Origin: a virus
IMG/VR virus record: IMGVR_UViG_3300046787_000316
Location: 1-64,000 of that record
Reading direction: 5' to 3' (one strand)
DNA: 64,000 bases
In this document: positions 1-64,000 of the stretch, piece by piece
How positions within the stretch are numbered: the stretch's first letter is position 1
Layout of the letters: the number at the start of each line of letters is the position of its first letter
Position numbers and translations under genes: made by a program
The notes under the pieces: generated by a model
What the model was told of the DNA's origin: nothing
Databases searched by the model: none
What the model saw: the letters and a program-made list of their open reading frames with translations, nothing else

Positions 1-1109
1 GCTCTTAATTTTTCGTTTAATATTTTAATCATTCTACCATCGTTTAATGATAGTTCTTTTGCTCTTTCGATACTCTTCATAGATTGTTCTAATTTGAATT
101 CACTATTATCTAATAATCTGTCCAAAGTTTCGAACAAATCCTTTTTGAATTTGAAGAACATTCCATCTGGCTCAATCTCTCTGTAACAATCTGATTCCTG
201 ATATATCATAGGTGTTCCGTTCATCATACAATCGGTTGCGGCAACACTCCATCCGTAATTGGTTTGCCTCATTTGAACTCCAACGGTACAAGATTGTAAC
301 TTTTTATAGTAATCATGCTTAGCCACTTTCGTATTATCAATCCAACTATGTTCCGGCTTACCATCCAATTGCGGCACCCATACAGTGAAATCTTGTCGTT
401 TTTCTCTATACTCTTCCATTAATTTAATGAAAGCGGGATATCCTTTATATGCAGCTGCTCTGTGATTGAATACAATGATGTTTTGCTTTGGTTGTGGAGT
501 TTCTATTATTTTAGAATTATCCACTCCCAAATTCCACACTACAAATATATCATTTAATTTTTGAATAAACAAATCATTGAACCATAATTTTGCTTCCTCC
601 AATACTCTATTCTTTTGGTCTTGAGTATTTAAGAAACAAGTATCCATTTGAGATACTCCCAATAATTCAATTGGCATCCATCTCCATTTATTTTTTCTAT
701 CTTCAGCGTTGCATGATTTCATTTCCCACCAATGTCCATATCCAATAACTTTGGTGTTGAAATCATTCTTATATCTACCAACTTGTGGCCAATCAGGTAA
801 ATGGGAGTAGATTACATCGTATTCCAATGTTTCCATTAATCTATTCATATCCGGTGGATACGTTCTCATTTTAATCATATCACCTGAAAATGGTAGGATG
901 TGTTGTTTCACATTTATCAAATTCAACTTTTTTACCGGCTGCGGTAATATGATATTCCAAAAGAATTCACCTTCCGATTCCAATCCTTTAATGTGGTTGT
1001 ATATAACATCCACAAAGGAATCCTTTTCAATATTGCCAGAGTTAGTGATATTTGGTATCACTAACACTTTTCTGGCTTTATTGTAATCTATTGTTTCCCA
1101 AAAACTCAT
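1..1109 (-). CDS. GT-B fold glycosyltransferase (3' end runs off window)
   Basis: Not in ORF track. ATG at 1109 opens an uninterrupted frame MSFWETIDYNKARKVLVIPN...DVIYSHLPDW...IVFNHRAAAYKGY...GWSVAATDCMMNGTPMI...LNEKLR to the window edge. R-x4-KG and late-domain 'D-x-MxxGTP' motifs fit GT4-like enzymes. Confidence 0.8.
   Translation of the reverse strand, partial: MSFWETIDYNKARKVLVIPNITNSGNIEKDSFVDVIYNHIKGLESEGEFFWNIILPQPVKKLNLINVKQHILPFSGDMIKMRTYPPDMNRLMETLEYDVIYSHLPDWPQVGRYKNDFNTKVIGYGHWWEMKSCNAEDRKNKWRWMPIELLGVSQMDTCFLNTQDQKNRVLEEAKLWFNDLFIQKLNDIFVVWNLGVDNSKIIETPQPKQNIIVFNHRAAAYKGYPAFIKLMEEYREKRQDFTVWVPQLDGKPEHSWIDNTKVAKHDYYKKLQSCTVGVQMRQTNYGWSVAATDCMMNGTPMIYQESDCYREIEPDGMFFKFKKDLFETLDRLLDNSEFKLEQSMKSIERAKELSLNDGRMIKILNEKLR
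542..573 (-). promoter_or_regulatory. Possible internal host-type promoter (TTTG-N20-TATATTTG) inside the glycosyltransferase gene
   Basis: Exact match, including the 20-nt spacer, to the intergenic promoters below, but it lies within a CDS. Confidence 0.4.
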
Positions 1110-1124
1110 TCGATTATATTAATT

Positions 1125-2618
1125 TTACTTAGTTTGTTTAAATTGTTTGATGAAATCATCACCATGTATATTAAGTTTCTGATTATTTAAAGTTTTAGAT
1201 GTTACAACTAAATTGGTGTATTCAGTAACACCCCCACGATTGATACCATAACTACGAGGAACATAGTGGTCTCCAGCGATATCCTTTTCATCTAATGGTT
1301 CTCCTGTAAAATAACATTTACAATCTTGCTCGTACCATTTTTTGAGTATATCTCCTTTGGCAAATGTTTCACGCGGGTCTAATTCTACAACACCAAATGA
1401 TTCTAAATTACCTTTAAGTTCCATATCTAATACACTACAAATACCACCAATAGCGTTTGCATTCTTACCACCAAACATTTCATTGAATGGCTTCATAGGA
1501 GTCTTATTTGGCATCTGATAATTTACCCAAAGTTTATCGGAGGTATCACTCCACTTTTTATACACATCGAAAAATTTAGTAGTAAATACGTCAACTCTAA
1601 GTTTTCCATATTTAGATTTCAATTCATAACCATATAGAATCAACATCTGCGATAGCATCGGTGTTAATCTTTGTTTATATTCCGTTGGAACTGATGTGAT
1701 TACTTTTTGAGAAAAATCAAGTAATTCATCTACATTCTTTTTTAATTTTTTAAATTTCTCTTCAGTCGAATAATCACCATTTTCGGCTTGAACTTTCTTA
1801 ACCCATTCCGTAAGTTGTGCAGGTTGTACACCTTTTCGAAACCCATTTATGTACATAAAAATAAGTTCCGATAACCACTCATCGACTTCCATTCTACAAT
1901 TAAGTGTAAATGATTTAGAAAAGTGAAGTAATGATTTTACAGGATTCGTACCATCGATTTGAATGGTTGTAAATAAAGCATGTTTTTCAAATCTAGCAGT
2001 ATTACGGATGTATGACGATAAGAAACCACGAATTGCATTACGAATTTCCTGTGGTTTCATTGTATTTACTTTATTCAAAATATTAATAAACAAATCAGCA
2101 GTCATTTCATCATCCATATTTTCATACCATGCACATAAAATTCGGTAATCTAAAATTTTGTTATATAGATTTGGAAAGTTTTGTCGTAGTTCTTCGGCAG
2201 ATAATCCGCTGATATCACATCCATCAACTACTAAATTCTTAGGTAAATTATATTCACCTTTTAAAAATCCTAAAATAGATGTAACACGTTGTTGACCATC
2301 TACTAATTCATAGTAAAATGCATTACCACGTTTAGTAACTCTGATGTGAATTTGTGGAATTTTAGCGTATCCTTTTAATAAGATAGTTAATAATAAGTTT
2401 TGTTTAAAAGTTAAACTAGCCACCTTTTCTCGTTGATACTCTCTAGCACCCGTTTCAAGTGTTTCGCCTTCTTTTTCTTTTAACCATTTAATACTCACAT
2501 TACCATCGGTAGATGTCGGAGCATCCGTTTCACCAAAACATTGTTCAGCGATTTCGCATTCAATAAAATCTCTTTTCATAATTAATACTTGTGTTTTAAA
2601 TCGTTCAACCTTCCTCAT
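1125..2618 (-). CDS. DUF262 (ParB/Srx-like) + C-terminal HNH nuclease, GmrSD/SspE-like architecture; likely start ATG 2579
   Basis: EYQRE, YELVDGQQRVTSI and F-x-NILN...PQEIRNA motifs of DUF262. C-terminal CYFTGEPL...GDHYVPRSYG..RGGVTEYTNL...NNQK His-Me finger. Confidence 0.85.
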   Translation of the reverse strand: MRKVERFKTQVLIMKRDFIECEIAEQCFGETDAPTSTDGNVSIKWLKEKEGETLETGAREYQREKVASLTFKQNLLLTILLKGYAKIPQIHIRVTKRGNAFYYELVDGQQRVTSILGFLKGEYNLPKNLVVDGCDISGLSAEELRQNFPNLYNKILDYRILCAWYENMDDEMTADLFINILNKVNTMKPQEIRNAIRGFLSSYIRNTARFEKHALFTTIQIDGTNPVKSLLHFSKSFTLNCRMEVDEWLSELIFMYINGFRKGVQPAQLTEWVKKVQAENGDYSTEEKFKKLKKNVDELLDFSQKVITSVPTEYKQRLTPMLSQMLILYGYELKSKYGKLRVDVFTTKFFDVYKKWSDTSDKLWVNYQMPNKTPMKPFNEMFGGKNANAIGGICSVLDMELKGNLESFGVVELDPRETFAKGDILKKWYEQDCKCYFTGEPLDEKDIAGDHYVPRSYGINRGGVTEYTNLVVTSKTLNNQKLNIHGDDFIKQFKQTK

Positions 2619-2698
2619 TTGGTTGGTATTTACCGATTTGTTTAACTTTCTTTGATGTGAGTGTTAAGTAGGATGCTCACTTCCCCCGTTATTATATT

Positions 2699-2730
2699 CA
2701 AATATACAAAATTATATTGACATAGCCAAA
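2699..2730 (-). promoter_or_regulatory. Bacteroidota sigma70-type promoter for the DUF262-HNH gene
   Basis: Minus strand TTTG(2730-2727)-N20-TATATTTG(2706-2699). Confidence 0.8.
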
Positions 2731-2739
2731 TTATTTAGC

Positions 2740-2766
2740 AAAAAAAAGTGGGCTATCTACCCACTT
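2740..2766 (-). terminator. Intrinsic terminator after the DUF4338 gene
   Basis: AAGTGGG-tagatag-CCCACTT stem followed by a T8-type run on the minus strand. Confidence 0.8.
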
Positions 2767-3979
2767 CTTTCAAATAATTATCTTTCATTTGTTCCCAAGT
2801 CATTCCAATTGCATCTACATAAAATAGAACCTCTGGTTTGATTTTACCTTCATCGTATAACTTAGTATATCGTTTAATTGCTTTATCTTTCCACCACTTT
2901 ACAGTGTAATCGTTACCATCAGCGAATTTCTTTTTAAGAATCAAATCCTTCTCTTCAATTTTAGATTGTAAGAATTCATTACCATTCTCATACATTTGTG
3001 CGAAATAAACACCTCTCTGAAATCCGTGGTCATAAGCGTTACCCTTTATACCCAATTCTTTGAAGATTGCTTGAATAATCTTTTGTTTGATTCCACTTAC
3101 AGGTCCGTTTCTATCGTAGCCCATATTAGCGCCATTACGTTCTCTCTCATCCATAATGTGTAACTTATACCACTCTGAACGATTTTCTTTTAACCATTGA
3201 TGCCATGGGTTATAAACTTTATCATCCGGCTTTGTAGAAATCTTACCTTTTGATTCTCCCAATGTTTTGAAATGTGGAATACCATTGTATTGAGAATGTA
3301 CTCCATATAAAGATGTTGTACCTACCCCAACTAATGGATTATCATATTTCTTTTTCCAATAATCTCTAACTTCCGGTGAAGTTGCCAATGCTGCGATTAA
3401 CTTGCCACCTAAGAAATTATAACCAAATGGTTGTGTAGATACAATAGTAGTTGCAATTGTAGTACAATTCAATTTACCATTTTTAAACTTATCTTCTTTT
3501 TGCCATCCAATGTAATTATCTCTAACTCCTAATGATGTAATATCCGAACCTAAGCAAATCTGTCCTAATATCTTACCACTAACTCTATCCTTCACATAAC
3601 ATTTAACATTACGACCTGGATTAGCCTGAAATTCCATTGTGTGAATCAATCTACGGATTTCAGTCCATCGAGTTGATTCTTTTGCATTATCATCTACGAT
3701 ATCAACATACGGGTCAATTGCTTCTATTTCAGCAATAGTTAACTCTCTGTTGGTGATATCAGTAGGTTTCCATAATGAATCATAATGAGATTGTAATACT
3801 GGCAACTTTTTCATATTACCAATTAAATCCTCATTCCACTCCATCCACTTTTTGTATAGAGTTTGCTCTTCGACTGACATTGTTCTTAGATAATCCAAAT
3901 TATCAATGAACTTCTTTTTCATTTCATCATAATCGAATTCTTCGGTATTAGTTTGTTCGCCTGTATCCCAAAATTTCAT
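2753..3979 (-). CDS. DUF4338 / Druantia DruA-like protein
   Basis: PGRNVKCYVKD..SGKILGQICLGSD, RDNYIGW, QPFGYNFLGGKLIAALA, GTTSLYG..SQYNG..HFKTLGESKG match my recollection of the DUF4338 pattern. Confidence 0.75.
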   Translation of the reverse strand: MKFWDTGEQTNTEEFDYDEMKKKFIDNLDYLRTMSVEEQTLYKKWMEWNEDLIGNMKKLPVLQSHYDSLWKPTDITNRELTIAEIEAIDPYVDIVDDNAKESTRWTEIRRLIHTMEFQANPGRNVKCYVKDRVSGKILGQICLGSDITSLGVRDNYIGWQKEDKFKNGKLNCTTIATTIVSTQPFGYNFLGGKLIAALATSPEVRDYWKKKYDNPLVGVGTTSLYGVHSQYNGIPHFKTLGESKGKISTKPDDKVYNPWHQWLKENRSEWYKLHIMDERERNGANMGYDRNGPVSGIKQKIIQAIFKELGIKGNAYDHGFQRGVYFAQMYENGNEFLQSKIEEKDLILKKKFADGNDYTVKWWKDKAIKRYTKLYDEGKIKPEVLFYVDAIGMTWEQMKDNYLKEVGR

Positions 3980-4005
3980 ATTAATTCTTTAAATCGTTTA
4001 TATTA

Positions 4006-4037
4006 CAAATATACGAAAAATATTTGGATTTACCAAA
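4006..4037 (-). promoter_or_regulatory. Bacteroidota sigma70-type promoter for the DUF4338 gene
   Basis: TTTG-N20-TATATTTG on the minus strand. Confidence 0.8.
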
Positions 4038-4833
4038 ACTTTACGGATATTTCTGAGTCTGGTTCAATCGTTGTATGAACTTCTACTCCTTTGTTGTATT
4101 CTCTTGCATTTTTAGGATATGGTCTGATTTCATGCTTCAATCGTTTAATCAAATCCTTTTTATCCTTCTTGTCAGCTCCAATAATCTGAATGTATCGATG
4201 TTTTGGTGGTTCTTCTCTTCTCCAAAATTGCTTATACCCATCCTTACCAATTTCTCTTCTAAGGTGTTCTAAGTTACCACTACCCCACTTTGTAAACACA
4301 GTCCTGCTATGTATCCATTTGAAAGGGTCATCCGATAATGAAATACCATAATTTGGCATTAGTGCAATATCGGTATTTAATCCTTGATAAATCCAATTGG
4401 TTGCTTGATAAATACCACCTAGATGTTCTTGTCCATTATCAGCATACGATATAAGAACTTTGATATTCTTATCATTCTCTCTGAACCATTTGAATGATTG
4501 TCCTAATGCGTATGATTCAATATTAGAACCATATCCATCATCACAATAAAGACGGGTTAATTCTAATACATTATCTTTAGTCAATCCCTCACAAACTGAT
4601 GTAGGTGCTTTTGCTCCTACGGGAAATCCATAAACTAAACATCCAATTAATTTATCGGAATCACCGATTGCATTAGCTTCATCCATTTTATAGAATATTC
4701 CTAATGCGTATCTACAAGCAGTCCAAGCGTGAGTGTAGTGTTTTTTTACGATAATCTCCTTTGCTACGTGACTTCCGATTTCCCTAACGGAAACTTTCGA
4801 TGTATCACAATAATTTTTGTTAACTTCTTTCAA
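4030..4833 (-). CDS. Mom-like (GNAT-fold) DNA adenine-modification protein, paralog 2
   Basis: KKHY, LELTRLY...ESYALG, KVLISYADNGQEHLGGIYQATNWIYQG, KHRYI motifs of the Mom family. Confidence 0.8.
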   Translation of the reverse strand: MKEVNKNYCDTSKVSVREIGSHVAKEIIVKKHYTHAWTACRYALGIFYKMDEANAIGDSDKLIGCLVYGFPVGAKAPTSVCEGLTKDNVLELTRLYCDDGYGSNIESYALGQSFKWFRENDKNIKVLISYADNGQEHLGGIYQATNWIYQGLNTDIALMPNYGISLSDDPFKWIHSRTVFTKWGSGNLEHLRREIGKDGYKQFWRREEPPKHRYIQIIGADKKDKKDLIKRLKHEIRPYPKNAREYNKGVEVHTTIEPDSEISVKFW

Positions 4834-5581
4834 TTGGTTCTAATTTTATAACTTCTTCAATAAATTCATCTTGTTGTTTTGGATAAGGTAGTTGTGGGTA
4901 TTTTAATTCCTTTAATAATTTTTTTCGTTCTCTACCATTCAAAAGTATATAAACATACCGATGCTTTCTTGGTTCTTTCCTAATCCAAATGGGTAAAGAG
5001 ATTTGCTCTCTAATCTTAGCGGGGTCGTTTGTTCCATAATATGGAAATATTGTTCTACCATGTTGCCATTCACCACCTTCGGTTAATTGGAATAACCAAC
5101 TATCACTCCATCTGATTTTGTTTCCTTGATAAATCCAATTTGTCGCCTGATATACAGTTCCTAAATGACCTGCCTTTGGGTCTGAATATGATATTAATGC
5201 TTTGATTGATGGAACATTGGTTCTTAACCATTCAAATGTTTTACCAACGAACCAACTTTCGATATTACTACCATACCCATCAAATACAAATAAACGAGTG
5301 AGTTCTAACACTTCCGTTCTATCCAATGATTCACATATAGATGCGCCGGAGTTTCTACCAATAGGGTCACCATAACAGGCGACACCAATTAGTTGTTCAT
5401 TTACTCCACCAAAGAATTTGTGTTCATCGTTTGAAACATAAAACAAACCAATAGCATAAGATACCTTCGTCCATATCCCACTATAATGGTTATTGACAAC
5501 GATATCTTTTGCTACGTTTTTGTTTATTTGCCTTACGACTAATTTTGAAGTATCACAATATAACTTATTAGGCTCTTTCAT
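4820..5581 (-). CDS. Mom-like (GNAT-fold) DNA adenine-modification protein, paralog 1
   Basis: NNHY, LELTRLF...ESWFVG, KALISYSDPKAGHLGTVYQATNWIYQG, KHRYV. Confidence 0.8.
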   Translation of the reverse strand: MKEPNKLYCDTSKLVVRQINKNVAKDIVVNNHYSGIWTKVSYAIGLFYVSNDEHKFFGGVNEQLIGVACYGDPIGRNSGASICESLDRTEVLELTRLFVFDGYGSNIESWFVGKTFEWLRTNVPSIKALISYSDPKAGHLGTVYQATNWIYQGNKIRWSDSWLFQLTEGGEWQHGRTIFPYYGTNDPAKIREQISLPIWIRKEPRKHRYVYILLNGRERKKLLKELKYPQLPYPKQQDEFIEEVIKLEPIERS

Positions 5582-5798
5582 ACGGCCACTTTATCATGTG
5601 TGTCCACGTTTGGTTTGTAACTATTTTCTTAATGTTAGCTGGTGAAACTCCGTAATTTCTAGCTATGACATTAACGTTTCTATGACCCATTTTGTATAGC
5701 TCTCTGATTTGCAGTATCTGCTCTTCAGTCAATTTGTGCATCGGATGCGCTTCTCCTCTTAACATATATCTAATATAACTATTTTTTTTGATATTCAC
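5568..5798 (-). CDS. Small stand-alone helix-turn-helix DNA-binding protein (HNH-endonuclease C-terminal type)
   Basis: RGEAHPMHKLTEEQILQIRE...IARNYGVSPANIKKIV...TWTH. No nuclease domain. Confidence 0.7.
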   Translation of the reverse strand: MNIKKNSYIRYMLRGEAHPMHKLTEEQILQIRELYKMGHRNVNVIARNYGVSPANIKKIVTNQTWTHMIKWPYERA

Positions 5799-5807
5799 AA
5801 ATTTATT

Positions 5808-6071
5808 TTACTTTAAATGCTCATTTAATGAATTTATGTAAGTTAATTTAGCTTGTGCTCCGGCGAATCTATCAACCTCTACACCATCTTTTTCAATGAT
5901 AATAGTTGGAACTGAACGAATACCATATTTTGTAGCCTCATCAAATGCGGTATCTACATCATACTCTTCAAATACTACATTTGAGAATTGTCCTTTTACT
6001 TCGTTAATTACTGGAGCTAGTGCTCTGCAAGGTCCACACCATGCTGCGGAGAATTTTTTTAATGTTACCAT
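5808..6071 (-). CDS. trxA: Thioredoxin
   Basis: WCGPC active site and cis-Pro SVPT. Confidence 0.95.
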   Translation of the reverse strand: MVTLKKFSAAWCGPCRALAPVINEVKGQFSNVVFEEYDVDTAFDEATKYGIRSVPTIIIEKDGVEVDRFAGAQAKLTYINSLNEHLK

Positions 6072-6925
6072 AATTTTAATTGTTTACTACGTTTTATTGA
6101 TAATAAGTAATGCTCATTTAGCATACTATATTCTTTTTCAAATTTACTACTAAATTGTGCTTCGAATTCTTTACAATGAAATATAATCGATTTACGATTA
6201 TGTTCATATATGTCTATACATTCTAACCACATACTGTAGAGTTCCTCTTTTGGTTTGTTTTTTAAATCCAATATAAGTTTTTCTACTGCCTTCATTCTAA
6301 TCGAATCATCCATTTCATCATAACTCTCATCGATGATATTTGAAAATGTTTTGAATCCCATTATTTTTAGATTCTTTAAAACATTCTTCTGCCCTATCAC
6401 AATGAATGGTCTTGGGAATGCTAATGCTTTAAATGTTTCTTCTGATATAAATGTTGAATCAATTGATAAGATTGCCGTATCATATTTTTTTTCATTTACA
6501 ATCTGAAACATATCACCTTCGAAATCCGTTTCCAACCTATATGGAAAATCACCAGAATCAAAAAATTCAAGTGGGGTGTTGGAATTGATGTGATATGGGT
6601 AATAATAAAAATTGAATTGTAAAAATCCTAATAGATTCTCATATTCTGTGCTTCTATTCTCATAGAAAATATGTAACTTCTTAGTATTTATTTTCTTTTC
6701 TAAAAAGAACTCATGTATTCTATATAAATTTAATATTGATTCAGGGGTGATTGGTTCACCCCCTTCACAATAAAATATTTTATAATCTCTATAAGTTTCT
6801 TCGTAAAAATTCAACAATTCAGAGATTTCATCAGCCGTATATGTTAATAATATAGGATGTGTAATGATAATACTTTTGGAGTTACCATCTATTGATATGA
6901 AATCTTTGAAATTATTATCCTTCAC
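6065..6925 (-). CDS. Hypothetical protein, possibly a glycosyltransferase-like family (FISEETFKAL..PRPFIVIG...GFKTF..IIDESYD)
   Basis: Long ORF overlapping both neighbours. The motif resembles a widespread phage family; function unclear. Confidence 0.55.
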   Translation of the reverse strand: MKDNNFKDFISIDGNSKSIIITHPILLTYTADEISELLNFYEETYRDYKIFYCEGGEPITPESILNLYRIHEFFLEKKINTKKLHIFYENRSTEYENLLGFLQFNFYYYPYHINSNTPLEFFDSGDFPYRLETDFEGDMFQIVNEKKYDTAILSIDSTFISEETFKALAFPRPFIVIGQKNVLKNLKIMGFKTFSNIIDESYDEMDDSIRMKAVEKLILDLKNKPKEELYSMWLECIDIYEHNRKSIIFHCKEFEAQFSSKFEKEYSMLNEHYLLSIKRSKQLKLW

Positions 6926-8696
6926 AACTTACACAAGTTTCATCCATAGCCTTTGCTGCTATATCACCTCTTAAAACCGATTCCGTTCTCATATAGTAAA
7001 GTGTTTTAACACCTTGCTTCCAAGCTTCTAAGTGAACCTGATTAATCCATTTTGGTTCAGCCGTTGCAGGGAATGCCAGATTTAATGAAACCGCTTGGTC
7101 GATGTATTGTTGTCTTACACCAGCTTGTCTTACTAAATCCAATTGGTTGATTTCTTTAAATGTTTTAAATACATCCTTAACTGAACTACATCTATGTTGA
7201 TGCTCTTCAGCGGTTACATCATTACATTGTACCAATTTGCCATCTAAGTAACACCACTCATCTAAGAAGTCTAAATCTTGTACAGAACCACCATCTGCTA
7301 AAATCTTATCCCATACTTCTTTGGTATTTTTACCAAGTTTACGAAGTACCTTTTCCAATTCAGGGTTCTTTCTAATGAAAGTTCCTTTTGATGTCTGTTC
7401 CGTAAATACATTAGCTGCCCAAGGTTCAATACCACTACTTACGTTACCACTCAATTTAGAGTTTGATACCGTAGGTGCTACTGCTCTTAGGTGAGTATTA
7501 CGGAATCCACTTTCTTTACACCATAGGGGTTCACCATATTCATTTGCTAAATCTCTACTTGCTCTTTCAGATTCAATCTTTAATTGAGAGAAAATCTTAC
7601 GAGTTTCAAATTGAGCTTGTAAACCTTCAAATGGTAATCCTTTTTGTTGTAGGTAAGTGTGCCATCCTAATACACCCAATCCCAATGCTCTACCTCTTTC
7701 TGCTGAACGAACTGAATTCTCAAATCCTTTCATATTTTTAGCTCTCTGAATGAACTCTTCCAATACACCATCTAAGAACACAGTTGCTGTGTACACTAAA
7801 TCCGTATCTTTCCATTCATCGTATTTTGCTAAGTTTAAAGAACTTAAACAACAAACAAATGAATGTTGCTCATCGGTATGTAGAACGATTTCAGAACAAA
7901 TGTTAGTCATGTGAACTTTTAATCCATTCTTTTTGTACATTTCAGGGTTTTGTTTGTTAACATTACCTTTGTACATAATATAAGGTTCACCCGTTGCTTT
8001 ACGTTTTTGAAGTATTTTACCCCATTTACGTCTAGCTTCCGAATCTCCTTCTTCTACTTTCTTCATAAACCTATCACTAATAACCACACATTGATGTAAA
8101 TTAAGCGATTGTCTATTAACATCTCCCTTTGGTTCTCTAATTTCTAAGAAATCTTCGAAATCTTTGTGTTCAACTTTGATGTTAACCGAAGCTGCCCCTC
8201 TACGAACTGAACCCTGATTGGTTGCAAGTATCGTAGAATCGTAGATTTTAGCAAATGGTATAATACCATCACTTGTTCCGTTTCCAGTGATTTTAGAACC
8301 GGCAGGTCGTATCATATTGATTCCAATACCAACACCACCACCATGCTTAGCTAAAAGCATTAATTCTAAATTCTTAGAACCGATTTCATACACACTATCA
8401 CCCACATCGATACCGAAACAAGAGATTGGTAAACCTCTATCTGTACCTGTGTTTGATAATACTGGCGTTGCTAAACACAACCAACCTTTCCACATATAAT
8501 CGAAAAACTTTGTTGCTAATTGTGGTTTTTCCAATCTCTTAGCAACTGCCGTAGCAACTCTCCAATATGCATCTTTAGGTTTCTCACCAGCTTGTAGGTA
8601 TGTTTTAGATATAGTTTTTACATATATCTCATTGTTACCCCAATGTGGGAAGTCTACATCTACTTCCCAACCATATTCTTCTCCGTAATTTCTCAT
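6915..8696 (-). CDS. nrdA: Class I ribonucleotide reductase alpha subunit (no ATP cone)
   Basis: PISCF, TNICSEI, CCLSSLNL, APTVS, TLYYMR and a C-terminal CVSCEG. Confidence 0.97.
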   Translation of the reverse strand: MRNYGEEYGWEVDVDFPHWGNNEIYVKTISKTYLQAGEKPKDAYWRVATAVAKRLEKPQLATKFFDYMWKGWLCLATPVLSNTGTDRGLPISCFGIDVGDSVYEIGSKNLELMLLAKHGGGVGIGINMIRPAGSKITGNGTSDGIIPFAKIYDSTILATNQGSVRRGAASVNIKVEHKDFEDFLEIREPKGDVNRQSLNLHQCVVISDRFMKKVEEGDSEARRKWGKILQKRKATGEPYIMYKGNVNKQNPEMYKKNGLKVHMTNICSEIVLHTDEQHSFVCCLSSLNLAKYDEWKDTDLVYTATVFLDGVLEEFIQRAKNMKGFENSVRSAERGRALGLGVLGWHTYLQQKGLPFEGLQAQFETRKIFSQLKIESERASRDLANEYGEPLWCKESGFRNTHLRAVAPTVSNSKLSGNVSSGIEPWAANVFTEQTSKGTFIRKNPELEKVLRKLGKNTKEVWDKILADGGSVQDLDFLDEWCYLDGKLVQCNDVTAEEHQHRCSSVKDVFKTFKEINQLDLVRQAGVRQQYIDQAVSLNLAFPATAEPKWINQVHLEAWKQGVKTLYYMRTESVLRGDIAAKAMDETCVSCEG

Positions 8697-8706
8697 AAAC
8701 TATTTT

Positions 8707-9720
8707 TTAAAATATATCATCCCAATTTTCACCTTCTCCTGCTTTAGAATAATCCGTTGGCCTCATTGCGAAGAAATCTGTATGAGTAACACCACCTGTA
8801 AGATGGTAGAACCAATCTAATTCGGATGCTTTCTTCTCATTGAATTCAAAGTAATCATCCCCACCTTGCATTGGGTTATATCCTAATTCTGCCAATTTTT
8901 CATTAACTCTCTTTGTGATGAATTCTTTCAAATCACCTGCTTTAAGGTTTTCTAAATCACCCATTTCAAAAATCTTATCGATAAACTTATGTTCTAAATC
9001 AATGATAATTTTAGCTGCTTCGTAGATATCATCTTTAGCTTCCTCTAATAATTCAGGAAACTCATCGCACATGTGTCTGAATAATTGTACTCCCATTTTA
9101 GAATGAAGAGATTCATCTCTAACACTCCACTTCATTTGTTGTCCGATTCCTTTCAATAGATTTCTCATTTGAAACGAATACAATACAGCGAATGATGAAT
9201 AAAGTGCAACTCCTTCAGCGAATGCCGAAAAGATTGCCAATGAACGTGCTACTTCTTTTCTAGCAATTGGATTTGTATCCAAATCTTTTGGAGTCCATTC
9301 AGCGGTTGTATTGGTTAATAATTCAAAACGTTCTTTCATAGTCGAATCATGTAAGAACCCTTCAAAATCATCTAACCCCAATGTTTCATTGAGATATGAA
9401 TATGCGATTGAATGGATTGTTTCTTGCGAACCAAATGCCATTGCCATCTGTCTAATCTCGTGTTTTGGAAACCATTTGGTAACCATACCAGTCCAATAAT
9501 CAGATACCGCACATTCTGTTTGAGCAAACCCTAAGAGAATGTTTCCAACTAAATGTTTTTCCGATGGTGAAAGATTTTCATTCCAATCCTTAACATCGCC
9601 TTGCATTGGTATTTCGGTGTGTAACCAAAATGCCTGCATTTGTAATAACCATCCTTCATTATAATATACTGGATATTCAAATGGTTTAAAAGGAATTCTT
9701 TCTGTAAATAATTTGCTCAT
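8707..9720 (-). CDS. nrdB: Class I ribonucleotide reductase beta subunit
   Basis: FAQTE, QETIHSIAY, FAEGVALYSSF, RDESLH and a C-terminal DFFAMRPTDY. Confidence 0.97.
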   Translation of the reverse strand: MSKLFTERIPFKPFEYPVYYNEGWLLQMQAFWLHTEIPMQGDVKDWNENLSPSEKHLVGNILLGFAQTECAVSDYWTGMVTKWFPKHEIRQMAMAFGSQETIHSIAYSYLNETLGLDDFEGFLHDSTMKERFELLTNTTAEWTPKDLDTNPIARKEVARSLAIFSAFAEGVALYSSFAVLYSFQMRNLLKGIGQQMKWSVRDESLHSKMGVQLFRHMCDEFPELLEEAKDDIYEAAKIIIDLEHKFIDKIFEMGDLENLKAGDLKEFITKRVNEKLAELGYNPMQGGDDYFEFNEKKASELDWFYHLTGGVTHTDFFAMRPTDYSKAGEGENWDDIF

Positions 9721-9815
9721 AATTTGTTTTTTATGTTAGAGATGTAGGTATAACTATGGTTCGTTTTTATAAATTTTCTTTTTTCTTTAGAAAACTTTAT
9801 ACAACTTTTCAACCA

Positions 9816-11171
9816 TTACCCCATATTCTCAACATACTTTTTGTGTAATAATTTTTTCTCTAAATTCTCTCCGTTTTTAGAGTCTTTGGTTGCATTCATT
9901 CCATCTTGCGATGTTGCTGCGAATACATCCATAATCCCGTGAAAAGTATCAATCTTCGCTGGGAAAGTCATTCCATCAGGTCCAAATCGATTTTTAACGA
10001 TGTGAATACGACCTGTATTTGATAACTTATCCTTTGTTTTTCTACTAACACTCATAATGAAATCAGCCGTTTGTACTTTCTTATAAGAATCTCCAACTGA
10101 ATCTGCTCCAATTACTTCGTGCTCAATAGCTGCTCTGTTTGTTTGTGTTGCTGTCCAAATAGGAATACCTGCTTCACCACTCAAACCTCTAAGTTCCTCA
10201 TAGATTCCACCCAATTCAGCGTATAATCCATCTCTACCACTACCTGATTTTAATAAATCGGCGTAATCGATGATGATTAAATCCGGTGCAAATCCAATTT
10301 GTTTTAATTTTTCAATATGAGCTGCAAGAGTCTTAGAAGATGCGAACTGTGGTGGATAGTATTTAATACGAACTCTACCTGGCGTACCTTTAATTTTTCT
10401 GATAATCTCATCTTTCCTCTCTTTATGTTCCGAAGTTTGGATTCCAGTCAAAATTGTAGTGTATCGTTGTCCCACATAACTTTCGGATAACTCCAATGAA
10501 TAATGTAAAACATTTTTACCTTTTTGCAATGCCGAACATGCTATCTTTGATAAGAACCAACTTTTACCGATACCCGATGGCGCCATTACAACACCCAATT
10601 CACCAGGTCCTAATCCCCCATCCATTAATTCATCAATAACTTCCCACCCAGTGGATACCGAATTACGTTTTACATCTTCCATAATAAGTTCAAACTCATC
10701 GATGTAATCCATACCTAAATCCGATTCTACACCCACTTTGGATGCCGCCATCATTGTATCAATGATTTGTTCGTAATTACCTGCTTTAAGCAAGTCTACG
10801 GATTTGAATAAGGCCTCTTTAACCTTTTGATTTTTAGCAAATGTAAGATATTCTTTCTTTACATACGGTAAATCTTCTGAACCTACTTGCGTATAAACAT
10901 TTTTTAGTTGGTCAACTACGGTTTGTTTCAACCCTTTGTCCTCAATCTCGCCTACTTTGATTTTGAACACTTCCATTGTTGGAACTGAACGATACTCATT
11001 AAAGTAGTGCAATACCGAATCGATAATCCATTGGTTTGCTTGTGATTCAAAAAATGCCGGTTTAGTGATTTCGTTTACCTGTTCAAGAAACTTAACATCT
11101 GTTATAAGAGAAGCAACAACTTTAGATTGATACGATTGACCATATTTGACAAGTGTATCTATTGCTTCCAT
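9816..11171 (-). CDS. Replicative helicase (DnaB / T4 gp41-like)
   Basis: Walker A APSGIGKS, SLE, IIIDYADLL, TATQTNR, KNRFG. Confidence 0.92.
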   Translation of the reverse strand: MEAIDTLVKYGQSYQSKVVASLITDVKFLEQVNEITKPAFFESQANQWIIDSVLHYFNEYRSVPTMEVFKIKVGEIEDKGLKQTVVDQLKNVYTQVGSEDLPYVKKEYLTFAKNQKVKEALFKSVDLLKAGNYEQIIDTMMAASKVGVESDLGMDYIDEFELIMEDVKRNSVSTGWEVIDELMDGGLGPGELGVVMAPSGIGKSWFLSKIACSALQKGKNVLHYSLELSESYVGQRYTTILTGIQTSEHKERKDEIIRKIKGTPGRVRIKYYPPQFASSKTLAAHIEKLKQIGFAPDLIIIDYADLLKSGSGRDGLYAELGGIYEELRGLSGEAGIPIWTATQTNRAAIEHEVIGADSVGDSYKKVQTADFIMSVSRKTKDKLSNTGRIHIVKNRFGPDGMTFPAKIDTFHGIMDVFAATSQDGMNATKDSKNGENLEKKLLHKKYVENMG

Positions 11172-11413
11172 TATTTTTTAGTTTTCTTTCTTGCTAACTT
11201 TTTTTCTTCGATTGATAATTCTTCTACCGTTTCCGATACTTCTACTACCACTTTAGGTTGTTGGGTTGGTTTGCGAAGTGCTTTCCACTCCGATTTTGGA
11301 CAGAACGCCCATACACCAGTACTTACTTTGTTATCCGCTTCCGATTCGGTTACTCTACGGATTGTACCGATTTTATTATCCTTTGTTTCTTTTACTACTT
11401 TAATACACTTCAT
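11171..11413 (-). CDS. Hypothetical protein
   Basis: 80-aa ORF packed between helicase and groES on the coding strand. Confidence 0.7.
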   Translation of the reverse strand: MKCIKVVKETKDNKIGTIRRVTESEADNKVSTGVWAFCPKSEWKALRKPTQQPKVVVEVSETVEELSIEEKKLARKKTKK

Positions 11414-11440
11414 ACTGTTTGTCCATGTTTAGTTTAAAAA

Positions 11441-11746
11441 TTATTTAATTACCATTAAGATTTCTGATTCTCTTAATAGGATGTAGGATTTTCCACCTAC
11501 TTTGATGTCTTGCCCCTGATGATATGGTGGTAAAATTACCTCATCACCAACCTCAACACTCATTGGAATCAATGTTCCGGCTTGTGTATAGATACCAGGT
11601 CCAACCGATTCTACTTTTGCACGTTTTACATCTTCACTTCGTACTGAATCAGGGATAATGATACCACCTGCCGTTTGTGAAACTTCCAAATCTAATTCTG
11701 TTAGAAGAACTCTATCTCCTAAAGGTTTTGCTGTTTTGTCTGCCAT
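11441..11746 (-). CDS. groES: Co-chaperonin GroES (Cpn10)
   Basis: KPLGDRVLL, TAGGIIIPD, VGPG, VGDEV, LRESEIL. Confidence 0.95.
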   Translation of the reverse strand: MADKTAKPLGDRVLLTELDLEVSQTAGGIIIPDSVRSEDVKRAKVESVGPGIYTQAGTLIPMSVEVGDEVILPPYHQGQDIKVGGKSYILLRESEILMVIK

Positions 11747-11749
11747 TGT

Positions 11750-12808
11750 TTAAAATTTTGCTATGTGAGAAAATGTGGATTGTAACCAATCGGTAACATT
11801 CGGAAATGCATCCAACACCGATGATTTTAATCCTACTTTTAAAAATTCTTGTTTACTGAACTTAGGTACTGGCTCTTCGAATCTATCAATGATTTTCATT
11901 CTAAGGTTACCACTAAACGTTGGTTCAGATAACTGCATTAAGGTACGATTTCTTTCTAAGATTTCCAAATTATTTTCAAATAATTCGTGTCCTTTTATTT
12001 TCTTTGGTTGAGCTTTAATATACTCCAACATAGATTCAGTAGTATGAACTTCTTCATCTGCTAATATTGGGAATGCTTTAAGAATCGTTTTTAATCCTAA
12101 TCCACTAATACCTTCTACGTTATCGGATTTATCACCATCAATTATTCTGAAATTGATAAAATTGTGCGGGTGTATCCCAAATTCCTCAACTACTTCCGGT
12201 ATGTTATAGATTTTCTTTTTTGAAGGTGAATATACACTTACATCTTTGTTTACCAATTGTAAGAAATCTTTATCGGTACTCATTATTACAACTTTCTCAT
12301 TTTCTTTCTTTAATTGGGTTGCTATGTAAGCCATAACATCATCTGCCTCAATTCCATCGTAAATCATAATAGTAACAGGTAGAACTGAAAGTAACTCACC
12401 CAATCCCGTCATTTGACGTTTCATCGATGCACTTTCCTCTTCCGGTGTCATTTCAATAGATGCGGCACGATTCAATCTCATTTTGATTTTGTTCTTACCT
12501 CTCTCCGATTTGTAACCAGAATATATTTCTTTTCTGCTATTAGAACCTCCTTTACCATCGAATACGATGACAACTCGTGTAGGGTTGATTGTACGGATGG
12601 CGTAGCCGATACTTTTTAAAGTACCGACTATTCCCCCAATGTGGTCACCATTCTCATTAAGATTTGGTGCAGTTGACCAAGAACGGATAAATGTATTAAG
12701 ACCATCTATCACTAATGTTTTAGAGTTACGTTGTAAATCTCCAAAATCATTGTGTTCTCTATCTATTTCTTTTAGTATTTCTAAAAACCTTTTGTTAATC
12801 TGACTCAT
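11750..12808 (-). CDS. 5'-3' exonuclease / flap endonuclease (T4 RNase H-like)
   Basis: IDGLN, VFDGKGG, IEADD, STDKDFLQL, GDKSDNVEGISGLG. Confidence 0.93.
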   Translation of the reverse strand: MSQINKRFLEILKEIDREHNDFGDLQRNSKTLVIDGLNTFIRSWSTAPNLNENGDHIGGIVGTLKSIGYAIRTINPTRVVIVFDGKGGSNSRKEIYSGYKSERGKNKIKMRLNRAASIEMTPEEESASMKRQMTGLGELLSVLPVTIMIYDGIEADDVMAYIATQLKKENEKVVIMSTDKDFLQLVNKDVSVYSPSKKKIYNIPEVVEEFGIHPHNFINFRIIDGDKSDNVEGISGLGLKTILKAFPILADEEVHTTESMLEYIKAQPKKIKGHELFENNLEILERNRTLMQLSEPTFSGNLRMKIIDRFEEPVPKFSKQEFLKVGLKSSVLDAFPNVTDWLQSTFSHIAKF

Positions 12809-13898
12809 TTCCTTCGTCCGTTGTTATTTCAACTTCATCCGATGATGTTGTTTTGTATTGTAAAATTGTTGCTTCGCAAATCCTACGATAGATTTGGTCT
12901 TTAAGATTTTCGTTTTCAAGTAACTTCATAAAATCTTTCGATTGGAATTTGAAAACTTCACCAGTATCAATATCTACATATTCATACCAAGCTCCACCTT
13001 GCTTAACCAACTTCTGGTCTTTCATTACTGAAATCCATCCTCCGAAATTATCAATACCTCTATCAAAGAAGATATCAAAATCGGCGTGTCTTAATGGCGG
13101 CCCCATTCTGTTTTTGATAACCTGGCAACGTACTTTAATACCTACGATTCTATCTCCGGCTTTAAGTTGTCCCATATTCTTTAAACGAACTCTAACAGAT
13201 GCGTGGAATGCTAATGCCTTACCACCCGATGTTGTCCAAGGGTCACCGAACATTGCGTTCATTTTTTGTCTTAACTGATTCGTAAAGATTAAAGCGATTG
13301 ATTGTCTACCAATCATATTGGTAATCTTTCTCATTGCTTTAGAAATGATAATTGCTTTATCGGTTGCATACCCATCTTTACCATAATCGGCTTCTAACTC
13401 CTTATGTGTCGATGCTGCTGCTACTGAATCCACTACGATAGTTACTAATCTATCTTTATCTCCTTTACGAACTTGCTCAATAATTGTTTCACATGCTTCG
13501 AAAATACCTTCTACGGTATCAACTGAAACATATAGGAGTTTTGAAACATCTACCCCAATTGCTTCTAAGAATTCTCTACTAACTGCGGTTTCCGTATCAA
13601 TCAATACTGCTACACCACCTTTACGTTGTGTTTCAGCAAGGAGATGGGCGGAGAGCAAAGATTTTCCACTTTGCTCTAAACCCGTAATCTCTGTAATACG
13701 TCCAACTGGCAATCCACCATAAGGGCGGTTTGATATTGCCACATCTAACATAGCGTTTCCGGTAGATACCCAATCCTTTACGTTGGTAGGAGCATCGCCA
13801 CCCTCATCTGTTAGAAAGTAAGCAATCTTACCATCCTTATTTTGTTTGTTTAGAGAATCGGCAAGTAAACCTGCTAAATCTTCTTCTCTTTTTGCCAT
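12795..13898 (-). CDS. recA: RecA/UvsX recombinase
   Basis: GLEQSGKS Walker A, IDTE, VVDSVAA, FTNQLR, TSGGKALAFHASVR, KNRMGPP. Confidence 0.95.
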   Translation of the reverse strand: MAKREEDLAGLLADSLNKQNKDGKIAYFLTDEGGDAPTNVKDWVSTGNAMLDVAISNRPYGGLPVGRITEITGLEQSGKSLLSAHLLAETQRKGGVAVLIDTETAVSREFLEAIGVDVSKLLYVSVDTVEGIFEACETIIEQVRKGDKDRLVTIVVDSVAAASTHKELEADYGKDGYATDKAIIISKAMRKITNMIGRQSIALIFTNQLRQKMNAMFGDPWTTSGGKALAFHASVRVRLKNMGQLKAGDRIVGIKVRCQVIKNRMGPPLRHADFDIFFDRGIDNFGGWISVMKDQKLVKQGGAWYEYVDIDTGEVFKFQSKDFMKLLENENLKDQIYRRICEATILQYKTTSSDEVEITTDEGNESD

Positions 13899-13910
13899 TT
13901 GTAACTAATT

Positions 13911-14789
13911 TTAGTTGTTAAATAAATCATCGAATGCCGATGCTACATCATCCTTTGGTTTGAATGCAGGAGTTGCTTCCGTTTCCCAAGGTAAATCAGC
14001 TGGAACTTCTGCTGTGGCAGGTGCTGATTGGAATGCTGGCGTTGATACAACAGGTGCCGATGCTACCGGAGCTGCGGTTGGTGCTGCTTTTGGTGCCTCC
14101 AATGCTTCGTTTACAGGGTTACCTGTTCCGTTAGCCGGTGCAGATGGGTTTAACCAATTCTCTAACACACCTTTTAACTCATCATAAGATAATTCAGAGT
14201 ATAATTCTGTGATTTCTTTTTGACCATCTAACAATTGCATTACATCGGAATCATTTTCTAAAATTTTAGAAGTTGCTGGTTTTACTCTAATTGTAGTTGT
14301 TGGATAAGCTGCGTTTGATTCTTCGGCTGATACCACTTCTAAAACGATATCTCTACCACTTAATGGGTCTGTAATATCTCCGTAATCTGGGTCAGCGATG
14401 TAACCTAAGATGTCCTGATAAACAGTCTTACCAAATCCCCAAAATTTAACACCTTCGTTTTCTTTACCTCTTACGATAACAGGTGCGAAAGTTCTTAATT
14501 TTGGCTCCATTTTCTTACCTGCTTTCCAATCATCGGTATCGCCTGTACGTTTAAGTTTTTCAGCGAATTCAACGATAGGGTCTGGTCTTCCAAATGAAAT
14601 TGGTGACAAGTACGTCTTGTTGTTAATGTTGTAGTGAAAATACAATTCGATAAAAGGATTATCCTTATTGAATTTGTAAGGTACTAAACGGATTTGAGAT
14701 TTTCCGTTTGCCGGTTTCCAGATTGAATCCGACTTCTTTGTGTTGTTTTGTAAAGAGCTAAATCTCTTTAATGCTAATGAAATGTCCAT
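13911..14789 (-). CDS. Single-stranded DNA-binding protein (T4 gp32-like)
   Basis: WKP..GK.QIRLVP, FHY, FWGFGK.VY, DPLSGRD, and an acidic C-terminal tail ending DVASAFDDLFNN. Confidence 0.88.
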   Translation of the reverse strand: MDISLALKRFSSLQNNTKKSDSIWKPANGKSQIRLVPYKFNKDNPFIELYFHYNINNKTYLSPISFGRPDPIVEFAEKLKRTGDTDDWKAGKKMEPKLRTFAPVIVRGKENEGVKFWGFGKTVYQDILGYIADPDYGDITDPLSGRDIVLEVVSAEESNAAYPTTTIRVKPATSKILENDSDVMQLLDGQKEITELYSELSYDELKGVLENWLNPSAPANGTGNPVNEALEAPKAAPTAAPVASAPVVSTPAFQSAPATAEVPADLPWETEATPAFKPKDDVASAFDDLFNN

Positions 14790-14889
14790 TGCTTTTTTGT
14801 TTTAAAGTTTATAAAAAATTGTTTTTAAAGTTCAGGTTGTATATCGATATTACCTATATCTAAATATAACCTTTTCGTCTTTTGTTACA

Positions 14890-14921
14890 CAAATATACGA
14901 AAGTTTTTTGTAATTACCAAA
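14890..14921 (-). promoter_or_regulatory. Bacteroidota sigma70-type promoter for SSB
   Basis: TTTG-N20-TATATTTG. Confidence 0.8.
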
Positions 14922-15281
14922 TTATTTTGCCCATTTATTTCTAGTCACCAATTGTGAGATAACTGAATAAACTGCAAGGTCTTGGTAAGTATCTTCAATT
15001 GATTCTCCAACCTCATCTGGCTGGCCTAATACTACCAATTGTTTCAATCTTTGAATTTTATCATTTTTTCTGAACCATAGTCCACTTAATGATAACTTAA
15101 CATCTTCTTTGGTTTGAAGTGCCGTTCCTACGGAAATGTTTCCAGGTCCATAGTTTCTTTGTTTTTTACAAAATGTTAGATACATTTCATCTAAGATGTT
15201 TTTGAATTCCTCTGTCATTTGAGGATACATCTCTTCGCAATATGAGATTGCGGATTCTACTTTTTCTTTTGCGTCGGTCAT
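14922..15281 (-). CDS. DUF1599 / nucleotide-modification-associated domain 1 protein
   Basis: F.KKQ.NYG, R..DKI.RL, ESIEDTYQDLAVYSVI pattern. Confidence 0.75.
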   Translation of the reverse strand: MTDAKEKVESAISYCEEMYPQMTEEFKNILDEMYLTFCKKQRNYGPGNISVGTALQTKEDVKLSLSGLWFRKNDKIQRLKQLVVLGQPDEVGESIEDTYQDLAVYSVISQLVTRNKWAK

Positions 15282-15283
15282 AA

Positions 15284-15409
15284 CTACTTTTTAAGATTCC
15301 ATTTTTTGTTTAAATACTCGTAATAATTTTTGGTTTTGTTACCATTATATAGAAACCATACAATGTAGATATCAAACCACCAATCCAATCTCTTTAGTAA
15401 CTTTTTCAT
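15284..15409 (-). CDS. 41-aa small protein MKKLLKRLDWWFDIYIVWFLYNGNKTKNYYEYLNKKWNLKK
   Basis: Below the ORF-track cutoff. ATG 15409 overlaps the end of the upstream gene; TAG ends 2 nt before the next ATG, filling an otherwise empty 90-nt gap. Confidence 0.65.
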   Translation of the reverse strand: MKKLLKRLDWWFDIYIVWFLYNGNKTKNYYEYLNKKWNLKK

Positions 15410-15713
15410 TTTTTCGTTTTAATTTATGTTTAACTTTCATAGCCTGAGCGCATACCTCATACTCCTCATAATCTACGAGGGTTTTGATATTCTCATCTAA
15501 TAATTCCATGAATTCAGCACTTTCGATTGCGAGAGTGATTATGATAGCATCCTTAACGAATACTCTGGCGAAATTAACTTTATCTTTGTTGTTTCGTACA
15601 CCAAAGTCTACACCATTAATTATTGCTTTAGAGATTTCACATCGATGATTTACAAAAACATCCGATGGACTGGTGACTTTGATTTCAAATGGTTTAAATC
15701 TATTTCTTTTCAT
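15372..15713 (-). CDS. Hypothetical protein (UVR-like C-terminal helix EEYEVCA)
   Basis: ORF directly downstream of a promoter. Confidence 0.7.
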   Translation of the reverse strand: MKRNRFKPFEIKVTSPSDVFVNHRCEISKAIINGVDFGVRNNKDKVNFARVFVKDAIIITLAIESAEFMELLDENIKTLVDYEEYEVCAQAMKVKHKLKRKNEKVTKEIGLVV

Positions 15714-15717
15714 TATA

Positions 15718-15749
15718 CAAATATAACAAAAATAATTTAGAATTCCAAA
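15718..15749 (-). promoter_or_regulatory. Bacteroidota sigma70-type promoter
   Basis: TTTG-N20-TATATTTG. Confidence 0.8.
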
Positions 15750-16144
15750 TTGTCTGTATTAAAACTTTTAAAAACTTTTGTAGGTATTTTTTTGTATCCA
15801 GCGCTTGATGTAGTAATTATACAATTTCTGAATTCATCCCAATCAATCATATATGAATTATCAAGTTGCCCACCTGTCTTAGATTTAACAACTTCGTTCA
15901 AAGCGTTAATCGTATAAATGGTATTTGATTGTTTCTTTCTATGTACTAATATGGTTTTCCAATTGGACATAATAGCCGAAGAACCTTTTCCTACATTAAA
16001 TGTAATAAAAGCCTCATCGATGTTCGATTTATTTTCCAATATAAAAATGTTTGGATTAGTCAATGTATAACTTTCTAATATGAAGTTAAACGAGTTATCC
16101 AATTCTTGCTTCGTTGTAAATAAGCAAAGTAGTTGTGTATTCAT
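15737..16144 (-). CDS. Hypothetical phage protein
   Basis: 135-aa ORF, translationally coupled to the upstream gene. Confidence 0.7.
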   Translation of the reverse strand: MNTQLLCLFTTKQELDNSFNFILESYTLTNPNIFILENKSNIDEAFITFNVGKGSSAIMSNWKTILVHRKKQSNTIYTINALNEVVKSKTGGQLDNSYMIDWDEFRNCIITTSSAGYKKIPTKVFKSFNTDNLEF

Positions 16145-18003
16145 TATCCGTATATTTCTTTATTTGCTTGTTCTAATATTTTAGCAAAGCGTTTATCTAA
16201 TTGCATTTCAAATTTAATTTGTCCTCCATAACCAACTCCATCTTCTCTAGCAACTATGGTAGCAATAGGTATTACTTTTTTAGAAGTTCCGGCTTTATAT
16301 GCTAAATATGGTGGTGTTGCATCAGTCATAGCAACCAATCCTTGTTTAATTTGTTCAAAATCCGATGTTTCAAATATTTGTTTCAATATTGCTCTATCCA
16401 ATGAATTAGGTCCAATTGCCATAGATTCTTCTCCCTCACCAACTGCCTTCAATGGAAACTCTTCTCTGATTGCACCTAACATACCTTCTTTTAATTTAGG
16501 ATTTGAACCTAATGCGGCTATAACATCATGTTGGTGTTGTCTGTGTTGTTTTTGAACTAAATCTAAATATTTTTTAGCAGTTGCATCTCCTTGAGTAGCT
16601 GCTGATTGAATTGATGCTAATACAACTTTTCGAATTGCTCTACCATTTCCTTTTCCAGATTGTAACTTAGCCAATGCATCTTTCAATGAATATCCTTTGG
16701 ATTTTATTATAGCTTGTAATTTCTTATCTTTCAATGCAGCCTTTTCTAATATGGCTATATTTTTAGTACCAAATGCCAATAAGTTTTGAGCTTCACGTTT
16801 CTGATATACGTTCGGATTAATATTATCTGGTAAGTTTTTATCCCATTCTAAGAATTTACCTGTACCTGAATTGATAAAGTTAACAATTACCGATTTTTTC
16901 AATGATACTTCATCTAATATAGATTCACCATTTTTTGTTTTGATTTTAAAATAAGCATCGGTAGAAAACCCTTTATTCTTTTTGTAATCTTTTAAACCCA
17001 TCGCCTCTACTTCACCTTGCGTATCCCAAGCACCAGCTTCGATGGATGCGCCAGGATATTCTCTACCCACTCTATTTAAAATAGCGCTTCGGTTATTGAT
17101 AGCGGCTTGTACCCAAGATTTAGTTACAATTCTACTTGCTTCACTTTTTAAATTAGGATTTTTGGCAAGTTGAGCGGATTCATGTTGTAATAATGAATTA
17201 TAGAATATACGTGCATCCTTATCATTTAACGTTGTACCAATTAAAGTCATCAACTCACCTGCTTGCGCAGAAATTTGACCAGCACCACCTGGTAAGTTTG
17301 AGAAATGTGACCATTTAACGGTATCCTGCGTTGCTCTCGTATTCATCATTCTTTCCAATGCCTTTAAGTGTCTTGGTGCAACTTTGGCATTTTTAATAAT
17401 ATCGATTGGAATTTTGTACGTTGGAGGTGGAGGACCTATTTGGAATTCTTTATTTTTCTTAGCAAATACAATATCATCCGGCTGTTGTTTCTGCTGAAAC
17501 TCCTTACTTCTTAATGTATCTACTTTGGCAAGTGTTTTATCTTTACCACTAATAGTTTTTTTCTTTGGAGTAGTATTACCAAATACACTAGCACCGCCAC
17601 CCGTTACACCAAACGCATTTGGTTTAGTTTCTTTATCATCGGGACCGGCATCAACCATCTGAATATCATTTTTAGAATATCCAGCTTTTTTCAACATACT
17701 ATGTGCTATATTATAGGCTTGGCTATTTTTCTCATATCCCAACGCAGATGCCACAGTAACATCGTTACCGGTATCTGGGTTTCTGAATTTTTGTGATAGA
17801 GCTTTATTTAGACCCGTAGTTGCTTCATTCAAATGTGAAAAATACACTTGAGCAACTTCAACAATCGGAGTTGGTGAATCTATACCAGCTTCTCGTAAAA
17901 TATCAACTAAATGATTTACGTGGGATTCTTTAGTTAAATCGGGTATTCCCCCATCTACTCTGTAACTTAGTTCCAATAAGATATCATCAAAATTTGGAGT
18001 CAT
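16144..18003 (-). CDS. Putative internal virion protein with a PD-(D/E)XK-like nuclease motif
   Basis: N-terminal ILLE/LNE motifs like other head proteins; GELM helix and STD...EVSLKK; late motif upstream. Confidence 0.5.
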   Translation of the reverse strand: MTPNFDDILLELSYRVDGGIPDLTKESHVNHLVDILREAGIDSPTPIVEVAQVYFSHLNEATTGLNKALSQKFRNPDTGNDVTVASALGYEKNSQAYNIAHSMLKKAGYSKNDIQMVDAGPDDKETKPNAFGVTGGGASVFGNTTPKKKTISGKDKTLAKVDTLRSKEFQQKQQPDDIVFAKKNKEFQIGPPPPTYKIPIDIIKNAKVAPRHLKALERMMNTRATQDTVKWSHFSNLPGGAGQISAQAGELMTLIGTTLNDKDARIFYNSLLQHESAQLAKNPNLKSEASRIVTKSWVQAAINNRSAILNRVGREYPGASIEAGAWDTQGEVEAMGLKDYKKNKGFSTDAYFKIKTKNGESILDEVSLKKSVIVNFINSGTGKFLEWDKNLPDNINPNVYQKREAQNLLAFGTKNIAILEKAALKDKKLQAIIKSKGYSLKDALAKLQSGKGNGRAIRKVVLASIQSAATQGDATAKKYLDLVQKQHRQHQHDVIAALGSNPKLKEGMLGAIREEFPLKAVGEGEESMAIGPNSLDRAILKQIFETSDFEQIKQGLVAMTDATPPYLAYKAGTSKKVIPIATIVAREDGVGYGGQIKFEMQLDKRFAKILEQANKEIYG

Positions 18004-18038
18004 TATTTTTTTATATTTGTTATATACTATATTATAAG

Positions 18039-18072
18039 TATAAATATAATTTTTTAATCTATTACTACCAAA
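18039..18072 (-). promoter_or_regulatory. Hybrid promoter: late motif ATATTTATA overlapping TTTG-N20-TATATTTA
   Basis: tataaatat at 18039-18047 (plus strand) and caaa at 18069-18072. Confidence 0.65.
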
Positions 18073-19319
18073 TTATCATAATTTATACCTTCTTCAATCT
18101 TAACTGGGAAACCACCTTCTTCCATCATATTCTTAACCACTCCTAATATCTCTTCCCTCTCATTAGGATGAACATCAAATACAAACGCATCATAGGTATA
18201 AAGTATCATTTTCGATTCTTTCAACTCAATCCAATCTAAAACCTTATCAATCTTCATATAGTTTACTTCCGTTTCCAGCGCCTGTAACATATAGTTGAAT
18301 ACCTTTTGTTCAGTCGCTCCTTCAATTTTTGAGAAATGGATTTCCCTCTTATATAGAGGTGTCGTTAAACGACCGGAAATTACGAACTTTTGGTAAACTC
18401 CTCTAATGTATTGTTCAACCTTTTGAAAGAACGGAATTTGGCGTGCATTATCATCCAACCCCCCATAAAGATATGTAAAGGTTATCTTCTTTGCCGTTTC
18501 GTAATCACATCCATATAAGTCGGCAAGGTGTTGGTGAGCCGTAACCCCTTTGGGAAAGTCGTAACCGATTAATTTTGCAATCAAACGAATGTGGTATGAC
18601 TCGTAATCGAATTGTATGAGAGTTCCCCCATCGAATCTACTAACCATCATCGAACGTGTTCCATCGGATTTGTTAAGAGCGGACCAATTCACATTGAGAT
18701 GTCGATTCGAAGGTCTACCGGTTGTGGTGTATGGATTGTATTTTGTGTACACCAATCCGTTGTAGATATAATGCGGGTTGAAGGCAAAACTATCAATAAA
18801 TTTTTCTTCTTCGACTTTCACCCCAGCCCCCTCCAGCCTCCCAAGTGTTCGGATAGAATCTGAATAAACTTTATACCAACTCTGTCTATTTTGGATATCA
18901 GGAATAGTCTGTAAGAGTTCGTACCACTTCATTAGAGGGATACAATCATTCATCTCGGTATAATCGTTTCTATACCCCTTATAAAGCGATTCAGCGAACT
19001 CATTGATTACGAATGGTTTACCATACTCTTCAAGATATACCCACTCATAATCCAGCGAATCTGATTGAATATAGCGATTCCCTAAAATTAACGTATTCTC
19101 ATTACAAAGTCTGTTAATTGGGAAAGATTGTACACCTCCGGCATCAATATGATGAAAGTTGATTATACCATCTTCCTTATCGGTTCTATAATATAGAAAT
19201 GATATATGCGTACCAAGCTCATGCGCCTTATGGGAACTCCATATTGGTACTAATAATCTAATGTTTGGATTAGATTTGACAAAAAAATGTAGGGTATCCC
19301 TATTTTCTATTAAGTTCAT
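18054..19319 (-). CDS. Short family A DNA polymerase (polymerase domain; degenerate N-terminus)
   Basis: YTTTGRPS, motif A QFDYESYHIRL, motif B AKKITFTYLYGG, FNY.LQ, motif C YTYDAFVFD. Confidence 0.88.
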   Translation of the reverse strand: MNLIENRDTLHFFVKSNPNIRLLVPIWSSHKAHELGTHISFLYYRTDKEDGIINFHHIDAGGVQSFPINRLCNENTLILGNRYIQSDSLDYEWVYLEEYGKPFVINEFAESLYKGYRNDYTEMNDCIPLMKWYELLQTIPDIQNRQSWYKVYSDSIRTLGRLEGAGVKVEEEKFIDSFAFNPHYIYNGLVYTKYNPYTTTGRPSNRHLNVNWSALNKSDGTRSMMVSRFDGGTLIQFDYESYHIRLIAKLIGYDFPKGVTAHQHLADLYGCDYETAKKITFTYLYGGLDDNARQIPFFQKVEQYIRGVYQKFVISGRLTTPLYKREIHFSKIEGATEQKVFNYMLQALETEVNYMKIDKVLDWIELKESKMILYTYDAFVFDVHPNEREEILGVVKNMMEEGGFPVKIEEGINYDNLVVID

Positions 19320-19325
19320 ACCCTA

Positions 19326-19356
19326 CAAATATACAAAATTTATTTGTTATTTCAAA
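19326..19356 (-). promoter_or_regulatory. Bacteroidota sigma70-type promoter for the polymerase
   Basis: TTTG-N19-TATATTTG. Confidence 0.7.
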
Positions 19357-19358
19357 AT

Positions 19359-20132
19359 TTATTCTCCCCAATGTTTATTTCGGAGTTCATACATATCGAT
19401 TGCTTCTCGTTTCATCTGATTTCCTTTGTGGAAATATGCACCTTCTTTAAGATATCCACCTAAGAAGTTTCTTCTCATTCGGTTTGGGTCTCTGTTTGGT
19501 TCTGAACCATGAACTACGTGTGAGTGTAAAAGTGCAACTTGTCCTTTTTTAAGGTATCCTTCGATTTTTCTGAAATCATGTCCTTCTGGCATTACACAAC
19601 TAATTCCTCTCTCACTTCTCCAATTATCAGTATTGGTTGCCTTTCTTTCCTCATTATCTTCTACCGGTAAAACTGGCAATCTATGAGAACCTTCGTAATT
19701 CCACACTGCTCCGTTTTCAGGGTCGTGATTATCCAATGCTAATGCTGTATTGATAATTTCGTTATGTCCACATCCTGTGTAAAATGCGTTTTGATGTTGG
19801 TCACGTCCTAATTCACCTTTTGGTTTATAATATCCCCAAGTTTGTAAACCAACTACGTTTCCTTCCATTAGGAATTCAGCTGCTTCTAAAATCTTTGGGT
19901 GTGCGAATAATTTTTCAATTAAGGCAGAATCTCTATGCGGATACATAATTGGCTCGTATTCTTGCCATTTACCCGGTTCGTTTGCATTACGTTCTAATCG
20001 TAATCTATCTAATTCTGCGTTGATTTCATCTACTTCCGTTTCGGTAAGTAAATCTAAGACTGTGAAACCTCTGTATCTCCAATCAAATGACATTTGTTGA
20101 AGTTCTTCGGTTGTAAGATGTTTGTATGCCAT
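19359..20132 (-). CDS. PhyH-like Fe(II)/2-oxoglutarate dioxygenase
   Basis: RGFTVL, KP...HQN (HxD position), ALD..D.ENG, GSHR, HSHVVHGSEPN, RR. Confidence 0.85.
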   Translation of the reverse strand: MAYKHLTTEELQQMSFDWRYRGFTVLDLLTETEVDEINAELDRLRLERNANEPGKWQEYEPIMYPHRDSALIEKLFAHPKILEAAEFLMEGNVVGLQTWGYYKPKGELGRDQHQNAFYTGCGHNEIINTALALDNHDPENGAVWNYEGSHRLPVLPVEDNEERKATNTDNWRSERGISCVMPEGHDFRKIEGYLKKGQVALLHSHVVHGSEPNRDPNRMRRNFLGGYLKEGAYFHKGNQMKREAIDMYELRNKHWGE

Positions 20133-20151
20133 AACTTAGTTTATTTATATA

Positions 20152-20183
20152 CAAATATATATATATTTTTTCACTAAACCAAA
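20152..20183 (-). promoter_or_regulatory. Bacteroidota sigma70-type promoter for the PhyH-like gene
   Basis: TTTG-N20-TATATTTG. Confidence 0.8.
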
Positions 20184-20200
20184 TAAAATTTTAAATGATT

Positions 20201-20575
20201 TTATCTATGGAATTGTAACAGATTTGGTAGGTATAGTGCAATGTTTGTTATAACACTACCAACATTTCTTAACGAAGATTGATTTGATGCCCTAACTCCC
20301 ATATCATCAACTTCTCCGTTTGGTTGATATGTGGCTAATACAGGTCCAGTTATTCTCCACTTTAAATCAGATACTTTCCAAAATGGATTTGATTCTAATT
20401 CATCATATACTTCCGATGAAATCTCAAACACAAATCCATTCTTATCACTAACCTTTTGGCAGAAATATCTACGAATAAATCCATAACGATAATCGGTTTC
20501 CGTTGGAATTGGAACAATCGTTTTTGGTAATTCTATTTTAAATTTACTAAGGTTTGTTGCTATATCTTTATACAT
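20201..20575 (-). CDS. Hypothetical protein (end of baseplate operon)
   Basis: 124-aa ORF in operon context. Confidence 0.7.
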   Translation of the reverse strand: MYKDIATNLSKFKIELPKTIVPIPTETDYRYGFIRRYFCQKVSDKNGFVFEISSEVYDELESNPFWKVSDLKWRITGPVLATYQPNGEVDDMGVRASNQSSLRNVGSVITNIALYLPNLLQFHR

Positions 20576-20579
20576 ACTA

Positions 20580-22823
20580 TTAACTTGGTTTTATTCTGAA
20601 TCCAGCATCTAATGTAGTTGTCCATCCCTCTGGTGTAATACTATGTTTTGTATTTGTTATCTGAAATACTCCGATGTGGTTATACATTTCAGGCACACCA
20701 TCTATATGAAAATACTCACCACAACTAAATCCACTCAACCCATCAATTGTAATTGTTATTTCAATAGGTGTTAATATACTCTTACTATTTTCTTCTTTAC
20801 TTTTAACTTGTGTTCTGATAAATTCTAAGTCATTATAAATCAATAGCGCTAAATTATCTTTACCAACTTTGAATTTTATAGATTTGGAATCAATAATTTC
20901 CGTTATGTTCTTAGCTTCTGCTGGTTTCTCATCATCGACCGGTACAGTTGTTCCCTTTTCAACCATATCCTTATATGTTTTTTTAAGAGCTTCCAAGTCG
21001 ATTAAGTTTACGGAGTAATATCCATCTCTATTTGCAAACATAGAACTATCATATTGCGTATAGGCATTTGCAGGTAATCCAATTTTCTTCCTATCTTCGG
21101 GTTTAGTTTTCTTATATGCTTCGATTAAAGTTCTTTGTGCATTAAACACAGTTCTACCGGCTACTAAATTACTCATTTCAAAGTTAAAACTAAAATCTTT
21201 AACAATTGAATTTATAGTAGTTGGTTTGAATCTGTAAACATCTTTTGGTCTATCCTCATTTGTTGATTTTATATCAATAATAGTAGCTTTGCCACCTGAT
21301 ACTTGTGGATGATATCCTAATCTGAATAATCCGTATGAATTTGCGTTAACAATATCCAATATACCTTCTAAGAAATCTCCCTTTGTATATGATTTCTTCC
21401 AAGCTTCAACGACTGTTTTGTATTTTACAAATATATTTAATGCGTTACCATTTCTAATACCATCATCCGATACCGTATTCTTTTCGTTAATTACGATATC
21501 CTTTTTAGCACGTTCCATTGCCACTACATTTGAATCTTCAACTGAATATCCATTTATAGAACCATCGACTCTATTTTTATCATCAATTACAACATTGTTA
21601 CCATTCTTATCTCCTGTAAACTTTGGTAGGGTTTTATTTGGAAAAATAACTTCATCGGAAGATGATATTAAATTTTTATGAATTCGTATTGGGATGAATT
21701 GTTTAACCGAACCACCAACTTTGTATTCAGGTAATTCAAACTTAAATGTTCCATCATCCGTTCCATCTAATATTGAATAATTCATCAATGTTGTAAATAT
21801 AAATCTTAATGAAATATATGGATTTGGATTTGCGCCTTCATCCTTCTTTTCATCATTTATTTTACCCCAATTGAAAAATTCATTATTTGCTCCAGCAGCT
21901 GCGTTTTTTAATTTAGTATAATCCAAATTCAAATCGCTCGCCATTTGGGTAAGGTACTGCTGCATCTCATCTCCCTTTGCTTTGCTTTGAGCAGGAGCTA
22001 CTGATTTCTTTTCATCTATATTAATAGGAATCGCCAGAGTCATTTGATTTCCTTGTGATATTTCCAACATAACACTATATGTCCCATTGGCATCAATTGA
22101 AAAACTATAATCGGTAACCTTACCAGCTACCAAATCGTATGTTCCCCTAGCACATTCTATTCTTGTTAGATAATTTTTTAAATTTTTGGTATCTACTTTG
22201 TAATAGTCTGAAAACGTATTAATAAATGATTGATAATTGTTTTTTGGAATAATCGATTCAATTACGGATTTATATGGTTTTGGAGAATCTGCATCCTTTG
22301 AGTCAGGATATGATTTACGCTCCAATATATTACTACCATATTCAAATAGTACATTCATACCCGGTTTCATAAAAAACATTTCAAACATTTCCATTTGTTT
22401 CAATGAAAAACATCTAATGTTTATTCTAGCCGTTTTTAATGTATTATTTGCACCATCGGTATCAATATCAACCGATTCAATTAATGGTGTAGATATTCTC
22501 CTATTAGTTTCTCCTGGAACTTTTATTAGTTTGCCTTCGAAATCAATTCCAACAATCGTTTCATTCAATGAATAATTTAATTGGGAATCTATATTATTTT
22601 TAATTATACATCCGGAATATCCACCCGAGCTACCACCTTCTACTAAACTTTTAAATTTATCAGCAACGGCATCGGCATTATCAGGCATAGTATCTTTGAT
22701 AACTTTTGCACCGGATGTTAAAATCATCCAAGGTTGCATTAGCATAGTATCGATTCTATTTGATTCCCTATCTCTTAAAACATCGACAGTCCAATCCTTT
22801 AATGGAGCTAAATATGGAAACAT
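20580..22823 (-). CDS. Putative baseplate hub protein
   Basis: Position after the LysM wedge gene. C-terminal ITIDGLSGFSCGEYF...VFQITNTKHSIT..GWTTTL beta pattern typical of hub proteins. Confidence 0.55.
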   Translation of the reverse strand: MFPYLAPLKDWTVDVLRDRESNRIDTMLMQPWMILTSGAKVIKDTMPDNADAVADKFKSLVEGGSSGGYSGCIIKNNIDSQLNYSLNETIVGIDFEGKLIKVPGETNRRISTPLIESVDIDTDGANNTLKTARINIRCFSLKQMEMFEMFFMKPGMNVLFEYGSNILERKSYPDSKDADSPKPYKSVIESIIPKNNYQSFINTFSDYYKVDTKNLKNYLTRIECARGTYDLVAGKVTDYSFSIDANGTYSVMLEISQGNQMTLAIPINIDEKKSVAPAQSKAKGDEMQQYLTQMASDLNLDYTKLKNAAAGANNEFFNWGKINDEKKDEGANPNPYISLRFIFTTLMNYSILDGTDDGTFKFELPEYKVGGSVKQFIPIRIHKNLISSSDEVIFPNKTLPKFTGDKNGNNVVIDDKNRVDGSINGYSVEDSNVVAMERAKKDIVINEKNTVSDDGIRNGNALNIFVKYKTVVEAWKKSYTKGDFLEGILDIVNANSYGLFRLGYHPQVSGGKATIIDIKSTNEDRPKDVYRFKPTTINSIVKDFSFNFEMSNLVAGRTVFNAQRTLIEAYKKTKPEDRKKIGLPANAYTQYDSSMFANRDGYYSVNLIDLEALKKTYKDMVEKGTTVPVDDEKPAEAKNITEIIDSKSIKFKVGKDNLALLIYNDLEFIRTQVKSKEENSKSILTPIEITITIDGLSGFSCGEYFHIDGVPEMYNHIGVFQITNTKHSITPEGWTTTLDAGFRIKPS

Positions 22824-22826
22824 AAC

Positions 22827-23129
22827 TTACTTATTTATTTTTTCTAAATCATTCATTATAATAGTGGTATTCGATGGAATTCTCATTTGAAGTCCAGGTT
22901 CTACATAAAATGTAGCATCGTTTATATTATTAGCAGTTGCTATAATCCACCACTTAGTTTTATCGTTATAGTATTTATGTGCCAATAAATCCAATCTATC
23001 ACCTGCTTCTGAAATGATGTATAAATCATTATCATTTGGCTTTATTCTCGGATATATAGTTGATTCCAAATATTGTTTATTGGTTTCTTTCGTTTTAATA
23101 ACTTTACTATATGCGTATCTATCTGCCAT
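22827..23129 (-). CDS. LysM-type baseplate wedge protein (gp53/tail X-like)
   Basis: GDRLDLLAHKYYNDKTKWWIIATANNI...PGLQMRIP. Confidence 0.85.
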   Translation of the reverse strand: MADRYAYSKVIKTKETNKQYLESTIYPRIKPNDNDLYIISEAGDRLDLLAHKYYNDKTKWWIIATANNINDATFYVEPGLQMRIPSNTTIIMNDLEKINK

Positions 23130-24421
23130 TATTTGCTTGATTTAGGTGTTTGAATATATTTTTTACCATCCGCATTATATCCATCAAAATTGTATCGATA
23201 TGTCTTTGTTTCTCCTTTATTGATTGTATGATTTTCTATTATTCTCATAGAAATACTCACATTCACTACCGATGGATACAACGCAGTATCACCATTCTTT
23301 TCCATATATGGATTATTATTTGCCCATACAGTAGTATCATCTATACTGAATCCAATCGAGTCAACTATACCTAATATATTGTTATATAATCCTTCTATAT
23401 TAAGATGAACCAAATTTGGCGAAAACATAGTAGGTGTATTATCCGTAATTTCTTTAGATTCAGCGTATTGAACCATAGAAACTTCATCAAATGGAAATGC
23501 CAATGATTTTAAGAAATTTATTTTCTTAATCATTACATCCTTTTCTTTTGCCGTAAGATAGTATAATTTTAAATCAAATTTAAGACTACGTTCTACTCCA
23601 CCATATCTATATACTTTGAATGGAGAACCTACATATTTAAAATCAGACCATTCAGGTGTAATATCTTCCGATATACCACTAATTGCTCCAACGAATGGAA
23701 CAACTTTCGTAGTTCCGTATTTACCAAATGAAATCCATACTTGATTCGCATTACTATATTCTTTGGCTTTCTTTTTTAAATCTTCAATACTATCAAATGA
23801 TTCAATAGTCTGAATACTATCTTTAGCATCATCCCACCCATATAATGTATCACCTTCTCGTTTTGCTAATTTACCATTTTTATCAGTATAAAACTTTGAG
23901 AATTTCTTATCTTCTATTAAAACGGCTTTAGTTCCAGTCTTATCAGATGGACCATACTTTGGACCATATTGCTCATCGTTTGTTTTAGCTTTTAAATTAG
24001 ATGCTAATTTCTTTAAACCACCTTTAGTTACCGCTACTTTCGTTAATGCTAATCCAACATTTGCAGCCACCCCCAATGGAGATGAACCACCTTGTTTTAT
24101 TTTACCAATTAGGGAAGCAGGTGCCGGAGATTTTTTTACAAAATAATTAGTATCTGCTTCTGGACTTTGTAGTAATAATGAAATGGGCTTAGATAATACC
24201 GTATTGTTTTTAAAAATAGTATCACCAGGTCTATTGGCTGAACCCTTTAATACTCCACTAACTTGATTACCAATTAAATCGGCAATTGCGTTTGGAGATG
24301 AAGCTAACAATGCGGCTCCTCTTGGTGGATTGATTAAACCCAGAGAATTAATACGAATCTTTTCAGATTTTCCGTAAAGTTCAGTTTGTTTACTTTTGAA
24401 AAGGTCTTTAAGTGTTGCCAT
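23129..24421 (-). CDS. Putative tail tube initiator / baseplate protein
   Basis: ISEDITPEWSDFKYVGSPFKVYRYGGVERSLKFDL...PNLVHLNI tube-initiator-like pattern between tape measure and LysM genes. Confidence 0.6.
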   Translation of the reverse strand: MATLKDLFKSKQTELYGKSEKIRINSLGLINPPRGAALLASSPNAIADLIGNQVSGVLKGSANRPGDTIFKNNTVLSKPISLLLQSPEADTNYFVKKSPAPASLIGKIKQGGSSPLGVAANVGLALTKVAVTKGGLKKLASNLKAKTNDEQYGPKYGPSDKTGTKAVLIEDKKFSKFYTDKNGKLAKREGDTLYGWDDAKDSIQTIESFDSIEDLKKKAKEYSNANQVWISFGKYGTTKVVPFVGAISGISEDITPEWSDFKYVGSPFKVYRYGGVERSLKFDLKLYYLTAKEKDVMIKKINFLKSLAFPFDEVSMVQYAESKEITDNTPTMFSPNLVHLNIEGLYNNILGIVDSIGFSIDDTTVWANNNPYMEKNGDTALYPSVVNVSISMRIIENHTINKGETKTYRYNFDGYNADGKKYIQTPKSSK

Positions 24422-24439
24422 TTATAGTTTACTATTTAC

Positions 24440-24448
24440 TATAAATAT
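24440..24448 (-). promoter_or_regulatory. Late promoter motif ATATTTATA
   Basis: Exact motif about 19 nt upstream of ATG 24421. Confidence 0.7.
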
Positions 24449-24467
24449 CTCTTATGAAAATTTATGG

Positions 24468-27173
24468 TTATCTACCACCAGTTACTGCCCCAATCACACC
24501 TGTATTATTGGTTGGATTAGATGCTTGTTGATTTTCTGTATATTTGTTGGATGCTTTTGCTATAATCTTGCCATCAACTTTAACCACAGTCGAACCTTCA
24601 TAGGTTGCTCTTGTCAATGCTTCTATTTTAGTAGTTAAATTCATAATAGCGGTTGTATTAGTATTTAACACTTTTAATTGATTAGTAGTATTAGCCGTAT
24701 TTACCATAGTAGCTTGAGTTCTAGCAACAATACGTTCTAAGTTACCATTCATCTGAACTAACTTATTTTGCATCCACTTTTCAGATGTAGCTGCGGCTGC
24801 CGTAATTGATGTTGAACCAGGTTTAGCAGAAGTAGTTCCTGCACTTGCATTTTGTGTAGTAGCTTTTGGTTTTGCTTTAGCTGCCGATTTTTTACCAACT
24901 CCGGTTACCATATCGGCTAACGAGCCACCACCCCATGCACCTAATGCACCACCGATGATTCCACCAATAGCAGTTCCTACGATTGGAACAACACTACCAA
25001 GTGCCGCACCTGCGGCTGCTCCTGCTAATGCTCCTCCCACTCCACCGGCTGTTCCAGCTACGGCTTGAGTATTAGTTTGCCCTTCATCTTTTCTATTTTT
25101 AAAATCAAATCCAGCTCCTAACACAGTTCCAACCACACCAAGTCCTTTTGCAAATTTAGCAAACTTAGCGCCTTTAGAAGCTACATTAGCCACATCATCC
25201 ACCATACCACCTGCTTTATTGGCACTGTATCTCATATCGGGAACACCCGCCTTTGTTAGAGGGCCGGTTGGTGCTGATATTTTTGGAGCTCCTTTTGAAA
25301 ATGGATTTCCAAAACTTGGCATTTTACCTTTAAACAATTGACCGGCTGCCATAAGTCCAATTGCACCAATTAAACTGAATATAGCAGTAGTTAATCCCAA
25401 TGTAGCATCTTTTAATGCTTCTTGTTGTGATAACGATACTTTCATATCCTTTATTCCACCGGTATTATCTTTTATAGCTTGTTGTAGCTGCATTTGCTCA
25501 GCGGTATCCAATTTAGACATCTGAATTGCCGTGTCGGATGATATACTTGCATTGGTAGCTTCCAATGAAGCTTGAGCCGCAACTGTTTTACTTAAAAATC
25601 CTTGATTACCTGCTCCAGCATTTCCAGCTTTTAACCCGCCAACTTCCTTTCCTTGCTTAGTAGAAAGTTTAGATAAGGTAGTTAAATCCATACCAGTAGC
25701 TTGTTGTAACATTTGTTGTTGGAACATATCCATTTTAGCAGGGTCTAATCCTTGCGCTTGTAATGCTTTAGTAGCTCCAACGGTATCACCTGCTGCAAAT
25801 TTAGAACGAACTTCTGAAAGGTCTACGTTCTTTCCTAACATAGCAGATAACTGCATTTCCGATTTGATACTATCTTTATAGTTCAATACCATACTTTGAC
25901 CTGCTTTTGCTATATCTTGGAAACTCACACCCATTGAACGAGCGAAAGTTACTTGCTTTGCTAATGCTGAACCTGATTTAATTTGGTAACCCAACATATC
26001 CTTAGATGCTTCTGCCATTTCTGCCATCAACCCACCTAAATTAATATTAGCTTGTTTAGCCATAGAACGCAATCCCTCTTGCATATTCAATGCAGTCGAA
26101 GCACTAACTCCATCCATTCGCATAAATGCCTCATTGATGTTAGCTATACTCTCTTCGGATTGACCCGTTCTCGTAGCCATAATAGCCATATCAGCCCCCA
26201 TCTTACCAGTTGGCATTTGACCCGTTGCATCAGCTGCGGCTGTCATACCGGCTGCTATTTTATCTGCACCGATACCTGCCATTTGAAGTTGTGCAGCTCC
26301 ATATCCAACTCCACCAATACCATTACCAAATAATGCGGTTTTTGCGGCGGCTTGAAACGATGCAGCGGCAGAACGCATCGATGATGCGAATTGTGCCATA
26401 GCTTTTTCTTGCACAAAGTTTCTACCACCAAATTTACCAGCTGCTATTTGTTTTTCCAATACATCAATTGCACCAGATGTTTCGGCTATTCCTTTATCAA
26501 AGTCGGCAGTAGTTCCTACCTTATCCCCCAATAATCCATAATTGTAAGCAAGTGCCCCCAATGCTCCACCCAATGCTCCTAATGCAAGAGTTAACCCCTT
26601 TCCTCCCTCAGCGGCTGATTTTATCACATCCCCCAATTCTCGGACACCAGCAACACCAGAGCCACCAATATGGTCTAATGCCATATTCATACCATCCAAA
26701 GCCTTTTGACTTCGTTTTGCGGCTTGATTGAATGATTCCATCTCATTCCCCATACTTTGTAATATAGGAAGGATTGCTTTGGCAGATTTGCCGGAGTTTG
26801 AAATAGATTTAACTAAATCTTTATAAGCCTCTTGCCCCTCTATAACTAATTTGTTATATTCGGCTTGAGTCATATTGCCTTTCTTTTGCTCAATTTTAGC
26901 ATTAGAAATGGCTACTTGTTGTTGTTTGTATTGTTTTACGGAATCCGTAATTGCATCCTTTTGCGCTTCAGTTAAATCATTATTACTTTGAAGCATATCT
27001 CCAATAGATGAAATCACACCTTTGGTGGTTTCCATCTTTTTTTGGATTTCTTTTAAAAATGCGTCTTGTTTACCAAAATTATTAGTGACACTTGCAATCG
27101 AGCGTTCGTATGCATCGAAATCTGTATATGCGCTATCTATTTTAGGTGGGTCAGATGGTTTACGTTTAGCCAT
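24468..27173 (-). CDS. Tape measure protein
   Basis: 901 aa, Ala/Gly/Met/Gln-rich helical protein with glycine-zipper GAAAGAALG segments, downstream of tube and chaperone genes. Confidence 0.85.
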   Translation of the reverse strand: MAKRKPSDPPKIDSAYTDFDAYERSIASVTNNFGKQDAFLKEIQKKMETTKGVISSIGDMLQSNNDLTEAQKDAITDSVKQYKQQQVAISNAKIEQKKGNMTQAEYNKLVIEGQEAYKDLVKSISNSGKSAKAILPILQSMGNEMESFNQAAKRSQKALDGMNMALDHIGGSGVAGVRELGDVIKSAAEGGKGLTLALGALGGALGALAYNYGLLGDKVGTTADFDKGIAETSGAIDVLEKQIAAGKFGGRNFVQEKAMAQFASSMRSAAASFQAAAKTALFGNGIGGVGYGAAQLQMAGIGADKIAAGMTAAADATGQMPTGKMGADMAIMATRTGQSEESIANINEAFMRMDGVSASTALNMQEGLRSMAKQANINLGGLMAEMAEASKDMLGYQIKSGSALAKQVTFARSMGVSFQDIAKAGQSMVLNYKDSIKSEMQLSAMLGKNVDLSEVRSKFAAGDTVGATKALQAQGLDPAKMDMFQQQMLQQATGMDLTTLSKLSTKQGKEVGGLKAGNAGAGNQGFLSKTVAAQASLEATNASISSDTAIQMSKLDTAEQMQLQQAIKDNTGGIKDMKVSLSQQEALKDATLGLTTAIFSLIGAIGLMAAGQLFKGKMPSFGNPFSKGAPKISAPTGPLTKAGVPDMRYSANKAGGMVDDVANVASKGAKFAKFAKGLGVVGTVLGAGFDFKNRKDEGQTNTQAVAGTAGGVGGALAGAAAGAALGSVVPIVGTAIGGIIGGALGAWGGGSLADMVTGVGKKSAAKAKPKATTQNASAGTTSAKPGSTSITAAAATSEKWMQNKLVQMNGNLERIVARTQATMVNTANTTNQLKVLNTNTTAIMNLTTKIEALTRATYEGSTVVKVDGKIIAKASNKYTENQQASNPTNNTGVIGAVTGGR

Positions 27174-27189
27174 AATATGCTATATCTTA

Positions 27190-27438
27190 TTAATAGTATT
27201 TTGCTAATAAGTCATCTATTTTTTTAGTATCCATTTTATGAACTTGCAATGCTCTCTTAGTAGCAAGTAAAGTTTTTTCCATATCAGAATCCCACTTATC
27301 CCACACTTTACCTAATTCAGCATCTTTACTTCTCAAAGTATCTTTGAATTCATCCTCTTTACCAACTTCTTTGGCTTTAAAAAATGCTCCAAACAATTTT
27401 GAAAGAAGATTTACTTCTACTATCATTCTTTTAGACAT
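27190..27438 (-). CDS. Hypothetical protein
   Basis: 82-aa ORF with its own late motif at 27460-27468. Confidence 0.7.
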   Translation of the reverse strand: MSKRMIVEVNLLSKLFGAFFKAKEVGKEDEFKDTLRSKDAELGKVWDKWDSDMEKTLLATKRALQVHKMDTKKIDDLLAKYY

Positions 27439-27459
27439 ACTCTTATATTATAATACTAT

Positions 27460-27468
27460 TATAAATAT
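27460..27468 (-). promoter_or_regulatory. Late promoter motif ATATTTATA
   Basis: Exact motif about 22 nt upstream of ATG 27438. Confidence 0.7.
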
Positions 27469-27692
27469 CATCTTCTTCTCGTTTTCGAAGAATTATTTGC
27501 AATTGATTTGGATTTTTCGATGGTTTCGTTTTCTTCTGTCTTTGTTTTAAGTAATTCTCTCCAATAAAACTCTCTCAATCTAATTGGCATATAATATAAA
27601 TCACTCCAATTAAATCCACCATTCGAAAAATAAATCATCTGAAATATTTGCTGATGTAATACTACTGCGTAATTATTCGGTAGGGTAAAAAA
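27468..27692 (-). CDS. Tail chaperone C-terminal extension (GT / gp51-like), probably reached by +1/-2 recoding
   Basis: The +1 frame relative to the upstream gene reads FFTLPNNY...FQMIYF..GGFNWSDLYYMPIRLREFYW. It overlaps the upstream gene at a T7 run and lacks a good start codon. Confidence 0.7.
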   Translation of the reverse strand, partial: FFTLPNNYAVVLHQQIFQMIYFSNGGFNWSDLYYMPIRLREFYWRELLKTKTEENETIEKSKSIANNSSKTRRR

Positions 27693-28488
27693 AGTCAATC
27701 CCGAATGGGATACGGAGAGCCTCCGTCTCACCTGTTAATGGGGATTCATAGTTAAACGTTAAATCCAAATCAGGAGTAATTGATGCCATATACTTTCTCA
27801 AAGCCTTAGAATCACCTGCCAATAATCTATTTGTTACAAAGTTACTAATAGTTCCCAAATCTCTAACACCATCCACCTCAACGATAACTCGTCTATATCT
27901 TGCAGTAATTTCGTTACCTTGCTTTAATGTCTTTTCGGATGCCTCAATATCTTTATTAATAGCAATCTCATCACCATGTGTAAGTAATTTGAACTTAATC
28001 TGTGCTTTAGAAACCGGCAAAGTAAATGGATATTCATTGTATCTATTTAAAATAGATTCATCCACTTCTTTAATTTGTATTTTCGATAAATCCACAATTG
28101 TATCAGTTGGTTCACCGGAATCTGGGTCCATTACGGATACTTTATAATCTGCCCCAAATGCTAATACTCTTGATGTTACCAATATAGCATTTTTATCACC
28201 AATCAATAAATCATTAATATTAACACCAGGTTCAACTACCACCGATTCCAATAGTTTATCCAAATGAATACCTTTCTTAACTAAATTAGCTGATGTAAGG
28301 ATATCTTCCTCTTTTGCTGTCATTAATTTGATGGTAATCTCTCCTTTAGATAGTGGGTGAGTTTCGGGATAACATAATCCCTTAGATGGTAAACTAATAA
28401 CTTCCGTTGGGAATGGATAGTTTCTTGGTTGAGATGTAGGTTGTGAACTCAACCCTCTTGTAACTTGTGGTTCTAAATTTTCTTCCAT
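27673..28488 (-). CDS. Tail/baseplate hub assembly chaperone (T4 gp26-like, lambda G position)
   Basis: LPSKGLCY, MTAKEEDIL, IKFKLLTHGDE; located between tube and tape measure. Confidence 0.75.
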   Translation of the reverse strand: MEENLEPQVTRGLSSQPTSQPRNYPFPTEVISLPSKGLCYPETHPLSKGEITIKLMTAKEEDILTSANLVKKGIHLDKLLESVVVEPGVNINDLLIGDKNAILVTSRVLAFGADYKVSVMDPDSGEPTDTIVDLSKIQIKEVDESILNRYNEYPFTLPVSKAQIKFKLLTHGDEIAINKDIEASEKTLKQGNEITARYRRVIVEVDGVRDLGTISNFVTNRLLAGDSKALRKYMASITPDLDLTFNYESPLTGETEALRIPFGIDFFYPTE

Positions 28489-28521
28489 AATATAACTTTC
28501 TGTTTATATATAAGTATATAC

Positions 28522-28556
28522 AAAATAAAAAAGGGGAAACATTTCTGTTCCCCCTT
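28522..28556 (-). terminator. Intrinsic terminator after the tail tube gene
   Basis: AAAGGGGAA/TTCCCCTTT stem followed by a T-run on the minus strand. Confidence 0.85.
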
Positions 28557-28585
28557 TGGGTATTTTTAAATTTTACATTTAGAGA

Positions 28586-29074
28586 TTAGTACTCAAGAAT
28601 TGCGAAATCATAAGTCAAAGTTAATTCTATCGATAATGGGTCATTTGATGCCCAATCTAATTCACCAAAGTTAGCCGAAGTAATGAATGCTCCTTTCAAA
28701 GTCCATTGTTCAACTTTATCACCTACCGGCCCTAATAAGTAGAATGTAATATCTTTCTTATAGAAAGCAGCGTATCCATCTCTACCTGTTAAAGATTCGT
28801 GTGAACTTCTAATCCACTCCATCACTTGCTGTGCACCTGATGGAACGATTGGGTCGTAAAGGGTGATGTTAATATCATCCCAAGTTGATTTTCCTTTTAT
28901 CTTACGTTTAACGTTGATATGGTCTAACTCAACTACTTCGGAAGTAAATGTTGGTCTACTTGCCGTTTTTATAATGTATGATTCTATACCATCGATTTCC
29001 ATAATAAATCGGTTACCCAATTTTGGTTCGAAGTTTGTATAAAACATTTTGTCAAATTCTAATATCTCTGGCAT
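28586..29074 (-). CDS. Tail tube protein (T4 gp19-like)
   Basis: FEPKLGNRF, RPTF, GKSTWDDINITLYDP, QVMEW, WTLKGAF, LTLTYD. Confidence 0.92.
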   Translation of the reverse strand: MPEILEFDKMFYTNFEPKLGNRFIMEIDGIESYIIKTASRPTFTSEVVELDHINVKRKIKGKSTWDDINITLYDPIVPSGAQQVMEWIRSSHESLTGRDGYAAFYKKDITFYLLGPVGDKVEQWTLKGAFITSANFGELDWASNDPLSIELTLTYDFAILEY

Positions 29075-29099
29075 CTCTTTTGCTTATTTAATTGTTTAA

Positions 29100-29108
29100 T
29101 ATAAATAT
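29100..29108 (-). promoter_or_regulatory. Late promoter motif ATATTTATA
   Basis: Exact motif about 26 nt upstream of the tube ATG. Confidence 0.7.
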
Positions 29109-29120
29109 CTATTTTTTTAT

Positions 29121-31364
29121 TTATCCGTTAAAACTAGCACCAGTTGGTAAAATGTTGAAATCAATTTGAATGAATTCAGCCGTTTTAGTTGGTTGTAAGA
29201 AGATAGAACCTTTCATAATGTTTCTATCGATTACATCTGGAGTGTTGTTTGATTCATCCATCACAACTTTAAATGCGTATAAACCTTGTCTTTGTTGGAT
29301 AGCCTCTAAATAAGGGTTAACGATATTTATAAATCTGTTTCTAGTTGTAGAAGTATTTTGTTCAAATACTAAATAACGAGAAGAAGATGCGATATACTTT
29401 CTTACAGTCAATAATAATCTTCTTACGTTGATTCTATCTAATGCAGATGGTTTATCTTGTAATGTTTTTTGTCCGAATACTACGATACCTTGTCCTGGGA
29501 ACTGAACGATTGGGTTCACTTTTCCTTCGTATAATGTATCTTTTTCTGATTGAGTCAATCTATTTTGAACTGAAACTGCTCCTGTCAAACCACCTCTATT
29601 TAAACCGGCTGGTGCGAACCATTCTGCTGCTACTCTATCATTCGAAGCGAATACGCCAGGTAATAATACTGATGGTGGAACTGAAATCAATTTGTTAGTA
29701 TTAACATCGATAGTCTTAACCCAAGGGTAATAAGTTGCTACCATGTTAGAATCTACTGCATCAGCTTGTGTTGTTGCTTGTGAGATAGTATCTCCGTATG
29801 AAGTTGAATCCATAATGTAGAAACAATCATTTCTTTGCTCAACCATATCCAATGTATCAGTTACAACTGATGAGTGTAATCTTCTGATAACACCTGGAGT
29901 TACAATCATATTAACATCCCATTCATCAGCGTTTGATAATGCTGCGATATGTTTTCCGTATGCTACTGAACCACTTGCAGTTGAAGATGATAAATCAAAA
30001 CCTTGTGAGTTTCCTGCTACAATATCAGAACCTTTATAAATTGGAGTTGCTGGATTTACACCATCAAATCCTTCTTGGAATCCTACTACGAATTGTGCAG
30101 ATGTTGAACCTACTGATAATGAACCACCATTAGCTACATCCAATCCGAATACTGAATTTGAACCTACACCTGCTCCAGTTGGAATTGGTTTTAAGTAAAT
30201 AGAGTTATCGGTATTAAAATCTAAATCGATACCACCATATTGAGTTGCCGATGCAGTTACGAATGTTACAGATGGAACTAATGCTCCAACTCCAGCAGAT
30301 GCTGATATAGGTAACGAATATGCAGCGTGTCCAAATGGAACGGCTTGAACCGGTGAATTTTCATTCAAGTTAACGATTCTGATATATTTTGAGTTATTTA
30401 CCCAATCTCCAGTTTCAGTAATTTTACCTGAACCATCGATTGTTAATTTTCTATCACCAATTACTCTACTAATAAAGTTTGGAGAATTAGGGTCTAAGTT
30501 TACATTAGAATAAGTTTCTAATACAACTTTCTTTTTATTTGTATCAGCAAAATCTCTAACAACTACTGTGAACGTTCCGTAATCAGTTCCGTTTACAGAA
30601 CCAGCTGCTTTAATATTTGTAATACCTATTTTAACTTTAGTGTTTGCAGAATTTCCAGCACCAATTGTTTCAAATTGGAACAAGTCGTATCTATCGCCAC
30701 TAATAGCTTGTGATTTAATTGAAGGAGTTGTTGCTTCTTGTGCATCAAATGTAAATAATTGGTTACCCAATGTAGTTACACTTACAGATGTAGTTACATC
30801 ATTGATTGTTACATTACTATTTTTGAAGAATCCATATACATACGCTCCTTTAGATGCGATTGCAGATGTTCCGAATGTAGATTCGATATCGTTTGTATCA
30901 GAATTATCTACTGATGATGTTCCTGCAAAATTAGTTGAACCCGTTACAGATAATGTGAAATCACCATTTGTTAAAGATACAAGTGTAGAACCACTTAATC
31001 CAGTTGCTAATGTATTTTTATCAGATGGGAATAAAATACCAACTGATGCACTTACTGCTCCAGAAGTTGCTGTTAATAATAAAGGAGCTGCTGCTGTATA
31101 TCCGCCAACACCACCTACTCTACAAATTGTTGCCGTTCCTGCTTCTCTCAAATACGATTGAACTGCCAACGGAGTGTAATATGTGTCATCTACATTACCA
31201 AACAATGTTTCAAATTCAGCTTGTGAATTTACTATTGTTGGAACTAAAGGACCTTCTTTAAAAGGACCAATAAATGCTGCACCGATTTCAGCTACACCTT
31301 GTTGTAAAAACGAAAGGTCATTTTCTTTTGTGAAAACCCCCGGTGATACTATTTTTTCTGCCAT
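29121..31364 (-). CDS. Tail sheath protein (T4 gp18-like)
   Basis: SPGVFTKEND, GPFKEGP, YYPWV, WFAPAGLNRG, WGQKTL-like FGQKTLQ, DRINVRRL, QPTKTAEFI. Confidence 0.96.
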   Translation of the reverse strand: MAEKIVSPGVFTKENDLSFLQQGVAEIGAAFIGPFKEGPLVPTIVNSQAEFETLFGNVDDTYYTPLAVQSYLREAGTATICRVGGVGGYTAAAPLLLTATSGAVSASVGILFPSDKNTLATGLSGSTLVSLTNGDFTLSVTGSTNFAGTSSVDNSDTNDIESTFGTSAIASKGAYVYGFFKNSNVTINDVTTSVSVTTLGNQLFTFDAQEATTPSIKSQAISGDRYDLFQFETIGAGNSANTKVKIGITNIKAAGSVNGTDYGTFTVVVRDFADTNKKKVVLETYSNVNLDPNSPNFISRVIGDRKLTIDGSGKITETGDWVNNSKYIRIVNLNENSPVQAVPFGHAAYSLPISASAGVGALVPSVTFVTASATQYGGIDLDFNTDNSIYLKPIPTGAGVGSNSVFGLDVANGGSLSVGSTSAQFVVGFQEGFDGVNPATPIYKGSDIVAGNSQGFDLSSSTASGSVAYGKHIAALSNADEWDVNMIVTPGVIRRLHSSVVTDTLDMVEQRNDCFYIMDSTSYGDTISQATTQADAVDSNMVATYYPWVKTIDVNTNKLISVPPSVLLPGVFASNDRVAAEWFAPAGLNRGGLTGAVSVQNRLTQSEKDTLYEGKVNPIVQFPGQGIVVFGQKTLQDKPSALDRINVRRLLLTVRKYIASSSRYLVFEQNTSTTRNRFINIVNPYLEAIQQRQGLYAFKVVMDESNNTPDVIDRNIMKGSIFLQPTKTAEFIQIDFNILPTGASFNG

Positions 31365-31399
31365 TTTATATGCTTATTTAAAAATTTTTGTTATCTCAA

Positions 31400-31408
31400 T
31401 ATAAATAT
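31400..31408 (-). promoter_or_regulatory. Late promoter motif ATATTTATA
   Basis: Exact motif about 36 nt upstream of the sheath ATG. Confidence 0.7.
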
Positions 31409-31431
31409 AAAATTTATTTCCAAAACAATGA

Positions 31432-33156
31432 TTACGGTCTGTAAGTTGGTTGGAAATAGTTATATACTTGTGCTATCTCTGTTGAGCCTAATACTCTATT
31501 ATAGAACAATGTAGGGCCCATTTGACCTTTTACATAGTTATCACCTCCTCCAATTTTTACCGGATATGATGATGTTGCAGCAAATGCCGATACAGTTCCC
31601 GTTCCAACACTACTACCATTTAGATAATATGTTATACCAGCGGCTGCTGATACGGTAACTGCTACCATGTGCCAAGTATTCAATGCAGGAGCGGAGAATG
31701 TTTGTATTGTGTTACTAACAGTCCCTCTTGCTGATGAAAAATGGAAACCATTCCAATCGGTAGTAGTAGATGAATATAAATAGAAATTATAATCTCTATC
31801 AGCCCCTTCTTTTGAAAATAATCCACCAAACATCATATTTTGTGCGGTAGTTTGTCTAATCCATGCGATATATGTTATAGCGGATGTATCGAATTGTGTT
31901 ATACCACCATTAATATTTGTACTTCTATCTTTATACCAAAATGAGTTAGTTCCATTTAATGTCCAATACTTATCAATTCGAGTTGCCCCATTATTGTACG
32001 CTGGGTTTGAGCCCGTAATACCTGCTGCGTTTTGAACACCAGCTGGTCTAAAACCTGTATTATATCCACTCAAATCCAACCAATCGGTTGTAGCAGTTCC
32101 ATTTGTAGATGCCGCTTTCGATGGGTCTAAATACATTCTTAATCCAGATGATGGAATATATGGTTGTGTAGTTGTTCCTTTATTATGTGAAATTAAACCA
32201 TTTGAAACATAAACGTCAGCGTTTTCAACATTGATTGTTACAATTTCAGCATCTGCCATAATTGTTTCAATGTTTGTAACTTCCACTTCGGTTTCATCAT
32301 CCATTACTAATTTATCTCCAGGTAAAATATCTCCTACATTTTTAAATGTGTATTTAGATATTTCATTATCCCAAACATACAATGGGTGAGTTTCGGTTGC
32401 ATTAATCAATCCGTTATTAATAGAGTAATACCCTTCGGTAAAATTAAATGTTAAATCATTAACAACTACATTTTGGATTGAACCCGATAATTCAGCTGAT
32501 TGGTAAAACCTCCATTCAACTTGGTCACTTTCAGAATCTTGCGTTTCATCCGGTAATCCAGCTGGCACCCATGCTTTGATTTCATCACCAACGTTTAAAT
32601 CCTCAACATTGATTTCAGTACCATTTGCTAATTCAACCTTTGTTCCAAATAATAAACAAAAATCAGGTTGGTTAATTGTATTATATACATCAACCGCATA
32701 TAAAGTTTTTGTAGTTGCAGTATTGTAATTGGTTGCATTAAGATTATACCCATCCGCATATTTCAATGTTAACAACGAAGATGCTTCCGAATAAGTAGAT
32801 TGCGCAATACCGGCTGGTGTGATTGGAAACGATGGAGATGCTCCTAATGTTGGAGAACCTACTGAAAAGTTTGCGTTATCAAATGATACCGTATAATTTG
32901 CCGATACACTACCAACTCTACTACCATGTACTGCTCCTGCACTACCAAATGTAAATCCAGCGGTTTCAGTTGTACTTTCAACAATATAAGTATATGTTGG
33001 TACGTTTGGTGTTACCGAATCAATTGCAAACGAACCGAATGAAACTTGCGTTCCAGCCGATGCATTTCTCGCATTAATCGATGATGCTTGGGTAGTCCTA
33101 GCTGTTCCGGTAGTTGCTCTATATAAATTACCTAATGATAGATTAGTTTTTGCCAT
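31432..33156 (-). CDS. Virion-type protein: N-terminal domain + Hint domain + LamG/concanavalin-A-like domain
   Basis: Hint: C167-LLFGTKV...TETHP...VYVSNGLISHN325. LamG: ITYIAWIR...WHMVAVT...YYLNG...FYNRVL..EIAQVY. Confidence 0.85.
   Translation of the reverse strand: MAKTNLSLGNLYRATTGTARTTQASSINARNASAGTQVSFGSFAIDSVTPNVPTYTYIVESTTETAGFTFGSAGAVHGSRVGSVSANYTVSFDNANFSVGSPTLGASPSFPITPAGIAQSTYSEASSLLTLKYADGYNLNATNYNTATTKTLYAVDVYNTINQPDFCLLFGTKVELANGTEINVEDLNVGDEIKAWVPAGLPDETQDSESDQVEWRFYQSAELSGSIQNVVVNDLTFNFTEGYYSINNGLINATETHPLYVWDNEISKYTFKNVGDILPGDKLVMDDETEVEVTNIETIMADAEIVTINVENADVYVSNGLISHNKGTTTQPYIPSSGLRMYLDPSKAASTNGTATTDWLDLSGYNTGFRPAGVQNAAGITGSNPAYNNGATRIDKYWTLNGTNSFWYKDRSTNINGGITQFDTSAITYIAWIRQTTAQNMMFGGLFSKEGADRDYNFYLYSSTTTDWNGFHFSSARGTVSNTIQTFSAPALNTWHMVAVTVSAAAGITYYLNGSSVGTGTVSAFAATSSYPVKIGGGDNYVKGQMGPTLFYNRVLGSTEIAQVYNYFQPTYRP
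32182..32658 (-). other. Hint (intein-like, BIL-A type) domain, 159 aa, no endonuclease
   Basis: Cys1, block B TxxH, terminal His-Asn followed by Lys. Confidence 0.85.
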
Positions 33157-33161
33157 AATAT

Positions 33162-34163
33162 TTAGTTGTTCTCATTATAAATATCTAAAAGTTTTTCTTT
33201 CCATTCCTCTGTATTAGAAAAGTGGGTTATCATCCAACTTTTAAGTTTTTCAAATTCAGTTTTACGGGTTTCGTAATCATCTTCACACATTACTTTGTAG
33301 ATTTCATAAAATGATTCTTTACTATCCGCTTTGTATTTATAGTCAAGAGGTACGTGCCAGTTTTCATGTAAAATTGGAAGTTTTCCAAAATCAACTGCTT
33401 CGAATATTCCATATCCAAATGGTTCATGTTCAAAGCAAGAGTGAGATATTCCCCAATCAAGGTTATAGAACCTCTCTTTATATTTGTAATCAAATTTGTA
33501 AACCTTTGATTTCTCAAATTTATATCCGTATTTCTTTTTATAGTATTTATTGAATGTTTCAGAATTGGTTGATATGTAAGATTTTAATCCATCTATATAT
33601 TCCAAATTTTTTCTACCTTCTGCTCTAGCTGCAAATCCTATTGTCGTAGAGTCTGAAAGTTCTTTGTTATGTTTAAATTTATAAACATTTGGAATATGGT
33701 GTAGATTTTCAGTCTGATATGGGAAATGATATAATCCAACCCATATTTTATTTTTAATTTTATCAATTAATTCCGATTCGTATTCCCAATTTCCATACCA
33801 ATGTAAGTATTCATCCTTCCCCATTTGTGACATTAAAGACACTTTGGTTAAGTTATGAAATACTATCGAGTCAATCTTTTCCAAATTTTGGTGAATAGCT
33901 CTGGTAGGAGTATAATGACCATGTAGAATATGAATACGTCTTGCACCATCTAATATTTTTATTATTTCATCTTCCGATGTTTCCCAAATATGGTCGATTT
34001 CTATCGGAAATTGTTCGTAGTTATTTGGCTTCGTTCTATGTAACAAAAGAAGTGGCTTCACTTCTAAATGAGGTGCCACTTCTTTTATCCATTCGGTTAC
34101 CCACATATCTGCCCCACTATTAAACCAGGGCCCACCAGCGGTGGTGTAAAAAACATCATACAT
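33162..34163 (-). CDS. Glycosyltransferase (GT-B-like)
   Basis: GGPWFNSGAD, ILHGHY, IGFAARAEGRKN, EPFGYGIFEAVDFGKLPIL (E-x7-E motif). Confidence 0.85.
   Translation of the reverse strand: MYDVFYTTAGGPWFNSGADMWVTEWIKEVAPHLEVKPLLLLHRTKPNNYEQFPIEIDHIWETSEDEIIKILDGARRIHILHGHYTPTRAIHQNLEKIDSIVFHNLTKVSLMSQMGKDEYLHWYGNWEYESELIDKIKNKIWVGLYHFPYQTENLHHIPNVYKFKHNKELSDSTTIGFAARAEGRKNLEYIDGLKSYISTNSETFNKYYKKKYGYKFEKSKVYKFDYKYKERFYNLDWGISHSCFEHEPFGYGIFEAVDFGKLPILHENWHVPLDYKYKADSKESFYEIYKVMCEDDYETRKTEFEKLKSWMITHFSNTEEWKEKLLDIYNENN
33176..33184 (-). promoter_or_regulatory. Late promoter motif ATATTTATA
   Basis: Exact motif in the 3' end of the GT gene, about 20 nt upstream of the Hint-LamG ATG. Confidence 0.7.
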
Positions 34164-34166
34164 TGA

Positions 34167-37079
34167 TTATAAACCTTTTTTCTTTTTTAATGTTTCTACT
34201 TCTACTGTAAGGTTATCTATTTTTATTTGTTGTTCTTTTATTGCTTCAACTAATAACCCCATCATTTTAGAATAATCCAATCCTAAATATCCGTTTTCTC
34301 TTTCTACTACAACTTGCGGTAATACTGCCTGAACTTCTTGTGCAATTAAACCTGTGGTTGGTGTTGTTTTTGTTACTTCATTCACATCATCATTCCATTC
34401 CCAAGTTACACCATTCAATTTCTTAACTTTATCCAAAGCATTTGTAATAGTTTGAATATTGTTTTTGTGTCGTCTATCCGAAGTATAGAATGCGGTAATA
34501 TCGCCTGTTGCGGTAATAGTTCCGTTAATTGTTAAGTTACCAAATGTTGGAGTAGCGTTTGTTGCTACCGATTGTCCAATTGATATCGTTACTGCGCCGG
34601 TTGCCCCACTTACACTAACACCCGTCCCAGCTACTGCCGAAGTTACACCGGTATTACTAATGGTAGAATTACCTGTTCCAGATGATACCGATATTCCCGT
34701 ACCTGCTATATTTGTAGTTACAGTATTGGTATCAGTTACCGATTCAGTTCCCGTACTATACCCCGTAACGTGCCCGTATGTATCAAATGTTAATGCTGAT
34801 ACATAAGTTCTACTTGTAGCGCTTAAATTAGCTGCGGTAGATGTATCGGCATGGCTAATAGTAACTGCTCCAGTTGCTCCACTCACATCAATAGCGTTTC
34901 CTGCTACTGCCGATGTTACACCTGTATTTGTAATAGTAGATGCTCCCGTTGCCGAACTCACCGATATACCCGTACCTGCTACGTTTGAAGTTACACCTGC
35001 ATTGTTTAGAGTTATAGTCCCACCCAATGATACCAATCCACCGCCAGTCATTCCCGTTCCAGCGGTTACGGTTACGGATGAATTACTCAATTGCCCGTTT
35101 GTAATTCCACTTATTTGAGATGAGCCGGATACTAAATTTGGTATTGTTATATTAGATGAACCATCGAATGATGTTCCGTTAATCAATCTAGCAGTCAATA
35201 ACGTATTTGCAGTAGATGCGTTTCCAACTATTGTTCCAACAATACTACCGGTTACTTGTAAATTTCCTGGAATAGAAACAGTATCATTATCTACATAAAT
35301 CTGCGATGAACTAATATGGTCGCCACCAACTGAAACTGCTAATCGATTTGAAGTTAATCCAACTTCCGAACCCAATGCTCCAGTGTTACGAGGGCCAGAT
35401 ATAAACATACCACCACTATATGCACTACCACTTGATTTTTGATAAATCCATCTTTCATTTTCGGAATCCCAAAATAAAGAACCCGTTCCTGCGGTTGAGC
35501 CTGAATCAAATACAGATATACCACCAAATCTAACAGCAGGTGTATCGTTATTTAAGTTAATAATATTAGTTCCAATTGAAACTACCGATGCTGATATATT
35601 TTGTAAAGATGAACTACCTTGTACAATCATATCACCACTTATATACATTGAACCCGTTATAGTCTGTGTTCCTGTGAATATATTAGATGAATTGGTTCTT
35701 GCAAAAGTTCCACTAATTGCTTCATTAGCCGCCAATCTTTGTTCGTGATTTGATGCGGTTAGTATTAATGATGCACTTATTGTAGCTAATCCACTAAATC
35801 TACCATCCACACTTGATGTGTGAGATTGGATAGATGTTAATTTAGCATCTTGTGCATTATTTGTAGATAACGCAGTTGCGGCAGATGCTTCAACATTACT
35901 TAAACGTAAATCTTGTGCGTTATTTGTAGTAATATCTGAACCTGTGTAAGCTATTAATGCTGCTATTTTATCGTTAATACTACCTGTATATGTTGCTAAT
36001 GTTTGAAATTTCGCATCAGTTGAACCCGTAGCAGATGTTAAAGAGTTTAATGTATTCAAACTCAATCCACCAACTACACCAGTATTATCTACAAACTTAA
36101 TAGAGCCAGTTGAAAGATATAAATCTTTAAAATAATTTGTAGATGAACCTAAATCAAATGTATTAGCTGAATCAGGTAATACGGATGATGAAATGTGAAT
36201 TTCGTTATTATTATCAATTGTAATAGCAGGTGTATCCCATTGCCCTCCACCAAATAAGTGAGTGTGGGCATGTGAACCTGTTCTATATGGTCCTATATAA
36301 ATATCAGCAGCGGTAGTGGTTAAATATGCATCATTTTCATATCCTAAAACTCCAGCCGAATAATTTGATGAGTTTAATCCTAAATCTAAAAAGTCACGAG
36401 TTTCGCTTGAAATATCATTCCAAAGAACTAAGTCGGTTGATGCATTTGAACCACTTCCAAAGTTTTTAATGTTAACTTCAACAAAACTTTCATTTTTAGA
36501 TGATTGGAATGTTGCAATGTTAAACGAATCCCCATTATCAACAATTAATCTTTCCGGCTGAGCCGCGTTGAATCCGGTTGTTCCAACTCCAATTGTTGAA
36601 CCACTATTAGTAATTTGTATAGCGGATGCACCAGCTATACTATGTTCATCCGTAAAATATGCTAAATGATTTTCTGAACCTGTTATATTACTAGCTCTAA
36701 AGTACCCCGTATTCAATGAATGGGACATATATACCGAACCATTGAAGATATGGGTATCATCTGCACTATCACCAAATTGAGTTGAACCACTTTCATATAA
36801 AACAGAAGAAGATACGACTGAAGTGTGTATCTCTTTTGCTGTTATAGTTCCACCAATGATAACGTTACCATCGATTTTTGCGTTTCCGGTAATATCCAAT
36901 GATGAACCCGAAATACCTGCTACCGATAAATTACTCCCCGTACCAATTGCGGATAGTGTTACATCGCCAGAATCTAATCCAATTTGTAGAGTTCCTAATG
37001 TTGTATTTACATACGGCTCTCCGAATGCTAACGAACCTGATTTCTGTGCGGTTGTCCCACGTCTAAATTTAAGTGCCAT
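34167..37079 (-). CDS. Tail fibre/spike with C-terminal intramolecular chaperone (peptidase S74)
   Basis: N-terminal LKFRRGT; GDITAFYTSDRRHKNNI..ITNALDKVKKLNG...GLIAQEV...LDYSKMMGLLVEAIKE. Confidence 0.88.
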   Translation of the reverse strand: MALKFRRGTTAQKSGSLAFGEPYVNTTLGTLQIGLDSGDVTLSAIGTGSNLSVAGISGSSLDITGNAKIDGNVIIGGTITAKEIHTSVVSSSVLYESGSTQFGDSADDTHIFNGSVYMSHSLNTGYFRASNITGSENHLAYFTDEHSIAGASAIQITNSGSTIGVGTTGFNAAQPERLIVDNGDSFNIATFQSSKNESFVEVNIKNFGSGSNASTDLVLWNDISSETRDFLDLGLNSSNYSAGVLGYENDAYLTTTAADIYIGPYRTGSHAHTHLFGGGQWDTPAITIDNNNEIHISSSVLPDSANTFDLGSSTNYFKDLYLSTGSIKFVDNTGVVGGLSLNTLNSLTSATGSTDAKFQTLATYTGSINDKIAALIAYTGSDITTNNAQDLRLSNVEASAATALSTNNAQDAKLTSIQSHTSSVDGRFSGLATISASLILTASNHEQRLAANEAISGTFARTNSSNIFTGTQTITGSMYISGDMIVQGSSSLQNISASVVSIGTNIINLNNDTPAVRFGGISVFDSGSTAGTGSLFWDSENERWIYQKSSGSAYSGGMFISGPRNTGALGSEVGLTSNRLAVSVGGDHISSSQIYVDNDTVSIPGNLQVTGSIVGTIVGNASTANTLLTARLINGTSFDGSSNITIPNLVSGSSQISGITNGQLSNSSVTVTAGTGMTGGGLVSLGGTITLNNAGVTSNVAGTGISVSSATGASTITNTGVTSAVAGNAIDVSGATGAVTISHADTSTAANLSATSRTYVSALTFDTYGHVTGYSTGTESVTDTNTVTTNIAGTGISVSSGTGNSTISNTGVTSAVAGTGVSVSGATGAVTISIGQSVATNATPTFGNLTINGTITATGDITAFYTSDRRHKNNIQTITNALDKVKKLNGVTWEWNDDVNEVTKTTPTTGLIAQEVQAVLPQVVVERENGYLGLDYSKMMGLLVEAIKEQQIKIDNLTVEVETLKKKKGL

Positions 37080-37139
37080 CTAGTTTACCTTTTTTTTAGT
37101 ACGGTTAATTATGTTGTTATAGTAACTCTTATAAGTATC

Positions 37140-39662
37140 TTATTTTTGTTCCAATCTATCAACTTTTGCAGATAATTCTTTAACTGCTTCAATTAATAAT
37201 GGAATTAATTTTTCATATTGAACTGCTTTATATCCAGTATCTCTGTTTGTAACTAATTGTGGTAATATACTTTCAATCTCTTGTGCAATTACCCCCACAT
37301 CATTTCCTTTGTGAGAATGTATTTCTTCAAATCCTTCTTTCCAATCATACGTGTTACCACTAATTTGATTTACTTTTTCTAAAGCGTTTGGAATTGGGAT
37401 AATATTTTCTTTTAATCTGATATCCGATGAGTAAAATGCGGTAATATCACCTGTTGCTATAATTTCACCAGCTACACCGGTTGGCGATACATTAACACCA
37501 ATTGAATTGAATTGATAATTCCCAACTGAACCACTATGAATACCGCTACCTTTCAATTCGTATGAACCCGTAACTGCTTCCAATGAAGTCAATCTACCAT
37601 TTTGCGTAGTGTTTAACGTATCATTTGAACCCGTATAAGTATTTAACGATGATAGTATATCAATCACTTGTGATGAACCGGATACTACCCCTCCTATCAG
37701 ATTAGCTGTAATGTTGCCATTTGTAATAGTAAAATCAACAGTATTGGAATCAGTTGATGCCGATACTATATTTGTTCCACCTAATACTTGAATAGAACCA
37801 CTCAATACTCCTTCAACATTCAACTTAGTTTTAATAGTTGTATCAATTGATGAAGTAAATGAATTTAATTCAGAAAGGCTGATATCCACACTTGCGGATT
37901 TAGCTTCTAAATTATCCAAGCGGCTATCAGCCGATGTGGTGAATTGATTTATATAATGTAAACTACTACTAGCCGATGAAGTAAATTGATTTAACGAATC
38001 TATTGCCGCTGATAAATTACCAGGGTCTAATACACTAATTCTATAATCAAAACTTTCACTAACCGCATCGTATGAATTTGAAAAATCAGTAAATACTGAT
38101 GCTGAAAAGAAGTTAATAGAAGCGCTGAATAAATTTAGTGATGCGGTTGTTTGGTGTATTGATGTTAAATCACTTAATACACTTGCACTAAACGTATTTA
38201 AACTTGCCGTTGAACTTTGTACTTCTACAAATTTAGTATCAATTGAGCTTGTATAAGTTTGTAATACTAAATCTTTTGATTCTTGTGAACCACTAAATGT
38301 ATTTAATAATGAAACAGAGTTATCAATACTAGCCGAAGTTGTTTCTAAATTACCCAAACGACTAGCTGCGCTTGAAGTGAATGTATTTAAACTAGCAGTG
38401 GCTACTCCTACATTATCAAATTTAGTATCAACCGAACCAGTATAGGTTGCCAATGTTACTAATCTATTTTCAATTGATGCCGTTTCGTTATTAATATGTA
38501 CAATACTAACATCAACACTTGATGATTTGGTTTGTAAATTTGTTAATCTACTATCTACCGATGTTGAAAATGCCCTAAAATCGGTTGAACCTGATAATAC
38601 ACCATCTCCACCTGCTAATAATATTTTTGATTCTAAATCTTTCTTACCAGCTTTCCAATAATCAGTAGTTGAATCCCATAATAATGAACCCGATATAGTT
38701 GAACCACCCGTTGCATCTTTTGTATAAATTCCAGCTTCGGTAGCAGAACCACCAAAGTTTAATTCTAATATGTTTTCACCAATATTAACTTGAGTTGAGT
38801 TAATTTGAGTAGTTGTTCCATTCACTGTTAAGTTTCCTAATACAGTCACATCTACTCCACTTAAATCTATTGCAGTTTTAAGAGATGATGTATATGAATG
38901 AATTTCTGCCAAAGAAACATCAACTGATGCTGATTTAGATTCTAAATTAGATAGTCTACCTAATGCGCTTGAACTAAATGAATTTAAACTTGCAGTTGAA
39001 CTTTGTACTTCTACAAATTTAGTATCAATCGATGCAGTATAAGTTGCTAAAGTTAAATTTTTAGATTCTTCCGAAGCACTGAATACATTCAAACTTGCCG
39101 TTGAATATTGTGTTTGTAAGAATTTTGCATTAACAGAACTTGTATAAGTTGCTAAAGTTAAATTTTTAGATTCTTCCGAAGCGCTAAATGAATTTAAACT
39201 TGAAGTAGAATATTGTGTTTCTAAAAATTTAGATGAAACCGATGCCGAAAATTCTCTTACATCGCCTATACCTTCGATTGCTCCTGATATAAATGAAGCA
39301 GATACAGTTTCAACATATATACGTTTGTACCATTTATCCTCTGAACCTAAATCATAAGTTTTAGTTATGTTTGGAATGATATCAGAATCTAAGTCAGCAT
39401 TAATCGTAATCGAATCGGTAGTCTGGTCACCAATTGTGATATTACCACCAAGTACAACGTTACCACTAATATATGCGTTTGAAGCAGTCAAATCGCCACT
39501 CAATATCATTGAGCCGATATTTTCTTCATTTAACTTTGCTAAAGTTACAATATTAGTATCACTTCCTACTTGTAATGAGCCAGAGTTTTTATGTAAGTAT
39601 AATTCGCCATCCATTAATGATACCGAACCCGAACCTCTTCTTATTTGAAATATAGCTGCCAT
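37140..39662 (-). CDS. Tail fibre with coiled-coil repeats and C-terminal S74 chaperone
   Basis: IFQIRRGSG; repeated LNSFS...LATYT.S...KF; GDITAFYSSDIRLKENI...GVIAQEIE...VQYEKLIPLLIEAVKE. Confidence 0.88.
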   Translation of the reverse strand: MAAIFQIRRGSGSVSLMDGELYLHKNSGSLQVGSDTNIVTLAKLNEENIGSMILSGDLTASNAYISGNVVLGGNITIGDQTTDSITINADLDSDIIPNITKTYDLGSEDKWYKRIYVETVSASFISGAIEGIGDVREFSASVSSKFLETQYSTSSLNSFSASEESKNLTLATYTSSVNAKFLQTQYSTASLNVFSASEESKNLTLATYTASIDTKFVEVQSSTASLNSFSSSALGRLSNLESKSASVDVSLAEIHSYTSSLKTAIDLSGVDVTVLGNLTVNGTTTQINSTQVNIGENILELNFGGSATEAGIYTKDATGGSTISGSLLWDSTTDYWKAGKKDLESKILLAGGDGVLSGSTDFRAFSTSVDSRLTNLQTKSSSVDVSIVHINNETASIENRLVTLATYTGSVDTKFDNVGVATASLNTFTSSAASRLGNLETTSASIDNSVSLLNTFSGSQESKDLVLQTYTSSIDTKFVEVQSSTASLNTFSASVLSDLTSIHQTTASLNLFSASINFFSASVFTDFSNSYDAVSESFDYRISVLDPGNLSAAIDSLNQFTSSASSSLHYINQFTTSADSRLDNLEAKSASVDISLSELNSFTSSIDTTIKTKLNVEGVLSGSIQVLGGTNIVSASTDSNTVDFTITNGNITANLIGGVVSGSSQVIDILSSLNTYTGSNDTLNTTQNGRLTSLEAVTGSYELKGSGIHSGSVGNYQFNSIGVNVSPTGVAGEIIATGDITAFYSSDIRLKENIIPIPNALEKVNQISGNTYDWKEGFEEIHSHKGNDVGVIAQEIESILPQLVTNRDTGYKAVQYEKLIPLLIEAVKELSAKVDRLEQK

Positions 39663-39681
39663 TTAATTCTTTTATGTTTCT

Positions 39682-39690
39682 TATAAATAT
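39682..39690 (-). promoter_or_regulatory. Late promoter motif ATATTTATA
   Basis: Exact motif about 20 nt upstream of ATG 39662. Confidence 0.7.
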
Positions 39691-39691
39691 G

Positions 39692-40489
39692 TTATATATT
39701 AAAATCCAAATCACCTGATGGATTTATGTATTTTGCTAAATGATAATAGTTTGCCGTAATACTACCAGTTGTTACATTAAACGATGATGCGCTTATTGAA
39801 AGGTAAGTGTTGCCAGCTATTACTACATCCATTGAACCCGTTCTAGCCAAAACTTGAGTATTTTCGGTATCATCTGCTATGTACCCAATCTTACCAGCGC
39901 TTGGGTCTAAATTAAAATCAAATGTATTTGCAGTAGTTCCTCCACCAACTTCGGCACCATTTAATAAAAATGAACCCGTTATGGAAACTGAACCTGTAAA
40001 TGTATGGGTATCATCTAATGTGTTACCAAAATTAGAACTACCACTTTCGAATAATATCGATGATGATATTACGGAAATATTAAATTGTCTGGCATTTACT
40101 TCTCCAAAAACAGTCAAATTATCCGTTATAGTAGTTGAACCGGATACAATTAAACTTCCACTCAATATTGCAGAACTACCGGTTATATCTCCTAATATAT
40201 CGATACTACCATTTCCAACAATATCTCTTCCTACATATAAATCTCTTTGAATGTTTACATCTTGCGATACAATTACTTCACCGAATGAACCCGTTTGAGT
40301 TAGGGTAATTGAACCGGTGTTTATTACGTTGGTTGTTAATACTTCCTCAATTGACTCAATAGAACCCGAACGCTTAATGAATAATTTACCATCATAAGTG
40401 TTTACCGCAATTTCTCCCACATTGAGAGATGAGGTCGTAGGTACTTTACCAGGAAGCGCAGAACGCTTTAGTATAATATTTTGAGCCAT
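39692..40489 (-). CDS. Short fibre-like structural protein
   Basis: IILKRSALPGKVP....LNVGEIAVNTYDGKLF fibre N-terminal motif; shares ESGSSNFG..DDTHTFTGS with 34167..37079. Confidence 0.75.
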   Translation of the reverse strand: MAQNIILKRSALPGKVPTTSSLNVGEIAVNTYDGKLFIKRSGSIESIEEVLTTNVINTGSITLTQTGSFGEVIVSQDVNIQRDLYVGRDIVGNGSIDILGDITGSSAILSGSLIVSGSTTITDNLTVFGEVNARQFNISVISSSILFESGSSNFGNTLDDTHTFTGSVSITGSFLLNGAEVGGGTTANTFDFNLDPSAGKIGYIADDTENTQVLARTGSMDVVIAGNTYLSISASSFNVTTGSITANYYHLAKYINPSGDLDFNI

Positions 40490-40541
40490 ATATATGGAAT
40501 TCTTTAAAGTTATATAACAACAACGTAGTATATACTACCCC

Positions 40542-40550
40542 TATAAATAT
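40542..40550 (-). promoter_or_regulatory. Late promoter motif ATATTTATA
   Basis: Exact motif directly downstream of a terminator. Confidence 0.7.
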
Positions 40551-40555
40551 ATTAT

Positions 40556-40583
40556 AAAAACAAAAACCCTTCCGAAGAAGGGT
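40556..40583 (-). terminator. Intrinsic terminator
   Basis: ACCCTTC-ttcg-GAAGGGT stem plus a T-run on the minus strand. Confidence 0.85.
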
Positions 40584-40605
40584 CTTATAGTAATTTTATT
40601 TAATT

Positions 40606-41244
40606 TTAGAATTCACCACCATCCGAGCCGGCTTCTAATGCTGATAATCGATTTGCTACTGAACCACTAAATGCAAGTATATCTCCAATTCCGTAAAATG
40701 ACCCACTAAATCCATTTGTTGTGTCAAATTTACCTCTTACTTCTTCGTTATATCGGAATTCAATCCCACTATCTACACTAGCTATCTTGTAAAGAGAGCC
40801 ACTACCTTGTAAATATCCGATTGTTCCAGCGAATGGTTCTGAATTGAAATCGAAATCATCCGGTCTCATTGATGCGGTTACACCTGTTAGTCCTGCACCA
40901 CTACCAACGAAGATAGAAGCAGATACTGCTCCCGCTACATCGATATCACCATTTCCAATTATATCATTGGTTACATATAAATCGTTTCCAATGTTAGCAT
41001 CTTGTGATACGACTAATTCACCAAATGAACCGGTAGCTAGAATATTAATAGAACCGATTGTATCCGAACCAGCTACTACTATATCTACAATTGTATCAAC
41101 GGAGCCGGACTTATGTAAAAATGCCTTACCATCATAGGTATTCACACCAATTTCACCTACAAGTAATGTAGATTCGGTTGGTCTAGAGCCGGATATTTCC
41201 GACCTCCTATGTAGTATTATCGTTTTGTTGTTATTCGTAGCCAT
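40606..41244 (-). CDS. Short fibre-like structural protein
   Basis: LLVGEIGVNTYDGKAFL; paralog of 39692..40489; C-terminal DGGEF. Confidence 0.75.
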   Translation of the reverse strand: MATNNNKTIILHRRSEISGSRPTESTLLVGEIGVNTYDGKAFLHKSGSVDTIVDIVVAGSDTIGSINILATGSFGELVVSQDANIGNDLYVTNDIIGNGDIDVAGAVSASIFVGSGAGLTGVTASMRPDDFDFNSEPFAGTIGYLQGSGSLYKIASVDSGIEFRYNEEVRGKFDTTNGFSGSFYGIGDILAFSGSVANRLSALEAGSDGGEF

Positions 41245-41276
41245 TGTATTTAGATATTTAATTCATTTAATAATTT

Positions 41277-41303
41277 AAAAAATCCCCCATTTTTCAGGGG
41301 GAT
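41277..41303 (-). terminator. Intrinsic terminator
   Basis: ATCCCCC/GGGGGAT stem plus a T-run. Confidence 0.8.
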
Positions 41304-41311
41304 ATGATTAT

Positions 41312-43552
41312 TTAGAATGAACCACCATCTATTACATTACTCATTACGAAATCAGTTCCATCCCATTGTGCAATATCACCAACATTAGTAGGTGCTACTA
41401 CAAATTCAATGTTACCAACTGCGCTTCTAAATGCTAAACGTTTTGATGAACCTGCTCCCGGTATATTAATAGAACCCGTTACATTCGCTGCTACTGCTAC
41501 GCTTGAACTGAATTCATTTGTTGTACCATTATATTTAAAACTTGCAGTAGTACCTGCCACTTCAAATCCAGCACCATCTGCCGTTGCATTATTTGTAGAA
41601 CCACTTGCTAAAGTAATTAACTTATCTTCAACAACTAAGTTATTAGTATTTAATGTTACAGTGTTACCCTGAACTACTAAGTCACCACCTACGATTACAT
41701 CACCTGCCGTTGTTACTTTATTGAAGGTTACATCATTAGTTGTACCTAAACCTTGTATTGTACCAGTACCTTCCAATGTAGTTAATCTACTATCAGCGTT
41801 TGATGCCGATGCTATTAACGAACCACTCACTACACCGATTTCAGTAAACTTAGTTATAGCAGATGCTGTAAATGCGTTTAATGCGGTTGTAGAAGTATTT
41901 GATGAAGTGTATGCGTTTAATGCTGCTATTGATATACTTGCAGCTGATGCTGAACTTATCAATGAACCACTCACTACACCAATTTCGGTAAATTTAGTAT
42001 TAGCCGAAGATGTGAAAGAGTTTAAATTAGAAATACTTACATCTTGTGAATCATTTGTAATCTTTGCAGCAGATGCTGAAGCGATTAATGAACCACTAAC
42101 AACTCCAATTTCAGTAAACTTAGTATCAACTGAACCTGTATAAGTTGCTAATGTAGAATTTTTAGATTCTTGTGAAGATGTGAAGGAGTTTAAGTTTGTG
42201 ATAGAAACTCCAACGCCAGAACCAACGTTTGCAACAACTGCTGCGATTGAGGCTGAAATCGAACCACTAAAATCTGTATATCCAGTTGTATCTGAAATTA
42301 CGATTTGTGATGAACCACTAACTACACCATTCGTTGCTGCGATTGAACCTACAAATGTAGTCGCAGTTACCGAACCTGTTATGATTAAGTTACCACCAAC
42401 TGAAATTGTTGCGTTATCAGTTGATTGCTCAATAATCGAATCACTAATATGGTCATCGCTTGTAGCTAATGTAATTTTTCCTCTTGTCAATCCTGCTTCA
42501 TTACCCAATGAGCCACTATTTTCAGGCCCAGCAATTAATCTAGCAGAATTATATGTTTCACCTGAACCGGATGGGTGTTGGTACAACCAATGGTTGTTTA
42601 ACGAATCCCAAAATAATGAGCCAGATGCTCCTGCTCCCGAACCCGAATCTGCTACCGAAATACCACCAAATCTAACGGCAGGTGTTGCTGTATTTAATAC
42701 AATTGTATTTTGCCCAATATCTAAAGCCGATGCGGTTACATTGAATAACGATGATGAACCATAAACAATTAAGTCGTTTGTGATATACATCGAACCGGTA
42801 ATAACTTGATTACCTTGAAATGTATTTGAACCAGTAGTTGCGTATGTTAATCCAACTGCTTCTAAATCTGCGATAGCAGTTGCTGCAGCTGATGCCGATG
42901 AGATTAAGCTTCCACTAACAACACCAATTTCAGTCATTTTTGTATTAACCGAAGAACTGAATGTGTTTAAGTTTGCTATCGAAATATCTTGTGAATCATT
43001 TGTAGTTTTTGCAGCTGATGCTGAACTTATCAATGAACCACTAACAACTCCAATTTCTGTGAATTTTGTATCAACTGAACCAGTGTAAGTTGCTAATGTA
43101 GAATTCTTAGATTCCTGCGAAGATGTAAATGAATTTAATAATGTTACAGAGTTACCAATAGAACCACCGCCAATAGAAGCACTTAATGCGTTTATCGAAG
43201 TTGCTACCGATGAACTGAAATTACTAATGTTACCTTCCAAGTTAATGGCGTCATTTCCACCACTTCCAAGTAAGTATAAGGTTGCACTACCACTTGCGTA
43301 GTAAGGAACACCTTTAACCATTCCGTTATAAGTTCCTGCTGAAAATGTATTCGGTGCAGAATCTCCTATTAAAAATCGGTTAGTAGCTTGTACTTGACCA
43401 TTTTCAGGAACAGCAAATACTAAAGATGACCCATTGGTTACCGTTAGATTTGATGAACCAGATGCGATTACTATCTCACCTTTTTGTAAGGATGAGGTTA
43501 CCGCCGATAGGGATTCTAAACTACCCCTTCTGTGTTTAATTATTTGTGCCAT
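41312..43552 (-). CDS. Fibre-like protein with coiled-coil repeats
   Basis: IIKHRRGS; repeated LNSFTSSQESKNSTLATYTGSVDTKFTEIGVVSGSLI; C-terminal IDGGSF. Confidence 0.8.
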   Translation of the reverse strand: MAQIIKHRRGSLESLSAVTSSLQKGEIVIASGSSNLTVTNGSSLVFAVPENGQVQATNRFLIGDSAPNTFSAGTYNGMVKGVPYYASGSATLYLLGSGGNDAINLEGNISNFSSSVATSINALSASIGGGSIGNSVTLLNSFTSSQESKNSTLATYTGSVDTKFTEIGVVSGSLISSASAAKTTNDSQDISIANLNTFSSSVNTKMTEIGVVSGSLISSASAAATAIADLEAVGLTYATTGSNTFQGNQVITGSMYITNDLIVYGSSSLFNVTASALDIGQNTIVLNTATPAVRFGGISVADSGSGAGASGSLFWDSLNNHWLYQHPSGSGETYNSARLIAGPENSGSLGNEAGLTRGKITLATSDDHISDSIIEQSTDNATISVGGNLIITGSVTATTFVGSIAATNGVVSGSSQIVISDTTGYTDFSGSISASIAAVVANVGSGVGVSITNLNSFTSSQESKNSTLATYTGSVDTKFTEIGVVSGSLIASASAAKITNDSQDVSISNLNSFTSSANTKFTEIGVVSGSLISSASAASISIAALNAYTSSNTSTTALNAFTASAITKFTEIGVVSGSLIASASNADSRLTTLEGTGTIQGLGTTNDVTFNKVTTAGDVIVGGDLVVQGNTVTLNTNNLVVEDKLITLASGSTNNATADGAGFEVAGTTASFKYNGTTNEFSSSVAVAANVTGSINIPGAGSSKRLAFRSAVGNIEFVVAPTNVGDIAQWDGTDFVMSNVIDGGSF

Positions 43553-43635
43553 GTTTTGGATTTAGTTATTCTCTTTAGTTAATAAATATCAATTTTTGAA
43601 TCAATCGTATTATATATTACAATTATATTATTAGT

Positions 43636-43920
43636 TTACCACTCACCCTGGTCAATTATTTGAGAAGATGTAGTTTGTAATTCATAATCCGTTGCAAATG
43701 TGTCTCCCAATGAAGCAGTATATTCGTTGAAAGATGCCGTAGTTTGAAATCCAAATTCAATGATTTGGGTTGAACCCGAAACCAACCCGTCCGGCAATAG
43801 TCCAACCACTTCGGTTGTAATAATATTTACTACCGATTGTGAGAAATCTGAGCCGATATCAGCTGATGATTGTAGTGCCGAGCCACTTTCTATTTGTTTT
43901 AATCGTATTAGGTTTGCCAT
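43636..43920 (-). CDS. Small fibre-family structural protein
   Basis: MANLIRLKQI...IIDQGEW; late motif immediately upstream. Confidence 0.65.
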   Translation of the reverse strand: MANLIRLKQIESGSALQSSADIGSDFSQSVVNIITTEVVGLLPDGLVSGSTQIIEFGFQTTASFNEYTASLGDTFATDYELQTTSSQIIDQGEW

Positions 43921-43924
43921 TATG

Positions 43925-43933
43925 TATAAATAT
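43925..43933 (-). promoter_or_regulatory. Late promoter motif ATATTTATA
   Basis: Exact motif 5 nt upstream of ATG 43920. Confidence 0.6.
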
Positions 43934-43935
43934 CG

Positions 43936-46900
43936 TTAAAATAATCTTTCTATTGAAATAAAGTTATTGAGGTATGATGCACCTATCATTAGTGAAACAC
44001 GATAAACTCTATTATTTGTTTTATCTACTATTTGATATTGAGAACCATCACCTTCCGTTGGGAAATGCCAATTATATAAAGAATTTGATGCTGTTGTTGT
44101 ATATGTACCATTATTAGCAGTACCACCACCTGTCCCACCATTAACAGTATATTGACCACTAATATTAGCAGTATATGATGTTGATACCGCACCTAAACTT
44201 AATCCTCTATTACCAGATGTTGTGACTGTACATTTAATATTATCTAAACTTACAAAAGTTCCTGCATCTACGAATCCACTTGTTTTCCAGATTAACTCAC
44301 CATTAGCGTTACTTGGTGCTTTACTCAAATCAATATTTACACCTCTTGCAGTACCACCACTTTCTAAAATTCTAAATAAATTTCTATATACATCAACGAT
44401 TACACTACCTGTTAGTGATTGATTTGTTTCCGCTAAACCTAAACGAAGTTCACCACCCTCATCTCCACCATTTGTACCAATTGTTACTACATTATTAAAT
44501 GTGTTTGTTCCGGTAAATGTATTGTTTGTAGATGGCAAGTTTGTATTTGTTTTTAATTCTACTGCCGTTAAAACGGGACCAGAGGCCTCGCCAAAATCAA
44601 AAACACCGGATATTCCACTAACAGTTCTCATACTATATGAATAAGTTCCTGCTGGTGGGGTGTCTATTACATTTACACAATATGGAACATTTAGGTTTGA
44701 ACTATTTTCAACCTGAACAATACCACCAATTGCATTTTCATTTCTGTAAATTTGTAATCTAGTCCAAGATGTAACATTTACCGGGTTTGCATCTCCGGTC
44801 ACCATAATTTGAACGGGATTACCTGTCGTAGTAATACTTCCACTTATTATTGATACGCCGGTTGATGTAATGTTAGTTCTCCTATTTCCTAATACTTGCA
44901 CATAGTTTACACTTCCGGTTATGATTGATACTTCCAATGTATCCAATCTGCTATCTACCGAAGAACTTAATGTATTGAATGAACCAGTCTGAACATATCT
45001 ACCATCAAATGAACTTGTCAAAAATGAACCCGTAGTCATTGTAATCGGTTGGTTGTTACTACCACCTACCCACACATATCCACTTCGTAAATTTGGTAAA
45101 TCATGCACGCCCTCGGTTCTCACAATGCCCATACCATTGTTACCCTGTCTTGTCACAACACCCAATGATTGTATTGGAGTTGTTGAACCCGTTGGACGAG
45201 TTGCAGTCCATCCACCACCTACTCCTACATAAACTTCCGTTCCCGGTGGATATGAGGTCGTATCTACTCCTTGAATATGTCCTAATATAATAGCTTTACC
45301 AACTGCGTTTGCTGCCAATGTGGAATCACCTGCAATAAGTGTTGCTGGCATTCTTAGCGGATTTCCAGCATCTGCAATATAAACATCTGCATTATCACCC
45401 GTTGAACCACTAACGAATAAAGGTGTTCCCAATAATATAGAAGAGGTTTCTTTATTTCTAATATTTTGATAAAGTGTTTTTACATATTGAAGTGTCAGAT
45501 TACCTACACCATCACTTTGCATAAATGAATATACACCATTATCAGAAGTTGGATAGTGCAATCCATCCACTTTTAATGTACTTGCTGTAAGTTCTCCTAT
45601 AATTTGCGCATTACCTACTACATTCAAAGAACCACTAACCATAACACTTCCTGTCAATTGAGTATTACCTGTCATTGTGTTGTTACCAATCATTATGGTA
45701 GAACCACTAACATTTAATGAACCCGTTGTGATTGTATTACCAATCATTACAGTATCACCGGTTCTAAATGCTGAACCAATATGAGTAAAACTTCCACTTA
45801 AATATTGGAATGAACCAGTTGTTGCAATAAACGATGCATCTCCAACTAATCTCATACCACCTGCTGAAACTAAAATGTTTCCGCCGATGTTTGTTAAAGT
45901 TGTGTTTGGGGCACCTAGTGTATCCGATGCTATGTTGATTGAACCAGATGATACGAATATTTCACTAAAAGGTCTTTCGAATGTTCCTAATGTTGCTCCT
46001 CTTGCTGTTTTTGGAACGATATTTCCACCTAATTCGGTTGCTCCACTTATGAATAGAGAACCTGTTATAGTTTCATCACCGGTGAATGTATTTGAACCCG
46101 TAGTTGCGTATGTTGTTGGAATAAATGCGGTTGTTTGTATTGTTGTATCTGGAAATACTAAACTACCACTTGCATCAAATTGTAAACTACTTGCCCCTAC
46201 TTCAATTGTGAATTCACCTGGAAGATTGTTTTCATTATCAATAGTTATTACATCGCCATTGGTGTATCCACTACCAGCGGTATTTATAGTAATTTGTTCA
46301 ATAGCAATATACCCACCACCTCCTGCTGCAACATCTACTGTCAAACCTGTACCCGTTCCACCTGTTGTAGATAGATTAGAATAGAAACCTTGATTCCACC
46401 CACCTTGTCCGTTCCAATCAGATACACCATTTGGAATGCCAGATGAAATATTTATCGTTAAAGGACCATTTATTGTTTGACTTCCGTTGAATGTGTTTGA
46501 GCCGGTTGTTGCTAATGAACCCGTATCTATTGTCTGCGATGAACTTATAAATCCAAATGCAGTTATTTGTTCCGAACCACTTATAATTCCATCGGGTATA
46601 GTTGGAATAGAGTTGATTATATTGATTAGATTATCAGTTATAGTATTTCCGGTACCATTGTTTACCATTTCGGTATCCCCAATTACACTACCCAAATATG
46701 AATCAGTAACAATTTGGTTTCCACTATTACTTGAGCCAATATAAACTGCACCATCTGCATTAAGAACTATATCACTATTGGTTGCCTGCAATGTTATAGC
46801 TCCGTTTGTAATTGTTTGTTCTGTAAATGTGAAATCTGCAATATCTACTGATTGTGAAACTATACCATCTGGTTTGTTTGCAATATTATCCCAAGTTGTT

Positions 46901-47340
46901 TGAGTAATACTCCCACTTAAAACGTATCTTTCATCGTATGAAGATGTCAATTGTGATGAACCACTTATTAAACCATTAAAAGATTGCTCATTTGTTGCTG
47001 CTAAAATTTCACTATGAACTGATGCTGAAAAATCATTAAATGAAGATGTTTGCAATCTTGCATTTATTCCGTTTGTAAATACGGAATTTAATGTATTTTG
47101 AGAAGCAGTAAATGAATTTAAAGAACTATCATTTGGAATCGATAATGAAGAACTAAATTGCTCCAATGAATTCAATCTATCCCTATCTATTATATTTACT
47201 CTAGCGGTTACCGCATCGGCTAATGTATCCAACTCAATTTTATAAGTTGTCCCATTATCTATACCAACTATCGTAGTATCAAGTGATGCGGATGTTAATG
47301 CCGTTAATTCGGATATACGTTTTCCTCTATTTGTTGCCAT
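43936..47340 (-). CDS. Long tail fibre-like protein (1134 aa)
   Basis: KRISELTALTS N-terminus; repeated ATTGSNTF.G.QTI.GSL motifs; modular Ser/Thr/Gly-rich beta segments. Confidence 0.78.
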   Translation of the reverse strand: MATNRGKRISELTALTSASLDTTIVGIDNGTTYKIELDTLADAVTARVNIIDRDRLNSLEQFSSSLSIPNDSSLNSFTASQNTLNSVFTNGINARLQTSSFNDFSASVHSEILAATNEQSFNGLISGSSQLTSSYDERYVLSGSITQTTWDNIANKPDGIVSQSVDIADFTFTEQTITNGAITLQATNSDIVLNADGAVYIGSSNSGNQIVTDSYLGSVIGDTEMVNNGTGNTITDNLINIINSIPTIPDGIISGSEQITAFGFISSSQTIDTGSLATTGSNTFNGSQTINGPLTINISSGIPNGVSDWNGQGGWNQGFYSNLSTTGGTGTGLTVDVAAGGGGYIAIEQITINTAGSGYTNGDVITIDNENNLPGEFTIEVGASSLQFDASGSLVFPDTTIQTTAFIPTTYATTGSNTFTGDETITGSLFISGATELGGNIVPKTARGATLGTFERPFSEIFVSSGSINIASDTLGAPNTTLTNIGGNILVSAGGMRLVGDASFIATTGSFQYLSGSFTHIGSAFRTGDTVMIGNTITTGSLNVSGSTIMIGNNTMTGNTQLTGSVMVSGSLNVVGNAQIIGELTASTLKVDGLHYPTSDNGVYSFMQSDGVGNLTLQYVKTLYQNIRNKETSSILLGTPLFVSGSTGDNADVYIADAGNPLRMPATLIAGDSTLAANAVGKAIILGHIQGVDTTSYPPGTEVYVGVGGGWTATRPTGSTTPIQSLGVVTRQGNNGMGIVRTEGVHDLPNLRSGYVWVGGSNNQPITMTTGSFLTSSFDGRYVQTGSFNTLSSSVDSRLDTLEVSIITGSVNYVQVLGNRRTNITSTGVSIISGSITTTGNPVQIMVTGDANPVNVTSWTRLQIYRNENAIGGIVQVENSSNLNVPYCVNVIDTPPAGTYSYSMRTVSGISGVFDFGEASGPVLTAVELKTNTNLPSTNNTFTGTNTFNNVVTIGTNGGDEGGELRLGLAETNQSLTGSVIVDVYRNLFRILESGGTARGVNIDLSKAPSNANGELIWKTSGFVDAGTFVSLDNIKCTVTTSGNRGLSLGAVSTSYTANISGQYTVNGGTGGGTANNGTYTTTASNSLYNWHFPTEGDGSQYQIVDKTNNRVYRVSLMIGASYLNNFISIERLF

Positions 47341-47341
47341 T

Positions 47342-48013
47342 TTATATTATTATATTTTCATCGTTTTCGGTTAAAATATCGAAATAATCTTCGGTATCCA
47401 ATATTATATCTATGAATTTACCAAATACTTCAATATCATTTGTAGTTACTGAACCATAATCTATGAAATCATCAAAGAATGTAATCACCACATTATATCC
47501 CACTTCTTTTATAGTATAATTTCCAGGTAAATGCAATCCGTTAACTAATATTTCGAAATTTTCAGAAGATGCCCCCTCCGTTCCATAATCTAATGCTACA
47601 TTGTATATAGTCAATGTGTTATCCACATCATTGAGTTCATCAATTTGTCTTGATGTATATCTCGCACTATATTGCAATATTTCAGTATGGAAATCATTTA
47701 TAGTTATTTTATTATTTACAATCTTAGTTGGATTTGGATTCTCCCTTACTTGCGATTGATATGAACTTGTTACCGGCATTTGAATACTTTCCAAACTAGC
47801 CGTAGTATATAACGAATTATTTAAGTTATTAACATTTACAATCTTAACTCCAAATGGATGTTTTCTAACATTAGATTGAAATGTTTTCGCAGATGGTATT
47901 TCAATATTTTCCAAGCTACCCGTTAAATACAAACTATCGTTTAAATTATTAACGTTAATTTTAGAAATTATTCTATTTAATTTTCTCGTATTTGATGAAA
48001 ATTGATTACGCAT
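47342..48013 (-). CDS. Hypothetical structural protein with an internal ~43-aa duplication
   Basis: Two copies of KI.NVNNLN.SLY.T.SLE.I..P....QS.VR..P. Confidence 0.7.
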   Translation of the reverse strand: MRNQFSSNTRKLNRIISKINVNNLNDSLYLTGSLENIEIPSAKTFQSNVRKHPFGVKIVNVNNLNNSLYTTASLESIQMPVTSSYQSQVRENPNPTKIVNNKITINDFHTEILQYSARYTSRQIDELNDVDNTLTIYNVALDYGTEGASSENFEILVNGLHLPGNYTIKEVGYNVVITFFDDFIDYGSVTTNDIEVFGKFIDIILDTEDYFDILTENDENIII

Positions 48014-48335
48014 ATTGCTCTATATCACCTTTTATTTCTATATAATCAATCGTATCTAATTCGTATTCAAATTGATTTTTTATAAATTTAATTATTAATC
48101 CACTTGAACCCGATTCTACGATATAATCGTTTGCACTAATTGATTGTGTATTTATCCTAATATCCAACCTATCTTGCGAAGTTCGGATTTCCACTTCCCG
48201 TAATATACTTACAAATCTAAATCCCTTAGCTTGCCAAATCGAATAAACATCATTACTTAAGTCCAATGGAGTTAATATAGTGGAAACTACCTTTCTACTA
48301 ATCTTTTGTGTTATATCTAATAATGTGCGTTTCAT
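48006..48335 (-). CDS. Hypothetical structural protein
   Basis: 109-aa ORF coupled to the neck operon. Confidence 0.7.
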   Translation of the reverse strand: MKRTLLDITQKISRKVVSTILTPLDLSNDVYSIWQAKGFRFVSILREVEIRTSQDRLDIRINTQSISANDYIVESGSSGLIIKFIKNQFEYELDTIDYIEIKGDIEQYA

Positions 48336-49453
48336 TATACAATATCAATGAATTTTCCTGATATTGCCACTTCATCGGTTGGAGTTACATTAAATCCAAT
48401 ATTACCTACTATAAAATTTATAGTTAAAGTGGTCGCGGTAACCGATACGTTGAAATCGGTTTGATAATACCTAACACCATTTATATAAACCTTTAAATCG
48501 TATGAGTTTGGTCCAATTGTAATCCCAGCCGTTACCACACTTGCTAATTGTTGAGGCGCTTTTATTAGCTTTATATCAGTAAATGTAATTGTATCGTTTG
48601 TAATTGGTTTTTGAGATTTACTATTATTTAATGCAAGAAAATCTACTAAATCCTTATTATCATAATACGCAGATGGAGTTGTTAATAATCCTTCCAATCT
48701 ACCATTTCCGCTTGTTACATCGGTTTCAGTTGAAACAAATACTTTCTTAGTGCTAAATGATTTTTTAGTAGTTTCTTCGCCATCCCATTTTTCTGGCAAT
48801 AGATATGCTTTTACATTTAATGTAAATTCAATCCTATTAATCCTTTCAGTTCCCTCACCTACTTCGTTTATAACATTGTAATCTGCTATTTGAGTTCTGA
48901 ATTTATACCTATCTTTATCTCCCCAATAATCAGTAGTATATGATAGGTGTTCGATTACTTTATTCAAATGTTCTGTGAATGAAGTCCAAACCATACAATC
49001 ATAATTTATATCTACATATTGAGGCATAGTTATATTGTATAATTCATACGATGGTTTTGTTCCATTTAAAATAGTAAATCTATCGTATCTATTATTTTTA
49101 TTAAATTTACTAATAGTTGCGTATGAAACGTGATTATTGAACATCGGCATCGATTCATCATTTGCAATTGATGTTCTACGAAGCATCATTATTGGTAACT
49201 GAATCTTTCCTTTTATATCTCTGTAAATTCCCTCTCTTCTTGCACCATTCCATCTTTCGGAGTTACCATATACAACAGGTATCTTTACAATGTTACCATC
49301 ACCATCTTCCAGAGTCGGTAGAGCAACATCTTCCAAATATGACATCATAGCATAGTCTATATCAAACAGCGAAATACCATGCTTTAAATCACCTTTTTCG
49401 GACTTTATCTGATTTGCTCTATTTAGAGCCGGTCTAATTGGATTTTTTGCCAT
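48335..49453 (-). CDS. Tail terminator / sheath stabilizer (T4 gp15-like)
   Basis: KIPVVYGNSERW, LPIMMLRRTSI, PQYVDINY, FTLNVKAYLLP; follows gp13/gp14-like genes. Confidence 0.75.
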   Translation of the reverse strand: MAKNPIRPALNRANQIKSEKGDLKHGISLFDIDYAMMSYLEDVALPTLEDGDGNIVKIPVVYGNSERWNGARREGIYRDIKGKIQLPIMMLRRTSIANDESMPMFNNHVSYATISKFNKNNRYDRFTILNGTKPSYELYNITMPQYVDINYDCMVWTSFTEHLNKVIEHLSYTTDYWGDKDRYKFRTQIADYNVINEVGEGTERINRIEFTLNVKAYLLPEKWDGEETTKKSFSTKKVFVSTETDVTSGNGRLEGLLTTPSAYYDNKDLVDFLALNNSKSQKPITNDTITFTDIKLIKAPQQLASVVTAGITIGPNSYDLKVYINGVRYYQTDFNVSVTATTLTINFIVGNIGFNVTPTDEVAISGKFIDIV

Positions 49454-49459
49454 TGTTTA

Positions 49460-49915
49460 TTATTTTACTCTTTGTTCAATATTCAAATCTGATTTTCTAG
49501 TCATAAATGCAGTACAAACAATACTCCAATTATTATTTGGCTGCCCACCTATAAATTGAACTTCGTTTGTATTATCTATTTCATAATAAGATTGGTCAAA
49601 TAAGATAACATCACCTATTTCAGGATATATTCCCTTTTCTTCACAAGTCAATTTATCGATTTTAAATGTAATTGTTTGAGAATTATCTGGACCAAATCCT
49701 TCATATACGACATTTTCAGGCTCTTTATCAATTAAGCAGAACATCTCTACTCCTTGATACCAAGTCTTATTGATTGCCTCACCATATATGTTAACTTTAC
49801 TTTCGTATATGTTAAGTTTAAATAATGTGATAGCAGTCTGAATTACATCATCTACCAATTCTCTGGCGATGGATTTGAAAAAATCTAAATCTCTTCCAAC
49901 TAAAAATTTTGGCAT
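49460..49915 (-). CDS. Neck / head closure protein (T4 gp14-like)
   Basis: NIYGEA, PEIGDVI...YYEI; synteny. Confidence 0.7.
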   Translation of the reverse strand: MPKFLVGRDLDFFKSIARELVDDVIQTAITLFKLNIYESKVNIYGEAINKTWYQGVEMFCLIDKEPENVVYEGFGPDNSQTITFKIDKLTCEEKGIYPEIGDVILFDQSYYEIDNTNEVQFIGGQPNNNWSIVCTAFMTRKSDLNIEQRVK

Positions 49916-49916
49916 A

Positions 49917-51125
49917 TTATCCTACATATATTTTTAAAGGCACTTTTCTTAACATATCTTGATGATGGTCAGATTCGTGTGCCTGTTTTTCAAAAACATT
50001 CTTTCTACTCATCTCTTCCAAATTTTCTCGCAATTGAGTCATTAGTATATCTTTTTCAACTTGAGCTTCTGCTCTCAATGCTGCGCCATCCAATGATACT
50101 TCTCCATCTGGAATCGGAATTGAGTTATACTTTTCTCTAATTGCGCCCAATAATTCCTTTGTAAGTGCAAGTGTATATTTTCTAATCCATTGCTTACCAA
50201 CATCATTTATGTCGGAATACTGAATAAAGTTATATGGAATATCGGAGTAGTCCGAAAGTGAGTCGGCTTGAATGGTTTGAGAATCATGCTCAAACTCATC
50301 TCTACTCATATATTCAATGTAAACTCTACTAACAGTTCCAACTGTTGGTATAGGGAATATTTCTAATTTATTATCTACTATATTAAATGTATGTGCTGAT
50401 TTACGAATATGGTCATTAAATTCGATTTGTTGCATTCTCAATACATCTTCGTAAAGAGGCATCATTAAAAATTGTGCAGCCGGAGAAAAGTTCCCAAATC
50501 CCAACTCACTCATTAAATTTAAAGTTCCTTGTGCTCCTACCGAATATGGGTCGAAGAATCTCGCAATCGCAGGAGTTGCTTCGTGAAATACTCGTGTTAC
50601 ATCCACAGTTGAACCACTTGTAAATAAAGTTGAAAATGAAGAAGATGTTGTTGTATCAATAGCTTCAGTCATTATATCGTATTTCTGCTTTCCAGGAGTT
50701 AAATCGATATATGCCTTATTAATTGCAGTTGAACCCCCTACTCCCGCTTGCGTTCCATATTGCTGAGCCATACGAATAGCAGTTGGTAAAAATGAACCAT
50801 CTACAAGAGTTTGTGAATAATTTGCAACTCTACCTTTGGGTTGCCCTCTTAAAATATCTAAGTTATTTCTAAGATTAAATTGATTTACTTGTGCCGAATA
50901 TTCCGAAGTAGATTCTTCAAAGCATGCCCAAATTTGCGGATTATCCAATTCAATGTTTACAATGGGATATCCCAATCGTTTTGCTACCCAAACTGCTGTT
51001 TTTGGTGCATCACTTCTGAAATCTACATCCGAATCATATAATCCAAATGGAGTTGCTTCAGCTGATGCCGATGCTGATAAGAATGCTGCTGCGGTTGAAC
51101 CCGACCAATAAGTGTTTACCGACAT
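49917..51125 (-). CDS. Neck protein (T4 gp13-like adaptor)
   Basis: RLGYPIVNIEL, QWIRKYTLAL.KE.LG..R.KY..IPIPDGEVSLDG. Confidence 0.85.
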   Translation of the reverse strand: MSVNTYWSGSTAAAFLSASASAEATPFGLYDSDVDFRSDAPKTAVWVAKRLGYPIVNIELDNPQIWACFEESTSEYSAQVNQFNLRNNLDILRGQPKGRVANYSQTLVDGSFLPTAIRMAQQYGTQAGVGGSTAINKAYIDLTPGKQKYDIMTEAIDTTTSSSFSTLFTSGSTVDVTRVFHEATPAIARFFDPYSVGAQGTLNLMSELGFGNFSPAAQFLMMPLYEDVLRMQQIEFNDHIRKSAHTFNIVDNKLEIFPIPTVGTVSRVYIEYMSRDEFEHDSQTIQADSLSDYSDIPYNFIQYSDINDVGKQWIRKYTLALTKELLGAIREKYNSIPIPDGEVSLDGAALRAEAQVEKDILMTQLRENLEEMSRKNVFEKQAHESDHHQDMLRKVPLKIYVG

Positions 51126-51146
51126 ATTTTTAGTGTTATTATTTAC

Positions 51147-51155
51147 TATAAATAT
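51147..51155 (-). promoter_or_regulatory. Late promoter motif ATATTTATA
   Basis: Exact motif about 22 nt upstream of the neck ATG. Confidence 0.7.
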
Positions 51156-51161
51156 AAGAAT

Positions 51162-51193
51162 AAAAAAAGAGATGATATTTCTACCATCTCTTT
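51162..51193 (-). terminator. Intrinsic terminator
   Basis: AAAGAGATG/CATCTCTTT stem plus a T-run. Confidence 0.8.
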
Positions 51194-51215
51194 CTTAATT
51201 TAGATTATCTTAATA

Positions 51216-51584
51216 TTATGATAAACGAACTTTAACAGTTCCCAATGTGTGATATAATCCACCAACCGGAACTCCAGCGGCAGATGCAGATGCATCATTC
51301 CAACCACCGTTTGTAGTTGAACCTGTTACATACGCAAAATCTGTATTTGCCATTTTAGTAGCAATACTACCACTTAAAGATACTCTAGCTGCGTTTGAAG
51401 CTGATACATCGGTATCGGTTGCCAAACCTGCTCCATCTAAAGTTGTTTGTAAATTTGATGCAGAGATATATCCCCAATTACCATCTGTATTCTTTGCTAA
51501 TAATGTTGTTCCTACTACACTTGAGTATTCAGGAAAGTCAGCCGCTTGGCCTGTTATTGTGTACTGTTTTTCTGGGTATGCCAT
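51216..51584 (-). CDS. Putative head decoration/fibre protein
   Basis: Own late motif and terminator, directly after the capsid gene; C-terminal DASASAAGVPVGGLYH. Confidence 0.55.
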   Translation of the reverse strand: MAYPEKQYTITGQAADFPEYSSVVGTTLLAKNTDGNWGYISASNLQTTLDGAGLATDTDVSASNAARVSLSGSIATKMANTDFAYVTGSTTNGGWNDASASAAGVPVGGLYHTLGTVKVRLS

Positions 51585-51623
51585 TTTTGTTTTTTTTAGT
51601 TATTGAATTGTAGCAATAAATAT

Positions 51624-51654
51624 AAAAAAAAAGAGGGAACATTACTGCTCCCTC
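51624..51654 (-). terminator. Intrinsic terminator after the major capsid gene
   Basis: GAGGGA/TCCCTC stem plus a T9-type run. Confidence 0.8.
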
Positions 51655-51680
51655 AATCTTTTTTCTAAAATCCGTTAAGA

Positions 51681-53288
51681 TTAAAGAGTTTCTAATCCAT
51701 CGATTAAGATTTTACCATAGAATTCTGGTCTTACGATTTTCTTAGCGTATCTTGTCATAACTCCTCTTCTTGGAGTGAAGTTAGTTGGGTCATACACTAA
51801 TGGAGTCATAATCAACGGAACGTATGGAGCGTAAACAGCACCTGTTTCGAAGAAGTTAGAACCTTTGAATCCCATTAACGCAACGTTTTCAGTCATGTAA
51901 GGGTTTTTGTAAACATCGTATCTGTTTGAGATTTGTCCGATGTTAGTTACACCAGCTGCGAATGATAAAGCGTCTTTCCCTGGGTTAGCAGAGAATCCGT
52001 TCATAGATTCTAAGATAGTTGCAACGTTTGGAGAAACTACGATAAAGTTTGCTCCACCTCTCATTGTTAATTGGTGAATCTTGTTAGATACTTTTTGTAA
52101 TTTAATACCTAAAGTCTGGAACCAAGTATTTTTTTGGTAAGCAGATGCCGCAGCAGCGTTAGAATCGATAGAGAATCCGTTTCCGTTCCAATCGTATCCA
52201 ACTTTTGCAGACCAATATTCAGTTGTGAAAGCGTTTTGTTGTAACATCTCTAAGATTTCTAAATCAATCTCTAAAGAGATGTATTCAGATAACATTTGAG
52301 TCAACTCAGCTTCTGCATCAACAGAGTGGTATGCGTTCAAATCTTGCGCCAATTCAGGAGTCCAGATTGCTTTTAATTTTCTTGTCTTAGCAACGATAGG
52401 CTCAGATTTCAATTCTAATTCGATTTCTGGGATAGCCAAGTCAGTTCCTCTATCTTCGAAATCACCTCTTGTGATATCAGTAGGTTGAACGTGGTATGCT
52501 AACGATGTTCCAACAGATGGAGCTGTACCTGTTCCACTTACTACGAACTCAACGTTTGTTCCGTTTTTAGTTGTATATTGTGGGAAGTAAGCCAAGTTAG
52601 AACCTGTTGCTAATGTTAATTCGAATGCTCTAATACCATTGAAGTCGGCATCAGCAGGCAATGCTACAGTTACTTTTTTCAATGTGTTTGCTGCGTAAGA
52701 TGCAGAAACAGTAGCGTTAGATAAATCATAATCAATATCACCTAAAGATGCAGATGCAACAGTTGCAGTGATAGCAGCAGTAGCGTTATTGATTGTGTAT
52801 CCGAAACGTCCTGCTCCATATAAACCACCTTCTGTTACTTGAGTAGAACCCAATTTGTTTCCTGATGGAGATAATGAATCTTTACCAAAAGTTCCACCAT
52901 TACCGAATAATGAAGAACCTGTAAAGTTTGGATTACCAGCTGGGTTTGAACCATATTTGAAATCCATATAGAAAATAAGACCTGATGGTAAGTTCATTGG
53001 TTGAACCGAAACGAATTCTTTCGCTGCGATAGAACCGAAGATTCTTCTTACCAATGGTAATGCTACACCAGCCCACTCTTCTGAACCAGATGATGTACCT
53101 GTTCTTGTAGCCTCATCTAATAATTGTTTAGCTTGGTTTTCTAACATTACTGCCATACCATGCTTAGTTGTTTCAGAACCTACTCCTTCAAGTAATCCTG
53201 TTTTTTCCCATTTACCTTTCAAACCTCTAGTTTGTTCAAGCATAACGCTTTGTGGGTTAGCGCCGTTCATTAATTTTTTTAAGTCCAT
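51681..53288 (-). CDS. Major capsid protein (T4 gp23-like)
   Basis: LPLVRR, VQPMNLPSGLIFY, AKTRKLKAIWTPELAQDLNAYH, GAVYAPYVPL, PRRGVMTRY. Confidence 0.97.
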   Translation of the reverse strand: MDLKKLMNGANPQSVMLEQTRGLKGKWEKTGLLEGVGSETTKHGMAVMLENQAKQLLDEATRTGTSSGSEEWAGVALPLVRRIFGSIAAKEFVSVQPMNLPSGLIFYMDFKYGSNPAGNPNFTGSSLFGNGGTFGKDSLSPSGNKLGSTQVTEGGLYGAGRFGYTINNATAAITATVASASLGDIDYDLSNATVSASYAANTLKKVTVALPADADFNGIRAFELTLATGSNLAYFPQYTTKNGTNVEFVVSGTGTAPSVGTSLAYHVQPTDITRGDFEDRGTDLAIPEIELELKSEPIVAKTRKLKAIWTPELAQDLNAYHSVDAEAELTQMLSEYISLEIDLEILEMLQQNAFTTEYWSAKVGYDWNGNGFSIDSNAAAASAYQKNTWFQTLGIKLQKVSNKIHQLTMRGGANFIVVSPNVATILESMNGFSANPGKDALSFAAGVTNIGQISNRYDVYKNPYMTENVALMGFKGSNFFETGAVYAPYVPLIMTPLVYDPTNFTPRRGVMTRYAKKIVRPEFYGKILIDGLETL

Positions 53289-53316
53289 TTTATGTCCTTT
53301 GTGTTTTTGTGATTAA

Positions 53317-54567
53317 TTATTTTAAAATACCTGCTAATTTTTTGAATCTATCAGATAATTGAGTGCTTTCTGCAATTACTTGCTTAGTTGCTTTTGGTGC
53401 AGTTGATTTAACTACTTTACTTGCAATACCCTCTGTGATTGATTTTTTAGCGATTTTGTTAGATGAAGTGTATTTGAAGTTCTCTGCTAATGTAGAGAAT
53501 ACCAATTTAACCTCTCTTACTGATTTAGTTCTATCCAAAGTTTCGATTACTTTCACTTTTTGTTCGTTAGTCATATTATGAGCTCTGAACAATTTGTTAG
53601 CGAATAATAATTTTGCGTTTAACAAATTAACTTCGTTGATAGTTCTTTGTAATGATTTGATAGTTTTGTAAGCTTCTTGTAAATCCTGTGCAGTTGCAGA
53701 GTCTTTTTCTTCAGCGTCATCACCTTTCATATCATTTTCCATTTCACGAAGGATTTCTTCCAAATCGATAGTTTCGCTATCTTCTTCTTCACCTTCGTTT
53801 GTTACAACAACTTTAGGAGTTTCTCCTTTGTCAGTTCCAGCTTCTGAACCATCTGCTAAATTTTCATTAGCTGCGAAAGGGTTTTCTTCTGCAGGAGCTT
53901 CTTCTTCCGAAGCTTCTTCATCGCCTTCACCATCCATTGCTGCTTCTAATTCTCTAATGATAGCCTCTAATGTGTTATCATCTTCTGAATCATCTGAATC
54001 CATACCCATGTCCATTTCATCATCACCTTCAGCTGCTGCGAAAGGGTTTTCTTCTGAATCCATACCCATGTCCATTTCATCATCACCTTCTGTTTGTGCA
54101 AAAGGATTTTCTTCTTCCGAATCTTCTCCTTCTAATTCTGCCAATCTAGCTTTCAATTCTGCAATCTCTGCATCTTTGTCACCTTCTTGGTCAGCAAAAG
54201 GGTTTTCTTCTTCTTCGTTGATATCTGCTACTTTAGTGTAGTCAGTACCAGCCGCTTCTGGCTTACCACCATCTTTAGTTACACCTACTGATAAATCAGT
54301 GTCTGCATCTAATGTTGGAGTTGCACCAGGAGTTTCAGCGTATCCAGCTTCTACTTTAGAACCGATACCATCTGAACTTAATTCCTCGTCTACTTTTTCA
54401 GCATCCATATCCTCAGCTTCAGCTTCTGCTCTCATTTTTTGAGATAACATAGATTGAAGTCTTGGAGTGAAAGCTTCTTCAAGCGCAAGTTTTGCGTTAG
54501 CTAATGCAGTTTCTTTAACAGCTTTAGCATCAGCAATTGCTTCTTTCAAAAGTTTTGAATTTGCCAT
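53317..54567 (-). CDS. Prohead core scaffolding protein (T4 gp22 position)
   Basis: LLKEAIADAKAVKETALANAKLALEEAF; long acidic linker; EVNLLNAKLLF; C-terminal RFKKLAGI. Confidence 0.85.
   Translation of the reverse strand: MANSKLLKEAIADAKAVKETALANAKLALEEAFTPRLQSMLSQKMRAEAEAEDMDAEKVDEELSSDGIGSKVEAGYAETPGATPTLDADTDLSVGVTKDGGKPEAAGTDYTKVADINEEEENPFADQEGDKDAEIAELKARLAELEGEDSEEENPFAQTEGDDEMDMGMDSEENPFAAAEGDDEMDMGMDSDDSEDDNTLEAIIRELEAAMDGEGDEEASEEEAPAEENPFAANENLADGSEAGTDKGETPKVVVTNEGEEEDSETIDLEEILREMENDMKGDDAEEKDSATAQDLQEAYKTIKSLQRTINEVNLLNAKLLFANKLFRAHNMTNEQKVKVIETLDRTKSVREVKLVFSTLAENFKYTSSNKIAKKSITEGIASKVVKSTAPKATKQVIAESTQLSDRFKKLAGILK
53993..54090 (+). repeat. 38-bp exact direct repeat, period 60 bp, inside the scaffold gene
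   Basis: tctgaatccatacccatgtccatttcatcatcaccttc at 53993-54030 and 54053-54090, encoding EGDDEMDMGMDS twice. Confidence 0.95.
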
Positions 54568-54715
54568 TCTTTTTTTCTCCTTGTTTGATTGTGAAGTTAT
54601 TTATAGGAAACTCCAATAGAATTATGTTGATTGTTCGGTCACGCCTTATAGAGAAGGGTATTCATTAATCAACTATTACCTTTAATATAATCCTTTATGA
54701 GAAAGGATATTTGAG
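54568..54715 (-). ncRNA. Candidate structured 5' leader RNA of the scaffold-capsid operon
   Basis: Hairpins ATCCTTT-ctcat-AAAGGAT and CCTT-ctctat-AAGG, an enclosing GTTGATT/AATCAAC stem, and AAGGAG before the ATG. Confidence 0.5.
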
Positions 54716-54736
54716 AATAAATATATAATTTTTTAG

Positions 54737-54780
54737 AAAACTAAAGAAAAATCCCAAATTTCTTTGGGATTCTTAGTTTT
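54737..54780 (-). terminator. Intrinsic terminator / hairpin upstream of the scaffold promoter
   Basis: ATCCCAAA/TTTGGGAT stem with an outer AAAACTAA/TTAGTTTT stem. Confidence 0.75.
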
Positions 54781-54791
54781 TTTTATTATTT

Positions 54792-55163
54792 TTATTGGTG
54801 GTTAACCAATTTATATTTAGTTTTGTATAATAAAGATACAACGGTATCGATATCATTTTGTATCCAACTATCTTGTAATTTTGGACTTGTTCTTAGTTTT
54901 GCAACTAAATCACATAATGTTTGGAAGTAATTAATAATGTTTTTAATATCATTATTCTTATCCAATGTTCCTATGCCTGATATTTGAATTAATCCTTCTT
55001 TACCTTGGTATGCTTCGACTAATCCATCTACTAAATCGCCGATTGAATCATAATAATCACCTAATGCAAGGTGAGCGGAATGTGAACCGATTCCTTTTAC
55101 GCCCCAATGAAATGAGTGAGCTTGAGTTCTACTCTGTAACAATAATGATGCTAATTCTTCCAT
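54792..55163 (-). CDS. Dps/ferritin-like four-helix protein (DUF5856-like)
   Basis: QAHSFHW...SAHLALGDYYD.I.DLVD.LVEAYQG...LYKL. Confidence 0.7.
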   Translation of the reverse strand: MEELASLLLQSRTQAHSFHWGVKGIGSHSAHLALGDYYDSIGDLVDGLVEAYQGKEGLIQISGIGTLDKNNDIKNIINYFQTLCDLVAKLRTSPKLQDSWIQNDIDTVVSLLYKTKYKLVNHQ

Positions 55164-55171
55164 TTTTTAAT

Positions 55172-55855
55172 TTACATTTTTCCACCGGCGATATCACCAA
55201 CTATAAAGTCGGCATCATCGGCATATTTTTTTGAACATATTACAAAATTTCCACCACCTACTTTAATCCAAAAGTGAGGAATACCCGAAGTAGTAAAATC
55301 AGCCTTATACCCAGCTGCTTTTAATTTAGGACCTAATCCAATTAGAGAGCCACCACCATCAACGTGTTGCGTAACAACATCTTTAATTTTAGTTATCTCC
55401 GATTGAGATATACCTTCTGTTAAGGTTTTGTTACAAGCGCTACATTCTTGTAATCCTAATCTCTGTTTCATCACTTCTTCCGAAACATCGGCGATTTCAA
55501 AGTATCTACCCAATACGTGTCCCATATCTTCGTATAATGCTTCTAATCTTTGTTGCTGCGATTGAGCTTCTAATGCTTCTTTTTCAAATGCACTTTGTAG
55601 TTTTTTTAACTCATTCATATTACGTTTAATCGTAACTCTATCGAACCAATCACCACCTTCTCTTAAAGTATATTCTTGTGCTGCATCAGCTATACCACCT
55701 AAAGTTTCTGCAATCTGTCTGATATCAGACTTTCTGCTCATTCCTTCTCTATGTTGTCCATAGGTAGAAATGATTTCCAAAAAATGTTTTTTCATTTCAT
55801 TTGGAAGTTGCTGAAACTCTTCAGCTTCTTTTAATAAATCTGTTAAACGTATCAT
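55172..55855 (-). CDS. Putative internal head protein
   Basis: N-terminal MIRLTDLLKE; head-module context. Confidence 0.6.
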   Translation of the reverse strand: MIRLTDLLKEAEEFQQLPNEMKKHFLEIISTYGQHREGMSRKSDIRQIAETLGGIADAAQEYTLREGGDWFDRVTIKRNMNELKKLQSAFEKEALEAQSQQQRLEALYEDMGHVLGRYFEIADVSEEVMKQRLGLQECSACNKTLTEGISQSEITKIKDVVTQHVDGGGSLIGLGPKLKAAGYKADFTTSGIPHFWIKVGGGNFVICSKKYADDADFIVGDIAGGKM

Positions 55856-55856
55856 A

Positions 55857-56108
55857 TTATTTTTTTAAAATATCGTTTTTCTTAATGTTTTGGATATATC
55901 TCATTAATTCCTGTCTATCCATTCCCATTGCTTCGATTACTTTAGCAAGAACAAGCATCTCCTTTTTACGATTAAGGTTCATTCCCTTAATTTGCGATAC
56001 CATCTTATCCAAATATCTTTCAACGGCTTGTGGTAATGTTGTATCCAAATCTTCTAAAGATTCTTTAACATTCATTTGTTTACCAGGCACTAAGTTTACT
56101 AATTTCAT
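55857..56108 (-). CDS. Putative internal head protein
   Basis: N-terminal MKLVNLV...VKE. Confidence 0.55.
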   Translation of the reverse strand: MKLVNLVPGKQMNVKESLEDLDTTLPQAVERYLDKMVSQIKGMNLNRKKEMLVLAKVIEAMGMDRQELMRYIQNIKKNDILKK

Positions 56109-56113
56109 ATTTG

Positions 56114-56704
56114 TTAGTTTATTTCAATTATAATTTCTCTCATCAAATCTTGTGCTCTACACCATTTACCACATTCATCTGCGATTTTAGCCCATTGCTT
56201 TGATTCATTCATTGGCGCCATAAATGCTCCGTGTGTAGATGGATTTGAAACAAAATCCCAACCCACTAATTCAAAATCTTCTTGAACCATTACAGTCCCA
56301 TCTCTAAGTTCTTTAACAGAACCTAAACCTCTTGATGAAATTCCTAAACGAATATTGTTTTTTAACAATTCTCTCAAAATGTTTCCAGATGGAGTTGATA
56401 GAATTTCTACCACACCACATACATCATCCCCTTCCCAATAGATTTCTCTAATGTTATGAGATACATTTTTTAAATTGATTACGGGAGAATCTGGATGGTC
56501 TAACTCACCAAGAGCTCTTCTCTCTTTAATAAGTTGCTGATATTTGTTACACTCTCTTTCTAAGATGTCTTTTGGATATCTTCTATGATTTTGGTTTGGT
56601 GCTCCAGCTCTTTGCAAGATACCCTTAACTAAATAAGTTCCGTTTTCTTCCTGAACCATTTTAGCTTCAAACAAATGGGTTTCTATCAATAATCCTTTAT
56701 TCAT
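56114..56704 (-). CDS. Prohead protease (T4 gp21-like)
   Basis: NQNHRRYP, GELDHP, GISSRGLGSV, DFVSNPSTHGA. Confidence 0.96.
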   Translation of the reverse strand: MNKGLLIETHLFEAKMVQEENGTYLVKGILQRAGAPNQNHRRYPKDILERECNKYQQLIKERRALGELDHPDSPVINLKNVSHNIREIYWEGDDVCGVVEILSTPSGNILRELLKNNIRLGISSRGLGSVKELRDGTVMVQEDFELVGWDFVSNPSTHGAFMAPMNESKQWAKIADECGKWCRAQDLMREIIIEIN

Positions 56705-56705
56705 C

Positions 56706-57122
56706 TTACTTTATATCATTTTTAACTTTTTCGATTGCCTTATTGGTGATAGAAGTATCACTCCAAGCTTTCAAAAATATATCCTTTAATCCTTTTTCTA
56801 TTTCAGTATCGGATACCTTACCATCGTATGAATCAACTACTTTTTTAATTTGAGTTTGAACGATTGGCAATTTAACCATTTTTTTAGCAGTAGTATCATC
56901 GATACCTTTTTTTACATCAATCATATTTGAAACATCATTGATGAATTTTTTATCATCCGATAAGGTATCTAATATATTCTTAACGGCTTCGGTTGAATCC
57001 TTTCCACCATTAAAATATCGATATCCTCGTTCTGCTAACTCAACTATCCAATAAAAGATAATCTTACCTATAAGTATTGTTCCCAATGTGGTTAATATAC
57101 CTACGGCAAGATTCTCATCTAC
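56706..57122 (-). CDS. -1 frame extension of the 57119..57424 gene (N-terminal hydrophobic helix)
   Basis: Frame is open from GTA at 57122 (VDENLAVGILTTLGTILIGKIIFYW...); the only candidate start is TTG 57086. Confidence 0.7.
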   Translation of the reverse strand, partial: VDENLAVGILTTLGTILIGKIIFYWIVELAERGYRYFNGGKDSTEAVKNILDTLSDDKKFINDVSNMIDVKKGIDDTTAKKMVKLPIVQTQIKKVVDSYDGKVSDTEIEKGLKDIFLKAWSDTSITNKAIEKVKNDIK

Positions 57123-57424
57123 TTTTTTTTTTTACTTTCGTCTTTTCTTAACTTAGCTAAATCCGAACCTTCAATCTCACCATCTTTATCAACATCTAAT
57201 TTCTTTTGTCCTGCTGATAATTCTGCTTCATTATATCCTCGTAATTTACCTTCGTTTTTAGCTTGAAATGCTTTATCAACTGCATTAAAGAATTTTTTCT
57301 TATCATCATCAGACATATCTACGATTGATTTACCATGTCTATTCAACATAGTTTTGAACAATTGTTGATAATCTTCTTCTTCTTTAATTACTTGCTTTAC
57401 AAACTCTCTTAGTTGACTTTTCAT
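57119..57424 (-). CDS. Putative internal head protein with an EF-hand-like loop, ending in a slippery A11G-TAG
   Basis: MKSQLREFVKQVIKE...; DVDKDGEIEGSD loop at 57161-57196. Confidence 0.75.
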   Translation of the reverse strand: MKSQLREFVKQVIKEEEDYQQLFKTMLNRHGKSIVDMSDDDKKKFFNAVDKAFQAKNEGKLRGYNEAELSAGQKKLDVDKDGEIEGSDLAKLRKDESKKKK

Positions 57425-57444
57425 TATTATAGTATGTTATATAA

Positions 57445-57453
57445 TATAAATAT
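57445..57453 (-). promoter_or_regulatory. Late promoter motif ATATTTATA
   Basis: Exact motif about 21 nt upstream of ATG 57424. Confidence 0.7.
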
Positions 57454-57455
57454 AG

Positions 57456-57998
57456 TTATTTTTTAAATTCACTAACTACTGAATAACCAGTCAAGTCAGC
57501 TTGCCTTTTACCTTTTGATTTTTCACTTTCAGGTTTACCAAATGCAAATGGAGTATTATATTCACCAGCAGCTCCGCTAGTATTCATCTCATCCACATCA
57601 GCTTTCAATTCAACATCTTTATACATACCACTCACCTTCGCCTCTAATTCATCTGCGAATTTCTTTTTAAGAGTTTGTAGTTGTTTTAAACGTTCAACGG
57701 CTTTCTTTTCGTTTGGAGTTCCTTTTGATTTTTTATACAATTCCAAAGTTTGTGCAATTGCATCAACGGTTTTCATATAATCGGTTTGAATGGATTTAAC
57801 TCCTCTCAATTCGTTTATCACCATTTCTTTTACGTGGTCTGGCAATCCTTTATGTTTGGTAGATGCAAAATCCTTAGCGGCTTTATCATCCATATCTTTT
57901 GATACTTTGGCAACTTCCGGTGATGCAGGAGTTTCACCTTTATCAGCGGCATGTACCATACCCATAAATCTTTGTTGTGCTTTTGATTGTGCTGGCAT
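57456..57998 (-). CDS. DUF3008-like N-terminal domain protein, putative head cargo
   Basis: MPAQSKAQQRFMG...KDFASTKHKGLP. Confidence 0.7.
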   Translation of the reverse strand: MPAQSKAQQRFMGMVHAADKGETPASPEVAKVSKDMDDKAAKDFASTKHKGLPDHVKEMVINELRGVKSIQTDYMKTVDAIAQTLELYKKSKGTPNEKKAVERLKQLQTLKKKFADELEAKVSGMYKDVELKADVDEMNTSGAAGEYNTPFAFGKPESEKSKGKRQADLTGYSVVSEFKK

Positions 57999-58008
57999 CG
58001 TTATAGTT

Positions 58009-58254
58009 TTATGCTAATACATAAACTGAACCACCATTGGTTACAGTTACATTTTGTACATAACAAGGAAAAGGTTGACCCGCTGTCAAATGTTCCAATG
58101 CGATTGTAGGATGTACTGTACTACCAGTTCCAAATCCTTCCAATGTAATAGTACCGGTAACACCACTTACAGGCAATACACCCCAAGCTCTGTCAACTAA
58201 GGCAGTTGAACCAGATGTTACTAATTTTGCGTTAAATGTTCTATAATTTACCAT
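58009..58254 (-). CDS. Hypothetical protein (head module)
   Basis: 81-aa ORF in operon context. Confidence 0.7.
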   Translation of the reverse strand: MVNYRTFNAKLVTSGSTALVDRAWGVLPVSGVTGTITLEGFGTGSTVHPTIALEHLTAGQPFPCYVQNVTVTNGGSVYVLA

Positions 58255-58257
58255 TTT

Positions 58258-59133
58258 TTATTTTTTTATCGATTGTTTTAATTCGTTTAATAACTCATAA
58301 GTCATCATTAATGCTGAAAGGTGTTGTTCTTTAATCTTTTTTACAGATTTTACCTTCTTAACATTTGCAATCGTTTCTGCTAATTTAATTTTAGTTACCT
58401 TATCCGAAATTTGAGAACCTACCTCTTTTAAGTTTGCTATTAATGTATTAACTTCGGCGATAACGTAATCGTTTAATTTACCAGTGTTGTTAATATTGTT
58501 AATATATTCTCTTAATAAAGATTTTTGTTCGGTTGTTAAGTTCTTATACTTTGTATTAAAACTTTCAATTAATAGTTTGTAAGATACTGCTCTTAAATCT
58601 TCATCTTGCTTTCTATATTCTTCTAAAACTGCATCTTTTAATTTAGAATCTTTGTTCTGAATTGATGAGTTAATAATATTTTCTGCAATAGTGAAACGTG
58701 AGTTAACAATATCGGTTGGTTCAAATTGCTCATCTATCGTTACAACCTCAAATATTTTGTAGATTGATGCAAGAGTTTTATAATTTGAAATAGGAGATTT
58801 AATAAACTCATCTAAATTGTAAGTATCTTTAATCTCTTTTATAAGATTATACTTCTCTTTTGTAAGTTTTTTCTCGTCTAATCTTTTACGAGCTTCGCAA
58901 ATAGTATCGATAAATTTCTCAGCTTTTGCTTCTGAATTGTATTTCTCATTAATAAGATATTGATACAACTTTAATTCTTTCGATAATTCTTTTTTAGAAT
59001 TGAAATGCTCTTTTAAAATCTTTTCAGCCGTTGACTTATCAGCAGACATGATTTCAGATGTAATTTGTCTTACTAATAGTTCAAATATAAATCCCGTATT
59101 TTTAAACTTCGAATGTTTTATTTTTTTCATCAA
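58258..59133 (-). CDS. Hypothetical helical protein adjacent to the portal gene
   Basis: 291 aa, KIKHSKFKNTG.IFELLVRQ N-terminus; late motif upstream. Confidence 0.75.
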   Translation of the reverse strand: MMKKIKHSKFKNTGFIFELLVRQITSEIMSADKSTAEKILKEHFNSKKELSKELKLYQYLINEKYNSEAKAEKFIDTICEARKRLDEKKLTKEKYNLIKEIKDTYNLDEFIKSPISNYKTLASIYKIFEVVTIDEQFEPTDIVNSRFTIAENIINSSIQNKDSKLKDAVLEEYRKQDEDLRAVSYKLLIESFNTKYKNLTTEQKSLLREYINNINNTGKLNDYVIAEVNTLIANLKEVGSQISDKVTKIKLAETIANVKKVKSVKKIKEQHLSALMMTYELLNELKQSIKK

Positions 59134-59150
59134 TTGTGTAATTTGTCAGA

Positions 59151-59159
59151 TATAAATAT
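59151..59159 (-). promoter_or_regulatory. Late promoter motif ATATTTATA
   Basis: Exact motif about 18 nt upstream of ATG 59133. Confidence 0.7.
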
Positions 59160-59176
59160 GTTTTATTATTGGATTA

Positions 59177-60928
59177 TTACTCTTTATCCAAATCTTCTGT
59201 TAAAATCCTTGTTTTATTACCTTTCATATCCTTAAATATTTCTTGATAATTGTTTCTTGGCTTATATTTTACAGAACCTTCTCTTTGTTTTAGAGTTTTA
59301 ATCCCCAATGGGTCACGCCCTTCCGGATGGTCATCTTTTCCATATCTAACCGGGTCTTTTGGTCTACCAACACCATCTTCTTCTAATTCGGATTTTAATC
59401 TATCCAATTCCTCTTCAACATTAGTCGGTCCTCCATCTACTCCCGTTTCTTTCGCCGGGTCTACACCTTGCGTTTCTATCGATGTTAATCTAAATGCTTG
59501 TTTGGTATCATCCAATACTTGCAATGTTAATTCATCTTGCTCATCTTTAGTCATCTTCATTACTGCTTCATACATCCATTCTTTGGAGAACATTTTAGTC
59601 GCTTGCATTTGTTGAATTAATCCTACCTTTGCAGTATATAATTCTACTTGCTCTTGCTCATAAATTTTCGATGGTATTGTAAGTTCAATTGAGAATTCCG
59701 TTAAACGGTCATCTTCAATCCCTTGTGCATATAAGTGAACAATTGCTATTTTGGTTAATTCTGAAATTAATACTCTCTGAACTCTCTCAATAGTCTTAGC
59801 GAATCGGATATCCATAGCTGCTAATGTAGCTTTACCATTTGTATCTTCTTCATACCCTAAATATGCTTTTGGAATTTTCAATGCCGCCATCAATTTACCT
59901 TTTAAGTAATTGATATCACCGGTCATATCGTATTCCATACCTTTTAATGTATCGATAGATGTCCCATTATCATTACCACGAACTGGCATATAGTAATCTT
60001 CGATTAGGTTTTGCATATTGTATTTCAAATTATACTCACCCGATTTTTCATCTATAAAAGGAACTTTCTTAGATGAATTGATAATTTTTTGCATGTAATT
60101 ATCAACTTCATTAGGTGGAATATTACCAACATCGATTTTAAAGATTCTCTTTTCAGGAGCTCTCATTACTCTGTGGATTAACATCGCATCTTCTAACAAC
60201 ATTAATTGTTTCCAAACTCTTCTACCACCTTCAATCATAGATTTTCCGTAAGGTAAGAAGTTTGAATCTGAATTTAAACGGAAGTGAGCTATTTCATAGT
60301 TTTCAAATTCCTTTTTATTTGTTTGAGGCGAACCACCATAAGGATTCATATATGGTGCGTAAATAAATTTAACTCTTTGTGGGTTTTCCGGGTCAAACCC
60401 TTCCACTCTACTCATTTCATAAGTAGATAATGGTAAAACGTTTACAATACCCAATCCTTCTGCCATTTCTAATTGTAAAAAGAAATCTCCGTATTTAACT
60501 AAGTTTCTTGTCCAAGGCCAAAGGTTAAATTCTACATTAAGAATATCGTAGAATAAGTTTTCTAAAATTTGTTTGATATTATCATCTGGGTGATGGATTT
60601 TAAGAACCGTACCCATTTCATTTCTTGCAGTACATTCATCGGCATAAACATCCAATGCGGATGCCATAATCGGGTCCATGTCCATTGAATCGTAATCTCT
60701 GAATAAATCTATACGAACTTGTTGGTATGCCATCGATGATTCAATACCACTATTTCCACCATATCCAAAATTACTTACTTTTAATCTTGCATATCTGTCT
60801 ATAAGATTGGTGGTCATATTTTGATACTCATCCGTATCGATTACCTTTACACCATTCTGTGTTTGTCTAACTATTGTGTTCGTTGAAAATAATTTCTGTA
60901 ACCTACCGAATACTGTTTTATCTGCCAT
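59177..60928 (-). CDS. Portal protein (T4 gp20-like)
   Basis: LEDAMLIHRVMRAPEKRIFKIDVGN.P, EDYYMP, IDTL.G, ALKIP. Confidence 0.96.
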   Translation of the reverse strand: MADKTVFGRLQKLFSTNTIVRQTQNGVKVIDTDEYQNMTTNLIDRYARLKVSNFGYGGNSGIESSMAYQQVRIDLFRDYDSMDMDPIMASALDVYADECTARNEMGTVLKIHHPDDNIKQILENLFYDILNVEFNLWPWTRNLVKYGDFFLQLEMAEGLGIVNVLPLSTYEMSRVEGFDPENPQRVKFIYAPYMNPYGGSPQTNKKEFENYEIAHFRLNSDSNFLPYGKSMIEGGRRVWKQLMLLEDAMLIHRVMRAPEKRIFKIDVGNIPPNEVDNYMQKIINSSKKVPFIDEKSGEYNLKYNMQNLIEDYYMPVRGNDNGTSIDTLKGMEYDMTGDINYLKGKLMAALKIPKAYLGYEEDTNGKATLAAMDIRFAKTIERVQRVLISELTKIAIVHLYAQGIEDDRLTEFSIELTIPSKIYEQEQVELYTAKVGLIQQMQATKMFSKEWMYEAVMKMTKDEQDELTLQVLDDTKQAFRLTSIETQGVDPAKETGVDGGPTNVEEELDRLKSELEEDGVGRPKDPVRYGKDDHPEGRDPLGIKTLKQREGSVKYKPRNNYQEIFKDMKGNKTRILTEDLDKE

Positions 60929-60948
60929 TTTAATTTATATATAATTTA

Positions 60949-60980
60949 TAAAGATAAGTAAAATTTTTTACATTTCCAAA
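60949..60980 (-). promoter_or_regulatory. Variant host-type promoter upstream of the portal gene (TTTG-N20-TATCTTTA)
   Basis: Same 20-nt spacing as the other promoters; variant -7 element. Confidence 0.5.
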
Positions 60981-60982
60981 TT

Positions 60983-61486
60983 TTACCATTTCCTACAAGA
61001 CCAGTATCTTGCTTTGTGTCTTGGACCTGGTTGGTCGCAATTATGTCTTGCTCTGAAACTTCTTCGTCTATCTGGGTTATTCTTTTTAATCTTAACTCCC
61101 TTTTGACCGAAGTTTACTTTTACAACATTACCCGATGGATTTTTTACATATACTTTGAACTTCTTAACATCGCCAGCCATTGGTTTGCCTAATTGGACAT
61201 TTCTACCTTGATATTCAGCTTCCTTTAAACATGCACATCCCTCGTTTAATGATTTATCATATCCTCGGATGAATGCGATGAAATCTTCCATATCTTCATC
61301 TTCGACATCATATTCTTCCGGCTCAACTAAACCATAATTTACATCATCATCCGAATCAATATCTTCTTTTACAGGTACACAATTAGGAACTTCTCTGCCA
61401 TCCTTATTTTTCATACCAATTTGTTGGTATCCTTTCCAACAAGGATTCTCATCTTCTTTTAATGGAATAAGATTTATTAGTTTCAT
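60983..61486 (-). CDS. Putative internal head protein (PCWKGY..VPNCVP module + basic Cys/His C-terminal module)
   Basis: MKLINLIPLKE leader; VKVNFG...RRRSFRARHNC...ARYWSC. Confidence 0.65.
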   Translation of the reverse strand: MKLINLIPLKEDENPCWKGYQQIGMKNKDGREVPNCVPVKEDIDSDDDVNYGLVEPEEYDVEDEDMEDFIAFIRGYDKSLNEGCACLKEAEYQGRNVQLGKPMAGDVKKFKVYVKNPSGNVVKVNFGQKGVKIKKNNPDRRRSFRARHNCDQPGPRHKARYWSCRKW

Positions 61487-61511
61487 TTTAATTTAATTTG
61501 TAGTTTCAACT

Positions 61512-61520
61512 TATAAATAT
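61512..61520 (-). promoter_or_regulatory. Late promoter motif ATATTTATA
   Basis: Exact motif about 26 nt upstream of ATG 61486. Confidence 0.7.
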
Positions 61521-61527
61521 ATAAAAA

Positions 61528-63135
61528 TTATTGAAGTAACCAAGTTAAGTTCTCAACTTCACCCTTACCTACCTCCATTTCGTATGGATTTCTGGAAAGA
61601 TATCCCGTTGATACAAATCCATCGTATTTATTTACTTGTGATGCGTTTAACATACTCTTAGTTAAATCAATTCCTTCTTGTCTTAATCTAAGTGCGGTAT
61701 TACGAACCCATAATCCAATAGCCAATGCCATCGTAAGGTCATCATTATATCCCTTCATAGCTTCAGCTCTACCACCACTCCAAATAAATGTAAACAATTC
61801 ATCTATTAATCGTTGTGAACGGATTATAATATCTTTATCATTCATATATGTATCCAATGCTGAAATAATAAGAGGACGGGTTTTAGATGTAGTGGAGAAT
61901 CCTGCAACCATTTGCTTTTCATCTCTGTAATACTTACTACTCATTTGTCTTTCAACATCGATATATTTTAAATCATTACTCATATAGAATAAGTTTGCAT
62001 AATTTCTATCAATTACTTGTTGAATACAAGCCCAACCTACGTTTGAGTTCTCAATTACTAAAAGTGCGTTATTATATTCAGTTGCCAATGCCGTTAAGAA
62101 ATTTCCAAAATCTTTAGTATCGATTTTACCTTTATATTCGGCAACTTGCGATGAATCCTCAATATCAATTACTTGGGCAGTGGAATAATCGGCTCCATCT
62201 CCCCTCGCAACGTCTGCGGATATCATATATTGTCTATTGTAGTTAGGATGTTCCCATACCCATAGATTGCCATCGAATCCTCTTTTTTCAACCGGGTCCA
62301 TTACATAGGTATCTTTATACCAAGTTAGTAATGCCGGGTCCATTACGGTATCTCCCGAACCAATAAAGTCACAATCACATTCCTGCGCTGCTCCTTTAAC
62401 TCCTAAGATACGAGTTTGTTCATCTCTCCATTTTTGGTCACGTTCAGGGTGAACAGTCCAGTGTAAATTAATACAATTGAATCCGTTTTGACCGGCTTCA
62501 CCTGCTACCCAAGTTTTATGAAAGAAGTTACCCACACCATTTGGTGTAGAAAGAATAATTGCCGAACCCCCAGTTGATAATGTAGATTGTGCTGATAACC
62601 AAATCTCATCAATATCTCTAATAAATGCTGCCTCATCCACTACCAACAATGATAATGCTTCCGAACGTCCTGCATCCGGAGATGATGCGATTGCTTTTAC
62701 TTGAGAACCATTTTTTAATTTAAGTGATAATTTGTTATCTTCTGCCGCTGCTGTACCACCATCTCTTAACCATACGGGTAAGAAATCGTGCATAACTCTA
62801 ACCTTTTCTACGAGGTTTTTAGCTACGGTTACTTTGGTTGCAATAACCAATGCGTTAAAATCTTCGTTGAAAATCATTTTCCAAAGAATAAATCCCGCCG
62901 ATAAGGTTGATAAACCTAATTGTCGAGATTTAAGAATGATATTAAATCGATTGTTTTTGAAGTCCGTTAAACAATCTTCCTGGAAAGGATAAAGGTGAAA
63001 GGGGATTTTCCCTCTCACCGGATGTTGAATAACACAATACTTTTTCATAAAGTAAATGGGGTCTAATGCACATTTACGATACTCTTCAGCGATTATTTCT
63101 TTTAGACTTTTCGTTGGTTTCCCTTGAACTGCCAT
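61528..63135 (-). CDS. terL: Terminase large subunit (T4 gp17-like)
   Basis: LYPFQ, KSRQLGLST, VVDEAAF, STPNG, ISADVARGDGADYS, DDLTMA. Confidence 0.97.
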   Translation of the reverse strand: MAVQGKPTKSLKEIIAEEYRKCALDPIYFMKKYCVIQHPVRGKIPFHLYPFQEDCLTDFKNNRFNIILKSRQLGLSTLSAGFILWKMIFNEDFNALVIATKVTVAKNLVEKVRVMHDFLPVWLRDGGTAAAEDNKLSLKLKNGSQVKAIASSPDAGRSEALSLLVVDEAAFIRDIDEIWLSAQSTLSTGGSAIILSTPNGVGNFFHKTWVAGEAGQNGFNCINLHWTVHPERDQKWRDEQTRILGVKGAAQECDCDFIGSGDTVMDPALLTWYKDTYVMDPVEKRGFDGNLWVWEHPNYNRQYMISADVARGDGADYSTAQVIDIEDSSQVAEYKGKIDTKDFGNFLTALATEYNNALLVIENSNVGWACIQQVIDRNYANLFYMSNDLKYIDVERQMSSKYYRDEKQMVAGFSTTSKTRPLIISALDTYMNDKDIIIRSQRLIDELFTFIWSGGRAEAMKGYNDDLTMALAIGLWVRNTALRLRQEGIDLTKSMLNASQVNKYDGFVSTGYLSRNPYEMEVGKGEVENLTWLLQ

Positions 63136-63136
63136 A

Positions 63137-63778
63137 TTATTTTTTTAGTTTAATCTTCCAATATACACCAGCTCCAATGAATGGTGTAAGTGAACCATTA
63201 GTACCATCGGTTACTTTGTTGGTAACACCAGCTCCTAATTGATAAAGTTTTTCACCCTTAGTTTTGATTATAATACCAGCTCCCATACTTGAGATTACAT
63301 CGGTTTTATTAAATCCACCATTGAATCCCCAATATACTTGAGTTTTAGGTAATTCTTTTACAATTGTAGTTTCTTTAATAGTTCTTTGTTTAACACTTGC
63401 ATTAAAAGTTCTAAATGCTATTTTATTTTGTGTAATAGTATCAGTTACGGCTACAGTTCCTAATGAATCTGGCAATACCAATACATCCTTATAAACATTT
63501 TTAGAATAATAGTTCTGTAAGATAGCGGTTGTATCTACTATTGTAGGGATAACAACTTCTTTAATTGTTTCGTGGTAAATATCTTCACCTTTTTTCGTTA
63601 CCACTTTGGTTTTGATTACATCAATGGTATCTACCGTGTGTTTGATAACTTCGTATTTTTTACCATCAATTCTGATAGTTCTTCCTGGCATATTTCCAAA
63701 TGGATTGAAAAATTCCATTAATACAATTACAATTAATACTGCAATTGCAATATTTTTTAAATTCAAATACTTTTTCAT
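63137..63778 (-). CDS. Membrane-anchored protein with a beta-rich C-terminus (possible lysis/spanin-like)
   Basis: N-terminal TM IAIAVLIVIVL; amphipathic strands VYWGFNGGF...FIGAGVYWKI. Confidence 0.5.
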   Translation of the reverse strand: MKKYLNLKNIAIAVLIVIVLMEFFNPFGNMPGRTIRIDGKKYEVIKHTVDTIDVIKTKVVTKKGEDIYHETIKEVVIPTIVDTTAILQNYYSKNVYKDVLVLPDSLGTVAVTDTITQNKIAFRTFNASVKQRTIKETTIVKELPKTQVYWGFNGGFNKTDVISSMGAGIIIKTKGEKLYQLGAGVTNKVTDGTNGSLTPFIGAGVYWKIKLKK

Positions 63779-63781
63779 AAT

Positions 63782-64000
63782 TTAATTTTTTATAAGTTCT
63801 GGATGATTTAATTCACGTAACTTATTTTCTAATGCCAACTTACGTTCTAACAATGCTTCGATTGCATCATAAGCTCCATCAATATCACTTTGGATATCTG
63901 CTTTTACTTTATCAATATCAATATCCCATTGCCAGTTTTGAGTAGTCCCATCTTCATTTAAAATTTGGATTTGCTGACTCACTCCTTTTAATGCTTCTTC
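63782..64000 (-). CDS. Hypothetical protein (5' end outside window)
   Basis: The frame stays open to position 64000 (EEALKGVSQQ...), so the track's GTG start is probably internal. Confidence 0.7.
   Translation of the reverse strand, partial: EEALKGVSQQIQILNEDGTTQNWQWDIDIDKVKADIQSDIDGAYDAIEALLERKLALENKLRELNHPELIKN

Follow-up and report, generated by a model that had tools for sequence, protein, structure and literature searches.

A contiguous row of co-oriented genes at the beginning of a 137-kb IMG/VR virus contig contains what is likely a DNA-hypermodification set embedded among the replisome genes of aquatic T4-like phages. In the reading that we favour, and regard as moderately probable, this set has acquired a mobile nuclease cassette by insertion. 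The window, which is the whole stretch of DNA analysed, comprises the first 64,000 nucleotides of that contig. The row (HTH, MomA, MomB, DruA/DUF4338, DUF262-HNH and a putative GT-B glycosyltransferase (GT); minus strand, 3-5798) ends inside the GT gene because the contig begins there. The source is an uncultured aquatic T4-like phage from a large Kyanoviridae-like group.

A first-pass annotation, made from the sequence alone, had named these genes as a contiguous, co-oriented row containing two Mom-like genes and a DUF4338/DruA-like gene, all of which is borne out by gene calls and profile matches (Table 1). It had also placed the row directly after nrdBA-trx; the row does lie downstream of nrdB, nrdA and trx, although a variable 286-aa gene separates nrdA from trx. 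In relatives, the genes for DNA polymerase B (PolB), clamp and clamp loader come after the row. The same genes are found together in hundreds of related viral contigs, and thus the row is not a chance juxtaposition. A literature search found no paper describing this gene set, in agreement with the annotation. The new elements are a DruA-like protein that folds as a GNAT, with Mu Mom as its nearest structure, and that is paired with a GT across divergent phages, and a nuclease that appears to be a swappable add-on among DNA-modification genes and not a fixed restriction-modification (R-M) partner.

Table 1. Coordinates of the gene row, its signals and its upstream neighbours in the window.
Feature	Position	Strand	Evidence or context
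Putative GT-B glycosyltransferase (GT4-like)	3..1109	-	weak Pfam Glycos_transf_1/Glyco_transf_4; GT4 Atlas neighbours
Nuclease cassette, 1.64 kb, between DruA stop codon and GT start codon	1110..2752	-	
DUF262-HNH nuclease gene	1125..2618	-	GmrSD_N and DGQQR; C-terminus Cas9/EndoVII-type HNH
Promoter-like site TTTG-N20-TATATTTG 5' of nuclease gene	2699..2730	-	
Terminator-like hairpin followed by U8 run, across DruA stop codon	2741..2771	-	
DruA/DUF4338-family protein	2753..3979	-	PF14236, 73.6 bits
Promoter-like site TTTG-N20-TATATTTG directly 5' of DruA-like gene	4006..4037	-	
MomB, Mom-family GNAT	4030..4833	-	PF25680, 148.9 bits
MomA, second Mom-family paralog	4820..5581	-	PF25680, 153.3 bits
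HTH_7-type protein, 76 aa	5568..5798	-	Pfam HTH_7, 3e-5; PHROG HTH DNA-binding protein
Thioredoxin (trx)	5808-6071	-	upstream of row
Variable 286-aa gene without assignment	6065-6925	-	between nrdA and trx
nrdA	6915-8696	-	upstream of row
nrdB	8707-9720	-	upstream of row

Mom-family, DruA-like and glycosyltransferase-like proteins

Judged by sequence, MomA and MomB are bona fide Mom-family enzymes that keep the catalytic residues. Both score well above the PF25680 cut-off of 27.1 bits, and their profile matches the Mu Mom structure (PDB 8bv8) at 5.8e-14. Alignment with Mu Mom showed that H58, Y59, R111, S124, D149 and Y159 are invariant in both paralogs, R111 and S124 being the catalytic residues among those to which roles have been assigned (PMC13219725). 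The paralogs share 44% identity and their genes overlap by 14 nt. At the position of R151, which is essential in Mu Mom, MomA has Lys and MomB has Gly, in a region where the local alignment could be shifted. All relatives with a Mom at the locus have MomB, MomA being missing there in a subset of relatives (MomB-only loci). The HTH_7 gene shares 14 nt with the start of MomA and immediately precedes the Mom gene(s) in relatives; its product may regulate these genes or serve as their DNA-binding accessory. Mu Mom forms N6-carbamoylmethyl-dA in double-stranded DNA in a reaction that depends on Gly-tRNA; as homologs of this enzyme, MomB and MomA would transfer an amino acid from charged tRNA to the N6 of adenine in double-stranded DNA.

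The DruA-like protein exceeds the PF14236 cut-off of 27 bits (Pfam 2e-20) and is matched by the PADLOC DruA model at 3.3e-22 over positions 89-363 of 407. The AF2 model (pLDDT 91.6) shows a GNAT fold, to which the closest of 48,161 PDB representatives is Mu Mom, 8bv8_B (VIA-align Z 10.2, rmsd 3.9, 169 residues aligned, 202-residue chain), with generic GNATs ranking below Mom at Z 8.8 or less. The link between DruA and Mom rests on fold because comparison of their sequence profiles finds none (hhalign probability 0.8%). DUF4338 has also been called a GNAT in PMC10853773, while earlier notice of the phage copies is confined to ‘DruA-like’ structures in Synechococcus phages (Phold preprint, 10.1101/2025.08.05.668817). 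Homologs of DruA are fused to ParB_N (four cases), to a UDG-superfamily domain or to DUF3102, and a DruA-SegE(GIY-YIG)-NUMOD3 fusion exists. The modelled fold points to a candidate third DNA acyl/aminoacyl transferase, a Mom-like GNAT that, like MomA and MomB, would act on DNA.

The GT matches Pfam Glycos_transf_1 at an E value of 2e-4 with 21.4-22.8 bits, under the cut-off of 26.4, and its neighbours in language-model (Atlas) feature space are GT4-family clusters of cell-wall type (0.98); a search by sequence for a solved relative found none. The window copy lacks only the last codon, the full length being 370 aa in a relative (L004). The GT has at least 586 relatives in viral contigs, and in almost every case DruA and PolB are nearby. 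In some loci a 30%-identical paralog, GT', lies on the other side of DruA, and the DruA-GT pairing is still kept. Either GT or GT' can be found with DruA and PolB proteins that are more than 90% identical, which shows that GT alleles are swapped between close relatives. The enzyme may add a sugar to the product of DruA or at another position of the DNA.

A nuclease cassette between the DruA and GT genes

The nuclease consists of an N-terminal DUF262 domain (ParB/Srx-fold, NTPase-like, with DGQQR), a helical middle region and a C-terminal HNH domain of the Cas9/McrA type. It scores 32.4-34.8 bits against GmrSD_N, for which the cut-off is 33.2. Translation probably begins at Met14 (position 2579), since this is where the aligned homologs start. 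In the AF2 model (pLDDT 85) the HNH domain matches that of Cas9 with Z 8.1-8.7 and McrA with 6.3, while the N-terminal domain matches ParB-N, SspE and BrxU with Z of about 7.2-7.3. The first-pass annotation had likened the protein to GmrSD and SspE, which holds for the DUF262 domain and its DGQQR motif but not for the C-terminus, where no profile match to DUF1524 was obtained. Both DGQQR and the HNH motif GDH..PR..NLV..N are invariant in 20 aligned homologs with 48-93% identity. That the two motifs stay invariant in a family spanning 37-93% identity suggests that its function is under selection.

The boundaries of the cassette are precise. Homology to two relatives, L004 and L013, ends at 2754 and restarts at 1109, and in both phages 1-2 nt separate the DruA stop from the GT ATG; the two genes abut in most relatives. 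The hairpin at the upstream boundary has a dG of -16.2 kcal/mol (z -4.56), none of 200 shuffles folding as well, and its 3' arm and T-run belong to the insert, the 3' arm being absent at the L004 junction. The element TTTG-N20-TATATTTG, which is of the Bacteroidota -33/-7 promoter type, occurs 9 times in the window against an expected 1.93, a number reached by none of 100 shuffles. The copy 5' of the nuclease gene would drive nuclease and GT, and other nuclease cassettes also have promoter-like boxes 5' of the nuclease.

A survey of gene neighbourhoods revealed that Mom, DruA and GT recur together, but that DUF262-HNH occupies a minority of loci. The nuclease was present in 1/80 DruA-centred loci, 4/80 freshwater GT-centred loci and 14/79 marine GT-centred loci, counts that are biased by query choice and include related contigs. 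It is directly 5' of GT in 32 of the 43 loci that have it, and certain members of the family (L110, L147-L152) have no GT near them. Across 129 non-identical loci the slot 5' of GT holds DruA (41), DUF262-HNH (28) or a GIY-YIG-like family of ∼425 aa (24), one member of which matches PHROG ‘homing endonuclease’; HNH, EndoVII, GHKL ATPase and Dam methyltransferase genes are found in the same slot. High nucleotide identity is restricted to the nuclease ORF, and the similarity pattern of the nuclease is at odds with those of GT, DruA and PolB.

The gene is thus sporadic, inserted exactly between two genes and transferred horizontally within the limits of the cassette, as is characteristic of free-standing homing endonucleases. 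We propose that the DUF262-HNH gene is one of several alternative nuclease-type cargos in a hot-spot directly 5' of GT, and that it may spread horizontally as a gene-sized unit with its own terminator and host-type promoter. Its role would most likely be selfish or competitive, the enzyme cutting the genomes of co-infecting relatives without the cassette in the manner of the free-standing homing endonucleases of T-even phages, resulting in homing or marker exclusion. Against homing, we know of no DUF262 domains in homing endonucleases, and the near-constant place beside GT could reflect selected linkage to a compatible modification gene.

Such linkage is a feature of a type IV-like competition nuclease, a reading that we consider rather unlikely. 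The enzyme would cut DNA modified differently, through another GT or Mom allele, spare its own DNA and exclude co-infecting relatives, and it would be kept beside GT because that enzyme determines which flavour the DNA of the phage itself carries. To our knowledge all characterised GmrSD-family enzymes are modification-dependent, and every characterised DUF262-nuclease fusion (GmrSD, BrxU, SspE) senses DNA modification; SspE is activated by the host's own mark. BrxU is also the top Foldseek match of the window nuclease, though a weak one, swaps between GT and GT' are what a diversifying conflict over the sugar mark would be expected to produce, and the GHKL ATPases and Dam methyltransferase in the slot are likewise conflict-type genes. 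Yet the nuclease domain is a classical HNH and not DUF1524, and nuclease and GT identities are mismatched: a nuclease type ∼54% identical to that of the window lies beside GTs that share 54-86% identity with the window GT, while the nucleases of L115 and L116 are 88% identical beside GTs sharing only 56%. There is therefore no allele matching.

The first-pass annotation had cast DUF262-HNH as the restriction half of a phage-borne non-methyl R-M system, in which Mom, DruA and GT would mark self and the nuclease would destroy unmarked host or competitor DNA. This reading, too, is unlikely. Most phages that keep Mom, DruA and GT are without the nuclease, and therefore the modification is not there to protect against it. 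Nuclease and modifier are not co-inherited and co-diverging, as R-M partners would be: the identity correlation between nuclease and GT is low (rho 0.25), and L124 and L176 have 97.6% identical GTs but slot proteins that are 23% identical, with L115 and L116 showing the reverse. Unrelated nucleases, an ATPase and a methyltransferase occupy the same slot, the cassette carries its own terminator and promoter, and the family has members far from any GT. On the other hand, the combination of DUF262 with a His-Me nuclease is that of the modification-sensing enzymes GmrSD, BrxU and SspE, the nuclease family is conserved with its catalytic motifs intact, and the gene is predicted to be co-transcribed with the GT that it so often precedes. 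A host-type promoter of its own would permit early expression, and the ParB_N-DruA fusions indicate that a ParB-fold and a DruA domain can cooperate.

Linkage of the putative modification genes to the replisome

The replisome-embedded modification set, the first component of our preferred explanation, is flanked by the genes for PolB, clamp and clamp loader, and cyanophages have the DruA gene between gp44 and gp62. Judged by pairwise identities, DruA co-evolves with PolB (Spearman 0.87), the corresponding values being 0.68 for PolB-GT and 0.61 for DruA-GT. The DruA-GT pair is kept in freshwater and marine clades whose PolB proteins are only about 30% identical.

The proteins also share terminal aromatic peptides. 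An M[KS]FW N-terminus is present on DruA in 136 sequences (MKFWDT in the window), MxFW[ED] begins the GT in 116 (MSFWE in the window) and [KN]FW ends MomB in 94 (the window protein ends ..KFW). These resemble the tail of PolB, which ends in FFSF in 124 sequences; gp44 carries MSFF in 91. No terminal Phe-Trp-type motif was found on the nuclease. Since DruA, GT and MomB carry peptides like the PolB tail, their probable site of action is the replication fork or immediately behind it, and the peptides may tether them to the clamp.

With two Moms, a Mom-like fold for DruA and a GT paired with it in the replication operon, the phage probably writes an unusual, non-methyl mark on its DNA, as the first-pass annotation had proposed. 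That only the Moms modify DNA, with the DruA-like GNAT and GT-B acting on a glycan, lipid, protein or nucleotide-sugar, for example in cell-envelope or virion glycosylation, is highly improbable: GNAT and GT4 pairs are common in polysaccharide pathways, most GT4 members act on glycans or lipids, the feature neighbours of the GT are of cell-wall type, and there is no hydroxymethyl-pyrimidine pathway to supply the classical substrate of DNA glycosylation (ThyA or ThyX of relatives being canonical), but the two genes keep their place beside those of PolB, clamp and clamp loader across deep divergence and evolve together with PolB, DruA is structurally nearest to Mom, which is a DNA enzyme, DruA homologs are fused to ParB_N and UDG domains, and both proteins share terminal peptides with PolB.

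Comparison with known systems

The DruA-like protein is of the same family (PF14236) as DruA of type I Druantia, a system that combines DruA with DruB-D and the helicase DruE. Unlike in Druantia, none of DruB-E was found by PADLOC among seven proteins, those of the six row genes and the 286-aa gene, in which DruA models matched the DruA-like protein only, and the gene is surrounded by Mom, nuclease, GT, PolB, clamp and nrd genes, of replication and probable modification functions.

MomA and MomB clearly belong to the Mu Mom family (PF25680; 8bv8; PMC13219725, PMC7261163), with the catalytic Arg and Ser kept, and Mom is also the best structural match of the DruA-like protein, which shares its fold. 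The first Mom gene is overlapped at its start by a small gene, as by com in Mu, although here the small gene encodes an HTH protein and not the Com zinc finger. In contrast to Mu, a temperate phage with one Mom gene that is expressed late, the genes described here belong to a lytic phage, lie within the replication operon and comprise two tandem paralogs, in which R151 is not kept, together with a third, much larger enzyme of Mom-like fold.

The nuclease shares with BrxU (7p9k) and SspE (6jiv), of the GmrSD/SspE type, the order of an N-terminal DUF262 with DGQQR, a helical part and a His-Me nuclease at the C-terminus, with structural matches that are weak but consistent. It differs in its Cas9/McrA-type HNH in place of DUF1524, and in being phage-encoded, outside a bacterial defence island. 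In its distribution it resembles the free-standing homing endonucleases of T-even phages (Seg GIY-YIG and Mob HNH): the gene is sporadic among close relatives, sits exactly between conserved genes, has its own promoter, encodes an HNH nuclease and is transferred without its surroundings, and GIY-YIG-like genes take the same slot in sister phages. A DUF262/ParB-fold NTPase-like domain, however, stands in place of the NUMOD or HTH DNA-binding modules of those enzymes.

T4 marks its own DNA with glucosyl-hmC, and EndoII and EndoIV degrade unmarked (cytosine) host DNA, a concept that corresponds to the model of the first-pass annotation. The row likewise places a putative GT-B among replication genes together with a phage nuclease. 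Unlike T4, which uses a hydroxymethylase pathway, the mark here would be post-replicative and GNAT-based, and the nuclease is optional in this phage lineage.

The gene row and its two Mom proteins

The window covers the initial 64 kb of an IMG/VR virus contig 137 kb in length, and within 3-5798 it carries six minus-strand genes in the same orientation, whose labels in the first-pass annotation were borne out by HMM scans (see table). The contig breaks off within the gene for the GT-B-like glycosyltransferase (GT), which is complete save for the last codon. Located 5' of the row are trx, a 286-aa gene, nrdA and nrdB, while the genes next to GT in relatives encode DNA polymerase B (PolB), the sliding clamp, MazG and the clamp loader, which places the row inside a T4-type replication module. 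A search for near-identical DNA in isolated phages returned no match. Counterparts of the 286-aa gene in relatives encode 346-351 aa and are only 37-54% identical, the flanking nrdA and trx being 75-96% identical; it is a second fast-evolving or swapped gene of the row.

Genes, promoter-motif copies and terminal peptides of the window
Feature	Positions	Strand	Remarks
GT-B-like protein	3-1109	-	Pfam matches weak; feature neighbours are GT4 clusters
DUF262-HNH	1125-2618	-	GmrSD_N score at cut-off; C-terminus Cas9/EndoVII-type HNH
DruA/DUF4338	2753-3979	-	73.6 bits
MomB	4030-4833	-	~150 bits
MomA	4820-5581	-	~150 bits
HTH_7 protein	5568-5798	-	76 aa
286-aa gene between nrdA and trx	6065-6925	-	no family match
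Promoter motif	542-573	-	
Promoter motif	2699-2730	-	
Promoter motif	4006-4037	-	
Promoter motif	14890-14921	-	
Promoter motif	15718-15749	-	
Promoter motif	19326-19356	-	
Promoter motif	20152-20183	-	
GT tip MSFWE	1092-1109	-	N-terminus
DruA tip MKFWDT	3962-3979	-	N-terminus
MomB tip KFW	4030-4044	-	C-terminus

MomA and MomB share 44% identity, and a sequence profile of both paralogs matches the crystallized Mom (5.8e-14). Mu Mom moves glycine from Gly-tRNA onto N6 of adenine in double-stranded DNA, and the adduct then rearranges to N6-carbamoylmethyl-dA; the enzyme is active as a dimer and requires R111, S124 and R151 (Silva et al. 2026, PMC13219725). Alignment with Mu Mom revealed that H58, Y59, R111, S124, D149 and Y159 are kept in both paralogs; in place of R151, MomA has Lys and MomB has Gly. 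The 310 records of isolated phages with a Mom each have it at one place per record, and complete genomes of the window clade contain two or three Mom genes each. Three Mom-family genes are found at 138988-146043 of the 98%-complete relative G005 (the contig of locus L065). As MomB was present at every locus having a Mom, and MomA was absent from a subset of these loci, an obligate MomA/MomB heterodimer is unlikely; distinct sequence or donor specificities provide the simpler guess. The 64-kb window contains no tRNA gene that might provide a phage-encoded Mom donor.

The DruA-like protein and its glycosyltransferase

A full-library search identified 1,088 relatives of the DruA-like protein. Among cultured phages, the closest are those of Mosig and HTVC008M, Pelagibacter phages of the Kyanoviridae (31-34% identity), and those of cyanomyophages, where the gene is flanked by gp44 and gp62 of the clamp loader. 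An AlphaFold model, for which 44 diverse homologs were the input (pLDDT 91.6), was compared exhaustively with 48,161 PDB representatives. Mu Mom (8bv8_B) was the top-ranked structure, with a Z-score of 10.2 and an rmsd of 3.9 Å over 169 residues aligned onto the 202-residue chain, compared with Z ≤ 8.8 for ordinary GNATs and 7.6 for the tRNA-dependent FemA. The link to Mom is visible solely with the exhaustive structural aligner: the hhalign profile-profile probability for DruA versus Mom was 0.8%, the DruA profile retrieved nothing meaningful from PDB sequences, and Foldseek searches with the model gave only weak p300/CBP and GNAT/acetyltransferase matches. DUF4338 was independently called a GNAT by the Aravind group (PMC10853773), and DruA-like structures were noted in Synechococcus phages, for which no function was proposed (Phold preprint); our literature search found no paper that connects DruA with Mom or with GNAT chemistry. 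Foldseek of the model against BFVD also located the fold in the giant viruses Faunusvirus, Yasminevirus and Dasosvirus (E 4e-20 to 3e-9), in some cases embedded in proteins of >1,100 aa.

Several relatives of DruA are fusion proteins (P0125, P0132, P0136, P0214, P0156, P0139, P0267 and P0253). DNA is the probable substrate of DruA, judging from the fusions UDG-superfamily-DruA, DUF3102-DruA and, in four proteins, ParB_N-DruA. Other fusions involve LAGLIDADG, or a C-terminal SegE-type GIY-YIG with NUMOD3.

The context of these genes was explored by surveying IMG/VR contigs four times, with DruA, the nuclease family, the freshwater GT and a marine GT as the respective centres. DruA is linked with a GT of this family in both the freshwater and the marine clade, between which PolB is only ~30% identical. 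Three gene orders were observed: Mom-Mom-DruA-slot-GT-PolB, Mom-Mom-slot-GT-PolB-gp45-DruA-gp44 and PolB-DruA-slot-GT, where the slot is the position directly 5' of GT. Spearman correlations of pairwise identities were 0.87 for PolB-DruA, 0.68 for PolB-GT and 0.61 for DruA-GT. In six relatives (L002, L005, L006, L025, L029 and L040) a 30%-identical GT paralog located 5' of DruA replaces the window-type GT on the 3' side, and the DruA and PolB of these relatives are 78-94% identical to the copies in the window and in L004, a nuclease-free relative with a full-length GT. Some close relatives with this replacement have DruA and PolB that are >90% identical. The GT allele is swapped between near-identical replisome backbones. 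In one complete genome 19 kb separates the Mom pair from DruA-GT, and pelagiphages with DruA have no Mom, indicating that the Moms and DruA-GT are separable modules. A hydroxymethyl-pyrimidine route for the GT was considered and dropped: the relatives have a single canonical ThyA (~300 bits) or ThyX and no second thymidylate-synthase-like gene, making a classical substrate of this kind unlikely.

Comparison of terminal peptides in the window and relatives L002-L305 revealed short aromatic tips on several proteins of the module. The N-terminus of DruA reads M[KS]FW[DE]T in 136 sequences from the surveyed loci, that of GT MxFW[ED] in 116, that of marine GTs MNLF[ED] in 58, and the C-terminus of MomB [KN]FW in 94; tips of this kind are absent from MomA and from the nuclease. 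These peptides resemble the C-terminus of PolB (FFSF, FFGF or FFAF in 124 sequences) and the N-terminus of gp44 (MSFF or MAFF in 91). T4-type polymerases have a clamp-binding tail, and the comparison suggests that the aromatic tips are candidate tags for docking to the clamp or replisome.

The nuclease cassette and its insertion site

In nuclease-free relatives DruA and GT abut; aligned with these relatives, the window loses homology precisely at the stop codon of DruA (2754) and regains it at the start codon of GT (1109). A strong hairpin (dG -16.2, z -4.56) contributes its 3' arm and U-run to the beginning of the 1.64-kb insert, which also contains a promoter-like box, TTTG-N20-TATATTTG. Other nuclease cassettes contain similar boxes or near-consensus TTGACA-N17-TATAAT boxes; the TTGACA/TATAAT boxes occur in marine nuclease cassettes instead of the Bacteroidota-type motif. 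A generic scan for sigma-70 promoters and terminators did not rise above chance (37 versus 32.8), and a Bacteroidota-type motif search with direct hairpin folding was used in its place. The motif TTTG-N19-21-TAnnTTTG occurs nine times in the window against 1.93 expected, a count reached in none of 100 shuffles, and seven of the nine copies, very similar in sequence, are on the gene strand. The motif suggests a Bacteroidota host, which fits the G+C content of 33% and the closest Mom among isolated phages, that of a Polaribacter phage (42.5% identity).

The nuclease belongs to a conserved family of ~490-aa proteins (306 matches) in which DGQQR and the HNH motif are invariant. In the structural model (pLDDT 85) the N-terminal domain is of the ParB/Srx type, resembling ParB-N, SspE and BrxU (Z ~7.2-7.3), and the C-terminal domain is a Cas9-type HNH (Z 8.1-8.7); DUF1524 was not found in the model. 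A search of isolated phages with the protein returned no match. Four marine nuclease-bearing contig fragments, only 24-40% complete, show no Mom.

The nuclease occupies the slot in 32 of the 43 loci centred on it, but in only 1/80 DruA-centred, 4/80 freshwater GT-centred and 14/79 marine GT-centred loci. Across 129 non-identical loci, where counts are biased by query choice, the slot is occupied by DruA (41 loci), DUF262-HNH (28), a ~425-aa GIY-YIG-like family (24, one member of which matches the PHROG 'homing endonuclease'), several uncharacterized families, and, in single cases, HNH, EndoVII, GHKL ATPases and a D12 Dam methyltransferase. The slot behaves like a small conflict-gene island. 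Non-nuclease occupants, D12-class Dam DNA methyltransferase or GHKL (HATPase_c_3) ATPases, are found at 3292-4137 of L295, 3229-4749 of L188 and 239-1867 of L304. In L113 (8615-13473), a 301-kb relative, PolB is split by inserted genes that include DNA_processg_A/YAcAr and a DUF559 Vsr-like endonuclease, and a GIY-YIG endonuclease adjoins the DUF262-HNH gene, indicating a heavy selfish-nuclease load in that genome.

Pairwise identities of the nuclease correlate poorly with those of GT, DruA and PolB (Spearman 0.25, 0.38 and 0.27, respectively). In one discordant pair the GTs are 97.6% identical and the slot proteins 23%; conversely, another pair has 88%-identical nucleases and 56%-identical GTs, and here 85-90% nucleotide identity spans the nuclease ORF only, falling to 51-69% within ~100 nt of the GT start. 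These comparisons indicate that the nuclease behaves as a mobile cassette at a hot-spot, rather than as a co-evolving partner of the modification genes. A one-off random insertion was rejected, as the family is conserved and nearly always 5' of GT.

Interpretation and significance

On the best-supported interpretation, MomB, with or without MomA, the DruA-like GNAT and GT form a DNA-hypermodification set embedded among replisome genes, into which a swappable nuclease cassette has been inserted 5' of GT. The first-pass annotation had proposed a phage-encoded non-methyl restriction-modification system in which DUF262-HNH is the discriminating nuclease; DNA modification is indeed likely, but the slot and identity data, which point to a mobile cassette, argue against a fixed nuclease partner. 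Two modification-sensing roles for the nuclease are retained: to our knowledge, all DUF262-nuclease fusions characterized to date sense DNA marks, and selection could favour linkage to GT. A type IV-like enzyme sensing modification of a foreign flavour and an R-M-like enzyme, sensing modification as the restriction half of a system, are each unlikely.

It is quite improbable, taken jointly, that DruA/DUF4338 is a Mom-like enzyme placing an acyl or aminoacyl mark on DNA, that the GT-B enzyme glycosylates this mark and that DUF262-HNH reads it to distinguish self from non-self. If true, the phages would make a new class of hypermodified base at the replication fork and carry a nuclease guided by a non-methyl modification. 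Extended to bacteria, this would make DruA of type I Druantia an enzyme that marks DNA, and Druantia I a modification-based self/non-self system. We know of no established role for DruA in Druantia type I defence.

Phage DNA hypermodifications influence which hosts a phage can infect and how well it withstands restriction and CRISPR, and are a source of biotechnology enzymes. One abundant group of uncultured aquatic T4-like phages retains a pair of Moms plus a DruA-family enzyme that also folds like Mom, all three coupled to a fast-swapping GT within a replisome operon. This provides a concrete, testable biochemical hypothesis for DUF4338/DruA and, possibly, new adenine or sugar marks. The slot represents a natural hot-spot at which nucleases, ATPases and a methyltransferase are exchanged among phages, and would be useful for studies of phage-phage conflict. 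The chemistry by which Mom transfers an amino acid from charged tRNA to adenine was solved only in 2026 (PMC13219725).

Follow-up and report, generated by a model that had tools for sequence, protein, structure and literature searches.

Conserved slippery site and hairpin point to programmed recoding of a small head-module gene in T4-like phages

Introduction

In the genome of an uncultured T4-like water phage (IMG/VR record IMGVR_UViG_3300046787_000316, 137,364 bp), a small gene of the head module ends in a run of eleven adenines and a G directly before its stop codon, and is followed by a long open reading frame in the -1 frame, for which no usable start is available. This raises the question of how the second frame comes to be translated. 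In an initial annotation it was read as a dnaX/IS-type -1 ribosomal frameshift cassette by which an EF-hand-like protein acquires a membrane helix, with slippage or phase variation on the A-run, an assembly error, or independent initiation of the downstream frame as the other explanations. We have followed up this reading in the stretch of DNA that comprises positions 1 to 64,000 of the record, referred to below as the window, and in related loci. All coordinates are those of the window, and the two open reading frames are called ORF-N and ORF-C, with the products N and C.

Results

Genomic context of the locus

ORF-N (57119..57424, minus strand) and ORF-C (56706..57122, minus strand) are surrounded by a head module of T4-like type, in which the order is portal, three small genes, ORF-N, ORF-C, protease, scaffold-like genes and major capsid gene. 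The portal gene is located at 59177-60928 (phrog_213), and one of the three small genes between it and ORF-N/ORF-C is a DUF3008 gene. The gene of the prohead core serine protease, of the T4 gp21 family (56114..56704, minus strand; phrog_207, E 3.7e-53; Peptidase_S77, E 7.5e-30), begins 2 nt past ORF-C. ORF-N and ORF-C accordingly fill the place that gp67 and gp68 have in T4, between the portal and the gp21-type protease genes. No resemblance of either frame to gp67 or gp68 was found (hhalign probability 0.2% in both comparisons), nor any detectable homology of N or C to T4 internal proteins, and PHROGs and Pfam hold no family for either product.

The closest cultured phages, as judged from the portal protein, are Microcystis phage Mel-JY01 (50%) and the Flavobacterium immuto phages (48%), and both are without N and C. 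In a tblastn search of 50,697 phage records no homologue of C was found, and the sole match of N was a 61-aa Vibrio phage gene that lies outside any head module and is uninformative. In IMG/VR, on the other hand, N has 410 relatives (72-82% identity) and C has many (38-57% identity).

Slip site and reading frames

ORF-N encodes a small conserved head-module protein of 101 aa, and its 3' end reads AGT AAA AAA AAA AAG TAG. The A11 run is found at 57123..57133 (minus strand) and is followed by a G at 57122. The slippery heptamer A_AAA_AAG (57122..57128, minus strand) is in phase with the 0 frame, and the 0-frame stop codon TAG (57119..57121, minus strand) abuts the heptamer and overlaps the -1-frame codons GTA GAT. 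Immediately 5' of the slip site, a TAA (57132..57134, minus strand) that overlaps the A-run closes the -1 frame. After this TAA the frame reads KKK-VDENLAVGILTT... and stays open for 141 codons, with its stop codon at 56708-56706. ORF-C comprises 138 codons of the -1 frame plus the stop, and the first ATG, GTG or TTG in this frame is a TTG at 57086, within the hydrophobic helix. A -1 slip is predicted to give a product of 101 + 138 = 239 aa with the junction ...SKKKK-VDENL. The ending of the gene, the position of the heptamer, the adjacent stop and the -1 frame that is closed before the run, open after it and devoid of a start near its beginning had all been described in the initial annotation, and each of these details was confirmed. 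Gene callers report the 101-aa ORF together with a shortened 126-aa ORF that starts from the TTG at 57086 inside the helix, and in 20 of 20 protein clusters of close relatives C is called with the same length of 126 aa from an internal TTG.

Apart from the A11 run, the genome contains no homopolymer longer than 9. On the same strand, runs number 152 (6 nt), 52 (7 nt), 5 (8 nt), 0 (9 nt), 0 (10 nt) and 1 (11 nt). Since about one such run per window is allowed by a first-order Markov model alone, it is the conservation in relatives that carries the weight of the case. An upstream Shine-Dalgarno-like stimulator, which is optional for -1 cassettes of the dnaX/IS3 type, is absent from the window, where the run is preceded by GACGAAAGT. 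In about half of the relatives GGGG or GGAG is found some 7 nt ahead of the heptamer, and these letters also code for a conserved Gly.

Conservation of the junction

The junction was re-derived in every fetched locus. There are 36 distinct C-containing junctions (the window and its IMG/VR relatives), and 33 of them, in a set of 80 relatives examined, are of the frameshift type. All of these 33 have a run of A10 or A11 with C in the -1 frame, a heptamer A_AAA_AAG or A_AAA_AAA in phase, and a 0-frame TAA or TAG 0-1 codon past the run, and for this last reason Val in the -1 frame is nearly always encoded by GTA.

To survey the architectures, 55 distinct N loci were compared. A short N followed by the A-run and C was present in 27 loci and an N with an inserted domain followed by the A-run and C in 3, while C had its own start in 3 loci and N stood alone, without an A-run and with its ORF abutting the protease gene, in the other 22. 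The A-run and C hence show perfect co-occurrence, with both present in 30 of the 55 loci and both missing in 22; in one C-less locus (L059) a decayed run, AAAAAATTAAAA, is still seen. On a tree of the adjacent protease, which is shallow (about 90% identical) and whose sequences are not independent samples, parsimony gives 8 switches between the frameshift type and the C-less state, of which well-supported branches force at least 4. Evolution has therefore put the association of run and cargo to the test several times. The sequence of C changes much faster than that of N or of the protease, and C is often lost.

Two other arrangements of C served as natural controls. In the own-start loci (L008, L019 and L027) a 2-nt insertion past an A10 run has brought C into frame with an 11-residue leader, MIKLKS[IL]LIEV, whose ATG shares nucleotides with the stop codon TGA of a longer N gene. 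The second arrangement is the in-frame fusion. Among 1.84 billion representative proteins searched with a profile, 69 relatives of C were identified, about 11 of them in-frame fusions of 208-217 aa. These begin with the first ~66 residues of N, from which the EF-like loop is missing, and continue through a short linker, in many cases KKK, and an [L/I/M]-x-E motif into C. The gene neighbourhood of one of the fusions (L099) has the same synteny as that of the window locus. Since natural in-frame fusions exist, the joined N-C protein is a real, selected product.

A hairpin selected where the shift is needed

Downstream of the slip site the mRNA is predicted to form a stimulatory hairpin (57060..57113, minus strand) of 17 pairs with one bulge, topped by an apical helix of 3 bp. 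It starts 8 nt past the heptamer, and weak outer pairs extend it to 57122-57051. The minimum free energy of the 78-nt segment is -23.0 kcal/mol (z -4.59 against dinucleotide shuffles; 0 of 200 shuffles equally stable), compared with only -10.3 kcal/mol (z -0.93) for the complementary strand. The hairpin is thus specific to the mRNA strand, in keeping with what was first claimed for it. Among 1256 sliding 78-nt segments of the 7.6-kb head module no other is as stable, and in the whole 64-kb window it ranks 24 out of 5327 such segments.

Because the hairpin lies within a coding region, a control was used in which codons were resampled while the peptide was kept constant (300 resamples for the window). 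The hairpin of the window obtained a z of -4.9 with none of the 300 resamples as stable, and the mean over the 33 frameshift-type loci was -3.07. In contrast, values of -0.6, -1.1 and -0.9 were obtained for the three own-start loci, and of +1.6, +0.5 and +0.8 for three in-frame fusions. Dinucleotide shuffles gave the same pattern. The hairpin is under selection at synonymous sites only where the shift is needed.

When the structure of the window was projected on 19 relatives, 82.8% of the cells were paired as against 38-51% for slid partners, a comparison that is somewhat biased in favour of the hairpin by the fact that the structure was derived from the window itself. One pair alternates between C-G (9 sequences) and U-A (9 sequences) by way of synonymous Leu (CTT/TTA) and Lys (AAG/AAA) codons. 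With RNAalifold only 11 outer pairs were recovered from the 19 relatives, since the inner stem shifts register between subclades, and per-sequence folding with the synonymous-codon and dinucleotide controls was therefore used. A second subclade (VVSEG...) has a different and weaker fold (z -1.3 to -3.3), and one locus (L009) is of the frameshift type yet has no significant hairpin (z 0). No frameshift-element match for the hairpin region was found in Rfam. An intrinsic terminator, with a hairpin and a U-rich tail, was also considered for this region and rejected: the terminator scan was empty on this strand, and the U-rich tail codes for a conserved I-I-F-Y that is present also without the hairpin.

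Homologues keep both the slip site and the stem, and the dnaX/IS-type reading proposed at the outset is supported by a signal kept in 33 of the 36 junctions and by a hairpin selected where the shift is needed.

Ribosome, polymerase or separate genes

The same run could be read by RNA polymerase. If polymerase slippage were dominant, stuttering on the T11 template would add one A to some mRNAs, the fusion would arise by ordinary translation, and the hairpin would be incidental or have another role. Slippage is well established for A/T runs of at least 9, examples being Thermus dnaX, Shigella spa13 and IS elements (PMC5009743). The run in the 33 frameshift-type junctions is always A10 or A11 and never a mere heptamer, though the heptamer would suffice for ribosomal slippage; in the window it is unique, runs of 9-10 being otherwise avoided by this genome, and the in-frame relative L099 also keeps A10. 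On the other hand, a hairpin 3' of the run does not yet exist in the transcript when the polymerase slips and cannot act on a polymerase that is copying the run, and the fact that it is retained where the shift is needed points to the ribosome. The in-phase heptamer and the adjacent stop point in the same direction, as neither the 0-frame phase of the run nor a stop codon 0-1 codon later, both of them conserved, is required by RNA slippage. Polymerase slippage as the dominant process appears unlikely from this evidence, though far from negligible, and both ribosomal and polymerase slippage may contribute.

A different explanation is that ORF-N and ORF-C are two independent genes, the A-run merely coding for a Lys-rich tail of N, and that C is initiated at the internal TTG, at a non-canonical codon or by termination-reinitiation. 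The choice of the TTG at 57086 by gene callers agrees with this, as does the expression of C from its own ATG in L008, L019 and L027. However, these relatives arose by the insertion that gave them a new leader, and the hairpin signal is lost there. In the 33 frameshift-type junctions no ATG, GTG or TTG is found ahead of the hydrophobic helix; in 17 of the loci it is missing from the first 20 codons of this frame altogether, and in the remainder it occurs only inside the helix. The start of the -1 frame is kept as protein, V-x-E-N/G-L, with V1 in at least 90% and E3 invariant, and the synonymous codons GAG and GAA are both used for the Glu. These conserved residues are all upstream of any possible start codon, and translation must therefore enter the -1 frame at the A-run. 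Independent initiation of the downstream frame is highly improbable in the light of these observations.

Even less credible is an artefact or a mutational state, be it a homopolymer assembly or sequencing error, a recent frameshift mutation producing a pseudogene, or DNA phase variation, for although homopolymers are error-prone, an A12 run would give one ordinary ORF and more distant relatives have in-frame fusions, the same -1 offset recurs in 33 distinct junctions that come from independent metagenome assemblies, a fused A12 form is absent from these and from all 20 protein clusters of close relatives, C is conserved at the protein level, and a selected hairpin accompanies the site.

Features of the two products

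The model of N (AF2, pLDDT 73) consists of a helical hairpin followed by a helix-loop-helix. Its N-terminal 15 residues, MKSQLREFVKQVIKE (57380..57424, minus strand), end in I-K-E and constitute a candidate capsid-targeting propeptide. In the alignment of N, residues M1, L5, E7, E15 and E16 are invariant, and the consensus N-terminus, MKxxQLKELVKQVVKE-E, ends in an I/V-x-E motif. In T4, short N-terminal propeptides of 10-19 residues target internal proteins to the core (PMC9026906).

Residues 77-88 of N, DVDKDGEIEGSD (57161..57196, minus strand), form an EF-hand-like loop between two predicted helices. The loop pattern DxDxDGxIxxxD is conserved, with D77, D79, D81, G82, I84 and D88 invariant; N had been described as EF-hand-like in the initial annotation. 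Position 12 of the loop is D rather than E, the pLDDT there is 53-64, and the sole Pfam match, to Dockerin_1 (E 0.0042), is below the cut-off. In some relatives N carries other C-terminal modules in frame.

ORF-C is modelled confidently (AF2, pLDDT 88.9, pTM 0.84) as a helical bundle with a hydrophobic N-terminal helix. The hydrophobic segment, LAVGILTTLGTILIGKIIFYWIV (C residues 5-27; 57042..57110, minus strand), contains an invariant K20 and an invariant Y24, and its C-terminal half packs into the confidently modelled bundle. The membrane helix of the initial annotation is accordingly retained as a hydrophobic segment only, given the invariant Lys and the packed C-terminal half. No convincing match to the fold of C was obtained in a sequence-profile search of the PDB, with Foldseek against PDB and BFVD, or in the VIA wide search; the best fold match had a Z of 5.7, which is within noise for helical proteins, and the sole real match in these fold and wide searches was an uncharacterised homologue of 204 aa. 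A protein atlas search gave no lead above noise.

At the transframe junction, V-D-E (57114..57122, minus strand) is a candidate cleavage site for the prohead protease. A [V/I]-x-E motif is present in 36 of 36 junctions, and its counterpart in the in-frame fusions is [L/I/M]-x-E. T4 gp21 cuts after L/I-X-E (PMC9026906). Both I-K-E (N residues 13-15) and the junction V-D-E are conserved, but a motif of three residues is weak, and V at P3 is outside the published L/I consensus (PMC9026906).

Discussion

The locus very probably contains a programmed recoding site. Ribosomal -1 frameshifting of the dnaX/IS3 type, maybe helped by transcriptional slippage, is probably the dominant process, judging from the arrangement and conservation of the signal. 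We propose that most ribosomes would finish ORF-N at the TAG and produce the 101-aa protein, a component of the head module. A set fraction would slip back one base, with Lys-tRNAs on A_AAA_AAG and held by the adjacent stop and by the hairpin 8 nt downstream, and continue in the -1 frame to yield the 239-aa N-C fusion; RNA polymerase slippage on A11 may add to the yield. The N part would then carry the fusion into the prohead core, where the neighbouring gp21-type protease may cut past the conserved V-D-E and thereby release a variable helical protein of 135 aa whose N-terminus is hydrophobic. In this way the frameshift would serve as a dosing device for accessory head cargo.

The sequence data fit a division of roles in which N is a conserved carrier and C a swappable, protease-released cargo, a logic like that of Gag-Pol. 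A more elaborate version of this scheme is put forward tentatively, as a possibility rather than an expectation. According to it, N would load few C copies, in a fixed number, into the prohead, the protease would release C at V-x-E, and the freed hydrophobic N-terminus would act on the host membrane or host defences after ejection. N would take other in-frame cargo modules in related phages, and the frameshift, in-frame-fusion and own-leader forms would be interchangeable ways of loading the capsid. A weaker alternative is a membrane-tether role of the helix, by which N-C would tether the core to the cell membrane and cleavage would release the prohead.

The cassette belongs to a textbook type, and the kind of signal is already known. 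What is new are the in-frame-fusion and own-start controls, the test of the hairpin at synonymous sites, and the co-loss of run and cargo. The recoding site is unannotated, and C is mis-called wherever gene calls were seen. In closely related phages the frameshift, in-frame-fusion, own-start and cargo-less versions amount to a natural experiment, and as the hairpin is found only in the versions where the shift is needed, they make a good system for studying the rise and decay of frameshift signals. If the proposed scheme is true, it would show how T4-like phages set the copy number of accessory capsid-loaded proteins. Recoding in core or internal-protein genes of T4-like phages was not found in the literature searched.

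The T4 internal proteins and gp67/gp68 share with the present locus the position in the head module, small helical or acidic products and an N-terminal leader, a candidate one in N, that ends in I-x-E. As is proposed for C, the T4 internal proteins with a capsid targeting sequence are variable and often-lost cargo, attached to a conserved targeting part. However, T4 has no frameshift at this place, the hhalign probability is below 1%, and there is no PHROG hit. The scheme proposed here would follow the logic of the Gag-Pol proteins of retroviruses and totiviruses, where a minority cargo is joined to an assembly protein by a -1 shift, enters the particle in low copy number and is then separated from its carrier by the viral protease, but there is no homology, and the present case is that of a DNA phage in which cleavage and packaging are putative steps.

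With respect to the signal itself, the dnaX gene of Thermus thermophilus and Shigella spa13 (PMC5009743) have a long A-run (A9-type) at the frame junction and two products per gene, as predicted for the present site, whereas slippage in those genes needs no 3' RNA structure and the 3' hairpin of the present locus is selectively kept. Closer counterparts are E. coli dnaX and the IS3 family (IS911, IS150), with the same A_AAA_AAG heptamer, a 3' stem-loop past a spacer of 5-9 nt, similar to the 8 nt of the window, and two products made in a fixed ratio with a common N-terminus. In the IS3 elements the shifted product of orfA-orfB is a fusion to a start-less downstream ORF, as would also be the case here. 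The window differs from both in that it lacks an SD-like stimulator, that the run is extended to A10-11 and that the 0-frame stop abuts the heptamer. It also differs from dnaX in that the shift would lengthen the protein, whereas the shift in dnaX shortens it.

Phage structural proteins that are extended by a frameshift are known from the lambda G/GT tail assembly chaperone, T7 10A/10B and phage A2 (PMC10885494), the last being the major head protein of a Lactobacillus phage (Garcia et al. 2004, as cited in PMC10885494). In these cases a virion-assembly gene yields, by a -1 shift and in a set ratio, a short major product together with a minor one that is extended at its C-terminus, and the same would apply here. 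The known cases concern tail-chaperone or major-capsid genes, whereas the gene described here is a small one at the gp67/gp68 position upstream of the prohead protease, and what the shift would add to it is a domain of its own, with a protease-type site ahead of it.

Modular organization of ORF-N

The 101-aa head-module protein encoded by ORF-N (57424..57119, minus strand) is a modular, putative carrier. In several relatives (L008, L009, L020, L029, L039, L053 and L081) one or two extra domains are attached to it in frame, as seen in columns 100-261 of the alignment of ORF-N relatives (A3). One of these added domains starts with NPGLWANIRAK and another ends with GLTNAQRSLKLK, and the added domains are frequently preceded by sites such as INE, VNE or KE.

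The C-terminus of the -1-frame domain ORF-C (56706..57122, minus strand), (A/I)EKVKKDIK, is almost invariant throughout the family, although the overall identity of the domain is low. At the junction with the downstream prohead protease gene (56704-56708, AAG TAA G ATG) the protease start lies 2 nt past the ORF-C stop. In L059 (1130-1165), a relative that lacks ORF-C, ORF-N ends with ...GGT AAA AAA TTA AAA TAA and adjoins the protease gene. This end looks like a decayed slip site remaining after loss of the cargo domain.

The gene immediately upstream of ORF-N (57456-57998, minus strand) encodes a protein of 180 aa that has a DUF3008 domain at its N-terminus and a C-terminal part similar to short genes that occupy the equivalent position in the immuto and Mel-JY01 phages. 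The head module also contains a gene for a 123-aa ferritin/Dps-like protein (54792-55163, minus strand; DUF5856, E 4.7e-13; phrog_858), with a scaffold-like gene on one side and the gene for the major capsid protein on the other.

Homopolymeric runs and probable recoding signals

In the whole genome (137,364 bp) homopolymers on the minus strand number 52 at 7 nt and 5 at 8 nt, and then 0, and the only run of 9-10 bases is one A9 on the plus strand (51624-51632). This near absence and the steep fall in counts suggest that slippage-prone runs are selected against throughout the genome except at the recoding site.

About half of the frameshift-type relatives (e.g. L040, L042, L044, L063, L066, L009) carry GGGG or GGAG approximately 7 nt 5' of the heptamer, which may serve as a Shine-Dalgarno-like stimulator, although these bases also code for a conserved Gly. 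No such motif precedes the heptamer in the window.

In the relative L099 (3195-3235; IMG/VR 3300032285_000715) an A10 run is kept within an in-frame N'-C fusion (TTG A10 GT TTA GAT GAA), and a hairpin 3' of the run is absent (z +1.6 relative to synonymous recodings). Since a -1 slip on A10 would meet TGA three codons later, L099 might produce a short form by slippage, which would resemble dnaX with the logic reversed.
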